This document shows, piece by piece, positions 1 through 64,000 of a DNA stretch of 64,000 bases. The stretch covers positions 7,874,001 to 7,938,000 of the forward strand of contig CM106586.1 of the NCBI GenBank assembly GCA_048013815.1. The letters are read 5' to 3'. This DNA is from Setoptus koraiensis. Taxonomy: Eukaryota > Animalia > Arthropoda. How positions within the stretch are numbered: position 1 is the first letter of the stretch; each line of letters starts with the position of its first letter. The notes under the pieces are model-generated. The model ran no database searches and was not told the origin of the DNA. It saw nothing but the letters and a program-made list of their open reading frames with translations. Both the position numbers and the translations under genes were made by a program.

Positions 1-342
1 GGTGGGTATAGAGAAAATGCCCCGCTGAAATTTTTCTCGTTCAAATTTGGCGCTCACAAAATAATCGAATCGAGAGGGTGCGCAAAATGCTTGTTTAGCG
101 GAAGCAGCATGAAACGAACGCTGATCAGAGATTCACGAATTGTCTTCACAGTCTTTCTTTATTTTAGGAGAACGATAAAAGGTCCCAGACCATTCGATTT
201 AACCAATTATATAACATATTCTAACTAGATTCAATTAACATACAATAAACAATTATTTGGACCTCACTAAGCTTGTAGCGCTCGTTTTCTAGCGTTTTTT
301 GGTTATTATTATATTCGCTGGAAACTAAATTAAATCAACAAG

Positions 343-992
343 ATGCCTTCAAATGCTGTAAGTAACCTCTGACTAACCATGACGATTTGCACCAGGATTC
401 AACCAAACACTCTAAGGCGAATACTATTGGCTTGTTGGCAACTCACTTATTTTTCATTATTTTTATTTCACTTTAGTCTCTCAATCAATACAGAATCATC
501 GGCCGTAAGCTGCCCAGTGAAAAGGAGCCCAGCCCGCCACTCTACCGAATGACTGTCTATGCTCAAGATGAGGTAGTAGCAAAATCTAGATTCTGGTATT
601 TCATGAGAAAGTTGAAAAAGGTCAAGAAGACTGCCGGGCAGATCGTTCAAGTTCAAGAAATTAACGAGAAGAATCCTAACGGTAAAGTTAAAAACTATGG
701 AGTGTGGTTGAGATACGACTCGAGGACTGGAACTCACAACATGTACCGTGAATACCGGGAGTTATCTGTGGCCGCTGCTGTCACCCATGCTTACAGGGAC
801 ATGGGAGCCCGTCACTCTGCTCGCGCATCGTGCATTCAGATCATCCGTGTACTACCGATAGCAGCGAGCAAGTGCCGCAGGCCTCATGTCAAACAATTTC
901 ACGATAGCAAAATTAAGTTCCCGCTACCACAATCATTCGATAGAAAACTCAAGAGATTTACCACACGTAAACCTAAAGCTCGTCTCATATGA
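343..992 (+). CDS. RpL18A: 60S ribosomal protein L18a (eL20); exons 343-357 and 477-992, 176 aa
   Basis: ATG CCT TCA AAT GCT then GTAAGT at 358; acceptor ctttag ends at 476. Spliced product [18 protein letters not shown]...LYRM...[10 protein letters not shown]...[10 protein letters not shown]...[10 protein letters not shown] matches the eL20 family. Confidence 0.97.
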
Positions 993-1181
993 TTGTGTTA
1001 ATCGCGAACACCAAGTTTCAGCTTTGATCACTATTCTACAATGGCAATCATGTCAAGACATTACGATTGTTCGAGGTCGACAAAATAAACTTTGTAAAGA
1101 CAGCTAATGTGACTTGTATAGCAAACAGAATAAATGACTGCAGAGCTGACTCCACATAATGATGCATAATATTTATAGAAT

Positions 1182-2192
1182 TTAATAACTTTCAATTGTC
1201 GGTATCCAAAAGGACATTTTTGAACAAGTAGATGCTAACATCATATACTTGGGGTTAAATTGGACGCAGGTCACGGGGTCAGTTCTTTCTCCCTTTAAAA
1301 CTGATACTTTTCTTCCGTCATTGGCATTCCACACATGAATGCAACCATCATGGGACCCACTAAAAATGTACTGAGAATCCGGCGAGAATGAAGCCTCTAT
1401 GATGTCTTTGGAAACTGAGGGCTGACCAATGCTGAGAGTCTGTTGTGGCTGACCTTGGAAGGCGTCAATTGTATAAATGATGCTTGAATCAGTGGTTATC
1501 ATAATATTCTTACCATCGGGCGAAAATTTAATGCCCGTCCAATTGACTTCTCTTCCGGCTTGAGGTAACTTGAAAGTATTGAAAGGACCTTTATCGAAAG
1601 ACCTCAGATCATATAACTTTACCGACTCGCTGTTAATACCAACTGCAAATATGAGTCCCTCAGGATCGAAATTGGCCACAGGTCTGCCCATGAGATGCAT
1701 CAGGCCTTGACATTGTTGTGATTTGAGATCCCATAATCGTATTGTCTTATCAAGCGAACCAGATAAAAATGTGTCGTCGGCTGGTGACATGCATAAGGTG
1801 ACAACTTTTTTAGTGTGTCCATGGAAGTACCGCAAATACTTGTTGTCATGTAATGAGAGATATCTGATAGTGTCATCGACTTTGTTTGAGGTATGTATGG
1901 CAGTATTGGAGGCATGAGTATGATGAATAAGGTCTACCCCATACTTCTTAGATTGTAATGTTCTTTTGGTGGTTCCCTTCTCGCAATCATAAATAACAAT
2001 AGAGTCGTCTTCAGACGATGATATCAGATTCGAACCATCTTGTGAGAAATCTATGGAGTTAATTCTTGCGGAATTCTCACTGAATTCTTTTGCAACCTTA
2101 AAGGATGTAATAACACTATCCATAAGCTTCATAGCGATTTGATTGGATGCTGAGCGCTCGCTGATGATGTTGTTATGTTTAAGAGAAGACAT
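1182..2192 (-). CDS. WDR82: WD repeat protein 82 (Swd2; COMPASS/PTW-PP1 subunit), single exon
   Basis: [60 protein letters not shown] and [10 protein letters not shown] match WDR82. Confidence 0.95.
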
Positions 2193-2372
2193 GAAAGAAT
2201 GGTTGTAGACAAAAAGGTCTGAATGTGTTAAAATATTTTATACTGAGAATAAAAGCGTGACAACCTAAGTTATTTTTTTTTTGTATACTCGATATTGTGC
2301 GTGATGCTCACAGATGATCCCTATCGAATACAAATGCATATAAAGGTTATAGAGGCATATTTAGGTGCACGC

Positions 2373-2870
2373 CCAAACGGCGCCAAAGACAGCGCATTGA
2401 GTGCGGTTGCCACGCCTCCACTCTAGGTACACTATTGCGGCATGATCTTATTGTTGACAACCATTGGATTCAAACCAACCAACTCAAGTATTTAATTAAC
2501 TAATCAATACCCATTGAATATCAGCTGAGCTCAAGCCCCCCAGAACATGCTTTCTATGGTTAAAACCACTAGCTTCATTGCCCGAGCTACCAACAAAAAT
2601 GCTAACAAAAATAAACATCAGTATCCGTTCCATGAGTATGTCAGACCAGTAACAAATCCAGAGTTAACTCTCTTCTGCACTGACCTAACAGGTATCATGC
2701 AGTCAACAGTAGACAAATCTGACGATATAAACGTTGTTTTAGTGAGATTTTTGCAATGGATGCACGAACACGGACTAATATCCGATGATTACCAGGAGTC
2801 AGTGCTAGACTTTTCATTTGTATCAAATGGCGAACTAGAGGTTGGTTCTGCACGTTACTTGTTATGTTAA
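2373..2870 (+). pseudogene. Internally deleted, 3'-truncated copy of the ATPsyn-beta-presequence/ERI3 chimera (ORF 2547-2870, 107 aa)
   Basis: Near-identical to 4715-4929 and 5116-5346. Codons 15-76 of the full copy are replaced by TNKN, and homology stops before the second catalytic Asp, so all five catalytic residues are missing. Confidence 0.85.
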
Positions 2871-3239
2871 CTGCTTCATCTGAGAAGCCCCTTTCAAGAA
2901 TTTGATTGTGAACCCCTCAGTTCTAGCAGGTGACGGTCAAAAGATGAACAAGAGGTTGAAGAACTATCTCGACTCTTCTGAGCTCATCAGAAAATTTGCA
3001 TCTTGATGATCAGATTGTATGGCGAAATCAAGAGATCTAAGTTTCAGCTAACGTAATAGGTGTAGCTAGCGTGATGAACGAACAAGAGACAAACAAAGAT
3101 GATCGTTTGTTGTATTATAGAGGAAGCACTGAATTTATTGTACAATGATATTCAACTCAACTTGCATCCGCTCTATTGATTCCGAAGACGTTGTAAATTA
3201 TGACCTAACTATAATAGTGTCAAGTTAAGATTCTCTGTT

Positions 3240-4109
3240 TCACTGATGATCCTTGCTTGACTGAGACTTTTTGCTGATGATTTTATTTTTGAAATCTTTA
3301 AATTTCTTGCTAATCTTTCCCTCCGAGCTTCCTGTGCCTGATGATGTAGTAGGCGACAAGTCATGTGATGTGCGACTATTCTTGTGAGGTTTCGACTTAC
3401 TGCGACCTCCACTAGATGATGGTCTTGTTTGATTAACGTGAGCGCTATCGTGATATTGCTGCCCATCTTCACCTGCTGAAGAAGTTAGAGCGAGCTGTCC
3501 TGGTCTCTTTAGCATCATTGATCGATTTTTGTTTGTGGAGCCAATGTAACATGACCTTGCGGTGTTTCGCCACTCTTGCTCGAATTGGTCCACCTCTTCA
3601 TCATCTAGATTAATACACTCGGTGACTTGTTCCTCGTCGCCCGTGTAAGCGTTTTTAGATTTCTTTTTGATATGTGCTTTGTCGGCAATATGATGACCGA
3701 TAGACATCTCTTGGTGACCAGTCCTGGAGTCACGAATAGATGATTTTGTCTCCTTGATACCTCCAGGACCTTGGGTGGAAGCATGTGATTCTTGATATAC
3801 CTGCCTTCTACCGTGCTCGTCTGTTGTGTAACTAGTAGACGAAAATGACGAGTGAACAACTCCGTTAGACATACCTGGAAAGCCCGAGAACATCGTCTGC
3901 CCGAATAGGTTTGCTGGCTGCATAAATTGTGATTGATTGCCTCCCCGTTGGGCCTGCATCAGCTGCATGCCTCCTCCATTCATCATTTGATTGTTTGCCT
4001 CGAGCATACCCATAAATGGTGCAAATGGATCAAATGGGCCATGGCCCATACCGCTCAGATCTCCGAATGGCATCATCATAGAGCGCATCATGTTATCCAT
4101 GAGATCCAT
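3240..4109 (-). CDS. Mlf: Myeloid leukemia factor family protein
   Basis: GPGGIKETKSSIRDSRTGHQEMSIGHHIADKAHIKKKSKNAYTGDEE...NLDDEEVDQFEQEW is the MLF1/MLF2 core; Met/Gly/Phe-rich N-terminus. Confidence 0.92.
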   Translation of the reverse strand: MDLMDNMMRSMMMPFGDLSGMGHGPFDPFAPFMGMLEANNQMMNGGGMQLMQAQRGGNQSQFMQPANLFGQTMFSGFPGMSNGVVHSSFSSTSYTTDEHGRRQVYQESHASTQGPGGIKETKSSIRDSRTGHQEMSIGHHIADKAHIKKKSKNAYTGDEEQVTECINLDDEEVDQFEQEWRNTARSCYIGSTNKNRSMMLKRPGQLALTSSAGEDGQQYHDSAHVNQTRPSSSGGRSKSKPHKNSRTSHDLSPTTSSGTGSSEGKISKKFKDFKNKIISKKSQSSKDHQ

Positions 4110-4887
4110 TGTAGCAAAATTTAATTTGTTGTTACAGGCTGTTGATAATTTAAAAATTGATGGCTGGCGTGATTGAATGATAATTGAATGTGGCAGCTGG
4201 ATAAATACGACGTGATAGATTTGAGTGATAATTAATTAGGTCCAATGCGTCCGTTTAATACAATAGCGTATTCATATGCTAGGCACGACAATAAAAATGT
4301 TGACACGAATTTTCTCGAATGCGCACATCCGCGAATGCGTTTAAAAACTCGTATATGCGCACTTGAGGGGGACAGGCACACACAGCGTCCCCTTTCAACA
4401 TGTTTTCAACAATAGTACAGGGTGACTCAATAGAGACCGTATTGTGCGAGATTTTTTCAATGGCCAATGGCCATACACTGGGTTCAATACAAATCCGCCA
4501 GGGCGACGCTACCCTGCTTACTGAAGTGCGTATAATCAGTGCTGGCACTCGATCATGAGGAATATAGATATCTGCAGATTGATTGCGAAAAATTGCGCTT
4601 AATAAACGACATCCGATCAGTCAAAAACATTTGATAGTGACATGTTGTTACTAATTTCGATTCACAACTGGATGTTGTGACCAACCAATGTGATGTGATC
4701 GTTCACCCGAGCTACCAAACGGCGCCAAGACCGCGCATTGAGTGCGGTTGCCACGCCTCCACTCTAGGTACACTATTGCGGCATGATCTTATTGTTGACA
4801 ACCATTGGATTCAAACCAACCAACTCAAGTATTTAATTAACTAATCAATACCCATTGAATATCAGCTGAGCTCAAGCCCCCCAGAAC

Positions 4888-5640
4888 ATGCTTTCTATGG
4901 TTAAAACCACTAGCTTCATTGCCCGAGCTGCCAAGCCGTATGCCCTCTCAAAATTGCCTGCTGTAAGACCAGCATTAGCTTGCTTGGAGCAAAAAAGATA
5001 TGCATCCATCAGCACATTATTGTTACCCATAGATATGGAATGTACCTGTGACAGCCCCGTGCAGATATATCCTATGGAGATTATCGAAATGGCTTGCATC
5101 AAAATAGACTTGAGTGCTAACAAAAATAAACATCAGTATCCGTTCCATGAGTATGTCAGACCAGTAACAAATCCAGAGTTAACTCTCTTCTGCACTGACC
5201 TAACAGGTATCATGCAGTCAACGGTAGACAAATCTGACGATATAAACGTTGTTTTAGTGAGATTCTTGCAATGGATGCACGAACACGGACTAATATCCGA
5301 TGATTACCAGGAGTCAGTGCTAGACTTTTCGTTTGTGTCAAGTGGCAACAATGATCTCAGATGGTTGATGCCACATCTAGAGAAGTATTATAGTGCGCGA
5401 GAAAAAGAAGTTCCTGGATTCTTCAAGCAGTGGATCAATATAAAAAAACCCTTCGTACAAATAACTCGTCGATGGCCTCGAGGAATATTTCAAATGCTTG
5501 AAATATTGGGTGAGACTCCAAGAGGTAGATTACATTCGGCAATTGACGATTGTACGAACTTGGCTACGGTAATCGAACTTCTACATAAGCGTGGTTGTGA
5601 TTTTCAACAACCATTTCAGGGTGTTAAATTCAGAGAGTAA
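4888..5640 (+). CDS. Chimeric gene: ATP synthase beta mitochondrial presequence (aa 1-40) fused to ERI3-like DEDDh 3'-5' exoribonuclease
   Basis: 4888-5007 matches 13837-13956 at 116/120 nt. The rest has IDMECTCD...EIIE, FHEYVRPVTNPELTLFCTDLTGI, GNNDL, FKQWINIKK and GRLHSAIDDCTNLA, typical of ERI3; D49, E51, D156, H216 and D221 are present. Confidence 0.92.
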   Translation: MLSMVKTTSFIARAAKPYALSKLPAVRPALACLEQKRYASISTLLLPIDMECTCDSPVQIYPMEIIEMACIKIDLSANKNKHQYPFHEYVRPVTNPELTLFCTDLTGIMQSTVDKSDDINVVLVRFLQWMHEHGLISDDYQESVLDFSFVSSGNNDLRWLMPHLEKYYSAREKEVPGFFKQWINIKKPFVQITRRWPRGIFQMLEILGETPRGRLHSAIDDCTNLATVIELLHKRGCDFQQPFQGVKFRE

Positions 5641-5944
5641 AGCAACAAAAAGAAAACAAACTGTAATGCTCGCATAATCTCTCTGAACATATGTTCAAAA
5701 GAATTCGAGCACAACAAGTCCGAGTAATTGTGTCCGAGTCAGCATAAGTCCTATTCACCAAGCACAATTATTGATTTTGAGCCGCCATCTGCACGCTGTA
5801 GCCTTTACAGTGCATTAGCAACTATTGCAAAAAAGAACTGTCGAGCATAGCCTTGGTAGTTCATGATCATGCTTGACACCCTTAATACAGTTTATTCATT
5901 AATATTAGATAATCATCATTAGTGTCACTATAACCTCATTTATC

Positions 5945-7183
5945 ATGATTTTTCATCAGCGGTGCTCTCCTTTGCTCATGGTGATCTCATACACACTGTT
6001 GATTATTAATCAATTCATATTAACCAAACAAACAGTTTTGACAATGACGGGCACTATTAACTCAACTAAAAAAATGGATGCCATGGTACTGTTTGATGAG
6101 TGGAAATCTAAAATGATGAAACTACAAGAACAAGATGTCACAGTAGCCCCGAATACATCCTTAGGTCCTCATTTCGCACCCCAATCGAGCCAATTCGCGA
6201 CAAATAAGTCAGCTAGCCAGAGGCCAAAAACTGGTGGAAAAAATTATGCCTCCATGGAATGTGCTAAAGTAGTAGACGCCAATCAGGAGGCGGAGGGAAC
6301 ATCTCGGGTAGTCAATGAGCATATGGATGAATATATGTTGAACCCTTGTAAAGCAAAAATATGGTTTGTTATAGAATTATGTGAATCTATACATGCAAGA
6401 CATTTTGAGATAGCAAATTTTGAACTATTTTCATCCATCCCAAAAGATCTCACTGTGTATTCTAGTGATACGTATCCGACCACAGACTGGAATTTGATTG
6501 GTCAATTTACAGCGGCTGATTCGCGCACACTACAATCATTTGATTTGGATCAGAAAGGATTTGGCAAATTTATCAGGGTTGAAATGCATTCACATTATGG
6601 CAAAGAACACTTTTGTCCAATAAGTGTCGTTAGAGTTTTCGGAACCTCAATGGTTGATGAGTATGAGATCAATGAGGCTGAGCCAAACCATAAATCCAAG
6701 TTGGTGGCTAAATATCGCAAGAGACAAGACTCCAGATTCACCATATATTTCAGAGTCATGACAGGTGAGCAAGTCAGTTGTATCGATAGGAATTGTGAAC
6801 GTGCCTTCACACAGAATAATATCACCACAATTGTTAGTAGTCCGGTAGTTCAGCCATCGACAAGTCAATCAAAAGAGTCAGTGTTTGTTAGATTGAGCAA
6901 TCGAGTCAAAGTATTAGAATTGAATGTCTCATTGAGCAGTCAATACCTCGAGGAACTGAGTCAACGTTACAGACGCCAGATGGATGACTTGCAGCATCAG
7001 TTGGAAAACTCAATAAACAACATAAAAAAGATAGAAGACTTGGTCCATGAGAGAGATATTTATCATTGGAAATTGCTATTGCTACTATTCATTATACATG
7101 CTGCAATATTAATTCTGATAACAACAATCATCATCGTGGTTGTGCGATATTACGTTAAAATCCTACTGAATATCTTAGACTAA
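5945..7183 (+). CDS. SUCO: SUN domain-containing ossification factor (SUCO/Slp1-type mid-SUN protein), compact 412 aa
   Basis: NYASMECAKVV, YMLNPCKAKIWFVIELCE, ANFELFSS, HYGKEHFCPISVVRVFGTSMVDEYE, ESVFVRLSNRVKVLELNVSLSSQYLEELSQRYRRQM; hydrophobic N-terminal segment and C-terminal TM helix. Confidence 0.93.
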   Translation: MIFHQRCSPLLMVISYTLLIINQFILTKQTVLTMTGTINSTKKMDAMVLFDEWKSKMMKLQEQDVTVAPNTSLGPHFAPQSSQFATNKSASQRPKTGGKNYASMECAKVVDANQEAEGTSRVVNEHMDEYMLNPCKAKIWFVIELCESIHARHFEIANFELFSSIPKDLTVYSSDTYPTTDWNLIGQFTAADSRTLQSFDLDQKGFGKFIRVEMHSHYGKEHFCPISVVRVFGTSMVDEYEINEAEPNHKSKLVAKYRKRQDSRFTIYFRVMTGEQVSCIDRNCERAFTQNNITTIVSSPVVQPSTSQSKESVFVRLSNRVKVLELNVSLSSQYLEELSQRYRRQMDDLQHQLENSINNIKKIEDLVHERDIYHWKLLLLLFIIHAAILILITTIIIVVVRYYVKILLNILD

Positions 7184-7288
7184 ATGGATTACCTAAAGAG
7201 AATATTTATTTTTGTTGTTTTTTCTCATAACGTATTTGTTGATGGAAGGTAAATGTATAAACAGAGACATTAAAAACTAGTTACAGAA

Positions 7289-10200
7289 TCATCGAAATTC
7301 ACTTTTTAACCGCCAAAAACCAGAATTATTCCTGCGGCTGAAATCACATAACTTATGGAGTAAGGACTTGAATATCGGCGTCTTCGATGGATTGAATTTG
7401 TTCTTGAAGAACTCTAAGAGTTCGTTAGTCTCAGCTTCACCATCTTTAGCCGCCCGGAAGGAGATGAATGTTCTGATTTCATCAGCCATCTCATCAACTC
7501 TGAATTCTGGATCTGATGAGTTGAATTCCGAAAAATTACCACCCGTATCATCATCACTATCTTCATCGTCACCGAACACGTCAGCATTCGGACGATTGCC
7601 TGGATTCAGTCTGACAGGATTCATGGAGTTCCTCTTCTTTATGGCCGACAGGAGGGATCCTTGTGATGAGTTTGATCCACCTGTCGTTGATACTTTAGTC
7701 CTCTGTCTAAATTTAGTAAGACTGTTCTCAACGGAAATCTGTCCGTTTCTTCCAGTCCAGTTGGGAATACCAGATGACGCTCCAAGGCAGGCTCGACGCG
7801 AGGCCTTAAGAGCTTTGATCGCATCCATTGCCACTTTGTGGGCTTCGCTTTCAACAATCTTATAATCTGCACCACTATCTGATTCAATCTTGTCGTGATG
7901 CAAAGCACCTTGAATATCCGATTTCTTGAACAATCTTTGAAGTATGTAATCATCTTTCTGAGAATCAGTGAGATCTTTTTTATCATCGATCCTATCTTTA
8001 TCTACTCTGTACATGTCTTGCTTGACAAGATAGTCTACTCTAATTTTTTTAGATTTATCTATTTTCTCAAGCATCGTTGAGGTAGACGGTTTGAGGTCGA
8101 CTTTAGTTACTTGTGATTGTTCTGCGACGTGAGTTTTGACTCCTGATTGTCCTTCTCCACTGTACTTATCAGCAATCATCTTACTTAGCTGCTTGACACG
8201 TTCCCGCATTTGGGTAATCTGGTCTTGGCTCAGTTCGATTCTTTCGCTTGAAGTTGTTTCTATCTTCCTTTTCTTAATCCGTTTATCGCTTCCTGTTTTC
8301 GGTGCTGAAATTTGAAGATCTTCATCGAACAAGGCATTTGTCTCTATGTTCTTGTCGTTATCACTTAGAGTGAATAGCTCATGAAGATCGTTGGTTTTGA
8401 AGAAACGCTTTTGTTTAGTATCTTTTAAGATTCTGTTTGTGAGGTACAATTTAAACACTTGTCTATGGTATATTTTTTCTTCAATTGTACCAGCTGTTAT
8501 AAGTCTATAAATTGTGACTTGCCTCTGTTGGCCTATTCTCCATGCACGTTCCCTCGCTTGCATATCGGTGGATGGGTTCCAATCTGGATCGAAAATTATT
8601 ATCCTGTTAGCCCCGGTTAAATTCACTCCAATCCCTCCGACACGAGTTGTAAGTAGAAATATGAAAATTTCTGGTAATCTGTTGAACTTATCCACAAGTA
8701 TCTGGCGAGATCCTATTGGTGTTCCGCCATCCATGATTAGAAATGAATATTGTCTGTTCTCTAGATGCATCTTTAAGATCTTCAGCATCTGCTTGCTTTG
8801 TGAAAATAGGAGAACTTTCTGATTTTGCTTCTTCCACAATCTAAGTAGAGCGTCTACAACCATCATCTTGCCTGATTTTTTATAGTAACCATAATGCAGC
8901 GTTTTATTCTTTTCAAACTCAATAGGATCATTTTGAGAGGCTAGTTCGCATTCCGTTGAGTCGAAAAGGTCAGGATGATTGCAGATCTTTCGCAATTGTA
9001 TTAATCCGACAAATATTTTACAAGAACCATTCCGTATGTCCTTCACTGCCGGAGAATCTAAGTAAGCTTGGTACATTTTTCGCTGATGGGGAGTTAACTT
9101 GCAAAACAAAACTTGCTCACTACGCTCTGGTAATTTCAGGCGATCTTTTACCTCCGTCTTTGTTCTTCTTAACAGATATGGCTTAATTGCATCACGGAGA
9201 ACACAAGCACATTTGTAGGCAACTTGTAATTGAACATCTGTAGCATTGGCATACCCGCCTTGAGTGATGGGTATGGCGAAGTGCTCCATGAAGACTGGTA
9301 GTGTTCCCAACTTGCCCGGATATATATAATCAAAAACGGACCAAAGTTCCTTTAGATTATTTTGTATGGGAGAACCCGACATGATGATTCGATGAGGTGT
9401 GCGGAATCTCTTACAAGCCAACGTGACCTGGGCGTCAGGATTGCGTATTTTATGCCCTTCATCTAATATAGCGTAATGCCAATCAAATGCATGTAATGCA
9501 TCTTGATAAATGACTGCACCTTGGTAAGAAGTTATCAGAATTCCTCGTGTTCTATTCATATTCTCAACCAAAAGTTTTCTCTTTCCAGAAAAAGATCCTG
9601 TGCTATGTAAGATAGCAACCCTAAACGGCGGCCACCATTTTCTGAATTCCATGAGCCATTGATGCATCACAGTTGCGGGACATACTAGAACAACAGGTCC
9701 TAGTTGTTCGTAGTCCTTGCGATAACTTGGTATCACTGAGTTTCGAAGAGCGCTTAGGAAAGCTATAACCTGAATAGTCTTACCAAGACCCATCTCATCA
9801 CCAATAATACCTCCGGCACCCAATTGATGTAGTTCCCAAAGCCATCTTACCCCGGTCTGCTGATATTCATAGAGATTATTCCAGATTTCTTCTGGTATTT
9901 TGAATTTTCCATCAATAGTGTGCAGTTGGTCCAACTTTTTTATTTCAGTGCCATCAGGTAGAATATTGTCGAGCCTCAGTTGTGCCTTGTGCTTTGCGAA
10001 TTCTTTCATTCTTCGTTGATAACATTTGTAGTCTCCATCATCAACTAACCGCTTTTTGCTTTTACTTTTAGGGCATTCAGCAACATCATGTTCAGATGAA
10101 GTTTCATCAGAATAAATATTCACATCTTCATCACTATTGATATCGTTGTGGTCAAGTTCTTGTTTGTCTTCTGGGCTAGAATCTCTGCTTCTCTTTCGAC

Positions 10201-10942
10201 TCAATTGGTTGCTCAGTTTCTCTTTGGTGTTTTTGTATGATATCTTGGTTGATGATGATTGGGTTTGCTTAGTTTTTATGATTTGCGGATCGGGCTTATC
10301 ACTTTCAATTATCGCAGTGGAACGGATTTTTTTCGGTATCTTTGGTAGAAACTTTAAGTAGTCTTGGTTTGGACTATGGCTATCTGGCTGGCTTATCTTA
10401 GCAAGCCTTTCTGATCTAGTTAGTTGCAACTGCTTCGCCTCACGATCTTCGAAAGAGATTCCTCCATCGTCATCGATTATATCAAGAAGTTTCAAGTTGG
10501 GATTTGTTATGTCGGCTGAATGAGGTTCGGCTGGTTGACTATTATCGTTTTCGTTATTGTTCAAGGCACTATCAACTTGTTCGAATATTCCTTGTTCATA
10601 AGTTTGCTGATCATAAAATTCAATATTGAGTGTATCCAGGATATCATCCTGCTCTCGAACTAATGCACTAGGAATCTGAGTTCGATTTATATCCAATCGA
10701 CGCTCGTTGAAGCTTGAAGATTCGTCTCTCATAGTAAGGCAATCAGGGTCAGCTAAGTTCGCATCAGAACCTGGGGCTGGTGATTTACGATCTTCAGCCA
10801 TCGTTGGATCATCTGGAGAATGAGGTTCCATCTTGACATTGATGCACGAATTAACTTGTGAGATCTCAGGCCCAGTCGGTTTGGCGAGGGCATGATTTAA
10901 GGACGGGCCCTCAGGTTTGATCGGATCAGGATCAATCTTCAT
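7289..10942 (-). CDS. ERCC6: DNA excision repair protein ERCC-6 (CSB), SNF2 ATPase, single exon; probable ATG at 10942 (track start at 11026 is TTG)
   Basis: [58 protein letters not shown]; CSB-specific C-terminal [20 protein letters not shown] and GIPNWTG motifs. Confidence 0.95.
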   Translation of the reverse strand: [1217 protein letters not shown]

Positions 10943-11377
10943 GTTGGGATCTCTCCTTTTCAGATTTGAATGAGTTGTGGATGCATTTTGTATAATAATA
11001 AAAAATATTTCGATTGTGAGATCCAATAAGAAAACAGATCAAATGTGGTTTATATTACCAAGGGTCCAGCTGAGAAAGAGTAAACAAATATCTTTTTTCT
11101 TTGCTGTGCACTATTCCCAAGAAAAAGAAAAAAAAACTTGCCATCAGCCAAAAGCAAAACAAATGCGAACACGTCTCAAAAGCACACACAGAGTTGTTTC
11201 CCAACTCTCTGCTCACACCTTGTTACATTTCATTCGATTTGTGATACAGCATTGCACAGAACTCCTAACTGGTTCATCAAGAATGAAATCAAACATGTGT
11301 GAATTCGAAACGAAAATCTAATGGAGTCCAACAGTATTATGTATCCCAGATAGCTCATATCCAATCGGTTTCAAATC

Positions 11378-12499
11378 ATGTTTATATCAATCAAATACTT
11401 GAAGAGATTATGGTTGGAGTATGGATTCTGCTTGGGTTTATTTGGCCTAATATTTGTACATTTGGCACTTCTGATGCCGCCTAATGATCCAAAGATCGTA
11501 CAGTATGACACTTTTCAAGACTTTGCTTTAGATTTATCAAATTGCTCATCAAATGAGCATGAAAGCGTGAAATCATCCAAAAATAACGTCTATCAAATGA
11601 ATGGCGACCATTTATCTCTAACAATCAGACCGCCTATATGTCCTATCGATGAAGAACGTCTTAATCGTTTCACTTTGGATGGCATAAAACATAGATTGAA
11701 TTTTGGACATGTTGAAAGAGGCGGCCGCTTCAGACCCAAAGGCTGTCGTCCTTTGCAGAAAACAGCCATTATAATTCCATTCAGAAACAGAGAGGATCAA
11801 CTTGAAAAATTCACCTCGCACATGCATCAATTTTTACCTAGTCAAATGATTGATTACACCATTTACGTTGTTGAACAAAACGACTCTAGACCGTTCAATC
11901 GAGCTAAACTGTTCAACATCGGCTACTTAGAGTCTTTGAAACTGCAACCAGATATCTGTTGTTTTATTTTCCATGACGTCGATCTCCTTCCCATTGACCA
12001 AAGAAATCTATACATGTGTTCATCGAGGCCCCGTCATATGAGCTCACAGGTAAATACTTTTAGATTTAACCTACTCTATCAAGAACTATTCGGCGGTGTT
12101 GTTGCAATCTCCAAGTCACAATACAAACAAGTTGGTGGATTTGCCAATAGCTTTTATGGCTGGGGTGGTGAAGATGATGATATGTTTAGACGTATCATCA
12201 AACACAATCTAACTCTTTGTAGAGCACCATCTTGGATTTCCATGTATACTATGATGCGACACACCAAGGATAAACCAAATCCATCAAGGTAATGTATTTG
12301 TTTTAGCATTAGTGGAGTTTCTACTTGATGATTATGTATTACACTTCTAACGATCCGACATTGTCTTTATTATTATATTTTCAGATGGGACCTCCTACGA
12401 CACAGTTCCGATGATGACAACTTTGCTAGTACAAAATATACCGTATTTAGAATTTCAAGTGAACCACTGTACACTTTGATCTCAATTGAGAGTAACTGA
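11378..12499 (+). CDS. Beta-1,4-galactosyl/N-acetylgalactosaminyltransferase (GT7, bre-4-like); exons 11378-12288 and 12385-12499
   Basis: Type II TM anchor, IIIPFRNRE, FNRAKLFNIG, FIFHDVDLLP, GWGGEDDD. GT-AG intron 12289-12384 restores the C-terminus RWDLLRH...EPLYTLISIESN. Confidence 0.93.
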
Positions 12500-12860
12500 T
12501 AGCCAATGTGTTTTCAATTAAATCTCTAGTAGTAGCGCCACGACATAATTTGTGGCAACATTATTTAAGGCGACTAAATGAACTCAAGACACAAACGTTG
12601 TGATACACGATATCAGAATGATGATGAGTTTATATGGTCATGATGTAGTTTAATATACATATAGATAGAAAATTTTAATGTCATGATATATAAAGGGCAT
12701 TGATGAGTATTTACGTCGGGGAAGATTTAAAAAAATGATCGCTCCAAGAATTAAAGTTATAAAATTTACAATATTTGGTCAGTGTCACACCAACTCAATG
12801 TCATGCCTATAGTTGTAGTAGTGATGCATCTAGCAAAGTCATAAGATTGTTTCAAAACAA

Positions 12861-13295
12861 TCACATCTCGGACACATCCGCCCTGCCTCTTATGTATTTG
12901 ACCAATCTTACATCCTCTGGTCTGATAGTAACTCTCTTTGCATGTATGGCCACTCTATTTGTATCTTCAAATATAGCAACCATGTAAGCCTCGGCAGCTT
13001 CTTGTAAAGCCTCGAGAGCATTCATCTGCCACCTGCACATCCTATTAGGGCCGAGACATTCTAGAGCGATTTCTCTTACGAGCCTTGCAAAAGGGGCTAG
13101 AGCAATGAGCTTATTCGTGTTCTTCTGATAATAGGTAATTTCACGGAGAGCAACAGTTCCTGGTCGATATCTTCTTTTCTTTCTGGTACCATCATATGTG
13201 AGTACCTTCTTTTTTGATATTCTCTTTCCTTTAGATTGCGGTGTCAATGGTGCAGACGTACCGCTGGAGTTCACCATTTGTTGTGTCCTGACCAT
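12861..13295 (-). CDS. CENPA: Centromeric histone H3 variant (CenH3/CENP-A-like)
   Basis: Histone fold [12 protein letters not shown]...[10 protein letters not shown]...RWQ...ALQEAAEAY...HAKRVTI. Non-H3 N-tail, Q68-equivalent replaced by A, F84-equivalent W and loop 1 longer by 3 residues are CenH3 hallmarks. Confidence 0.85.
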
Positions 13296-13836
13296 TCTAT
13301 TGTCGATAAGTTAATTGCAATCTAAGAAGAATTGATGTAATTTGTACGGTCTTTCATGTGAGAGTGATGACAAAAACAAAAATGTATAGAAACAATGTAA
13401 ATAATCACATTGTGCCGACGAATGCGAGTGGCCGAAAACCGTTTGAAAGTTGCGTTCGCACGAGTGTGTGCGTGCGTGAGCGAGTAAATGAGCGGTACAT
13501 CTTTCTCGAGGGGAGATGTTGGGAGAATGCCCTCCCATATGATTGAGCATTGTTCGAATCAAGCGCTTCTATAAATCCATGGCCTACACGCATGCGTTTG
13601 TAATGTCCTTGCTTATTAAGAAAAGGTGGTATATAAAAGAAATATCATAGGCGTCCATGTGTGATAGCAAAAATTCTACACAAAAGTAGTAGTGTTACAA
13701 TAATTCGATAGGGCATCCATTTAAATTATATTACATAATAATTATTATACAACCATTGGATACTTATCTCACATATTTAATTAACTAACCAATACCACCA
13801 TCATTATATATCAGCTGAGCTCAAGACTAATAGAAC

Positions 13837-15508
<1,672 letters not shown>

Positions 15509-16776
15509 ATAAACACCTAAACCCGCAATTAATTTCAGATATATAGAATTGGTTCAGCTATCATTACAATTCATATAAAGTTAAAGCTAGTTATTAAAGT
15601 TGATCACCGATAAAAAGAGAGCAATCTATTCTGCCTCATTTTATATCTCTATCTGAATTTTGCCATATGTATATTCATTCAAGATTTACCCTGAGTAAAC
15701 AAATTCTTCATCAAAAGAGATTACAAATTTGAGATATCCAACTTTTTATGAACTGTATATAATTTTCACTTTTACCTTACCTATTGGTGCACACCAACTG
15801 TTGAAATGGGGAGAGTCCAGGCTTGTGAGTTCAATGGTAATAAATTAGCATGCTATGGCGGGGCACGTCAACAAGGTACTATCAGTGTAGTGGCCAAAAC
15901 TGTGGTTTGTAAGTCAGAGAATCCACCTAAATAATCACATCATTACATTGCCTCCATCTTTTTTGATGCTTGCCGTGGACTCTGAGCATCGTCATTAGTA
16001 GGATTTTTTTTATCCCTAGCGAGTGTGTACTCGCAACCTGTTAACAGCATTCTATCAAATAATAGAATGACAGATCCCTTATCTAGTTAGAAATGACAAA
16101 CTCCCAATCTTTGACAGAAAGCTCTAAAAACAATTGTTGCCGCTGTCAATAGAAATTGGCCACGCGTTCGCTGGGAACTCTCACTAGCGAGTTGTGACAT
16201 TCAGCAGTCAGTGAATTGGCGGGTAAAATTGGTGTGGATCCCGATAATGCCAAGTAGAGAAGACCTGAATCAACAGATTTCAACTGATTTGCGACAATTG
16301 CATCAATTTGATTTGTGTTTAGTGAAAAATGATGTAGAGGTAGGAGATCTGGTCACCAGGGAGTATCGGAGCATCGAGTGAAAGGTTTGTTCTCACTTTG
16401 GTGCTTATCATCAATTAGTTTATCAGTTAATCATTTTGCTCAGTTGAAAGTTAGCGAGGTGGGAATGATTTAGAGTTATTGGAAAATCAAATGGCTTCGC
16501 ATAGTTATAGAGAAGGATACATAAGTTTAGAGATTGTATACATATCTCGTGCCAGCACCCGTCTCGGCTGATAGGCAGCTATCTATAGTCGGGGTTAGTG
16601 TAGAGTCTTGTTGGATTGAGCTAGACAATGTCGCGAGGCATCTACTAGCTACTTTACGCTATTCGCGAGCTACTGATCTATACGATTCTCCGTATACGTT
16701 CCGTGTAGAGTTGTTCGTTTACGATGCGCACAACCTTAGCACATAAAAGTTGGTGTGTTGCACTGTGTTCGTATAT

Positions 16777-16780
16777 TGTG

Positions 16781-16830
<50 letters not shown>
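16777..16830. repeat. (TG)n microsatellite
   Basis: About 27 TG units with one CG interruption; further short TG tracts at about 16950-17040. Confidence 0.95.
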
Positions 16831-16832
<2 letters not shown>

Positions 16833-17654
16833 GTGTGTTAGAGCATTTCGGGCCTTTGCCTGTGATCGTATATCTGCTACTATCACGGTATAAATACACA
16901 TACTGTACTATAGAAATCGCAATCTGTGTCTCGGACCATGTCTGTTTGTCTGTGTGTGTGCCTATAACTGCTAGTTCTTGGCAGTAGTCCGTTCGTCTGT
17001 TTGTGCGTCACTAATAAGTGTGTGTGTGTGTCTGTGTATTTGTCACACTCACAAGCTATTTCTGTATGTGGTTAACAACAAGCAGCCAGCATACACTCAC
17101 ATAGAGTGAGTTGCAGCGGCCGAAAAAGAATTCAATGGTGGTCATCTGATTTTCGCTCGCTTCTTCTTCTTCATCATGAATTGTTTATAGATTATATAAT
17201 AATGCCTGATTATCAGCGCATGCTCTGTAAATAGAAATTCGTTAAAAGAAAAGAAAAAAGAAAAGAAAAATTTAACAATACCAACGATTATCCTTGATTA
17301 TCGACAAATTATTATTGACTTGTGCAGCACAGAAAAAAAAAGAAGAAAATATCTCAATTATATTACTATTATATAACGTTATTATTCTTATCTTATTTGT
17401 ATTGCCTACAAATGAACCAATCGCGTGCCTAATCATTATTGCTAATTATATTGATTTTAAATTCAACACTATCATTACATAACATTAATCATCATTAATA
17501 ATATTATCATTACTATATTACATAATAAATAATTTGCCCTTTTCCAGCATAAATCACAATTGACAACATTATTATTTCAAATAGAGAACATAATAATAAA
17601 AATAAAACAATCAATTGCATCTTTATCTGATAGAGAGATAGTTTTATCGCAACC

Positions 17655-20350
17655 ATGGACAACAACTATAGGCACCCGAGACCCTTCGCAACAGGCTCCA
17701 CATCTCCGTCTCGACAAGGATCCTCCGAGGTGCCCAATGGTACGACACCGATTAAGTTTTATAGATCGACCGAAATCATACCCCTACCATATCAACCAAT
17801 AGTGACACCTCAGACAAAATTCAATCAAATGCAAATAGACAAACAAAAGAAAGTACTACCCATCACGATACAGCAACGACCTCACTATGGCTTGTCCGGC
17901 AGTCCGGTCAAGCTTGGTTTTCACGAATTGCCCCGACCTGGTACAACCAGCAAATTAGACGCTGCAATCAATAATCTAAAAAATTCATCATCAAATGGAT
18001 TTTCTAGACAATCAACCTCTACCCATTCGAACGTTGGCAACTCATCAGTTGCTACCTCCAACAATACTACTGGCAATGCCGTAGTCGTCTCTCTTCAAGC
18101 ATCTCAATCTGTAGCCAACTTAATGAGTAAACCTTCTCCAGATATTTATTTCAGGAACAAACAAAGAACTTCACCTCAACGAGAAATCAAACCCTCATCT
18201 AGCAACATGACACCTGTTCGAATGGCTCCAACAAAATGGGTTCAGTTGCAGTCGAAACCCACATCAGTTGCTGAAACCACTGCAGCTAACAGTTTTATTC
18301 CTCGATCGACCCCCGTTTTCAATAAACAGCGATCATTCATAAAAATAACACCAAAGAGGAAGTACGCAGCCGAGTTGAATATGCAACCAGCTCCGGTTAA
18401 AAAAGAAGAGCCTGTGGCTGATGAGAGCGAGCAGAGCTCAAGTATTTCACTAGTCAGCAACAAATCGAATGGTCCAATGAAAAAGGATGAACCTTTGACT
18501 CTTAAGCAGGACGATAGTACAAAAACGAATGGATTAGCTTTGTCCAACTCAGATGATGGTATTCCAAAGACAAAAGAACTCCTCGATGCTGCAGATCGTG
18601 CGAGTCCGAAACTGAGATTATACCATCATCCTAGATCTTCCACCGGTACTCTCACCAAAGTGATATCGTGTCATCAGAATGAATCCCCTGCGAAGAAAAC
18701 TAAACCGACTATTGTGAACATCCCGTTCATCTGGGAAGATTATCTAAAGGCCACGGGTACTTCCGCAGCACCATCAAATTGCTTCAGACAAACTCAAGGT
18801 GATTTAGTCTGCAAATTTGAGATAGGTATGAAGCTGGAGACACGCGATCCGAGAAATCGCTCTGCATGGTGTCTCGCTACCGTAATACGCCGAGAAGGTA
18901 TTAGGATTCAACTAAGACTGGATGGCAGCGGCAACTCAAACGATTTCTGGCAATTGATAGATTCGGCCGATAATCGACCTGTTGGATCCACGAAAGGTGG
19001 TCAAGACGCCTTAGCACCTCCCGTAGGCTTTACTTCATGTTTTTCCAGCTATCCCAAATGGATTGAGAAGAGGATTGCAAAACCTGGCACTGTCCTAGCA
19101 CCAGACAATTGTTTTGAACCAGAACCAGAAAAGCCTCCAGTAAACTTATTTAAGCGTGGAATGAAACTTGAGGCTGTTGATAAGAAAAATACTTATCTAA
19201 TTTGCCCCGCTACTGTTGGAGATGTTCAAGGCTCTGAAATAAATGTAGTTTTTGATGGATGGAAAGGATCTTTTGACTACAAATGTTCTTACGACTCAAG
19301 AGATATTTTCCCTGTAGGTTGGTGCAATAGGACTGGCTATACTCTGCAGAGACCAGGAAATTGGCCTGCCATCTTGCAAATGGCTCAGAAATCCGTGGAA
19401 TCTACCCCAGATATCTCCAATAATATTTCACTAGGGGAAACTCTAGTGCATCACGAATCGAAGAAGAAAAAGATATCTTTCCAGGAACCAATTGAAGAGT
19501 TCGCACCTGATAGCTCTTGTCGACGAACAACGCCAGTTGATAAATGGAATCTCACAGATAAACAACATTCTTCGAAAAATAATGATTTGAATGACACAAA
19601 CAGAAGTACTCAGTATACTGAGCTCACTTTGTTACCTTCTGCACAACAACATAAGACGAATAAGGATTCATCTGCTAATACATTGTCTGACTCAGTTAGC
19701 GGTGCCGACATAATTGCCGCCGCTGATGTTGCCGCCACTACTACTCAGAACGGAGCTTCAAATCGACGAAAGAGGGGTAGACCGAGATGTAATTATGAGG
19801 CTAGCCAAATATCCAAGATGGAATTTTCGAATTCAGACGACCTTCTTCTAGAACATGCAAGCGATTCCTCAATGAATGTAGATGAGCAATACCTGACTAC
19901 CGAGGCTGAAGAGAGTCTATTGAGGACTAATGGACAATGCAAGGAGCAAGGCCAACTCAATGAAACAAAACTTCCAAGTGATAATCAAGGAATCAACCGC
20001 AGCAAAACTTCATCCAGAGGGATGCCAAATATTTACGAAATGGGTGTCGAGGACGTTATTCACCATATTTTGAAAAAAGACGACATACTGGCGAGACATG
20101 TAAATGTCTTCCTAGAGAATGTAAGTTAAATTAATCAATTGATCTTTACAACTTCGCCGCTTTTCAACGCCGCTTCATCAACTAATTTATGTTTATATCT
20201 TATCATAAATATTTCTACAACCAGGAAATCGATGGCAAATCTTTTATGCTCCTCAATCAAGAATGCATGTCCAAAGATCTAGGTCTAAAGCTGGGGCCGA
20301 TACTCAAAATTCGGCACTTGCAAAAAGAGCTTGTCGAAAATAAGCCCTGA
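17655..20350 (+). CDS. Scm: Polycomb protein Scm-like (2 MBT repeats + SAM); exons 17655-20120 and 20225-20350
   Basis: FEIGMKLETRDPRN and FKRGMKLEAVDKKN...FDGWKGSFDY...SRDIFPVGWC are MBT repeats. Intron gtaagt...ccag (20121-20224) completes the SAM domain EIDGKSFMLL...GLKLGPILKI. Confidence 0.9.
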
Positions 20351-20551
20351 CCACAGACATATGGTTCACTCTTTGATTGATATTTGATGTATGTTCAACG
20401 ATTTCAAGCGAAGTCGTCTAGTTACAATAATAACTTAAACCCTGCATGCATGTAGCTAACAACCTTTACGAGTCAAGGATTCTGACTTAACTTTCGATTG
20501 TCTAAAATATCTTTTATTTATAAAAGGATGTTGGTCCTTATGTAGATAAAA

Positions 20552-22987
20552 TTAAATATTTAGAGTGCTTCTGAGTAAAGACTTTAGGTCTTTCGTTACA
20601 ATTTCGTTCCTACAATTATTTTCAGTCATGTTATGCCCTAATCTCAGTTTTTCATTTGCTATGGAAAGCATCCCCTCTTCAACAGTATTTCTTGAGATCA
20701 ATTTGTACACCGAAACCTCCTTGCATTGACCAACTCGATGACTTCGATCCATAGCTTGCTGATCATTGTATGGATTAAAATCGATGTCGTGTATCACAAC
20801 AACGTTGGCCGCAGTAAGATTTATACCAAGGCCTCCAGCTTTTGTTGAGAGAATAAAAATAAATACTTCATCATCTTGATTGAAATGGTCGATCAAATCA
20901 ATACGTTCACCAACCTTAGTTGAACCATCCAGACGTATGTATTTATGACCGCGGATCATGAGATACTCTTCTATTATATCGAGCAGCATAACAAATTGAC
21001 TAAAAAGGAGGCATCGCTCTTTAGATCGTTTGGTTTTATCAAGTAGTTCATCTAGTTGACGAAATTTTCCGCTATTTAGTATGTCTTCATCATTCAGTTT
21101 GAACTTAGAAATTGATTTGTGCAATGTACATAGTTTATGGAGCTCAAAATCATTCATGTACGTCATGTCCTCGTAGATTAGCTGAGGGTCAGCGTTTCGA
21201 TGGGTCGGTTCTTGCAACATAAGTTTCGACATTTCTCTCAACTTAGCATGTGAATAAAGATTCAAAATTAATAATGGATGATTGGCAACTTTTCGCATTC
21301 GCATCAACATGCCGGCACCTTGTGAAACATTCTCTGTTGTAGATTCTTCACGGGAAAATGAGTCGTCATTTTCGAATATTTCACCATGCTTATTACTGAT
21401 TTCTCTGGCAAAAGATTCGGCCATGTTCACGTACAACTGTTCTTGGGATTCCGACATCGGACAAACTATCGTGTTCTCACTCTTTGTGGGCAAGTTCTTC
21501 AGCACATCATTTTTCAATCTCCTCAAGATGAATGGTTTCATTATTTTTTTTGCTTGTTCAATTCTGATACTTTCAAAAGTTGTTTTGCCCCCCTCTTGGC
21601 GAGACGCGGATGAGAACATCGCTTCAACGTGAGCTATCTTTGGCATGAATAGACGAGGCATTGTAAAAACTAGTAGAGACATTAGCTCGACTAAGTTATT
21701 CTGAAGAGGTGTTCCTGTTAATAATATTCTCCTCTTAGATTTGATCTTAATTAAATTTTGACACCTGCTTGTCTTCAAATTTTTTAACATATGAGCCTCG
21801 TCAAAGATAAGATATTCAAATTTGATCTTCTTAAACAGTCTTCTGTCTTCTGCGTTTTGAACAACATTGTATGTTGTCAATACGACATCGACATCGTATT
21901 TATGTGAGGCTATGAAGAATCTCACTTGAGATCTATATTCTTGGGTACCATAGTATTGAATAATTTTAACATCTGGACACCATGTTTCAAATTCGCGTTG
22001 CCAATTATCAAGGGTCGAAGCTGGCACTATGATAAGGTGATGCCGTTTGAGATTATGAGCCTCTCGTAGGTAAGCCAGAAAAGCTATGACTTGAATTGTT
22101 TTACCTAAACCCATTTCATCAGCGAGTATGCCATTTATATTTCTATTATACATTAATGCTAACCAGTTGAGGCCAATTAATTGATAAGGAGCCAATGTCA
22201 TGCTGGAATTGAGACATTTGGGTTGGCGTGCCTCTGGTAAACGCTCAACAACATTGGTAATATCTTTGGATATTTTCTCACAATCGTTCATAAGTTTCTC
22301 AACTATTTTTCGGCTTTTCATAGTTTTCACTGTGTTCACTATTATATCTTCATTGATGGCAGAACTGGCATGGTTTCTGATTTTTTTGTTGAGATCATCC
22401 CAACTCTTTAATGGTCTCATAGCAACTAACTGGATAGCTTTCTTATGGCTAACACCAGGTATACTCTCAAGATCAGCCTCTGTCGCATTTTGAATGAAAT
22501 CAACAATGCTTTGTTTGAAACTGTTGACTTTAGTCTGAGCAGCCAGACTTCTTGCGGCTTGAGTACCTTCCTCATCATACAATTCCTCTAGTATTGTGTC
22601 ATCTTCATCGTCGTCATCGTGTTCGTCGTTATTGTTGGCTTCATAGTCATCCTCATCTTCGTCTTCTTCATCTAGTTCAACTGTTTCGATATGTTTCTTC
22701 TTTTTCTCACTTTTGGTCACAATCACTATTTCATCTTCCTCATCATCAGCTTCGTTTTCTTCCTCTTCTTCTTCTTCGTCTTCTTCGGGTGGTTCCTCTC
22801 GATGGCCATCATCCGAGTCAGATCTCATTTTTTTGTTGCCGCGATCCTCGTATTCATCATAATCATCATCGTCGCTCTCTATGAGCCTTTTGTTTTTCTT
22901 TTTATTGTTACCCGTATGAAATACATTGGATTTGAGAGTCCCACTGACACCATCGGAATCGGAGTCGGAATCTATGCTCGATTGCAT
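20552..22987 (-). CDS. SMARCAD1: SMARCAD1/Etl1/Fun30 SNF2-family chromatin remodeller, single exon; probable ATG at 22987 (track start is TTG)
   Basis: [61 protein letters not shown] (SMARCAD1-specific insert), [10 protein letters not shown]. Confidence 0.93.
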   Translation of the reverse strand: [811 protein letters not shown]

Positions 22988-24165
22988 TACTGCTGACGTG
23001 TGAATGTGAGTGTATAGATAAGATTGCTCAATATTACAGTATATAACTTTATCGGTGGCAGAGTGAATAGACAAAAAAATATATGTATAAATAAATGAGT
23101 ATGAATAAAATTGTCCTCATTGAGAGGAATTCATTATTAGCAAAGAAACTAGCTCTTTCTCTCGTTGCGCTGTCTACGGCACTGTGTTGCCTGTTCAACA
23201 CAAACGGTACATTTTGCGCGTCCACCAGAGGCGCACAACCTACATTAATGCACTGTCAGACAAGCATATGTGTTGCAATATTATTGATCAAAGCATAGTT
23301 GCGGTGGCAGTCCGCAAGAGTGCTCCAGCAGCGTTGCAGAGTGGGCAATCGAGTGCAGTGTTTTCATAAGATGTTTCTTTCGTCTGGTTCACTTGTGCGC
23401 CCATTGCATAGCTCAAATTTTCACGCACTCAATGTTAACTGAGTGGCCTTTGCGCGCAGTCCATTGGGGCGCGCCTGGCGGAAAAGTTGTGCATCGCTGT
23501 TGATGCAGAGACCTTTGACAGAGCACTATATGAAGCGCGATGGCGCGATTGTTCGATGTGTGAAACGAATGTTCTGTTCTGCGCAATATATAGACGAGAG
23601 AATTTGCCCATCTATCCGACACTATTGAGAACTATAAACAATACAATACATAAAGAAAGAATTGTCATGTTGGCACTGTTGGCACAAATGCCGGGAAGCG
23701 CGCGTATTTACAAATAATATTTGGCAAATCGGAAACTGCAACGGGCCGAAGTGATTCATTGCATCAGAATATTGTTGCCCCCGGTTGCTCTGTTTTCATC
23801 GACACATGAGACATTTGGCCGACTGACAGCCGCTCCTGTTATGCAATGACCGCAACAGAAATCGTTGCAGTGATTGCGTAAGGAGGTATGTTATTCCGAG
23901 CTTAAGTTTACGCGTTGCCTCTGTCAGACATTGTCTGAGGAAGAAATTCTGAGGCGTTGCAACTACAATCGAACAATCGTCTGGTGTCTTGACAGTATCG
24001 CAGGCTGCCCTCCCGAGGTGCAGTGAACTTTGGATTGAGCGCACATTGTGCTAAAATTGTGATTGTTTATTGTTGCTACAATTAAAACGATTTGCGGACA
24101 TAATTCACATAATTAAAATCTGTCGAATACCAGGTCACAGCAACAGGTAATAAAGGCTGTAGATA

Positions 24166-27100
24166 CTATTGTTGTTGCTCAATTCTCACCACGCAGCCAT
24201 TTGTCGCGTCAAGCTCGATCATTTCGCCCTGCTTGAAGATGGTGGTGGCATTGTTGACGCCAATCAACGACGGCAGGCCGTATTCTCTTGCGATCACAGC
24301 GCCGTGACTAATTAGGCCGCCTATCTCTGTTATGATGCCACCTATTATGGGAAATATCGGACTAAAGGCAATATCTGTGCTATAGGTAACCAAGATGTCG
24401 CCAGGTTTCACCTGAGACAATTGATCGTACTCATTCACAATACACACCGGACCCCTGATAGTGCCAGAGCAGGCCGGAGTTCCGGGGATTTTCTTCAATG
24501 ATTTCATGCGCTCCTTCTCGTTGCGTGCCTCGGCACTGTCCATCATGAGGTGACGCGGTAGAAACTCGTGACCGCTGATGATTTCGTCGAACGTCCAATT
24601 GGCCAATTTCTTATAAAAGCGGCGCCTTCTTTGGGCTTGATCCACAAGACCTGGCTGATGTTGCTCCACTAATCTGGCCACTTCTTCGCATGTCATATAA
24701 TTCAATAGATCGTCGTCGGGAATGCGACAATTCTGGCGCAATTCCTTGGCCAACATCCTGACGGCATCGCGCAAACAATCCGTGTTGAATATGAGTAAAT
24801 CTTTGGTGAGCTCGCGACATTTGAGAAATTGGTGACACTTTGGCAATATGTAATAGTCAACGTATAGTCTGTCGAAGAAACTCAATTCAACGCCCATTTC
24901 TTTCAGCATTACGCTACCTTTTCTCTTGTCGCTTTCTCTGCAATCTGCTGCATATTTAGCCTTGCCATCGTGTGCCTGTTGCAGCTTGTTCAATTGATCT
25001 TGGCAAGCTTTTTTGATCATGTTAATCACAAACATGGGTTCATCGCGCCAGGGTTTGCTAGACAATTCAAACTCGTTATAGGACCTGTGACCGAATAGAT
25101 CCATGAATTTGTTGAACGCCTTGGTCAGGTCGCTATTCGGTTCACTTGTGATGTATCTCAGCGTTTCAGTGTCATTCATTGCAATGAATCGTTTCAGATT
25201 TTCTTCATCGCCATTCGCTCCAATTATCTTGGCCATCTGTTCAATCTGACGGGGAACACCAGCACTAAACACATCTTTACACGAGGACAATAACTTCGAA
25301 TAGACGGCAAATATTCTGGCCGGATCCTTGATGTGCTTCGACAATATCGTCGTTAGTGTTTGATTGTATGTGGGTGAAATAATTATTAACATTATATGCG
25401 CCAGCCAACTTTCACATCCCTCCATCACGACAATGTGCATTTGCTTGTATAGGTCACTCATTGACGATGTTCGCACAAATTTATGTTTCAGTATGTCTCT
25501 TCTTAGGTTGCGAACTCTCTTGAATGCCTTCTGGCACATCAATTCGGGGAAGAATTTATACGGCAAACCGGATAGGATAAATTTGAATATAGTGATCAGT
25601 GCTGGAATTTTACGATCTATCTTGCTGGCCTCTTGGGCCAATTTTGGGTCATCCACTTCATGGCCAAAGAAACCTATCTCAAGGGCACGTGCTTGTAAGG
25701 GACGATTCTCGCCAGATCCAAAATCGAAAATCTTACTGACGCGTAACACAACAAAATAAAAACAATTGAATAGTGAGAATTCTGGTGTTTGTTGAGGAAA
25801 AGATTGTCCCATGTCCATAGAACGGAATACGTGACCACCAAAAATTTGCCAAGATTGGAGTACATATGAATAGGTGAGTGGTGTTATTGCAAACGGTAGC
25901 ACCTCGCCAATGTTGGCTCGTGTAAGCCACTCTTTTTCGGCTGCCAAACCGCGACTGCCCTCGTGTAACAACTCGAAATCGTTCATAACATCCAGGCCAG
26001 TAACTGGTCTCGATTGAAACAGATACAGATGACCATTTTTGAAGCCCCATTCAATATCGCGACAATTCCTGAAATAATGAGCCACCTTGAGGCCGCATTT
26101 GGCCAATTTCATTATCTCTTCATCCGTCATGCAACACTTGCTGCTATCCTGTCCGTCGGTTATCGTTGTCGTTGCAGAATTGTCGTCGTTGGATTTAATA
26201 ACAACCTTCTTCTGTCCTATGGTTATCTGTCTGATTGCGCCCACTTGACGCTTGCTCAAATCGTTTGGCTGCATGGAATCCAATGTAACCTGTACTATAA
26301 TTGTATCGGGATCAGCCGCGGCACTCACCACCGATTCGCCAAGACCATAATTGGCCGTTATTAAAATTTCTCGCTCGTCGCCATTGGTGGGATTACAAGT
26401 AAACATAACTCCGGCTCTGTCGCACTCGATCATCTCTTGAATGACAATGGCCATTGGCATGTCTATAGGTAGACCATGTTGACGTTTGTATTCCAAATTG
26501 GTTACTGAATACTTAGATCCGAAACAAGCCAACAGAGCATCATACAAGCCCTGGTTGCCTTGACCCAGACGAACGTTGAGCAAGGTGGTCAATTGACCCG
26601 CGGCGCTCATGTTGGCCTCATCTTCGCCCCAAGACGATGAACGAACAGCAAAAGATTTTCCTTCCTGTTCCAATGATGACATTTCAAAAGTCTTCAAAAC
26701 CAACTCCTCTAGTTCATCTTTCAGTTGTTGTGGAATCTTCAACTTTTTAAGCATGAAATCTTCGCCATTTTGTTGCTCATGTTCCTCTCGTTGAGATTGT
26801 TTAGGCAAGAAAAACCTCTGAAAACGCTCACTTTCGCATCTGATCCTCTCTTGGTCTCCCTGACACACAACACTGGCTAGGCGTTTTTCTTCGCGTGCCA
26901 ATTCGGGATTTAGTTCTAGAATGGAATCGTAGGCGTATCGAGTCACAACGAGGCCTCTGGGCACCTCGAATTGAATATTATCGTTTTGTGGATAATTAAT
27001 TAATTGCGCCAATGACGCGGCTTTTGCTCCGCACAACGAGCTGAACAGACTGTGCTCTTTCTGGGTCAGAGCCACCACCATGGGTTTAGCGTTATGCGTC

Positions 27101-28353
27101 TTGGACAGGATGTCGAGATAGGCGAGATCAATCAAAAGAGGACTGTGGGCTTGTGGGCTGTTCCTTGTTTTACTCAGGTATTCATTGACACTCTTTTCGA
27201 TCAGTTGACTTGTGTCTGAGCTTTCTACACAATCGTTGATGAGTATGAAACCGCGGCCTTTGTAACCGTCTGCAATCAAATCGATAAAGCTTGATTCGAC
27301 TATGCCACCATTCTCGCGATTGAGAGATTCCACGATAATATTTTTATTGTCGCTCTGGACAGCGATCTTTGAAAACTGACGAGTATCTCTGCTAACGTGA
27401 TCCCAATTGATGCCACTCAATCGTTGTACTGGATATGTAACTTGATAGCTGGGACAAGAGTAGCCAAATTGGAGCTGATGCTCTTTCGAGGTACCACCAA
27501 ATTGTTTGCAATCTGTTGATTCGATAACGCCAGCATGAAATGAGATTCCGTTGGCAAAATATCCCAATATTCGCTTGCAGCGCAACCTCTTGCTAGACTC
27601 TATGTCGATGAAGTGTCTAGCATGGAAGCCCCAACAAAATAGCTTCTCTTCTTTGACTGGTAGAGATTCATTATCACGTTCAATGGTGTAGACACTTCTG
27701 AACTGAGCCGGATGCTCGTGTCTGTCTTGCAGTATCAGCTCGTCGAGTGCCCTCCGATAACCAAAGGGGTGACGCTTACCAGCCAATTGATTGGCCATGA
27801 ATTTTGTGTCGAAAGTCTCTTTGAAATCGAAAATTTTACCGGCATTCGAGATAAGGGAACGGAAACGAATGTACACCAGCTCGTTAGTTGAACGATTCCT
27901 CATGAAACCGGAGAAAAACAAGCGATATTGGCGATACGGAACCAGAACTTCGAGCTGTATATTTCGTCCGCTGTATTTTCTCAGTTCTGCGGAGTCGTAT
28001 GATTGAGTCCATATTTCTTCGTAATCGTATACACTGTTGTTAGTTGCGGGGCCAAGTTCTAATGTGAATTGCGTAAATAATGTGGACAATTTCAGAGGTT
28101 CGTTCGGGCGCCATTTCATCTGCAAATACAAGCCCGACTGCCATGTGTTCGAGCCAACTAGGGTGATATTTTCATTGCGATTCGGATTAGGTAATGCCAG
28201 TTTCCATTCTTCAAGACGGGGTAGCATCCCATTTGCTTCGGGAATTGTCACTTCGGCATTGCTGGTGAGGACATTCAGTCGACTTTTTGGACGATCTTTT
28301 AGCCACAGCCTCAAACGTATGTAAAAATACACAAACCACGTGATGAAGTTCAT
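24166..28353 (-). CDS. PEP-utilising enzyme superfamily protein (PPDK_N ATP-grasp + RPH/PigC/YvkC-type core + swivelling phospho-His domain) with about 400-aa N-terminal extension
   Basis: CGAKAASLAQL, FAVRSSSWGED...SAAGQLTTLLNV, IVIQEMIECDRAGVMFTCNP, DIEWG...LYLFQSRPVT, FGHRSYNEFELSSKPWRDEP, GGLISHGAVIAREYGLP. Domain order (ATP-grasp, substrate, His domain last) is that of the rifampicin phosphotransferase type. Confidence 0.9.
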   Translation of the reverse strand: MNFITWFVYFYIRLRLWLKDRPKSRLNVLTSNAEVTIPEANGMLPRLEEWKLALPNPNRNENITLVGSNTWQSGLYLQMKWRPNEPLKLSTLFTQFTLELGPATNNSVYDYEEIWTQSYDSAELRKYSGRNIQLEVLVPYRQYRLFFSGFMRNRSTNELVYIRFRSLISNAGKIFDFKETFDTKFMANQLAGKRHPFGYRRALDELILQDRHEHPAQFRSVYTIERDNESLPVKEEKLFCWGFHARHFIDIESSKRLRCKRILGYFANGISFHAGVIESTDCKQFGGTSKEHQLQFGYSCPSYQVTYPVQRLSGINWDHVSRDTRQFSKIAVQSDNKNIIVESLNRENGGIVESSFIDLIADGYKGRGFILINDCVESSDTSQLIEKSVNEYLSKTRNSPQAHSPLLIDLAYLDILSKTHNAKPMVVALTQKEHSLFSSLCGAKAASLAQLINYPQNDNIQFEVPRGLVVTRYAYDSILELNPELAREEKRLASVVCQGDQERIRCESERFQRFFLPKQSQREEHEQQNGEDFMLKKLKIPQQLKDELEELVLKTFEMSSLEQEGKSFAVRSSSWGEDEANMSAAGQLTTLLNVRLGQGNQGLYDALLACFGSKYSVTNLEYKRQHGLPIDMPMAIVIQEMIECDRAGVMFTCNPTNGDEREILITANYGLGESVVSAAADPDTIIVQVTLDSMQPNDLSKRQVGAIRQITIGQKKVVIKSNDDNSATTTITDGQDSSKCCMTDEEIMKLAKCGLKVAHYFRNCRDIEWGFKNGHLYLFQSRPVTGLDVMNDFELLHEGSRGLAAEKEWLTRANIGEVLPFAITPLTYSYVLQSWQIFGGHVFRSMDMGQSFPQQTPEFSLFNCFYFVVLRVSKIFDFGSGENRPLQARALEIGFFGHEVDDPKLAQEASKIDRKIPALITIFKFILSGLPYKFFPELMCQKAFKRVRNLRRDILKHKFVRTSSMSDLYKQMHIVVMEGCESWLAHIMLIIISPTYNQTLTTILSKHIKDPARIFAVYSKLLSSCKDVFSAGVPRQIEQMAKIIGANGDEENLKRFIAMNDTETLRYITSEPNSDLTKAFNKFMDLFGHRSYNEFELSSKPWRDEPMFVINMIKKACQDQLNKLQQAHDGKAKYAADCRESDKRKGSVMLKEMGVELSFFDRLYVDYYILPKCHQFLKCRELTKDLLIFNTDCLRDAVRMLAKELRQNCRIPDDDLLNYMTCEEVARLVEQHQPGLVDQAQRRRRFYKKLANWTFDEIISGHEFLPRHLMMDSAEARNEKERMKSLKKIPGTPACSGTIRGPVCIVNEYDQLSQVKPGDILVTYSTDIAFSPIFPIIGGIITEIGGLISHGAVIAREYGLPSLIGVNNATTIFKQGEMIELDATNGCVVRIEQQQ

Positions 28354-28813
28354 AATGATTCAATCTGGCGTGTTGTATAATGTAATAATAACAATTAAAA
28401 ATGTAATGTAAGAATTGACTATGGATAAAAAATTTGATGTGTGATGTCGAATGACAATAAATTGGTTGAGCAATGAGTATCGACTGTGAGATTTTCCATT
28501 CATAAGTGAATCGATAACTAATGAATCGATCATTACAATCACTTGTCACACCCTAAGATTGTTTTTTGAGATAAAGTAACAATGAAAGCTATAGTTCTCC
28601 TAATCTCAAGAGAGATTATGGTGGATTTATGAAGATGATTGCGGCAGCTGCAGTCTCGACTATGGCGCCAATCATCACGCTCGATCGTGCACCAACCATG
28701 GTGCACCAACCATTGTGGTTTGCACAATGGTTGGTGTTATCTTCTGTCAATTGAAATGAATCTTACTAATGGAAACTAACTAATGATTGTTGATAGATAC
28801 GTTTGTTTTTTCA

Positions 28814-30955
28814 TCATTTATTGTTGTCTTTCAAAAGTCTCTCTTTCAATTTATAACTCTCTTCTATGATCTGTAACGGAAGATCTTCGCCAACATTTGT
28901 TTTGAGGTAACGATCAACTTGTTGTTGTTCGTTGAGCCAAAATTTCTTTGGTATTGAGAACAATTTGTCCATGTCTATGTGCTCCAGACCACTCAGATTG
29001 AGTGCGCCTTTTTTGGGCAGCCAACCAACGGGACTTTTAATTGCGCAATCCTCGCCATCGACCCTGCGACATATCCAATCCAACACTCTGGAGTTGTCGC
29101 CGAACCCTGGCCACAAGAATTGGCCGCTCTGTTCGTCCTTCCTGAACCAGTTCACATGAAATATCTTGGGCAGTTTGAGATTCTTTTGTTGGCCGAAATT
29201 GAGCCAATGTTTAAGATAGTGACCAAAATTGTAACCAAAGAACGGTCTCATGGCAAACGGATCATGCATTATACTTTTGCCTGTGTGCTCGGCCGCGGCA
29301 GTTGTTTCGGACCGCATGGAGGCTCCAACGAACACTCCATGCTGCCAATCGAAGGCCTCGTACACCAACGGGACCCCTTGCGGTCGCCGGCCGCCAAATA
29401 TAATTGCCGATATTGGCACACCCTCGGAATCTTCCCACAACGGATCTATAATGGGACACTGGGAGGCCGGCGCGCAAAATCTCGAATTCGGATGGGCCGC
29501 CTTCTTACTGTTGTCGTTGGCGTTCCACGTCTCATTGAGCCACGTTTTAATTTGTTGATTGTTGTTGTTGCCAAGACGATGCTCCAGTCCCTCCCAGAAG
29601 AAATCGCCGTCGGATGTTTCGGCGACATTTGTGAAAATGGTGTTGCGCGTAACAGTTTTCATTGCGTTCGGATTAGACTGTTCGTTTGTGCCGGGCGCCA
29701 CGCCAAAGAATCCCGCCTCGGGATTGATCGCCCTTAGGAGGCCGTTCTCGTCGAAGCGCATCCAGGCGATATCGTCGCCGACGCACTCAACCTTGAAACC
29801 GGGCAAAGTAGGTGTCATCATGGCCAGATTTGTTTTGCCACAGGCGCTTGGAAAGGCGGCCGCAACGTACTTTTTGACACCTTGCGGATTTGTTATGCCC
29901 AATATGAGCATATGTTCCGCCAGCCAGCCCTCTTTGCGGCCCAAAATGGAGCCCATTCGCAGGGCAAGACATTTCTTGCCCAATAGAGAATTGCCGCCGT
30001 AGCCCGAGCCGAAAGACACAATCTCTTTTTTGTCGGGAAAATGCGCAATGATTGTCTTGTCCGGATTACAGGGCCAATTATTGACGATAGGTGGCTCGTC
30101 GTGTTTCACTGGCAGCGGTCGTCCAACCGAATGGGTACAACGAACAAAATCCTGTTCCACGTCGTGATTGATGTAATCCAAAACCTTGCGTGACACCCGC
30201 GTCATTATGCGCATACTGGCCACAACATAGGGCGAATCGGTTAGCTGAACGCCCAGCTTTGACAGATTTGATCCGAGCGGCCCCATCGAGAAGGGTATGA
30301 CATACATGGTTCGTCCGGTCATGCAGTTCTTGAATCTTTCGTTCAACAGTCTCTCGGCCTCGTCCGGTGCCATCCAATTGCCCAACTGGCCGGCGCCGCC
30401 GCCAGCCGTCTTGTCGTTGTCGGCCGGCAACGATCTGGGCACAGTGTCGAACTTGTTTTTGGTGCAGATAAAAGTTTTAGATTCAACGCGAGCAACGTCG
30501 CGAGGATCCGTTCTGGCCAGCCAACAATTGTGATATTTTGTCAATGGGCTAATCATGGACTGTTTGTGCATTTGTCTCAACAGTGTGTCATTTTCTTCTT
30601 GGCTGCCGTCGCAAACGTGAATATTGTAACAATTTGTCAGGGTCGCCTTGTCCTCGATGAAACTTTTCACGCTGGCCGGTAGTGTGTTGACTTTGAACAG
30701 GGGCGCCGATGACGACAAGGCCGTGGACAGTCTTCTCTGTTTGCACAATGGCAATCTGGGCCTGCTGAAGTTGCTGTTGTCCGGCAAGCTTGATCTTGTT
30801 CTCTTGCTAGAGGTGAACGTATCCAGGGATCTGGATTTGTTTAGGGTTGCATGGGTGTTTCGTGTCATGGTGACTGCCGCTGTTGTCGCTATTGTCGCTA
30901 GTGAGTATGATGATGAGTTGTTTGCTATTAAAGTTTCCTTAATTAATATATTCAT
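28814..30955 (-). CDS. Pepck: Phosphoenolpyruvate carboxykinase [GTP], probably mitochondrial, single coding exon
   Basis: [70 protein letters not shown]. Ser/Arg-rich N-terminal extension ending RRLSTA resembles a presequence. Confidence 0.97.
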
Positions 30956-31756
30956 AGTAGTTGCTATTCGCTAATGATGACTGCCTGAAAGTAAAATCGT
31001 CAATTTATTAAGATTTGAAAAACAATACGACAACAGCTTTGTTTAGATTGGCATCTATCGGTGGTGCTGCTGTTTGTTGTTGTTGTCCCGCCAAATAGCT
31101 ATACTTTTCAAGTGGCTACGAGAATTGATTAATAACTGATTTGATCTCATCAGATCATGAGAGAGAGAGAGAGAGATTATTGTTGATGATCCAATTGTAA
31201 TTGTTGTCTTCAATCGATCACACTGAATACGCACTGAATGAACTGCAATACGGTCAAGTAGAGATGAGCACGTTGAATGGAGAGGTTGCGTAGTGGGGGG
31301 AGATCACTTAATTGGCTGATCAACAATAGATTAGCAGATGAGTATCAACAGTGATAGTCTGGCAATGAGTGTTGCTGTTGTTTTCTGGCTCACAATTAAT
31401 GGTTTAATGGCTTTGTTTTTTATTTTGATCGGGGATTTAAAATTCAATTCGTTTGTTTAATTGTTTAAAATCTTGTCTTATCGGCTGCTGTTTAATCGGC
31501 GATATTATATATATATTATTAACCCACGGTGATTATTAACACAGGTGATTGAATTCAAAAGGTGATGTGATATCGATGTCGGTGTGGCAGTGTCTGTATC
31601 CGCGTTGGACATGCAATAAGTGATGCTGCAACAATAATAACAAGTGCATGCGACCGCAGTTTTTAAACACTCACTCACCAACTAACGGAATTTGCCCCGG
31701 CTCTCTGCTGTGGACAGTCAATTTGGGCATATTATATTTCTACTGATTCTCTTGCC

Positions 31757-31803
31757 TTTACAAGCAAGGTATTTCTCGAATTTACCAGCAAGGTATTTCT
31801 CGA
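31757..31803. repeat. Tandem duplication of a 23-nt unit tttac(a/c)agcaaggtatttctcga, period 24
   Basis: Copies at 31757-31779 and 31781-31803, one mismatch. Confidence 0.9.
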
Positions 31804-32257
31804 TGGCATTCGACGACGGCCAACCACCGGCGTCGACGCACAACATTGGCCCGCTATTTTGGGCAAAGCAGATTTGGATTGCAATGAGATCTCATTATGC
31901 AATAGCAACCACTACAGCTACCACGGTGTACGGTATTTTGTATGGTTACTCATCTGTTGTGAGGTGAGTGTTTACGTCATCTAACTCCAGTGGTTGTTTG
32001 TTGTTATCAACAAACAACACAAAGAATACAACTCGCCATTCGCTAGTGCGCCAGTGCACTAGTAAACTTGTTTACTTTGTTCACCATGTTAGCAGTGCAA
32101 CTTCTTTTCTCCTATCAAGAAGCTTCTTTCGGGGTCGAAACAATAAGAAAGCTCCCTGTCAGTGGCGCCACAAACGCCCCCGCTCAACCGAATATTGATT
32201 GTATGTGAAGCTGGTTGGGGGCCGTGGCTATTATTTACCGCTAGTATCGCATTAATG

Positions 32258-32304
32258 CATCGTAAGCACAATGGGTGGGATACATCGTAAGGACAATGGG
32301 TGGG
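32258..32304. repeat. Tandem duplication of a 22-nt unit catcgtaag(c/g)acaatgggtggg, period 25
   Basis: Copies at 32258-32279 and 32283-32304, one mismatch. Confidence 0.9.
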
Positions 32305-35094
32305 GGCCATGAATTGTTTTTATTTATCATCTCGTGTGCCGTCGTCATAGCATTTTATGTAACAGTGAGATAAAAATAGTAAGATCGTGCGTTGCATAAT
32401 GATCTCAATTGAAGCGTGTGAGCTCATTAATATGATCAAATAAAACACACATATGATAGCCAATACAATGTAATTGCAATTGTAATGTACGAGCAAAAAT
32501 CGTCACAATAACGAATGACGTCGCATTTGTTAGTAACAAATCTGGTCGTTATGCCATTTATCAAGAGTCTAGTCAAGTCGATTTTTTAGAAACGCCGATA
32601 CTATTAAAAGGCAAGCTAACTGCTTGTTTGACTACGTAGAGCTCACTCACAATTTCACTATGTCGTACAGTTTGTAGTCATGGTGGTTTGTCGATAAACA
32701 TTAATATTGAGCCCACAAGACGGTCTTGTCAATGTAGATACAAACAATTGCCCCCCTCCCTGGCATGGAAACCCCTGTAAACCTATGCGGTACAACCGTG
32801 TAGACCCGGCAGACGATGAAAAGTAGCGATATGAACTAAATCACTGTATAAATACATAGAGTGGAATTATCTGCTATCGCTGTCTATCTTGATTATTCAT
32901 TAGCGACAAGACGAATGAGTCTATTGTTGGCAGACTAACATAATTGAAACATATTATTATTAGCGTCGTAGGGAGTCGTATTCGTTCTCCTTGCTAAAGT
33001 TGAGCTGGGTATTTTTCCTCCCATCGTCGAGAAACATCGGTACAAAGTCAAAAAATTTCTCTATCGCATTGGTGAGATCAGTTGGTGCGCTGAGCTATGG
33101 GTCTGTTGTTTCTTTAGAAAGCTACATACAATGTAATTAATGTTTTCGCTCGGACCATTGGAAAGACAGACATCCCACCTACAGATTGAGAGATTCAAGT
33201 CGAAGATTTTGTAGGAAATCTTATCAGAATATTTTAATTTTATTTTGAATCAATTGATCAATCAATTATATTTATGCCATTGATCTATCCATCAATAGAC
33301 CAAACTTTTCATCAACCACTCGTCGCTCATGCTAAAAAAAGTTCAAAGCTTTATAGGGTCACCATGTTCAAGACAATCAGCGGATGTTCAATGAATAAAT
33401 TCATTTTGTGAGGATGTTTTAGGTGCGATAGAGCAAGATTTTGTTTGTTGTTGCCGTGTTCATTACTGCATATCTCTGATTACCACTACGAGACTTATCT
33501 CTATCTTAATGGCGACTAATAATGAAATGAAAGAAGCTGGTAGAAAGAGTCTGTAAATTACACTGTGTATTGCTACTGGGGGAATCTGAGTGAGCGAGTC
33601 GATTTAGCTGACGCAATTTGGGTTAATTTCAATTGCACACCAATTAGATAATTAGACACCCTTCCCTAAATACACCTGTCAGATGATTTGCATGCTAGTG
33701 ATGATAGTTGTTGCATTGGTGTAATTGTATTTGGCTTAGAATGGTTGTTACATGTTGAATAGGAAATTGCTGTTGCTTATTAAACAAACAACAACTAATG
33801 GCATTATGTCAGATGGTGTTTGATGCTCTTGTTGCGTAACGCATTTGATGGTTGACCAATTGACTAGCTTGCCCACTGACTAACCGCCATCGACATGCTG
33901 GCTGGATACAGGCAAATACACACAGGTAATCTAAAGAAAAAACGTTTCAATTGACATCTAAACAATACATTCAATCGATGGCTTTCAGGTTGCCTCTCTA
34001 CTGTGCTGTCTGTGAACAAGAAAAACTTGTTCTCTTTGATTGCAATAAATCAATTAGTTGTTGCACTAATTAATTTTAGCACAAGGTGAGACAAAATTGT
34101 AGAGAGAGAGCGAGTTGCGTCCAGCGAATGCGGCATCTGTCAGTCGTTAATTGGATGATCACTGGTCCGTTGTAATCAAAAGCTGCCAATAATTATTCGT
34201 TTGTTTGTGTGTATCTATCCATATGCCATCCCAATCCTATATCCCTTTATCAATCCCTTCCTTCATGTTATGAGCACATAATATGTGACTGACACCCATT
34301 TATGCAAATGTGACAGTCGTTACAATGTGTGCCAACATAAATTGACTTGTATTTAGATCGAGGACGTGTATGACGGAACAATTTGTTTTCTATTACATAA
34401 GCCCAAACACACACACACACGCACACACCTACATCACATACATTTATGGTGCAAAGTATGATGCAATAATAGCAACAACGTCAATTATGATGGTAATTGA
34501 TTAATTAATAACGGTATATGGTAATAATCAAAAATTAATAACAGCGGCATTAATGTGATAAAAAGAATCGGCTTAAGGTTAATGTGTGTGTTTCCGATAT
34601 TATATTGCTGTTGTAAAGCTGTTGGTTGCTCAATTGCTGATGACGATCTTGTTGAAGAAAGAGACAGAGAGAATGAGAGAGAAACATTGTTTTTGTTGTT
34701 GCTCTATTTGTTGAAAAATTTCATCTGAATAAACGATAATCTTTTTCCAATGGTGGTGCTCTTGTTGTTTTTGGTTTCTACTTCCTGTTGTCTTTTGTTG
34801 TCTTTTTGTTTGTTTTTGTGTGTGCCTACCAAACGAGTGCCCAACAAACGAGACTCGTTATCTATCCGTTTCGTCCCATTTGTTGGTCTGTCTCTATTGT
34901 TGTGTTATCTTGTTCATATTGATTTCATTTCAAATTCAATTCAGATTCATGGTTTCATTGTTGTTGTCTGGTATGGTCTATAATCTACGGTACGCTGCCA
35001 ACCAAGTGTGTGTACTAAGATAGTTGTTGTTAGCTATAGGTAGTTATTATTATTGATATTTTGTTTTAGTTGGATTGATTGGAATTAGAGTCAA

Positions 35095-36742
35095 TCAACC
35101 AACCACTCGTCCGTTTCCTTGTTGAGGTGGTCGAAATGAGTTTGGAAATGCTTGAGATGATCTCAATTGTGAGCCTTGCGCTTGTCCGCCCTGCTGATTG
35201 GCACCGTTTTGATTTCCGTCTCCTTGTGAGTTGCCTTGCTGATTAGAATTATTGTTGCCATTGGCGCCCCCCTCTGAGGTTTCCTCTTCGGCCGGAGTTG
35301 TGGTAGGTGGTGGCTCACTGATTGATGTGAATGATGGCGTTTGCATTTGGACCGAATTAGGAAGGAATTGTAAGACGAATGAGATGTCAAATGTTGAGAT
35401 AAAGGAACGATAACAATCACAAGATGAGCTATGGGTATTTGTACTCACCAGCCTGGAACTGTTGAGGCCAGTTCACATTTCAGTGTGGTTGGGTTCACTG
35501 CGAGACCGGCAGCGCAACGTTGCAATCTTGGATAACCGCCCACGCAGAGCCAGTATCTTACGCAAGACTTCTCTATGAACACCAGTCCGTTAGGAGTGTC
35601 TTTACAGATTGCTGTTTTGTTTAAATTTCGTGTGTAATTGTGGTTGACAATTTTGTTTGTTTGTTTGCGCCAGTTGGAAATAAGAAACAGTTGAGATTCG
35701 ATAAGAGTTTGGCCCAATTAATGAGCAATCTATGAGGTAAAATCAGGTTGGTTTGTTGGTTTTGTTTGTGCCAAACGTTTTCTGTTGGCCAACTTACGAT
35801 GCTTTTGACAATCGGGAACGTTATCCGGCCAATCGCATGAGTGTATGGCATCATTGTATAGTAGTGAGAATGGACATTGTTGAATGGTGGCCGTTCCATT
35901 CCAACAATGCCAATATCTGGTACATGAGGTGGCGTGAGGGAATACTCCGTATTGCCATTGGCAATTCTCAGAGGTGATGGCTTGCTCTGTGAATGGGACG
36001 ACGATTGTTGCGAGCAAATGTTGCTTGTTATTAGTTGTTGTTTGTATTTTGTTTTGTATAGAAATGCCCAAAAATGTAAATGTATGTGAGGGGCAGCAAT
36101 TATTGATTAAAGTTAACAAATTAACTTTGAGCGGCCGGCTCCCATTTGGGCGCTACTTACGTCCGATCACTCTGGTTCCGTCGGGACAAGACACGCGGTG
36201 CGGGTAGTCGCAATTGCTGGCCAATCCGCGACCCTTTCCGGCGAACGCCAAACCGTTGGGGCAAGCCTGTAAGACGGGTTCGTCTGTTGCCTGATCACAT
36301 TCGTAATAGTAATCACAATATTCTTCATGTGCAAACACGGCCCCACTTTTGCCCTTGTTGGCGCGACAAAAGTTTTGTGCGGCCTGTGACGCGGCGCGTT
36401 GCGCCGATACTGTTATGATTGACAAATGATGGACAGATTGTAATTAGTCAAGTCATTAGTTGATGCGTTCGTTGGTCAGTTGTGTCAGACTTGTGATAAA
36501 TTGTGCGACGATCATTGTGGTCAGTCATCGTAATGACGAAATCTTCACAATGACGCAATCATCAAGAAGGCGCATCGTGCCACCTTCGAGGGCACATTTG
36601 AACATTTGAACATTTGAACATTTGAGCGGAAGGGGAACGATTGCGCGACGGCGAGCGTCGCAACGTGCAATCGCGTCGGATAATTACCTAGACAAATGGT
36701 TATTTGTAGACATGCCAAAGCTAATAGAATATACCGACTCAT
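35095..36742 (-). CDS. Peritrophin-A-type obstructor/CPAP3 cuticle protein (signal peptide + 3 ChtBD2); exons 36742-36688, 36409-36161, 35986-35798, 35611-35449, 35317-35095
   Basis: Four GT-AG introns with matching phases join the signal peptide MSRYILLALACLQITICLVSA and three six-Cys domains. These include CQWQYGVFPHATSCTRYWHCWNGTATIQQC...HSCDWPDNV and KSCVRYWLCVGGYPRLQRC, characteristic of Peritrophin-A. Gln/Asn/Gly-rich tail. Confidence 0.92.
36594..36625. repeat. (ACATTTGA)4 tandem repeat in intron 1 of the Peritrophin-A gene
   Basis: Four exact 8-nt units. Confidence 0.9.
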
Positions 36743-38330
36743 GTTGGTATATTTGCTGTTGAACACACAATTGCTGCTGTTATTGTTATGCGCTGGCCAG
36801 TTGGTCGTGTTGCCAATGATGTCACTTGTTGCTGTTTGGTCACTTGTTGCTCACTGACTTGGTTGCTGTTGTTGGTTGGTTGGTGTTTCTTCTTCTATTG
36901 TTGTCTCGTTGATGGACAAACTCCGAATGAATGTGTCGGCCATTTATTGGCACCTTTTCTACGCTATGCGAGTGTCGCGATTTGGGCTCTCAACTTGGGG
37001 CAACCCCGACCAACTGTGGCAATTCTCACGCCGGCGCCACTGTCGCTGCGAGCCCGACACAGCAAGAGAGAGAGAGAGAGAGAGTTCGCAACGGAACAAG
37101 CCCGGCTCGTCATTAGGGGGCGACGTTGTCGAGCGGCCCAGTTGACCATTGCTCAGACATTTACACCGACACACACTTGTTTTAGGCGAGGCGGAGCCAC
37201 TCGAACGGCGTGCGTTTACGATCTCGATAAAATCCGCTCGCAACTTTGTCGGTGGTCACTCCCATCGATGGCTCGGTCAATGCAGCGGGAGCTTACGCTG
37301 GCCATAACAGGTGAGTTGGCGGACTGAATGGGAAAAGACATAAATGTGCATTGTGTTTGGCAAACAATAGTCAAGTATTGACAGAGTGAGAGAGAGCGAG
37401 CGAGAGCGAGAGAGGATATCATCAATTACCTGTTGCTGCTCGCTCATCACCGTTGTTCGCCATTCTTTTTCACATTTCACCTGGTGAAACTGACATAGAG
37501 CGAGCGAGCGAGCGAGGGAGAGAGATTCACCGACAACCGCAACAACTGGCTTGCATGCTTGTTTCAATGGTTGTCATGCCAACCCAGCACCATTAATACT
37601 GGCACTACAGCGCTATAACAACTGGCGCTAATTGAGCAGCGGCGCTACAGCTACAACAAGCAGCTACAGCACAACAGCCTGATGATAAATTGGAATTGTT
37701 ACGCAACAAATAAAACAACAACTGGCAAGAGGAGCGCGCAACTTTGCAGCGCCGGGCCGGCCAATTGCGTGAAGGAAGAGAAGGAAAGAACGAGCGAGCT
37801 TGCGAGAGAAAAAAGTCACCATTGGCGCTACGTCAATCTAACAATAGAAGCGATTACGATCAACTTTCCCTCTCGCCAGTTCGCAGCAGCTAACGGTATT
37901 TCTCGGCGGTTCTCTCGTTTCTTTTCACACACACAACAATCACGGAGATAACAACGGCAAGTGGCGCTGTTGAGCGAGAGTTGATAAGATTTTCTAGTTG
38001 CCACTAGCATCGTAAAGTGGTCAATCAAGATAAGACAGACGACACATAGACACTTATTGCTCGGCGTCATAATAGCACTACAGCGACGTTGCCAGCGACA
38101 GCAACGAGCCCGCCAACGGCAGCCCGAACGGAGACGCAGAAACACTTTTCAGGAGGAAGGGATTTATGGTAATGGCAATAATAATTTATGATATGTATTC
38201 CTACACACACACACACTTACACATTTGCAGCCAGCATCAGCGCCACATAAGCGGCCAAACAACAATTGATAATATTCAAATCCACTTGTTCTAACGCCAC
38301 TCGGTGTGCGTGTGCGTCGCCAAGACTCTG

Positions 38331-38403
38331 AACCGTTGGCCCAAACCGTTGGCCCGAACCGTTGGCGAGCTGGCCGGCCGGCCGGCCAGCTCGCCAACGG
38401 TTC
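38331..38403. repeat. 13-bp tandem repeat running into a perfect 48-bp palindrome (38356-38403)
   Basis: aaccgttggccc(a/g) at 38331 and 38344, then gaaccgttggcgagctggccggcc|ggccggccagctcgccaacggttc, an exact reverse complement with no spacer. Confidence 0.95.
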
Positions 38404-38622
38404 TAGTCGGGCGAAAGCGAATCGGGCAAACTGGACACTTGTCGTTGCGCGCCGGCTTAAGCTGGTTGGCAGCGCTTTGTTGTTGGTTGTCGTCGTTACA
38501 TAACAGTGTAACTTGATTAAACCAAAGATCAGCGCACTCGGCTGCGTGAACGTCAAGCGTGCCGCTGTAATTATATTGAGTTTCCGTTGTTGACCACATT
38601 GTGTAGGAGCGCTTTCGCTGTA

Positions 38623-38710
38623 CGCCTGTTCGCCTGTTCACTTGTCCACTTGTCCACTTGTCCACTTGTTCGCCAGTTCACCGGTTCACCTGTCCGCTCG
38701 TTCACCTGTC
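38623..38710. repeat. Degenerate 8-bp tandem array, 11 units (consensus about cRcYtgtY)
   Basis: cgcctgtt x2, cacttgtc x3, cacttgtt, cgccagtt, caccggtt, cacctgtc, cgctcgtt, cacctgtc in exact 8-nt register. Confidence 0.88.
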
Positions 38711-39174
38711 TTGTGTTGGGCCAACGCAAAGTTGCAACAACGGCAACGGCAACAGCGACAGCAACAACAGCGACGCCAACAACAGCAACAATTTATTTAT
38801 TGTTGGCCACTCGCAGGCTCGTTGATGGCGATGATGATGGCCCGCTGCAACATTTTGTCATAACTGGCAACAACATCAACTCTTCATCATTGCGTTCACC
38901 TGCCGCCGCCGCCGCCGTCGCTCTAACCGGGCTCGCCAACAGCATGTTGCAATTGAAACTTTCGTGATCCACGCCGAATCGCACAAATTGATTCTTTTTG
39001 CTTTCACACTACAAATCGTCGTCGCCATTACGTAACTGCATCTGTCGCTCGTTGCATTGTTTGCAGCGTCACGTCCGTGTCACGTAGCAGCGCCGTCACA
39101 AACAACAGGCTCACGATAATATCAATTGTGGGCCTAATTCACTTAGTCGTGCTCAGGCCGGCGCCGTTGCAGCT

Positions 39175-39206
39175 CGACAACCAAACCGACAACCAAACCG
39201 ACAACC
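39175..39206. repeat. 12-bp tandem repeat (cgacaaccaaac) x2.7
   Basis: Units at 39175, 39187 and a partial unit at 39199. Confidence 0.85.
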
Positions 39207-40627
39207 GGCACAATCGGCGGGCCGGCCGGCCTATCGCAGCAGGGCCAACCTTTCGCGCAACGGCTAAATCAAAGGCATTATCTGGTCACGACACAATCAA
39301 CTCATTGGCCGATTGTCGTGCTGGATACCACTAATGCTGCCGTTGTGGATGCTAGATGCCGGACACCACAGGTTGTTGTTTCGGGCCAACTTTAGCCTGC
39401 ACCAGCTCGGGCGTGTGTTTATATCATTGCGTCACATCAGTAGAGACGATTGTGTTGCTGCTGCCGCTGGACACAGAGGAGGAAAAAACGACACTGACCA
39501 GTGTCTAAAAATGGACTCCTTTTCCACTCAAACGCTTTCTTTGTGTTGGCTCGCTCGCTATCGCTGGCCGCTCGCTTAAACATTGTAAAATGTGTCTGAA
39601 ATTAATTGGGTGATATCTCACTCGGCTTGGCTTGGCTTGGCTTGGCTCGCCTCGCCTCGCCTCACCTTTTTCAATCACCCTGCCACAATGGCCAGATGGA
39701 TGGCATATTAGCTGGCTTGGGAATTCGCAGGCGAGAGTTCAATTGTGTGACGGTGCGAAGAAGCGGTTCACTTCATTACTTTTTGCACACAGCTACAACC
39801 AGCTCAGATTGTATCTTTCTCTCTCTCTCTCACTCTCTCAACTCTTCAATCAGTGTATCTCTGCTTTCTCTATATCCCTCTTCTCACACAATTATAAAGG
39901 AGAAGAGATCCCCCTTTCTTTGCGACTAGCCTCGTTAAAAGTATTACCCACACACACGACTGGCTGCAAAAACGGCGACGTAACAACGGTTTATAGTTAT
40001 TATTAACGGCTCAATTTGAAGCAAACTTTGTTTCAATTCTCATGTAATAAAATTAAGGTGCACTCTTTGGTCTCTTTCCTTGATCTGAGCACCGCTCTCT
40101 CTCTCTCTCTCTCTCTCTAATAGTGATTGCGGTTCGTGTATGGCGGTGGCGGTGGTTGTTGTGGCGACGCCGAGGTGATCCCAATTTGAACTGGCACATC
40201 ATTTGTTGCTTCATGTATATATATCAAGCACGAATTGAAAACAACGACGATAAGATCAACTTTTGTATCAACTCTTAAATCATGAAGCCGCCATCCTACT
40301 TGCTCACTCATCATCAAATGATTTATTATGAGCTCATGTGAAACAGGTAATAGCTGTTGTTGTCGTTGTAGTAAAATGATGATTTATGTGACTAGCTTAA
40401 TAACAGTCTAAGGAAGCCAGCATGATGTGATAAGATGCAAATATCTTCCTACGCCACACTCTGTCTATCTGTATCACCAATATATACAGTATCGATAAAA
40501 GGTATCGCTCAATCCACTTACGTTTATGTTCTTTTTGTTTTCATTCATATAAGCTGTGAGTAGTTGAATGAAGTAGTTTTGAACAATGAAGGGTAGTGTT
40601 AATTACGAATTTGTGCCAGCAAAAAGT

Positions 40628-40631
<4 letters not shown>

Positions 40632-40658
<27 letters not shown>
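40632..40658. repeat. (GA)n microsatellite; other GA/CT tracts at about 31160, 37067-37083, 37385-37415, 39817-39838 and 40096-40117
   Basis: Direct reading of the sequence. Confidence 0.85.
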
Positions 40659-40662
<4 letters not shown>

Positions 40663-40963
40663 TGCTTTGCCGCGAATGAGTGCAAACTTTTTTGTTTGCG
40701 AAATTGCGCGGTTTGCCAACCTGCCCGCAAAACAGTTTTCCTCACTTACTCTTCGCTGGTCCAAATGAAAAAAATTTGCACCAACATTCATGATTGGCAT
40801 GCAAATGATCTTTAAATAATGACAACGTTAGGTACCATGGGCCACGTGGACAATGGCAACAACAATGAAGTCTACAACAAACAACAAAGTGAACAGTAAT
40901 ATGAGAAACGATGAGTTTTATTTTTCTATAGATATTATATCAGCCGATCGATTAAACCTTGAA

Positions 40964-41584
40964 TCAATTAGGCCTATAACTAACAAATGGGGCTACACGG
41001 TGCACGTGGGTGGTGAATCCTCTGAGTTGGACATGTTCTCCGTCATTTATCAAGCGGGCATTTGTATCACTCCATTCACTATTTGGCAATTCTACATCTT
41101 TATCAGTATAAAGTAATATATCAAATGAGTGAGATCCCTCTAAGTTTGGCAAAAATGTCACGCTGGCTGTGATCTGGCGTACAACACCTCTGATACTGTC
41201 TTGAATCTCTTGTAGTTGCTCATGTTGATTATGTTGCTGCTGATATGTATTATAATAGGCATTTGGCCTCTCTAAATCAACATCAAACTGCCAACGTTCA
41301 ACAGTTTCCAAGGAATCAAGCTTGATTATAACCACGACTATTTTGTGTACGTTCTTATTGTGGAGGAAAACTCTCAGTTGGTTTAGGATAACATCAATAT
41401 AACGCTTTAATTCAGCATTGCTTGTCATCAGCAATGGTAAACCGTATTTCTCTTGTTGTATAAACGAATCAGCTGGGTATAGTCCGCGCTGGTACAAGAT
41501 GCTATTGATTCCATACTCGAAAAATTCACAGACTATGTCGATGCTGCCCTTGAGGCAAATGGCTCCGGATCCCTTTGAATTCAT
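40964..41584 (-). CDS. MAD2L1: Mitotic spindle checkpoint protein MAD2 (HORMA domain)
   Basis: LKGSIDIVCEFFEYGINSILYQRGLYPADSF, KYGLPLL, VERWQFDV, IRQITASVTFLP, FDILLYTD, FTTHVHRV. Confidence 0.96.
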   Translation of the reverse strand: MNSKGSGAICLKGSIDIVCEFFEYGINSILYQRGLYPADSFIQQEKYGLPLLMTSNAELKRYIDVILNQLRVFLHNKNVHKIVVVIIKLDSLETVERWQFDVDLERPNAYYNTYQQQHNQHEQLQEIQDSIRGVVRQITASVTFLPNLEGSHSFDILLYTDKDVELPNSEWSDTNARLINDGEHVQLRGFTTHVHRVAPFVSYRPN

Positions 41585-42128
41585 TTTATGGCAGGAATGT
41601 TTATTTATTTTTTATTTATTTGATAATATTTTTTGTTCTCATAAGGGTTTGTTGCTGTAATTACGTAAACGGTCACGTATTTATCGGGTCTGACTTACTG
41701 TGCATCGTTATTGTTGCCATCTGGCACAGATTTACAGTGTGTCACAACACTTCCTTGAAACACGTTGTCGGATTGGCCTGGTACTGGGTGTAATTTCATG
41801 AACTTTTGTACGCGAATAGCTTGTGCGTATTTCGGCCAGTTTTGTGCAGTCCATCTGATTGTTGCGCGAAAAGCGCCATCAAATACACAGGCACAAAATA
41901 ACGAAAGAGTGTTCTGTGCTAACGATCGATAAAAAGAAAGCACAAATAGGTATTTGAGCGTGAGCACAGAACATTTGTCACAAGACCGATTACAACCAGT
42001 CGCGTGTAACCCCGGCAATGTTTTCAATTGATTGGCTTGTTATAAACAATATTACAATAGCAGGATAGTAGCCCATCTATAACCCAAATCTACAATAGAA
42101 GGAAGTAGGCAAACAGTAAAACAAAACT

Positions 42129-43418
42129 ATGGACCTCAAATATACGTTCACTATGACCGAAAGGGATCAACAGATTCTTATTGGCATGGGTGACTCGATC
42201 AAATATGCCGATGTGCTCAAGTCGACCACTGACAAGACTAACATCAAAGAACAATCTAATAGCAAGATTGTCTTGTCATTGTTGGACAAAAAGAAAATGC
42301 AAGAGACCATATTGGCCTTCCCTCTAGACCTTCAGCTGATTTCTAGAGAGGCATACGCTTACCCGAACACCAGAGACAATCTGGAAGACATTTACGATGT
42401 TAGATTTATTATGCCGCTTATTTATCATTCGGTCTCACCTGCTCTACTCGTAGATTGTCGAACCTTCATCACCAAAAGAGCCTTATCTTTGACTATTGCG
42501 GGCCTATCCAGTCAAGACGATAAAATGAGATCCCTCTGTTACAAGATACTTGAAAGGTACTATAATCACCTTGAATCCTCACTCCAAATGGACAGACAAT
42601 TGTGGAAGATTTTCTTAGATCTCATCAGAAATAGTATACCTCAACCAAATCAACGCTTGACACCGTTATTTGGTATGTTTCTAATCAGAATAATAGACAT
42701 TTTGTTACACTCTACAGATCCATTGTATCAAATTATCAAAGAATTCCTATCAGGAATGCCTAAATTAGACATCACATCTATTGAACTCTACGACGATCTA
42801 ATATCTTGTCACGATGTCGAAAAATACGACTACAGTATGAGATGGGTGCTAACACTATTCAGGGATGGTATCAGAGATCGCACGGACCTGAAAATGGTAG
42901 GAAAGCTCAACCTCATACCCACGCTAATGTGCCTCTACAACTCTGAACTGCGCTTCAAGAGAGCCAACGAGGTCATACTGAGCATATTTTCTCGTTTAAC
43001 CCAAATTGGAGACAGAGGAATCAGTATACTGGTTAGAGGTTCCGCCTTCTTACCATGGTTAGATCAAGTTATGCATGGGTGCTTGGCACCAGATCTAGAT
43101 ATCAAGGATGACAAATCTGAAAGTTTATCCGACATTACTAGGATATTAGCCACAATAGTATTTAACATAATAGACAATCTACATGACAGGGAAGAAAATC
43201 AATTACATTCTTCCTCGTCTGTAGAATTGTTGAACGTCTATCTATCATTACACGACCTTATCTTGAAATCTGAGGAGTTACAAATTATGGTACATCACAA
43301 GTACTACGCTTCGCTCCTTTTGAAAATATTGAAGAAGGATTTAGCGATGACAGAAGAAGTAAAAAAAGCATACTTGAAACTGCTACGGACCAGACTCTGT
43401 TACTTGAGTAATGAATGA
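42129..43418 (+). CDS. URB1: URB1/Npa1 C-terminal (NopRA1) domain protein, only 429 aa
   Basis: YDVRFIMPLI...VDCRTFITKRALSLTIAGLSSQDDKMRSLCYKILERYYNHLE...LDLIRNSI...RWVLTLFRDGIRD aligns by eye with the C-terminal domain of URB1. Confidence 0.75.
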   Translation: MDLKYTFTMTERDQQILIGMGDSIKYADVLKSTTDKTNIKEQSNSKIVLSLLDKKKMQETILAFPLDLQLISREAYAYPNTRDNLEDIYDVRFIMPLIYHSVSPALLVDCRTFITKRALSLTIAGLSSQDDKMRSLCYKILERYYNHLESSLQMDRQLWKIFLDLIRNSIPQPNQRLTPLFGMFLIRIIDILLHSTDPLYQIIKEFLSGMPKLDITSIELYDDLISCHDVEKYDYSMRWVLTLFRDGIRDRTDLKMVGKLNLIPTLMCLYNSELRFKRANEVILSIFSRLTQIGDRGISILVRGSAFLPWLDQVMHGCLAPDLDIKDDKSESLSDITRILATIVFNIIDNLHDREENQLHSSSSVELLNVYLSLHDLILKSEELQIMVHHKYYASLLLKILKKDLAMTEEVKKAYLKLLRTRLCYLSNE

Positions 43419-44943
43419 ACTGTATATAGATCAATATACAATCGTTATCGAGTCAAGCCAACTAGCACTCGTCATGCTAATGTAATGCGTTCCATAATAA
43501 AATGCAAATGTTACCCGTAAATGATTGAGCAATATGTGTAGGCAAATCACCATATCATACGTAGACCTCATTCGATTACACTATAGGATATTCAACCTCA
43601 TGCAATATTATTCAACTTTATACCCCGGGAATTATCATATCTCTTTGATGCGTCATTAAATCATCATCTGGTTTAATTGATTCCTGGGAGATGATATAAA
43701 TCTTTCTATTTAAGCAAAGATTTCATTGTGAATTCTGATTGTCTGCATGTATTCTACCAACGGATGATACTTTATACTTTGTTTACATCATATATTCCCG
43801 AAAATTAAGCCTCACGGAGATATCACGTGTAACGATTACACAGGGATTTATGGTCGTAAATAGGGGGTACAGGTCACTAATAATAGGAAAATCTCTATAT
43901 TGCATTCGTCTAACTAAAACTTAAAAACAAAGCTCATCCATTCTACCGTTGGGTTTGTTAGCTAATAGATTAACTAATAAATGAGAGAAACAATAAACAA
44001 ATTGGTAGTCTGATTAGCACATTCATTCGTATATAATGGACGAAAGAGTTAGAGAAGGAGTTAGGAAAAGAGTTTTAGAGATTTCAATTTGCTTATCATT
44101 GGTCAAGGTCAGCGCGATAATGCAGTTGTTGTCGCGCTTTTTACCTACACAACAATTAAGAAAATAATGAAGAAACTGAGTTCGATTACATTGTATATTG
44201 TAGTGGCATTGTGAATGTTACTGTTTGTCATCATCAATATTACATTTATTACACGTATCAAGAGCACTTAACTAAATGAGTGATTAGCACATGTCAATAT
44301 GATTATGATACTAGTGATTTGCTCGTTGTCTGACGTTACATACATAACATACCAGCATCATCATCCTCATGTACTCACAGAGTTGTCAAACAAAGGCTTA
44401 ACAACTAACAATTAGTACAGGTAAAAATAGTTGGGTGGATATTAATTGCACTTGGCGACAGTTTCATGTGTGGTGCGATGAACAGTTACAGTTTTTTCAT
44501 GAATCAAGTTGGATAGCAGCGTAATTATGATAATGATTGAGACGACAACAGATCGATACATATATAAGTGCTCAAGATCGATCTTTTATGCTGTGTCACA
44601 TTTCCAATTCTAATTTTACCTGTTGTGTTAATTGATCATCATCATCATTGATTACAAGCCATTTTTGTTAATGTATAATCGGAGTTTTAATTGTTCCGTA
44701 AAGATAGTAGATACAGTTGAACTGTTCTAGCATACATAAATATATATACATATATATAGGACTCGCTTACACTAATTGTAATTGTCATCATTATCGTTGG
44801 CAACTATTTTAGCTGTATTTAAACAACAACAACAACAACAACAAAAGTGAGTGAAGAAGAGTTTCTCGAAAAATTCAAATATTCCATTCAACTGTAGTGG
44901 CAACCAATAAACTAATAAATAGAATATTGGAACTAAATCAAGG

Positions 44944-47900
44944 ATGAAAAGTAAATTCGGCGATCAATTGGACAACCATGATCAGCACATTGTTGATGAG
45001 CGTGTCCACCGTGATCAAATAAACAACATCATGGTGTCATCGGCGATCGCTATGCCTACGGAAACTTTTAACAATAATAACAACAACGACAATAATTTAG
45101 GTTTTAATAATTATGAACAACTAGAGGATATTCCAATTAAATCAGACGATAATCCATTGATTATCTGCGTGGTTCCACCCGAGGATTGTTCTAGTAGCAC
45201 ACACACAACCAACTATTACAACAATAAGCGTATTGGGGGATCTTTGAAAGGCAAACAACAAGATGGATCGAAAAAACGCCAACAATTTAATCAGAGCATG
45301 GACAACATACTACTGAAACCCAAGAATAGTAGCAATGGATGCAACAATTCAGTAAATAATGACAGTTTACCTGATAGTATCAAGAGCAGAATCAAAAAAT
45401 TCGACCACGACAGTGGGAGTGTGGACACGAGCACTAGCGAAGTGAATTCAAATGATGACGCCGAGAGTATAGTTAGTAGGCTGAGTATGATTGTTAGCGA
45501 ACAAGAGGAAATGAATAATAAATTTGACAACGACAAAACATTAGAGCATTTCAATTATGCCAATTGCAGAAGCAATAACAATACTCATTTTGACAATAAA
45601 GGCAATAATAACAATACAACGTTGCTTGGTCCGAGGCCTAGATCGTTTACCGTTGATACTGTGGACAATGTTTGTAAAAATTGTAGCATATCTTCGTCGG
45701 CTGCCAAGGAGGTCAATAGCAAACAAATTGCGAATGACAACTATCTTAGAAGACCATCGCAAGCAACCGACAATTCAATAGATAACATGTTGACAATAAC
45801 TCGTTCTACTTGGACATTGTCGGAGTTTGATAGAATCTTTCCCAAGGTGACAAGCAAAGAGAGGAAACGTTCAACTGATTTGACAGCAAATTGTAACTTT
45901 GTTAACTACGAACCTAATAACACCGCAAATAGATTTCATCAAGTCGATCTGGGTGCCACAACAGAGATGAACACCACAGCCAACATCGCCACCATCAACA
46001 GCAACAACAATCAGCCACTTGTTGGCGCATTACGTAAGCAAGCAATACCATTGACGAAAGATAAAGAGCAACAATTAAGAAATAGAAGTGGCACGGATTC
46101 ATCCCAGGAAACTATTATGTCTTGCAACAGCTGTACAGGTGGCGAAAAATCGTCTAGGTGGGCCATGCGAAACATTGGTCGCTATGTTCCGTCAATCGGA
46201 TGGCTGATAAGCTACGAATACAAACAATGGCTAATTGGTGACATAATGGCGGGTCTAGTGGTGGCCTCGCTAAACATATCGCTTTGTTTGGCCGCTTCGT
46301 TGTTGGCCGACGTAGATTCAAGTGTGGCATTTAGATCATCCATTGTAAGTACATTCATTTATGCAATATTTTGCACATCCCGGCACACATCATTCGGCGC
46401 CTACTCCATAATGGCCTTGATGGCCTCAGTCACCGTGCAAAGAGCTATGAACGACGAAATGGTAATGATCCGCTTGGAATTGGGACCATCCGCTTCCATG
46501 AGCAAAGACGAATACGACTTGTGGCGCTACAAGATAATGATTTTTTACACCTTCCTCACCGGCCTAGTGCAATTAGTTGGAGGCTTGTTGGGTCTAGGCA
46601 CAATTGTGGCCAGTTTTATACCTGAGGCTTTATGCTCGTCGATGTTGGCCTCAACTGCCATCACGATGGCCGTTGGTCAGCTGGCAAATATGTGCGGCCT
46701 AAACTATAGAACTTTATATCGGTTACATACGGGCGACCATACTCAAGTCATGAGTAGCACATTTAAATGGTGTCATCAATTGTCGTTATTATTTGAGAAT
46801 TTGCAATCAATCAATTATGTTTGTTTGGCATTATCATTGACGTCCATCATATTATTGTTCGCAAACAATTACGTTTTTCAACAAAGATTGGAGAAAATTT
46901 TCAAACGTAAAATCTTGATACCGTTTGAGTTGTTAATATTGATATCATCGACTGTTGTCTCTTATGCGTTTGGCTTAGAACAAGACCACCAAGTAGAAAC
47001 TTGTGGGCCAGTTTCAATCACTTTTGATTTGCCAACAATGCCCGACTTGAGACTGATAGAAGAATTGTGGTTAGATGCCTTGGTGGCTGGCTTAATATCA
47101 TTTACACTGACGGTGACATTGGCGAAACTGTTGGCACAGAAACTAAATTATGATATGGACTCGAATCAAGAATTAATAGCCTGCGGATTGGGTAATATTG
47201 CTGGCGGTTTGTTTGATGCACTCCCAGCTTCCGGTACAGCTATTCGCAGCACTACCCAGGTGGCTGTTGGTGGCCAAACTCAATTGGCATCCATGGTCAA
47301 TTGTCTAGTTTTAATTCTGTTGGCACAACTTTGTGGGGACCTAATATCGCCTTTGCCTCGGGTAAGTACACTTATCTATATCCATTTCATCATTCCGTTC
47401 ATTCAATGTTTCCACTTGATATTCCTATGAAACTCATGATGTGTATCTCATCCAACACAATCTTTCTTCCACATGATTTTATCCATTCCTTACCATCATA
47501 TATCATCATGTCTATTGGGCCAATTTTCGTCTAAAGTGCGTCATGGCTTCGATTCTTTGCTATGGTTTCATTAGGATCATGAGTCAAACACGAGATGCTC
47601 TCAAATATTGGCGATTATGCAAAGTGGACTTTAGCATTTGGATTGTGGGCTTTGTGGCGATATTGTGCGTTGATTTAGTAAATGGTTTTGTCGTTGCATT
47701 CATCTATTCTATTCTTACTATATTATACAGAGCTCAAAAGTAAGTATTCGTCTAACTATGTCTAGACTACTAGTGAGTGGTCAACCACAATCCCATTGTT
47801 GTTGTCCAAACATCAAAACATTTTTTGCTAATCAAACTGACGATTGTTTTGTCACCGCTAATCATCATTTTTTAGTCGGCGAGCTTATCTGCTTGGTAGC

Positions 47901-48401
47901 ATTGATTCGTCTGATGTCTATGTTCCTATTAATAAATATCCAAGCGCTGCAAAGATAGAGGGCATAGAGATCTATCAGTATTGTGGCTCGTTGCACTACG
48001 CTTGCTCGGAGTTGTTTGAACAAAAGTTGCGGCAACAAACAGGAGTAAAAGTGAAACAAATCAGAAAGCAATTAGAATCGATGAATAATAATGCAAAGAT
48101 TAGTCAAGTCGCAATTGATAAACACAATCAACATAAAGAATTGAATATACCTACTCACATAATATTAGATTTTTCAATGATCTCATTTGTAGATTCATCT
48201 GGAGTGTTTACAATGAAGAAAATAATCGAGGAATATCAGAGTGTGAATATAACCATTTTATTCGCCTCATTAGCGACCCATGTAGCAGCTACTGTCAGAA
48301 ATGAGCCCGGTCTCTGGGACGTCTATCATTCAAGATTTTATGTCACACTAAGTGATGCTGTACACAATGCGCTTAGACAGAGGAGCCCGGCGTTCGTCTA
48401 G
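44944..48401 (+). CDS. SLC26/SulP anion transporter (prestin-like) with STAS domain; exons 44944-47361, 47537-47739, 47876-48401
   Basis: GDIMAGLVVA, TSRHTSFG, YDMDSNQELIACGLGN, GGQTQLASMV; STAS motifs YQYCGSLHYA and ILDFSMISFVDSSG. Two phase-compatible gtaagt...ag introns. About 410-aa Asn/Ser-rich N-terminal extension. Confidence 0.9.
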
Positions 48402-49100
48402 AAAAAAAAATACTGTTTAAAGCAGAAAATGTAAATTACTTTTGTATATACATTTGTTTATATTTATATATGAGTGTATCCGTCATCTAGGTTGTGTAAT
48501 ATGTGCACAAAAAATTGAAAAAAAGAAACAAGATTTGTGATAATTTCTCAAGAGACATGAGCGCAAATACAAATATCACTTAAGAGGTAGAGAATAATCA
48601 AATTTAAAATAGCTAACAAGAAATTGTTATTATTGCACATATAATTGACTGTATACATTATACAAATTCTAGAGCTACATCTGTGTTAGTTGCAATCGAT
48701 CAAACCCATCAACTCAATCTGTAGATATTTAGACATATATATAACATTTAAGTAACATTGAATAGATTCATGCATGTAAATACCCGAATGTGAGTTAATA
48801 TGATTATTGTTTTTGTTTACTCTAATTTCGCGATTTCGTTGAGATCTGTTCCTGGAATTCTCGAATCTATTTAATCATTCAGAAAGAGCGGTGAACTGAT
48901 TCCATCAAGATAGACTGAGCGTTCAGAGAGCTATTCGTAAAGCTCCGGGATGCCCGAAAAATACGCGATTTACCATATTTCAACTAAAAATCTCAACACA
49001 TTCGCGAGACGTGAATAATAGAAAACGTTTGATATTATAACTTTCGCCTTTCCTACATATATCTATTTATATGTAATGTGGAAATTCTTTTCTTTTTTGA

Positions 49101-52100
49101 TCATATTTTTTTCTCATTCATCAATGTCTCCATCACTTTGTCTTCCTTTTCGTCGTCTGTCTTGGCTGATGCGAGTGCCGATATCATTTGACTCATTTCT
49201 AAATTGGAAGAACTGCTAACTTGATCACTTTGAGCTGAAAGAATTTCATCATCTTTTTGTTTTGAAGTAGTTGCGTTGAAGGAGGTATTATTATATTCAG
49301 GCATTGGTAAGACCTTGTAGTAATCAATAGGCGGTAAAGAATAGTCAGTCTTATTATCAGGATAAGATATATCTATCTCTTTGAGTCGTTGTATTTCGGC
49401 GAAATCTATAGATAACATAGCATGATCTGTGTAATCATCATCCTCATAGGCATCATCACTATGACCCAATGTATTATTATCTATGATTTGTGTAGTGTGG
49501 TTGCTGGAAGTCAAAGTCTCAACACTACCCGAAGAAGGCCAATCAATAGTGGAGTCAATTGCTGACTCGAGCTGTTTGAGTGAGGTATCCGATGGGCATT
49601 TAAAATTACGTTGAAATACACTTAATCGGCAAGTATTTGCCGATTGACTCTCTGCTTGCTGACCGGTGGAATCTTTTTGGCGCTGATTAACCATCTTTTT
49701 ACTACTTCCACCATTATCTTGATCACCATTTGTGTTGTTCTCTTCGTATTGCATACGACTACTGATAGATAATTTTCCTTTCAAACGCGCCAATCTACTG
49801 GAGACATTATCAAACGTTCGTGAGCCCACATTTCTCAAGGCAACACCACCACGAACCCCATTGGATAGCAATGGCTCCAATCCGATTACTGTAGATGAGG
49901 GCAAAAACCATTGCCTATTACTGTTTGCACTTTTGTTGTTTGCCCTGTTCAGATTGCTATCGATTAAACTGTGGGGCCCTGTCGAACCGGATGACAAGCT
50001 GACGATGCCCGGCAGACGACTTTTTCTTTTGATTAGTCTAGACTTGGTCGAAACAAATTGTACACCGGTGATTGATTTGGAATCACAAGCTGATTTAAAA
50101 GAGTCTAGCACACTTTTTAAAGGAGACTTTGTTACATCTTTCGAATCCTCATCAGATGATTTCGCGAACGTGGTAGCAGAACGAAATAAATGAAAGAAAT
50201 CATTTTGATCCTCGATACTGTACATTATCCTTAATGACGGATATGGTTGATGAGTCGTGAGGCCTCCTGTCATGGAAAATATTGGCGCACTTGTTGACAA
50301 ACCAAGTTCTACTTTGTCAATTTGCTCTAGCTTCACACGTTGAAAGTTTACTACTCTCTCGGTGGCTTCATCGTAATCTACAACGTAGTAAGAATCATTT
50401 GTTAGTATAACCAGAAGTTCTTGCTCACTCAATTGATTAGAGCTTGAGTCACAATCGAACATAAGCCAACAACCTAGCACCTGTTCTTCTTCATCTGTCA
50501 TGATCATCTTTCGGCAATCCTCCAACATTTGATTAATCCTCTCATCTTCGTTAATCTCTTCGAATTTTTCATCATTAACGGAGGATGAGAGCATTGAATC
50601 AGAATTACTGGGTGCATCCGCGCTCATCAGTATCTCATTGTTCAAAAGAGCATCTTTTACTCCAAGCATCGCATCAATCGCCGCTTGTCTGTAGGCATCG
50701 CGGAACTTACTAATATAGTAACGACTTGCTGAACTGTAGGTATCTTTGAGATATCCAGAGAATTTGCGTTCGCCAGTGCGGGTGAAGTCTCCTTTGAGTG
50801 CGTTTGATCCAGCATATTGTCTACTCAGTATGTCACCATTATTTGCCCACATTAATTGCATCACTTTCCTACAATGATTTGATTCATGACCAATTTCCGG
50901 TGGTAAGAGACCAAGTCTAATTAATTGAGTGTCCAACACTTGCAGAGCTATAGCACGCTGAACAATATTAGTTCTATCCAAACAATCGATACAATTGATA
51001 CGAAATATTCCTCGTTGTTCACAAACCAATCCATGCGAATCAAACCAGAAATAACGCATTCCTTTGATCATATTACCCGATAGTCCATTCTCTTGGAGAT
51101 GCTGCTCTACCAACAGCAGACGCCTGCCTCTACAATGTCTATGAAAATCAAATGAGATATAGTTCAGGCTCTTGGGTACCATCTCAACGAACTTATCAAC
51201 AGTGGCTTTATAAGCATCTTTGACTACTTTTTCGCGCCCGCTCTGTTCAGTGCAGTCTACAAGAATATGGTTTGATCCATAGTAATAAAAAAGTTCCTTG
51301 AAATGTTTTGAGAATGATTCGAAGTTTTCCTCTGGACTTTTAGCCAGAACTGGAGCCGGTCTATACTTGAAACCGGGTTGAGACCAAAATAGTGGTATCG
51401 ATCCTCTAATTAATAGGAATGACACAAAGTGTCTTCCGAATCGAAATATTTGTTCTGTCTCGACAAAGTTGGCACAGTTGCCATCTTCGTCGCAACCTCT
51501 TCTCTTGTAACGGGTTCCAGCGCGATATTTTGACCGGCGAGATATCAAGCCTAGTTGGTAATGGTTTGGTTGGGAAGACATATCACATGTATCAGATCTT
51601 GAAGTTTGTTTGATTACGTAATTCGATAATTCAGTATCTTGACTAGCGTCATTCAATTTTTGATCAATCAGCTCATCACAATTTACATCATTTGTATTAG
51701 TTTCATTTATTTCTTTGTTCCGCTGCAAATTGACTGACTCAGTTATATTGAGAGTTGAAATATTGTATTTTTCCAACTGAACAAAGCCGTGAAGAATTGG
51801 TAATATCCAATGGTTAACATCTTGTGAGGAATTTTTGGCTAGATCTATCAAGTCTTGCAACATGTGCTGGTTCCAAAAGAATCTTTCATCTGCATCTTGC
51901 CATAATAGGTGAGTTGCTTTGCGTCCCAAGGAATCCATACCACTCTGTTTCTGTTTATCATTGATGTAACGTTCTTTCTTTAAAAGATATTGACGCTGGA
52001 ATGAATTTGTCAGATCGATGGTATAACTATAATAAAAGGAGTTAGTGTCTGTGAATAATTTGCACATTTCCTCAATCAGGCGCTTGTTTAGCTCATCAGA

Positions 52101-52694
52101 GCAATTTTGATTATTGTTGATTGAATATTGGGACAAGCTAGGATAATTCATATTGATTGCATTTAGAGAGTTCAAATTCGGCATCTTTGGCTTGAGAGCA
52201 GAGGCAACTTTAATAGGATTCCAAGAGGTTCTTTGGTTAGAGGATGATGATGAAGACGACGCAATGTCTGGTGGTAATGATGTCGAACAATCATCCTTTT
52301 CGGTGCTTTGACTGTGAGCTGATGCTCTGGAAAAAGCTGCATTTGGTGACAATGGTATGTCATTGGGTTGTACATTTATCTGATCTGAGCTAGCCTGTTG
52401 TAACACAGGGAGAACCAGAACGTTTTTGATAACATATACTTCATGTTCACTATTGAGCACGGGATCAAAGATTGTTCCCACCAAGTTTCTGTGCCTGATT
52501 AATACAAGATGACTACTAAGATACTTCCCTATGATTCCATAGACTATTCCCATATGATTTAAGTTAGGAAGTTTAAAGGCGCTTTCTCGCGTTATGGCAC
52601 TAAATGATCCATCAATTCTATTACAAACAAGTCCATGAGTATTGTTGTCATCATGGAGCAGGACATAGAAGTGTTCGTTGCTTAGTAATTCCAT
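49101..52694 (-). CDS. INPP5F: Phosphatidylinositide phosphatase SAC2 (INPP5F), single exon
   Basis: ISRRSKYRAGTRYKRRG, NFVETEQ, RGSIPLFWSQPG, catalytic RINCIDCLDRTN, WANNGD...KGDFTRTGERK, FRDAYRQAAID, followed by an hSac2-like domain. Confidence 0.94.
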   Translation of the reverse strand: MELLSNEHFYVLLHDDNNTHGLVCNRIDGSFSAITRESAFKLPNLNHMGIVYGIIGKYLSSHLVLIRHRNLVGTIFDPVLNSEHEVYVIKNVLVLPVLQQASSDQINVQPNDIPLSPNAAFSRASAHSQSTEKDDCSTSLPPDIASSSSSSSNQRTSWNPIKVASALKPKMPNLNSLNAINMNYPSLSQYSINNNQNCSDELNKRLIEEMCKLFTDTNSFYYSYTIDLTNSFQRQYLLKKERYINDKQKQSGMDSLGRKATHLLWQDADERFFWNQHMLQDLIDLAKNSSQDVNHWILPILHGFVQLEKYNISTLNITESVNLQRNKEINETNTNDVNCDELIDQKLNDASQDTELSNYVIKQTSRSDTCDMSSQPNHYQLGLISRRSKYRAGTRYKRRGCDEDGNCANFVETEQIFRFGRHFVSFLLIRGSIPLFWSQPGFKYRPAPVLAKSPEENFESFSKHFKELFYYYGSNHILVDCTEQSGREKVVKDAYKATVDKFVEMVPKSLNYISFDFHRHCRGRRLLLVEQHLQENGLSGNMIKGMRYFWFDSHGLVCEQRGIFRINCIDCLDRTNIVQRAIALQVLDTQLIRLGLLPPEIGHESNHCRKVMQLMWANNGDILSRQYAGSNALKGDFTRTGERKFSGYLKDTYSSASRYYISKFRDAYRQAAIDAMLGVKDALLNNEILMSADAPSNSDSMLSSSVNDEKFEEINEDERINQMLEDCRKMIMTDEEEQVLGCWLMFDCDSSSNQLSEQELLVILTNDSYYVVDYDEATERVVNFQRVKLEQIDKVELGLSTSAPIFSMTGGLTTHQPYPSLRIMYSIEDQNDFFHLFRSATTFAKSSDEDSKDVTKSPLKSVLDSFKSACDSKSITGVQFVSTKSRLIKRKSRLPGIVSLSSGSTGPHSLIDSNLNRANNKSANSNRQWFLPSSTVIGLEPLLSNGVRGGVALRNVGSRTFDNVSSRLARLKGKLSISSRMQYEENNTNGDQDNGGSSKKMVNQRQKDSTGQQAESQSANTCRLSVFQRNFKCPSDTSLKQLESAIDSTIDWPSSGSVETLTSSNHTTQIIDNNTLGHSDDAYEDDDYTDHAMLSIDFAEIQRLKEIDISYPDNKTDYSLPPIDYYKVLPMPEYNNTSFNATTSKQKDDEILSAQSDQVSSSSNLEMSQMISALASAKTDDEKEDKVMETLMNEKKI

Positions 52695-53097
52695 CGTTGT
52701 ATATCAAGCTATCTACAATATTCAACTCTTTCTTTTCGTTTTGTTTCTCCTATACGCGTTACTATTCCGTATGAAAAATCTGTTACATTGTAGAGCGATT
52801 CAATCTATCAACAATAGATCACCATTCGATGTCATCCTTACGTATCATCACATCTATGTGTGAAGTCTGAAATTTCGACTGGCAAGTTGGTCAACGAATT
52901 ACAACAAACAATAGTGAGAGAATGCGAGAATAAAAAAAATGACTCACTTCGTTATCTATCCGCTCTTGTTATTGTTTCACTCGAATCAGCTGATTTTTGC
53001 TTTGCGCATGCGCTCTGATAGATCTAGATGGAAAATAATCTGCCTTTTACACAAAGTGACTAATGATTATGTGACAACGATAGAGTTTCGTTATTTT

Positions 53098-54126
53098 TTA
53101 TTTGACTTTCTTGGTTGCACAACTGCCAAACTTTACCTGTAAGTTGTCTAATAATCTAACTGAGTCTACATAACAAGCTATCAATATGATGGCCTCAAAA
53201 GGCCCCTCGCCGCGGACACAAGTTCCATCGCACTTGAAATCTGTTTCATCTTGACAGGAAATACAACTCAGACATTTTGCACATCTCACTTCAAAATAGT
53301 CAATGGCCAATGATTTGTTCGGATCAAGCTCGATAAGAACTTTACCGAGAACTTGTCTGCAATCAAATGGAATCCTAGATTTAATGAGCCTAGATTTAGT
53401 CTCTATCAGTATTTTGTATATTCTAGCGGCTCGTTCGCGTTGTTCTTCATTTAATAGTCTGTTTCGCGAAGACAGTGCACATCCGTCGTCCTCTCTAACG
53501 GTTTCCACTTGGTTTATAATTGTGTTGATATTCAAATCTCTAACTAACCTAGTAACTAGTAATAGTTGTTGATAGTCTTTAATACCGAAAAATGCACTGT
53601 CGGGTTGGATAATATTCAGAAGTTTTGTGACCACTGTCAGCATACCGCTAAAGTGACCTGGTCGAGATTTTCCTTCCAATATCTGGCCCAAATAATCATC
53701 TGCGACAACCGTGCAGCATGATTGATCCGACTTTGAAGGAAACATATCTTCAGCATCTGGTGCAAATACATAATTTACTTTGGCCGTCTGGCATACGTGC
53801 ACGTCCGTTTCGAGAGTCCTTGGATAGTGTTGATAGTCGTCCGACCTATTAAACTGTTTTGGATTGACAAATATTGACGCTATCACAATAAACTTGTCGT
53901 TCTCCAATCCCGCTTTCGCTCTGGCCTCCTCGAACAATTTAAGATGTCCTCTATGTAGAGCGCCCATGGTGGGAACAAAACTAATGTGATAACCCTCCTT
54001 TTTGTGGTGCAGACTAATCTTTCTCATTAAGGCGAGATCTCTTATTACAGAGGCAGTTGAAATGTCCGAGATTATTCCGGAATCATTATCAAGTGCAGTG
54101 GTCATTTTATTGTCATTTGTAGACAT
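53098..54126 (-). CDS. panC: Pantoate--beta-alanine ligase (pantothenate synthetase), bacterial type, horizontally acquired
   Basis: FVPTMGALHRGH (HIGH-like), SIFVNPKQF, YPRTLETD, LEGKSRPGHFSG, AFFGIKDYQQ, VREDDGCALSSRN, RLLDN. Intronless and flanked by eukaryotic genes. Confidence 0.96.
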   Translation of the reverse strand: MSTNDNKMTTALDNDSGIISDISTASVIRDLALMRKISLHHKKEGYHISFVPTMGALHRGHLKLFEEARAKAGLENDKFIVIASIFVNPKQFNRSDDYQHYPRTLETDVHVCQTAKVNYVFAPDAEDMFPSKSDQSCCTVVADDYLGQILEGKSRPGHFSGMLTVVTKLLNIIQPDSAFFGIKDYQQLLLVTRLVRDLNINTIINQVETVREDDGCALSSRNRLLNEEQRERAARIYKILIETKSRLIKSRIPFDCRQVLGKVLIELDPNKSLAIDYFEVRCAKCLSCISCQDETDFKCDGTCVRGEGPFEAIILIACYVDSVRLLDNLQVKFGSCATKKVK

Positions 54127-54331
54127 GGATCGATATATTCACCTGATTGGTTGAAGAGATTTTTTGGCATGGGCTCAACAGCTGACGCGCTAGTTAATAG
54201 TTGTTGGCACCTAGTGCTCACCTTTTTTCTCTTTCAGACTTTAGCCACTCATGATTTCTATACAGTATAGTAAATTGATGTAATTATTTTACTCTTATTT
54301 CGACTCAAAGTCAGAGCTTTTTTATTGAAAA

Positions 54332-54709
54332 ATGGTTGTGAAAGTACAGATACTCTTGTTTGCTGGTCTGAGAGAACACTTCAATGGACATGGAAACGTT
54401 ATCATTGATTTGGATAACAATGTATGGAATAGTTGTCATGATCTGAAAACATATCTTCTGAAGCGATTAGATGAGATCTGTAGAGAGGAAATATCTTATC
54501 AGGCGGATAGTAAGAATCATTTAACAAACACTAAATTGCACATATCACCTGAAAGTATAATGTTAGCATTGAATGAGGAACTCATCTATGACGAGGGCCG
54601 ATTTAATGACGATATTACGCCTCCAGCAACAGTTAACAAAGAGTGGAATAAGATTTCACTGAAAGGATCAGACAAGATTGCCCTTATTCACCCTGTAACT
54701 GGCGGCTAG
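54332..54709 (+). CDS. MOCS2A: Molybdopterin synthase sulfur carrier subunit (MoaD/ThiS fold)
   Basis: VQILLFAGLRE, IMLALNEE and C-terminal DKIALIHPVTGG ending in the di-glycine. Confidence 0.88.
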   Translation: MVVKVQILLFAGLREHFNGHGNVIIDLDNNVWNSCHDLKTYLLKRLDEICREEISYQADSKNHLTNTKLHISPESIMLALNEELIYDEGRFNDDITPPATVNKEWNKISLKGSDKIALIHPVTGG

Positions 54710-54848
54710 ATGTTTTCAATAAAGAGCTTTCATTGGTGAAATCAATCAATGTTTTTAGATCAGCTAACAAAGTAGACTGAAGATGTAAGAGCGCGAATGG
54801 AAAATCAGAGACTGAGTGACAATCGATTGTTTGTTTGTTTTAATAATG

Positions 54849-56282
54849 TTAGAGTAAATTTATGAGGGGATTTGCGTAGGCCATAGGCTTCATATCAGGA
54901 TGAGGGACTGCTTCAAATCTGACAAATTCAGGATTTTCTAAATTGTCACCTTTTAGTATGATAAAGGCACCTTCATTACCGACGTTGTCACAGTAGTTGG
55001 GAGCGGAGAATACTGTAATGCATTTATCATTATGGGCTTTTTCGTATCCTAACATTTTAACTTCATGACTTCTAATTATATAGTCTAAATTATTGCGCTT
55101 GCAAAATTTCTCTGTGACATCTGGCCCGAACGCTATGGCAATACCACGTTTGGACGTAGCAATACCAGGTTGCGGCATGGGATCGGACCATAGTAGTTCG
55201 CACATAACACCATCCTCGGGCGGCTGTCTATTTCTATCCAACTTTCTGATGTCATCTAAAGTGACTGTTTCAGATGTGCATAGGCCACCGTGAACTACAA
55301 GGATTTTGTTGTTTATACAATGAGCTAAAGGAAGAACTTGAAATACCTCTGAGAATAGATCATATATTGAATGTGAATATTTAGCTTTACATTCTCCCTC
55401 GAAGCCGTACATTTGATTCATGGAATGAGTCTCATGATTTCCTCTCGATATGTAGAAATGGTCTGGATAAAGGAGTTTGAGGCTAAATAGTAGTAGTATA
55501 CACTCAATACTGAATGAGCCCCTGTCGACAACATCACCGTTAAATAGATAAGGGTTAGTTTCTGATGGTAGGCCATTAAGTTCAAAGATGTTTAGGAGAT
55601 CAAAAAATTGGCCATGTACGTCGCCGCACACTGTGAACTTTTTGCCCTTTGGTATCGTTATGTCAATCAATGATGGTTGCTTAATAAAATACTCATACAT
55701 GGAGCATAAAATCCTCAATGCATATTTCCTATGAAGAACCTTAAGTTCTTTGAAATGAGCCAAAAGCTCGTGGACAAATTCCAGCGTAACCTTGCCCTGC
55801 TCATCTAGGTGGGGTCCTCTATATGAATCCTCAATCGGTATAGAATCACAATCCAATGTGAAAGCAAGCGGTTTACGTGTCTCAACGGCAATGGCTTTCT
55901 CAAATCCAATTTGATGAATAATTTTCTCACATGCTTTTATCTTACTATGAATGAATTTGTCGTCTTTGACAATTTGTGCAACCTTTTTCAAGTCGGCTAA
56001 AGCCTCTTTGTGTTTTCCTAATGCTGTATTGGCGGCGGCCCTCCTATAATAACCTTTAGAGTATGCTTGATCGTATTGAATGGCGGCACTAGCATCTCTC
56101 AATGCCGCTCCATACATTTCTATTTTCAGATAGGCAAGACTTCTATTGGCGTGTATGGGTGCAAAATCGGCCTGATTTGGAAGTGAACATTTGAGAGCCA
56201 GATCATATTTTTCAATGGCCAATTTGTATTGACCCTTCTTGAACAGTTCATTGCCTTGGTCCTTGTAATTTTCTTCGTCCAT
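54849..56282 (-). CDS. PPP5C: Serine/threonine protein phosphatase 5 (TPR + PPP domain), single exon
   Basis: TPR motifs YKDQGNELFK and ANRSLAYLK; PPP motifs GDVHGQ, GDVVDRG, RGNHE, HGG, RSHE, SAPNYC; C-terminal PHPDMKPMAYAN. Confidence 0.97.
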   Translation of the reverse strand: MDEENYKDQGNELFKKGQYKLAIEKYDLALKCSLPNQADFAPIHANRSLAYLKIEMYGAALRDASAAIQYDQAYSKGYYRRAAANTALGKHKEALADLKKVAQIVKDDKFIHSKIKACEKIIHQIGFEKAIAVETRKPLAFTLDCDSIPIEDSYRGPHLDEQGKVTLEFVHELLAHFKELKVLHRKYALRILCSMYEYFIKQPSLIDITIPKGKKFTVCGDVHGQFFDLLNIFELNGLPSETNPYLFNGDVVDRGSFSIECILLLFSLKLLYPDHFYISRGNHETHSMNQMYGFEGECKAKYSHSIYDLFSEVFQVLPLAHCINNKILVVHGGLCTSETVTLDDIRKLDRNRQPPEDGVMCELLWSDPMPQPGIATSKRGIAIAFGPDVTEKFCKRNNLDYIIRSHEVKMLGYEKAHNDKCITVFSAPNYCDNVGNEGAFIILKGDNLENPEFVRFEAVPHPDMKPMAYANPLINLL

Positions 56283-57369
56283 TGTAAATAGATATTTGAA
56301 ACTATTTTTATATATTTATGTGAATGTAGATTTGTTTGTTTTTTTTTAATTTGATATATTCTTTTATCAACTTCAATGTCAAGCAGGTCTATAATGTAAA
56401 AATGTGTCCAATCATGTATATTATATAGGTGTGCACAATAATCGTATTATTAGATGCGCGACTGTGATGCGCGTCTCATCTGAGATCCCGCTGTTTCACA
56501 ATCCTCGCTCTGTGCAGCAATGCCACCAACTTTTGCGTGTCTGTGCCTAGTATTAAAAATACAGTACTGTGTGCAGATTTTACCATGCCCCCACACCTCG
56601 TGCCTACAAAATCCAATAGGGCGGCGCTGCTGTGCTTTTCATAGGCGGTGTAAGCGATTAGCAGTCCATTATTCGAGGTATGCAGATTTTCGAACCGGCA
56701 AATAAAGGTAATTTAGGTAAGGTGCCCCTTGCGTTGGAAACCACCCCCCCCCCCGCGTATCGGTTTTGAGCACGTTAGAGGAAGCAATCAAAACAAGGAG
56801 CTATTCAATGAAACAGTTTGCTGTTGGCTGCACACTTTTCTTAGCGATGCCAGCGCCTCTTGCCGATTTTCTCCAAACCACGTGTAGGGCATTGGAAAAT
56901 CCACACGCAGTAAATAAGTTCTGCTGTTGCTGTTGTTTACTGGTTGTTGGGCCAATCACGACCCATGCTTTGCTGGACTGGCAGTGTAAAGTCAATCAAG
57001 TTTTAGAAATTGCACAGTTCCTTCCGGCGGTGCTGCGCACTGCACAGTATTTTAAGTCCTGCGCTGGTATAAAAGCGCACGACTCGTAGAATAAAGATCA
57101 GTCTAGTACATCTGTAGACATCTTGTACATTTGGAACAAAAAAAAATCAGCTTTCAAAACTCGCGCTGACTCTGACCACATGAGGAACTTCTCACTGTTA
57201 TCTGATTTGTTTATCATACCTTTTGCATATCTATCTGCAAGAACCTTTCATCTGGACCTAGGCTGCTGTTGGACGTTGGCTGGGAACACAATCGGAAAGT
57301 TCAATCAATTCCATCCCACGTCAGATGTGAAACTAGCATAATCAATCTGACCGGCACTCATCGTTCATA

Positions 57370-60300
57370 ATGGATCATATTGTTTCTACAGAAGACACAA
57401 ACCAGCTCACTGATTTGAGGACGTTCTTGGGTTTCGTATGCGATCGTCGTTTAACTGAGCTGTCAACCACCATAGATGCAGCCAACGGTTTACTTAGTCG
57501 CTGTCCTCCTGCTCGTGGTGCAGTTCTGAAGTTTTACTCTGAATTTCTCTGTGAATATTGTACTTATTATTGGCTAAACAAAAGGAGACTCACATCTGAA
57601 GCCATCGCTAAAGGTGCTGTGCATGCACCCCAACTTTCATTCCACAAGAACGCCACTAGGATAGAGTATGTCGGAGAGCTATCAAGAAGGTTTCACGAAG
57701 CCTCTAAACTCAAATCAGCTGATCAGCGCGAAGACCAACCGGATGTGAACAGTCAACAACATAGGAAAGTTAGTCCAATCAAATCCGAACTTTGCCAAAT
57801 ACAATCAAAAAATCAGGTAAATAGCCTGATGCCTAGTCCACGCTCGCCGACTGGTCCAGCCTCTCCGCCACCAAGTGAACAACCTATGGTACATACTACC
57901 ATCAAGAATATACCTACAACACCGGTTCGATCGCATTCTCGAAGAACTAGCAGTTGTGCCTCTATGGAAATGGACCAGACTCCAAAAAGTCCATCTCTGA
58001 ATGAAAGTGAGTCGAATGATGAAGAATTCACTGAGAAGCATCAAAATGGCCCAACCGACATTTTTCAAGAATTTGAGATCAGTATAAAAAAAATTCGTTC
58101 CTTGTTGATGGAATTTGTGAGTATTGACGAAAATCAAAAAAGTTCTCAGAACGAAAAACATCTTCATTCTAGATTTAGACAGACAATCAAAACATGGGCT
58201 ACTGATCTACTGGTTTCATCAAGTTTCAAGGATCACTCATCGTCTATTGAGTTATCGAGACAGTTAGCTGTTCTTGGGGGTCAAAATGATAATGGTCTTG
58301 CGCCATTAATAGCTATGTGGATGGAGAATCCTGTGACCAAACTCCTGATTGATCTCCTACTGCTATCTCATTCAAAGATAGAGGAACTAATTGAAAAACT
58401 TATCCCACATGATCACTGTGAATGGATGGTAGCTTACTTATTAGTGAAGATATCAGAACAACCAAATCCTGAGAGTCATTTTTCAGCATGTATGGAAAAG
58501 ATAATCAACTCCAAAATGCCATACCAAGCCCTCTTTTCTATACTAGCCTACCAATCTGACAACAACCCTAAGGCGATGGCCAACTTTCCCAAAAGCAATA
58601 TACTTTTTTTAATACACTTATGTAGGCAATCCAATTCCCTACTGAATGTGCTAGCTCTCGAGATACCCGATAAGATTGATCCAGACCTCGTCAATGATCT
58701 TGTGAAACAAATTTCCATTTCGATCAAAAGTATAAACCAAGTTCAGGAACAGCAGCAATGGCTAGACAATCTCATTCACTGTATTATAGCTGCTCCTAAC
58801 TCTTTTCGGCTACTGCTTCTAACTTTTGATATCTGGTTGGATGAGAAAATATGTGCCGAAGGAAGGAACTATGCGAACCTAATATTAGACACTATCATAG
58901 GTAAAATTCAGACCAGAGCCATCTATTTGGTGAATAACCAGCAACTACCACAAATTGATTACAGTTATCCTATGGAGCAGCTTTTATGTCACATGAAAGA
59001 AAACATTGAAATTCTTGTGGACAGAGCCTCCGTGTCGAAAAACGCGAAAGAGAAGATACTTGAGATATTCCACCTACTCTGCATATTGAATGGACTTGAA
59101 TTCGCATCAAGAATAGTCTTCCACATAATCAACCTACCCTCACAGAATTTCTGGCCTATGCTTAATCCCCTTCTTAAAACTCTGAAGAAACGATTCGGTG
59201 AAGATGTGGACGACTACGTCAGCCAAACTCTTGACTTACCAGATGCTGTTAGAAGCGACTACTTCTGGCAAAACTTGCTAACTTTAAGTTACTTAGATAA
59301 AAGTATCTCACTTGACATAGATAAATTGAGTCTTCTTCTATCAGATAAACTCTGTTCCACCAAGTTTAATCTCACGGCGACCGCATACATCATAAAAATT
59401 TGCTTGGCCTCTTTAGAAAAAACCTTCTCAACGAAAAAGAAGATTTCTGTCAGAACTCAGCATCGATTGTCTATATCCCTGGCAACATGCTACTTTATGT
59501 TGCTGAAAAAAGGAGTCAAAAATAACCCTGAAAGTTTGGATGCTTTGAAGTCAATGCGAGAATGCATGAACATTCTCTCTAATACTATTACAGCCCAACA
59601 TATCCTTTGCCGTGCTCTGGTGGATCTGACCACAGAGAATAGCTACTTATTCAGCGATCGTTGTATTGACGAAATTGAAAGCTCAGATCTCCATGAACTG
59701 AATGGTATGTATCAAATGAAATCCTACAACATTGCGGAAGAGAATCGGCAGTTGCCAGTTGGAAACAAGTTCCGAAGGCTACCGAATTGCACAAAACGAA
59801 TTTCTAAACCTAAAACTCTCCAAACTGAGTTCAGCTTGACCGCCAACAACAATTCTGCTGAAAATGGCCAGAAGAATGTTATCATGGACGAAGATCTCAA
59901 TTGTTATCTATCTTTGCAAGTATTTAAATCGAGTATTAAGGACATGCAAGCTTTTTCGCTACTCCTTGTAGATTGCTTGACCCCTATAATTTTCAACAAA
60001 AATATCTGGTCAGAGGATGACTTGACGAAAGGAATTACAGAACAGGACTTGAAGATACTCAAGACTTTTGAATTAAACCCTCTACTGTGGAAATTGTGCG
60101 ACATTATTGGCCAAAAGGGATATCTAAAAAACTGTTTAGTCCTATTAAGATCAATATTATCTGTATTGTTGGCCCTTTGGTCGGCATCTTCAGCTAACTC
60201 TTCTTGTGATAAGCTTAAAACTACTAAGAAATTAATTCTACTATTAGCAGATTCGAGCCTGATTCCTAAACTACCATATAAGTTTGCGGTAGAAGTGTTG

Positions 60301-60537
60301 CCTCAACTCAAACCAAATGAAGTGTACTGTGTTCTGCATGACATTTGGAGATATCTGAGAGATACCAACGAAAAATCAAGTCAGATGAATCAAGAAGGTC
60401 CTAAAGAGATACGACCCTATTGTCATAGATTGAGGCTTCTAATGTGCCAGTACATGCCTGGACCTTTATTTGTCAAAATATTCAGAGAACTTTATCAAAA
60501 GAACCCCAGTCCATCCAAAGATCCTGATTGGGACTGA
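57370..60537 (+). CDS. INTS5: Integrator complex subunit 5 (omd), single exon
   Basis: LSRCPPARGAVL near the N-terminus, PHDHCEWMVAY, and C-terminal LWKLCDII...LLRSILSVLLALW...EVLPQLKPNEVYCVLHDIWRYLRD align by eye with INTS5. Confidence 0.8.
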   Translation: MDHIVSTEDTNQLTDLRTFLGFVCDRRLTELSTTIDAANGLLSRCPPARGAVLKFYSEFLCEYCTYYWLNKRRLTSEAIAKGAVHAPQLSFHKNATRIEYVGELSRRFHEASKLKSADQREDQPDVNSQQHRKVSPIKSELCQIQSKNQVNSLMPSPRSPTGPASPPPSEQPMVHTTIKNIPTTPVRSHSRRTSSCASMEMDQTPKSPSLNESESNDEEFTEKHQNGPTDIFQEFEISIKKIRSLLMEFVSIDENQKSSQNEKHLHSRFRQTIKTWATDLLVSSSFKDHSSSIELSRQLAVLGGQNDNGLAPLIAMWMENPVTKLLIDLLLLSHSKIEELIEKLIPHDHCEWMVAYLLVKISEQPNPESHFSACMEKIINSKMPYQALFSILAYQSDNNPKAMANFPKSNILFLIHLCRQSNSLLNVLALEIPDKIDPDLVNDLVKQISISIKSINQVQEQQQWLDNLIHCIIAAPNSFRLLLLTFDIWLDEKICAEGRNYANLILDTIIGKIQTRAIYLVNNQQLPQIDYSYPMEQLLCHMKENIEILVDRASVSKNAKEKILEIFHLLCILNGLEFASRIVFHIINLPSQNFWPMLNPLLKTLKKRFGEDVDDYVSQTLDLPDAVRSDYFWQNLLTLSYLDKSISLDIDKLSLLLSDKLCSTKFNLTATAYIIKICLASLEKTFSTKKKISVRTQHRLSISLATCYFMLLKKGVKNNPESLDALKSMRECMNILSNTITAQHILCRALVDLTTENSYLFSDRCIDEIESSDLHELNGMYQMKSYNIAEENRQLPVGNKFRRLPNCTKRISKPKTLQTEFSLTANNNSAENGQKNVIMDEDLNCYLSLQVFKSSIKDMQAFSLLLVDCLTPIIFNKNIWSEDDLTKGITEQDLKILKTFELNPLLWKLCDIIGQKGYLKNCLVLLRSILSVLLALWSASSANSSCDKLKTTKKLILLLADSSLIPKLPYKFAVEVLPQLKPNEVYCVLHDIWRYLRDTNEKSSQMNQEGPKEIRPYCHRLRLLMCQYMPGPLFVKIFRELYQKNPSPSKDPDWD

Positions 60538-60597
60538 AGATCTGAGTTATACATAAGAATAAAAGTGTCACATTTTTTACGTTTCTATGATAATGGA

Positions 60598-62361
60598 TTA
60601 GTATATATTTACATTAACTAGAGAAAAGCCAAATGCCTCGCCCCATTTTCTGACGCCCTTCTTATAAATAGTAGTTAAGCAAAGATTTAAATCTTCACCA
60701 GTGAAATGTAGACCGTAACGCTTAATCTCGTTGATTTTTCTAACGTAACCTAGATTGGTTGCTATCGAGATGAGGCTGTCTAAATGGACACTGGGTAACA
60801 TAACGTAGCATTCGTGCTTGTACTGGTGGCCGGGTTTTTCAATGGAGGCTATCTTGTGAAACTCAGACTTGATGACAGTTTCAAAGTCTTCAAAACAACC
60901 ACTAGTGTGGTATTCTATGACTGTGTTATTTTGGGGCACGTTCCATAAATGTAGAGGAACTTGGTAGCATCTTGTTGCTATAATATCAATTTTTTGATTG
61001 ATAGACATTTTGAGCTCGTGTTTTAGTATAACGTCCATGTCAAGCACTGACTTAATAACTCCTGCCTGGTGTATATTCGAGTAGAAGAATGTCAAAGTAA
61101 AATTTATGATTACCCAGGCAATTAGGTAACTGTTTTTGGCATACACATTGAATGCGAAAGTATATACGAATGGTACTAGAAGAGGTAGAAGAAATCTAAA
61201 TTCCTGATGAGGTATGAGACTTATTAATGCAGTGGAGGTAAGTATGGTGAGCAACATCATCGTCTGGGTCTTGTTTGGAATAATTATTGACCTGTAAAGC
61301 CCAACCAACATGTAGGATAATTTACAGTAGAAAAGGTAAGCTAAAACATTGAAGAGCAAAGGTATATTGATGAGCATGTGAGTGAATGGTAGATGAATTC
61401 CGTATTGACTGAGATTCTGGAGATTAGTATTATATTCGATGAAGTTGTACGGGGTGACGACCCAAGTCCCCACTAATTGACGACTGAGATTTTCAAAATC
61501 AAACTCCTTTAAAGCATTCATAGTAACAATTAACTCATTTGATCTATAGTAGACAGTATCAAACAAACTTATAAAAAATGCAGTCAGACTGGCACTCGTC
61601 ACTATGGGTATAATACTCCTCCTGATGACTTTAATATAGTTGAATGATGTCTTCATGAGTTCTTCGTGCAGCCAGAATAATAGAGGCATCAATAAAAATA
61701 TAGGGAAAGTTGGTCTATTAAATAATCCTAGAGAAATAACAATTCCTAAACTTATGGTGTTCCTGTAATCGAGGTTCTCGTCTTGCTTGTCGATCGGCCT
61801 AGTCCTGGCAGATCCAGTTGTGCGGGAATTGTTTCGGAAAGTTCTGCAAACTAAAACCAGTGCTATAGAGAATAGTATAGTTTCTATAGTATTACTGAAT
61901 GTTCTCGTGAAAAAAGTTAGGCATGCAAATGAACTTTGCATAATGACCGATAACGGTAGATACCATAGACCACGTGGGGAATGGTAACAACAGAGTTTAT
62001 GTAGACAGAAGTCGACAATAAACGACAATAGAGTGAACATTAACCTTGGCAATATCAGGAGAAGATACGCCGAGGGTTCTTTGGATATCAGTTGTGCCAA
62101 TTTGAATGCTATAGTATTAATTACATACGGAAATAGCATGCATCTTATCGGGTGCTTAGTTGTGAACTCCCAGGCTGGTTCTATTTTAGAATAGAAATGA
62201 TGACCACCGATAATATCAGTCGATTGTAAGAATTCATCTGGATGTACATAACCGGTTTGTGGTAATAAACATGTCGCAATTCTTAATAGTCCTAGTAGGA
62301 AGGGTATGAAAATTGGATTATGGCGACACCTCACCAGAGTAACCCGCCAACTTCTATCCAT
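60598..62361 (-). CDS. PIGZ: GPI mannosyltransferase 4 (PIG-Z/Smp3)
   Basis: LLPQTGYVHPDEF, AWEF, TRTFSNTIE, GLFNRPTF, NLSQYGIHLPFTHMLIN, IPHQEFRFLLPL, HQAGV; multiple TM helices. Confidence 0.93.
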   Translation of the reverse strand: MDRSWRVTLVRCRHNPIFIPFLLGLLRIATCLLPQTGYVHPDEFLQSTDIIGGHHFYSKIEPAWEFTTKHPIRCMLFPYVINTIAFKLAQLISKEPSAYLLLILPRLMFTLLSFIVDFCLHKLCCYHSPRGLWYLPLSVIMQSSFACLTFFTRTFSNTIETILFSIALVLVCRTFRNNSRTTGSARTRPIDKQDENLDYRNTISLGIVISLGLFNRPTFPIFLLMPLLFWLHEELMKTSFNYIKVIRRSIIPIVTSASLTAFFISLFDTVYYRSNELIVTMNALKEFDFENLSRQLVGTWVVTPYNFIEYNTNLQNLSQYGIHLPFTHMLINIPLLFNVLAYLFYCKLSYMLVGLYRSIIIPNKTQTMMLLTILTSTALISLIPHQEFRFLLPLLVPFVYTFAFNVYAKNSYLIAWVIINFTLTFFYSNIHQAGVIKSVLDMDVILKHELKMSINQKIDIIATRCYQVPLHLWNVPQNNTVIEYHTSGCFEDFETVIKSEFHKIASIEKPGHQYKHECYVMLPSVHLDSLISIATNLGYVRKINEIKRYGLHFTGEDLNLCLTTIYKKGVRKWGEAFGFSLVNVNIY

Positions 62362-62694
62362 ATTAGATTATGTCGTTGAATGGTGAAGGCTGGCCACCAT
62401 TTAGCCTACAAAATAATTCGCTATCTGTAAGTTTGAAAGATAGGTGCGAATATTCATCCAGAACAAGATAAAATTTTCATGGAAATGCAGATGACAGATC
62501 TATAGTGGGGTGTTGATTGATTTAGATATTTACAATTTTGCCGGACTGCACGAGATCTGTAAGCTATAGCGAAATAATGAACAGTCCGAGAGAAAAGCAT
62601 GGCTTTCTTGCAACAATCTGATTGTTTACTTATTCAAACTTCGCGCGAAAGCACATCAAATCTTTGACACAACAGGAATGATGAGTTTAATTTT

Positions 62695-63807
62695 ATGTAT
62701 ATTAATCGATTGGTCAGGCTTCAAACTCAACAGCGAATTTACAGCCTATTTTATGATCAAACTTTGATCAAAGTAATACTCAAAGAAACAAATCAAAAGG
62801 ATCAGCTCAAGATGTCATCACTCAAGTCATCGCCTCACATACTACCAGGAATATTGGCGACTATACTACCACTCTCTTTGGTCGTGTGGGCCATTCAATA
62901 TATTTTGCCATTCAGAAACTCAGACTCTACATTATCACCAATCAGGTGCCTTATGTCTGTTATTGTACCCTTACTGATGCTTATAAATGCGGCCAAGAGT
63001 AAAAAGTTAGATAGGATGGGGATGGTGGTGGCATTTATTCTTGGATTTGTGGAGACTTTGAGCAATATCTCCATGATGGCCACAACAATAGCCTTTTTTA
63101 TGGCTGGTACTCGTGCCACTAAGTTTAAGAGATCAGCAAAGACATTCGAAGAAGATTCGTCTACTCATAGCAGAAGAAATTGGATTCAAGTCATAAGTAA
63201 CGGAGGGGTCGGCATGGAAATATCCATCCTTTTACTCATTGAGAAAGGTCCGGCGAGTGAGTTTCCCATCAATTTTGCTTACGACTATTTTCCAAGTTGG
63301 TTGGCAATGGCATTTCTTGGATCTATGTCATGTGCCTGTGGTGATACTTTGGCCTCCGAGCTGGCTCCAGCAATTACATCCGCACAACCGCGGCTTATCA
63401 CTAATCCGTTTAGAGTGGTTCCCCGAGGAACAAATGGAGGTATAACCTTCATCGGTATATTATGCAGTATTTTAGGTGGACTTATTTGTGGTTTCGCCTT
63501 TTTCATAGCAATTTTCGTCTGTGTTAGTAGAGATGTGCTGCTGACTAGCCCCCCTCAATGGCCATTAATGCTCGTTGGTGCATTCTCGGGGTTTTTCGGA
63601 TCTTTTGTTGATTCGCTACTAGGAGCCACTGTGCAGTTGTCCGGCCTCGATAAAAGGACAGGAAAAATTGTAGGGAAACTTAACGATGGAGTCGTTTGGA
63701 TTTCTGGATCGGATATACTTGACAATCATTCTGTGAATCTCATGTCGACATTAGTAACGGCAATGGTCAGTCCTTATGTTGCCAGAATAATGTGGGCAAG
63801 TGTCTAA
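62695..63807 (+). CDS. TMEM19: Transmembrane protein 19 (DUF92); start could alternatively be the Met at 62812
   Basis: RRNWIQVISNGG, ACGDTLASELAP, VVPRGTNGGIT, GSFVDSLLGATVQ, ILDNHSVN. Confidence 0.93.
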   Translation: MYINRLVRLQTQQRIYSLFYDQTLIKVILKETNQKDQLKMSSLKSSPHILPGILATILPLSLVVWAIQYILPFRNSDSTLSPIRCLMSVIVPLLMLINAAKSKKLDRMGMVVAFILGFVETLSNISMMATTIAFFMAGTRATKFKRSAKTFEEDSSTHSRRNWIQVISNGGVGMEISILLLIEKGPASEFPINFAYDYFPSWLAMAFLGSMSCACGDTLASELAPAITSAQPRLITNPFRVVPRGTNGGITFIGILCSILGGLICGFAFFIAIFVCVSRDVLLTSPPQWPLMLVGAFSGFFGSFVDSLLGATVQLSGLDKRTGKIVGKLNDGVVWISGSDILDNHSVNLMSTLVTAMVSPYVARIMWASV

Positions 63808-64000
63808 TAATAATGGATGATTTGGTGTCAGACATGCGCCTCGTCTCACTAGTTTGATAAGAGCGATATAAATGAGTTTATAATAAATTAAATGGAATAC
63901 GATTTTGTACTTCAACACTAGTTAGCCTACTTCAAAACATTACGTATCTTCTCTAGTAGTTCCTCCTTGACTACCGGCGGAACAGCTGATCTAGCTCGTG

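What the first reader, a model, noticed from the sequence alone, without database searches (positions are those of the whole stretch)
4798..5640. Young chimeric gene: ATP synthase beta mitochondrial presequence fused to an intact ERI3-type exonuclease
Seen: codons 1-40 ([40 protein letters not shown]) copy the N-terminus of the ATP synthase beta gene 9 kb downstream (116/120 nt identical), and the 5' leader from acaaccattggat (4798 vs 13749) came with it. Homology stops exactly after KRYAS. Eight residues later the ExoI motif (IDMEC) of a complete DEDDh domain begins, with D49, E51, D156, H216 and D221 present and no frameshift. Established: R-x-Y|A/S is the classic R-3 mitochondrial processing motif; ERI family nucleases are described as nuclear/cytoplasmic 3'-5' RNA trimmers. 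Inference: the fusion would deliver a cleanly processed exoribonuclease into the matrix, i.e. a new mitochondrial RNA (or DNA) turnover activity. It could replace a lost REXO2/PNPase-type function, trim mt-tRNA/rRNA, or act in germline or paternal mitochondrial clearance. A breakpoint at the cleavage site is what selection for function would preserve. I know of no described ATP5B-ERI3 fusion but could not search for one.
Basis: partly seen in the sequence, partly recalled or inferred. Interest (0 to 1): 0.92.

Follow-up and report, generated by a model that had tools for sequence, protein, structure and literature searches.

The report
ERI3 exonuclease with borrowed ATP5B presequence
In this gall-mite genome an intact ERI3-type RNA-trimming enzyme gene really does begin with a recent copy of the mitochondrial import signal of the nearby ATP synthase beta gene, but the copy most likely replaced an older import-like signal rather than sending the enzyme somewhere new.

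Summary
Window 4798-5007 copies the ATP synthase beta (ATP5B) leader plus codons 1-40 (donor 13749-13956; coding 116/120 nt). It is fused in frame to an intact ERI3-type DEDDh exonuclease. Contigs from two independent sequencing studies bridge both junctions at single-copy depth, so it is not an assembly chimera.

The interpretation needs three corrections.
1. This is the orthologous ERI3 gene rebuilt in place, not a new duplicate. A syntenic contig of a related species (dS about 0.7) has the same gene with its own, unrelated N-terminus.
2. That native N-terminus, and those of about 20 further relatives, already look like mitochondrial presequences (1.5% acidic, 23% basic). The event is most likely a like-for-like presequence swap, not a new matrix activity.
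3. A second, truncated copy of the chimera (2374-2831, ExoI deleted) sits at the ancestral position. A 1.9-kb segment carrying an MLF gene separates the two copies.

The exonuclease domain is under purifying selection (omega 0.13) and shows no rate acceleration in this lineage. Transcription and import are untested.

Earlier notes of this scan report the same kind of 5'-end borrowing from neighbouring genes at other loci of this genome (for example NDUFS8 from citrate synthase). The closest published parallel is rice rps11-1, whose presequence was copied from atp2.

The parts
4715..4797 (+). Upstream region of the ERI3 gene. It is not derived from ATP5B and was duplicated together with the gene (it matches 2374-2456).
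   Evidence: Copy 1 versus copy 2 alignment. A contig spanning 4622-4762 bridges the left boundary of the duplication at single-copy depth.
4798..4887 (+). Copy of the 5' leader of ATP synthase beta.
   Evidence: 14/83 mismatches and two indels against 13749-13836. A contig spanning 4733-4929 bridges the 5' breakpoint in runs X1 and X2.
4888..5007 (+). Codons 1-40, a copy of the ATP synthase beta mitochondrial presequence.
   Evidence: 116/120 nt identical to 13837-13956. It shares all 7 states in which the window's ATP5B differs from the related species' ATP5B, so it was copied after the species split. pLDDT is about 50 and there is no secondary structure in the model.
5008..5640 (+). Codons 41-250 plus the stop codon: a short linker and the ERI3-type DEDDh 3'-5' exonuclease domain.
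   Evidence: Pfam RNase_T. Human ERI3 is the best match by sequence and by fold (TM 0.85 by target). The catalytic pentad is invariant. omega is 0.13 against the orthologue. An exact 186-nt contig spanning 4959-5144 bridges 5007/5008.
13749..13956 (+). Donor segment: leader and presequence of the ATP synthase beta gene.
13837..15508 (+). Intact ATP synthase beta gene: exon 1 13837-14273, intron 14274-14388, exon 2 14389-15508.
   Evidence: ORFs. Splice sites read from the sequence. Orthologous exon 1 in L001.
2374..2831 (+). Truncated second copy of the chimera at the ancestral position beside the WD40 gene. It is 98-99% identical to 4715-4934 plus 5115-5346. A 180-nt internal deletion removes most of the presequence and the ExoI motif. 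Homology ends at the position matching 5346, so ExoIII is also missing. It is probably a pseudogene.
   Evidence: The deletion joint and both flanks appear in read contigs at single-copy depth. The upstream 150 nt are orthologous to the WD40-ERI intergenic region of L001.
2832..4714 (.). 1.9-kb segment between the two copies. It carries an MLF-family gene (3240-4109, minus strand). It is absent from the orthologous locus.
   Evidence: Pfam Mlf1IP 2.4e-35. L001 gene order. Read contigs show a second, roughly 93%-identical version of 4542-4669 elsewhere.

Best explanation
An in-place swap of a mitochondrial presequence. After this mite lineage split from the species of contig L001, about 210 bp of the ATP synthase beta gene (88-90 nt of leader plus the 40-codon presequence) was copied from 9 kb downstream. 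It was inserted, in the same orientation, over the leader and N-terminal coding region of the resident ERI3 orthologue. It joins in frame seven residues before strand beta-1 of the exonuclease domain.

The most likely mechanism of copying is a local DNA-level templated insertion (template switching during break repair or replication). This is inferred.

The replaced N-terminus was itself presequence-like. The product is therefore most likely what it was before: a small DEDDh 3'-5' exonuclease imported into the mitochondrial matrix. It would now be imported through the ATP5B signal, cut by the processing peptidase around R37-Y38|A39, and would act on 3' ends of mitochondrial nucleic acids.

Later, a 1.9-kb segment carrying an MLF gene was inserted, with duplication of 632 bp of the chimera. 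This left a truncated, ExoI-less remnant at the old position and the full gene 2.3 kb downstream.

Shown: the copy, its direction and relative age, both junctions in reads, the intact domain, purifying selection, and the native N-termini of relatives. Inferred: transcription, import, the cleavage site, the substrate, and the copying mechanism.
For: Copy and junction:
- The alignments define the copy and its end at 5007/5008.
- Read contigs of two studies (X1, X2) bridge 5007/5008 with 49 + 137 exact nt at depths 63.5 and 82.4, about the single-copy depth (64-75 in X1, 112-155 in X2). A contig spanning 4733-4929 bridges 4798.

In-place replacement:
- Contig L001 is syntenic (RPL18A, WD40, ERI3, SUN, CSB-type SNF2 helicase, GalT, histone, ATP5B).
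- Its ERI3 has a 42-residue N-terminus unrelated to ATP5B. Homology to the window resumes at L-L-P-I-D.
- P0002 (69% identical) has yet another N-terminus, 72 residues long.

Age:
- The copy carries all 7 derived states of the window's ATP5B.
- Paralogue dS is 0.07; between-species dS is 0.1-0.96.

Native N-termini are presequence-like:
- In 21 relatives they are 1.5% acidic and 23% basic, against 14.7% and 11% in the domain (P = 3e-26).
- There are no acidic residues in 42 residues (L001) or 72 residues (P0002).
- The mite group shares M-[IL]-L-R-x-F-x-R-x-L-L-R, with arginines at i, i+4 and i+8.
- In the three closest species sequence and length turn over while the composition is kept, as expected of transit peptides.

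Function is retained:
- The DEDDh pentad is invariant.
- The model has pLDDT above 90 for 183 residues, and ERI3 is the best fold match.
- omega is 0.13.
- There are 9 versus 10 lineage-specific residue changes against an outgroup, so there is no acceleration.
- The copied coding part is better conserved than the copied leader (Fisher p = 0.0017).

Literature:
- Human ERI3 was listed as a candidate for a cryptic mitochondrial signal (PMC3575844).
Against: - No import predictor (TargetP, MitoFates) could be run, so 'presequence-like' rests on composition and helical periodicity only.
- The N-terminal motif is rather well conserved within the mite group and within Hymenoptera (M-A-H-R-x-L-x-R-Y-P-R). 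That is more conservation than many transit peptides show and could mean another role (membrane or RNA binding).
- Human ERI3 is reported at the Golgi, not in mitochondria.
- Transcription of the fused gene was not shown. One run of unknown kind (X7) has exact contigs only inside predicted transcripts, but only 19 nt of its contig lie left of the junction.
- omega is an average over both lineages and mostly reflects pre-fusion time.
- Whether another, unfused ERI3 exists elsewhere in the genome could not be checked.
Confidence: 0.6

Rival explanations
1. Relocalisation. The native basic N-terminus of invertebrate ERI3 is not an import signal; it could be a membrane-binding or RNA-binding amphipathic helix. 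Replacing it with the ATP5B presequence then moved a non-mitochondrial exonuclease into the matrix and created a new mitochondrial nuclease activity.
For: - Human ERI3 is reported as Golgi-associated.
- The N-terminal motif is conserved in sequence within the mite group and within Hymenoptera, which is unusual for transit peptides.
- The fusion point lies at the end of the ATP5B presequence.
Against: - Native N-termini have 1.5% acidic and 23% basic residues with i/i+4/i+8 arginines.
- In the closest relatives they change completely in sequence and length (42, 72 residues) but stay free of acidic residues.
- Nothing in the exonuclease domain indicates adaptation or relaxation after the swap: 9 versus 10 changes and omega 0.13.
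- The gene replaced is the only local copy. A relocalisation would have abolished the old function at once.
Confidence: 0.25
2. A recent, non-functional rearrangement. The full-length chimera is not expressed or is on its way to decay, like the truncated copy beside it. The low omega only reflects the time before the fusion.
For: - The locus is rearranged: there is a second truncated copy and a 1.9-kb insertion.
- No RNA evidence could be obtained.
- The gene now lies behind a foreign segment, with only about 170 nt of its former upstream sequence.
Against: - The 250-codon frame is open, with all catalytic and 27 invariant family positions kept.
- There are no indels in the 120 copied coding nt, against two in the 88-90-nt leader.
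- The rate equals that of the sister lineage.
- The fusion predates the tandem duplication, and the frame has stayed open since.
- Exact contigs of run X7 lie only within predicted transcripts, including 4989-5201 and 5518-5738.
Confidence: 0.1
3. Assembly artefact. The junction between the ATP5B-like and ERI3 sequence was created by mis-joining reads at the shared sequence.
For: The region contains three copies of the leader and start, a situation in which assemblers can err. Two synonymous letters of the assembly (5223, 5265) are not seen in the read contigs.
Against: Exact contigs bridge 5007/5008, 4798, 4715 and 5346 in runs of two different studies. Copy-specific parts are at single-copy depth and parts shared by the two copies at double depth. 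The bridging contig carries the ERI3-specific G at 4989.
Confidence: 0.02

Closest known systems
Rice rps11-1, whose presequence was copied from atp2 (ATP synthase beta); Kadowaki et al. 1996 EMBO J, as cited in PMC2631504
   Same: A mitochondrial targeting presequence was obtained by duplicating that of an existing nuclear gene, and the donor is the same gene family (F1 beta subunit). The donor stays intact.
   Different: In rice the recipient was a gene newly transferred from the organelle that had no signal. Here the recipient is an old nuclear gene of an animal whose orthologues already carry a presequence-like N-terminus, so this is a replacement. Donor and recipient are 9 kb apart on the same strand, and the leader came along.
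Human ERI3 (PRNPIP/PINT1; PDB 7k05, 2xri)
   Same: The best match by sequence (E 1.2e-35, about 38% identity) and by fold (TM 0.85 by target). It has the same DEDDh pentad and a single-domain nuclease without a SAP or GRF module.
   Different: The human protein has a long, different N-terminal region and is reported at the Golgi. A mitochondrial form is only a computational candidate (PMC3575844). The mite protein has 40 residues of ATP5B presequence instead.
REXO2 (oligoribonuclease), the known DEDDh 3'-5' exonuclease of animal mitochondria (from general knowledge, not tested here)
   Same: A small DEDDh exonuclease that works in mitochondria on 3' ends of short RNA. This is the kind of job a matrix ERI3 would be expected to do.
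   Different: It belongs to a different DEDDh subfamily. No REXO2-family chain is among the 8 solved-structure matches at E up to 0.001, all of which are ERI1, ERI2, ERI3 or CRN-4. Whether this mite has REXO2 was not checked.
Other 5'-end captures noted by this scan in the same genome (NDUFS8 from citrate synthase, LRPPRC from STOML2, PNPase from eIF3g, DAD1 from akirin)
   Same: A copy of a neighbouring gene's leader and first codons replaces the recipient's own start. Several cases involve mitochondrial presequences.
   Different: Those are AI notes on other loci that I did not re-test. Several are inverted copies and include promoter sequence. Here the copy is direct, short (about 210 bp), and leaves upstream sequence that is not derived from ATP5B in place.

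Membership tests
ERI3-type DEDDh 3'-5' exonuclease (ERI1 family, Pfam RNase_T PF00929) | RNase_T/DEDDh domain scoring above the curated threshold | tested here: met
   69.7 bits against a cut-off of 24; residues 48-228 cover profile positions 3-163 of 164.
ERI3-type DEDDh 3'-5' exonuclease (ERI1 family, Pfam RNase_T PF00929) | Catalytic pentad D-E-D-H-D (ExoI, ExoII, ExoIII) | tested here: met
   D49, E51, D156, H216 and D221 are present. They align to the human ERI3 motifs and are invariant in 35 sequences.
ERI3-type DEDDh 3'-5' exonuclease (ERI1 family, Pfam RNase_T PF00929) | Closer to ERI3 than to ERI1, ERI2 or CRN-4, with no SAP or GRF accessory domain | tested here: met
   E-values are ERI3 1e-35, CRN-4 1e-26, ERI1 5e-19 and ERI2 2.5e-17. 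The top fold hits are ERI3. The nearest named homologues are 'ERI1 exoribonuclease 3'. There is only one Pfam domain. No tree was built.
ERI3-type DEDDh 3'-5' exonuclease (ERI1 family, Pfam RNase_T PF00929) | 3'-5' exonuclease activity | not testable with these tools
   Needs recombinant mature protein and a D49A/E51A control.
Cleavable mitochondrial matrix presequence | N-terminal, basic, nearly free of acidic residues, unstructured or amphipathic | tested here: met
   The 47 residues before the ExoI motif (40 of them ATP5B-derived) hold 7 K+R and one acidic residue, E34. pLDDT is about 50 with no fixed structure.
Cleavable mitochondrial matrix presequence | Derived from a bona fide matrix protein's presequence | tested here: met
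   38 of 40 residues are identical to the N-terminus of the window's own ATP synthase beta, ending just before the conserved mature part. That this stretch is the import signal in the mite is inferred from orthology.
Cleavable mitochondrial matrix presequence | Processing-peptidase motif at the end of the signal | tested here: inconclusive
The sequence is Q-K-R-Y-A-S. Arginine at -2 of a Y|A cut fits the R-2 class. Residues after the cut changed from A-Q-A to I-S-T. No cleavage predictor was available.
Cleavable mitochondrial matrix presequence | Import into mitochondria and cleavage | not testable with these tools
   Needs reporter fusions or in vitro import.
Presequence acquisition by duplication of an existing targeting signal (Kadowaki type) | An intact donor gene carries the same sequence, and the recipient's orthologues lack it | tested here: met
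   The donor ATP5B is intact. L001 and P0002 ERI3 have unrelated N-termini.
Presequence acquisition by duplication of an existing targeting signal (Kadowaki type) | The junction exists in the organism's DNA, not only in one assembly | tested here: met
   Bridging contigs occur in runs of two studies.
Presequence acquisition by duplication of an existing targeting signal (Kadowaki type) | The recipient lacked a targeting signal before the event | tested here: not met
   Orthologues carry presequence-like N-termini. This is a replacement, not a first acquisition.
Presequence acquisition by duplication of an existing targeting signal (Kadowaki type) | The fused message is transcribed | tested here: inconclusive
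   No run of known RNA kind holds the locus. The contig pattern of run X7 looks transcript-like, but its kind is unknown and only 19 nt lie left of the junction. Exact-protein look-ups were blank.

The most novel reading that the evidence does not exclude
The short invertebrate form of ERI3 is a so far unrecognised mitochondrial matrix exonuclease. This mite has performed the natural test: its native N-terminus was exchanged for a textbook matrix presequence without any sign of relaxed or altered selection on the enzyme. In addition, the event is one of many in eriophyoid mites, where a frequent local templated-insertion process overwrites gene starts with the 5' cassettes of neighbours. Mitochondrial genes would survive this only when the donor is also mitochondrial.
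Probability: 0.4. Interest if true: 0.7.

Novelty: new member of a known kind. Interest (0 to 1): 0.5.

Why it matters
- It is a clean, datable animal example of a mitochondrial import signal copied from one nuclear gene onto another. The donor, the recipient, the unmodified orthologue and a later remnant are all visible.
- It gives indirect support to the old, untested suggestion that ERI3 has a mitochondrial role. It also offers simple experiments: localisation of native versus chimeric N-termini.
- Together with the scan's other notes, it points to an unusually active process of 5'-end replacement in a miniaturised mite genome. The Aculops lycopersici genome paper has no hit for presequence, promoter or segmental duplication, and mentions chimeric genes only as merged-transcript artefacts.
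- It does not, on present evidence, reveal a new mitochondrial pathway.

Tried and rejected
- A shared promoter motif at the 5' breakpoint: CAACCATTGGAT is not enriched in the window (12 matches with up to 2 mismatches, 8.7 expected). Exact copies are only the three homologous ones. A possible microhomology with L001 (caaccatcgattg) remains an untested impression.
- Polarising the leader changes with L001 ATP5B as outgroup: the leaders are about 42% different, so the result (7/4/3) is unreliable.
- Exact-sequence look-ups of the 250-aa protein and of the 107-aa truncated ORF in public assemblies: nothing on record. The read contigs break inside the gene at the repeat borders, which may explain this.
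- DNA of P0002's contig could not be fetched, so no third codon sequence was available for branch-specific dN/dS. I used a protein relative-rate test instead.
- RNA evidence: the kinds of the runs offered are not on record. X2 and X5 cover intergenic DNA evenly and behave as DNA. Only X7 looks transcript-like. The single read-laying run was already used.
- Retroposition as the copying mechanism was considered and set aside. The copy is a 5' fragment that ends inside exon 1, with no poly(A) or 3' sequence, and the donor lies 9 kb away in cis.
- A tandem duplication spanning ERI3 to ATP5B would also create this junction, but it would need a second copy of the four intervening genes. None is present.
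- Findings search for another ERI or DEDDh gene in the genome: no notes.
Full report
**1. What is in the sequence**

ORF 4888-5640 (+) encodes 250 residues. Aligned with the region upstream of and into the ATP synthase beta (ATP5B) gene, window 4798-5007 matches 13749-13956.
- The 120 coding nucleotides differ at four sites: codons 4 and 5 non-synonymous (I>M, A>V), codons 23 and 34 synonymous.
- The 88-90-nt leader is less alike: 14 of 83 aligned positions differ, and there are two indels.
- Similarity stops exactly after codon 40 (K-R-Y-A-S) and is absent upstream of 4798.
- A 42-nt core of the presequence occurs nowhere else in the 64 kb, and none is expected by chance.

One detail is not. 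The arginine stands directly before the tyrosine (Q-K-R-Y-A-S), so the context is of the R-2 type (R-Y|A-S), not R-x-Y|A/S.

**2. The enzyme part**

- Residues 48-228 match Pfam RNase_T (5.5e-19).
- The best solved relatives are human ERI3 (1.2e-35), then CRN-4, ERI1 and ERI2.
- The nearest named proteins are invertebrate 'ERI1 exoribonuclease 3'.
- D49, E51, D156, H216 and D221 are present. They are among the 27 invariant columns of a 35-sequence alignment.
- An AlphaFold model built on that alignment has pLDDT above 90 for 183 residues. Residues 1-40 are unstructured at pLDDT about 50, and strand beta-1 starts at residue 44.
- The model's best fold matches are the ERI3 crystal structures (TM 0.85 by target).

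The domain is intact and of the ERI3 type.

**3. It is not an assembly chimera**

I laid Logan contigs of four runs on 4200-6100. In X1 and X2, which come from different samples and studies:
- An exact 186-nt contig covers 4959-5144. It puts 49 nt left and 137 nt right of the 5007/5008 junction and includes the ERI3-specific G at 4989. Its depth is 63.5 (X1) and 82.4 (X2), about the single-copy depth (64-75 in X1, 112-155 in X2).
- A 197-nt contig (4733-4929) bridges the 5' breakpoint at 4798.
- X2 reads A at 4956, the ATP5B state. One of the four coding differences is therefore still polymorphic between samples.

**4. The gene is the resident orthologue, rebuilt in place**

The best database hit (P0001, 77% identity) and an ATP5B fragment (P0027) lie on one 21.9-kb contig of another species. 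That contig (L001) has the same gene order as the window: RPL18A, WD40, ERI3, SUN, CSB-type SNF2 helicase, GalT, histone, ATP5B.

In L001 the ERI3 reading frame opens at 2368 with a 42-residue N-terminus that has no similarity to ATP5B. DNA and protein homology with the window resumes at L-L-P-I-D, just before ExoI. A third relative (P0002, 69% identity) has yet another N-terminus of 72 residues.

The copied presequence shares all seven states in which the window's ATP5B differs from L001's ATP5B. The copy was therefore made in the window's lineage after the split. The two species differ by dS of roughly 0.25-0.96 per gene, and the paralogous presequences by dS 0.07.

**5. A second, truncated copy**

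Window 2374-2831 is 98-99% identical to 4715-4934 plus 5115-5346.
- It lacks 180 nt (codons 17-76, including ExoI), with a short filler that repeats the neighbouring AACAAAAA. It also ends before ExoIII.
- Its ORF is 107 codons.
- It lies at the ancestral place. The 150 nt next to the WD40 gene are orthologous to the WD40-ERI3 spacer of L001.
- Between the copies lie 1,883 bp with an MLF-family gene on the minus strand. This segment is absent from L001.
- Read contigs show the deletion joint and both flanks of this copy at single-copy depth, and the parts shared by both copies at double depth.

Both copies carry the same derived leader, so the order of events is: fusion first, then insertion of the MLF segment with duplication of 632 bp, then the 180-nt deletion.

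**6. Was the enzyme mitochondrial before?**

I could not run an import predictor, so this rests on composition and pattern.
- In 21 relatives with a complete start, the N-terminal extension (531 residues in all) is 1.5% acidic and 23% basic. The domain is 14.7% acidic and 11% basic (P = 3e-26).
- L001 has no acidic residue in 42 positions, and P0002 none in 72 (P = 1e-3 and 1e-5).
- About twenty mite-group proteins begin M-[IL]-L-R-x-F-x-R-x-L-L-R, with arginines at i, i+4 and i+8, the pattern of a positively charged amphipathic helix.
- Hymenopteran ERI3 proteins start with a comparable roughly 29-residue basic extension.
- Among the three closest species the N-terminus changes completely in sequence and length but keeps this composition, as transit peptides do.
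- A published screen lists human ERI3 among proteins with a candidate cryptic mitochondrial signal exposed by a downstream start codon. It names ERI3 as worth testing in mitochondrial nucleic-acid metabolism (PMC3575844).

Against this, human ERI3 is reported at the Golgi (Ward et al. 2016, cited in PMC8224014). The sequence conservation of the motif within groups could also point to another role.

I put a like-for-like swap at about 0.6 and a true relocalisation at about 0.25.

**7. Selection**

- For the mature part, window against L001 gives dN 0.126, dS 0.94 and omega 0.13. Neighbouring genes give omega 0.02-0.09.
- With P0002 as outgroup, the window lineage has 9 unique residue changes and the L001 lineage 10. 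The lineage with the borrowed signal is not evolving faster.
- The copied coding part has no indel and 3.3% substitutions. The leader has 17% substitutions and two indels (Fisher p = 0.0017). This is as expected if the presequence is constrained in at least one of the two genes. All four coding changes fall on the ERI3 branch, which is too few to test selection.

**8. How it probably arose and works**

The donor lies 9 kb away in cis and in the same orientation. The copy is a 5' fragment ending inside exon 1. It carries no 3' or poly(A) sequence, and the four genes in between are single-copy. Retroposition and a large tandem duplication are therefore unlikely. I favour a short templated insertion during break repair or replication, which is an inference. 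The filler at the 180-nt deletion and the nearby duplicative insertion of the MLF segment show that such events occurred at this locus.

Earlier notes of this scan call the organism an eriophyoid gall mite. They list many similar captures of a neighbour's 5' cassette, several involving mitochondrial presequences. I did not re-test them, but they make a genome-wide process plausible.

The expected product is a precursor imported by the ATP5B signal and cut near R37-Y38|A39. That leaves about five residues before strand beta-1. All of this is inferred.

**9. Comparison with what is known**

The closest published precedent is rice rps11-1, whose presequence was copied from atp2 (Kadowaki et al. 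1996, cited in PMC2631504). The differences are that the present case is in an animal and that it replaces an existing signal rather than supplying a missing one. The genome paper on the eriophyoid Aculops lycopersici has no hit for presequence, promoter or segmental duplication, and mentions chimeric genes only as merged-transcript artefacts.

**10. Open points**

- Transcription is not shown. Run X7 (kind unknown) has exact contigs only inside predicted transcripts: 3112-4273 over the MLF gene, 4989-5201 and 5518-5738 in ERI3, and from 5864 in the SUN gene. None lies in the spacers, which is what RNA would give. Only 19 nt of its contig lie left of the junction.
- Import, cleavage, activity and substrate are untested.
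- Whether another ERI3 or REXO2 exists elsewhere in the genome is untested.

**Verdict:** The finding is a new instance of a known evolutionary process, and of moderate interest.

Noticed in passing
window 2832-4714: A 1.9-kb segment carrying an intact-looking MLF-family gene (3240-4109, minus strand, Pfam Mlf1IP 2.4e-35) sits between the two copies of the chimera and is absent from the orthologous locus L001. Read contigs show a second version of 4542-4669 with 7 differences, a 216-nt skip (4325>4542 with a 17-nt filler) and a divergent continuation after 4669, all at single-copy depth. The segment probably has a paralogous source elsewhere in the genome.
   Followed up: partly
window 5223 and 5265: All read contigs of X1, X2 and X5 show A and T here, the letters of the truncated copy, at double depth. 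The assembly's full-length copy has G and C. Both sites are synonymous. This could be strain polymorphism, gene conversion between the copies, or a consensus error.
   Followed up: no
window 4956: Run X2 reads A (the ATP5B state, codon 23 TTA) where the window has G. One of the four differences between the borrowed and the donor presequence is therefore polymorphic between samples, or was erased by conversion.
   Followed up: no
window 2589-2612: The 180-nt deletion in the truncated copy is bridged by a short filler that repeats the adjacent AACAAAAA(T) motif. This looks like a templated insertion of the kind left by microhomology-mediated end joining.
   Followed up: no
window 5945-7183 versus L001 4286-5935: The SUN-domain gene next to ERI3 gives a 412-residue ORF in the window but a 549-residue called product in the related species (378 residues aligned, 89% identical). 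The spacer after ERI3 is 0.3 kb in the window and 1.2 kb in L001. The cause could be a different start, an intron or a further rearrangement.
   Followed up: no
window 12861-13295 (minus) and 13296-13836: A histone-fold gene (H3-like, 144 residues, 98.6% identical to the L001 orthologue) is divergently arranged with ATP5B across a 541-nt spacer. Only the 88-90 nt next to the ATP5B start codon were copied to ERI3.
   Followed up: no
window about 16750-16800: An (AC)n/(GT)n microsatellite produces spurious TH/CV-repeat ORFs on both strands.
   Followed up: no
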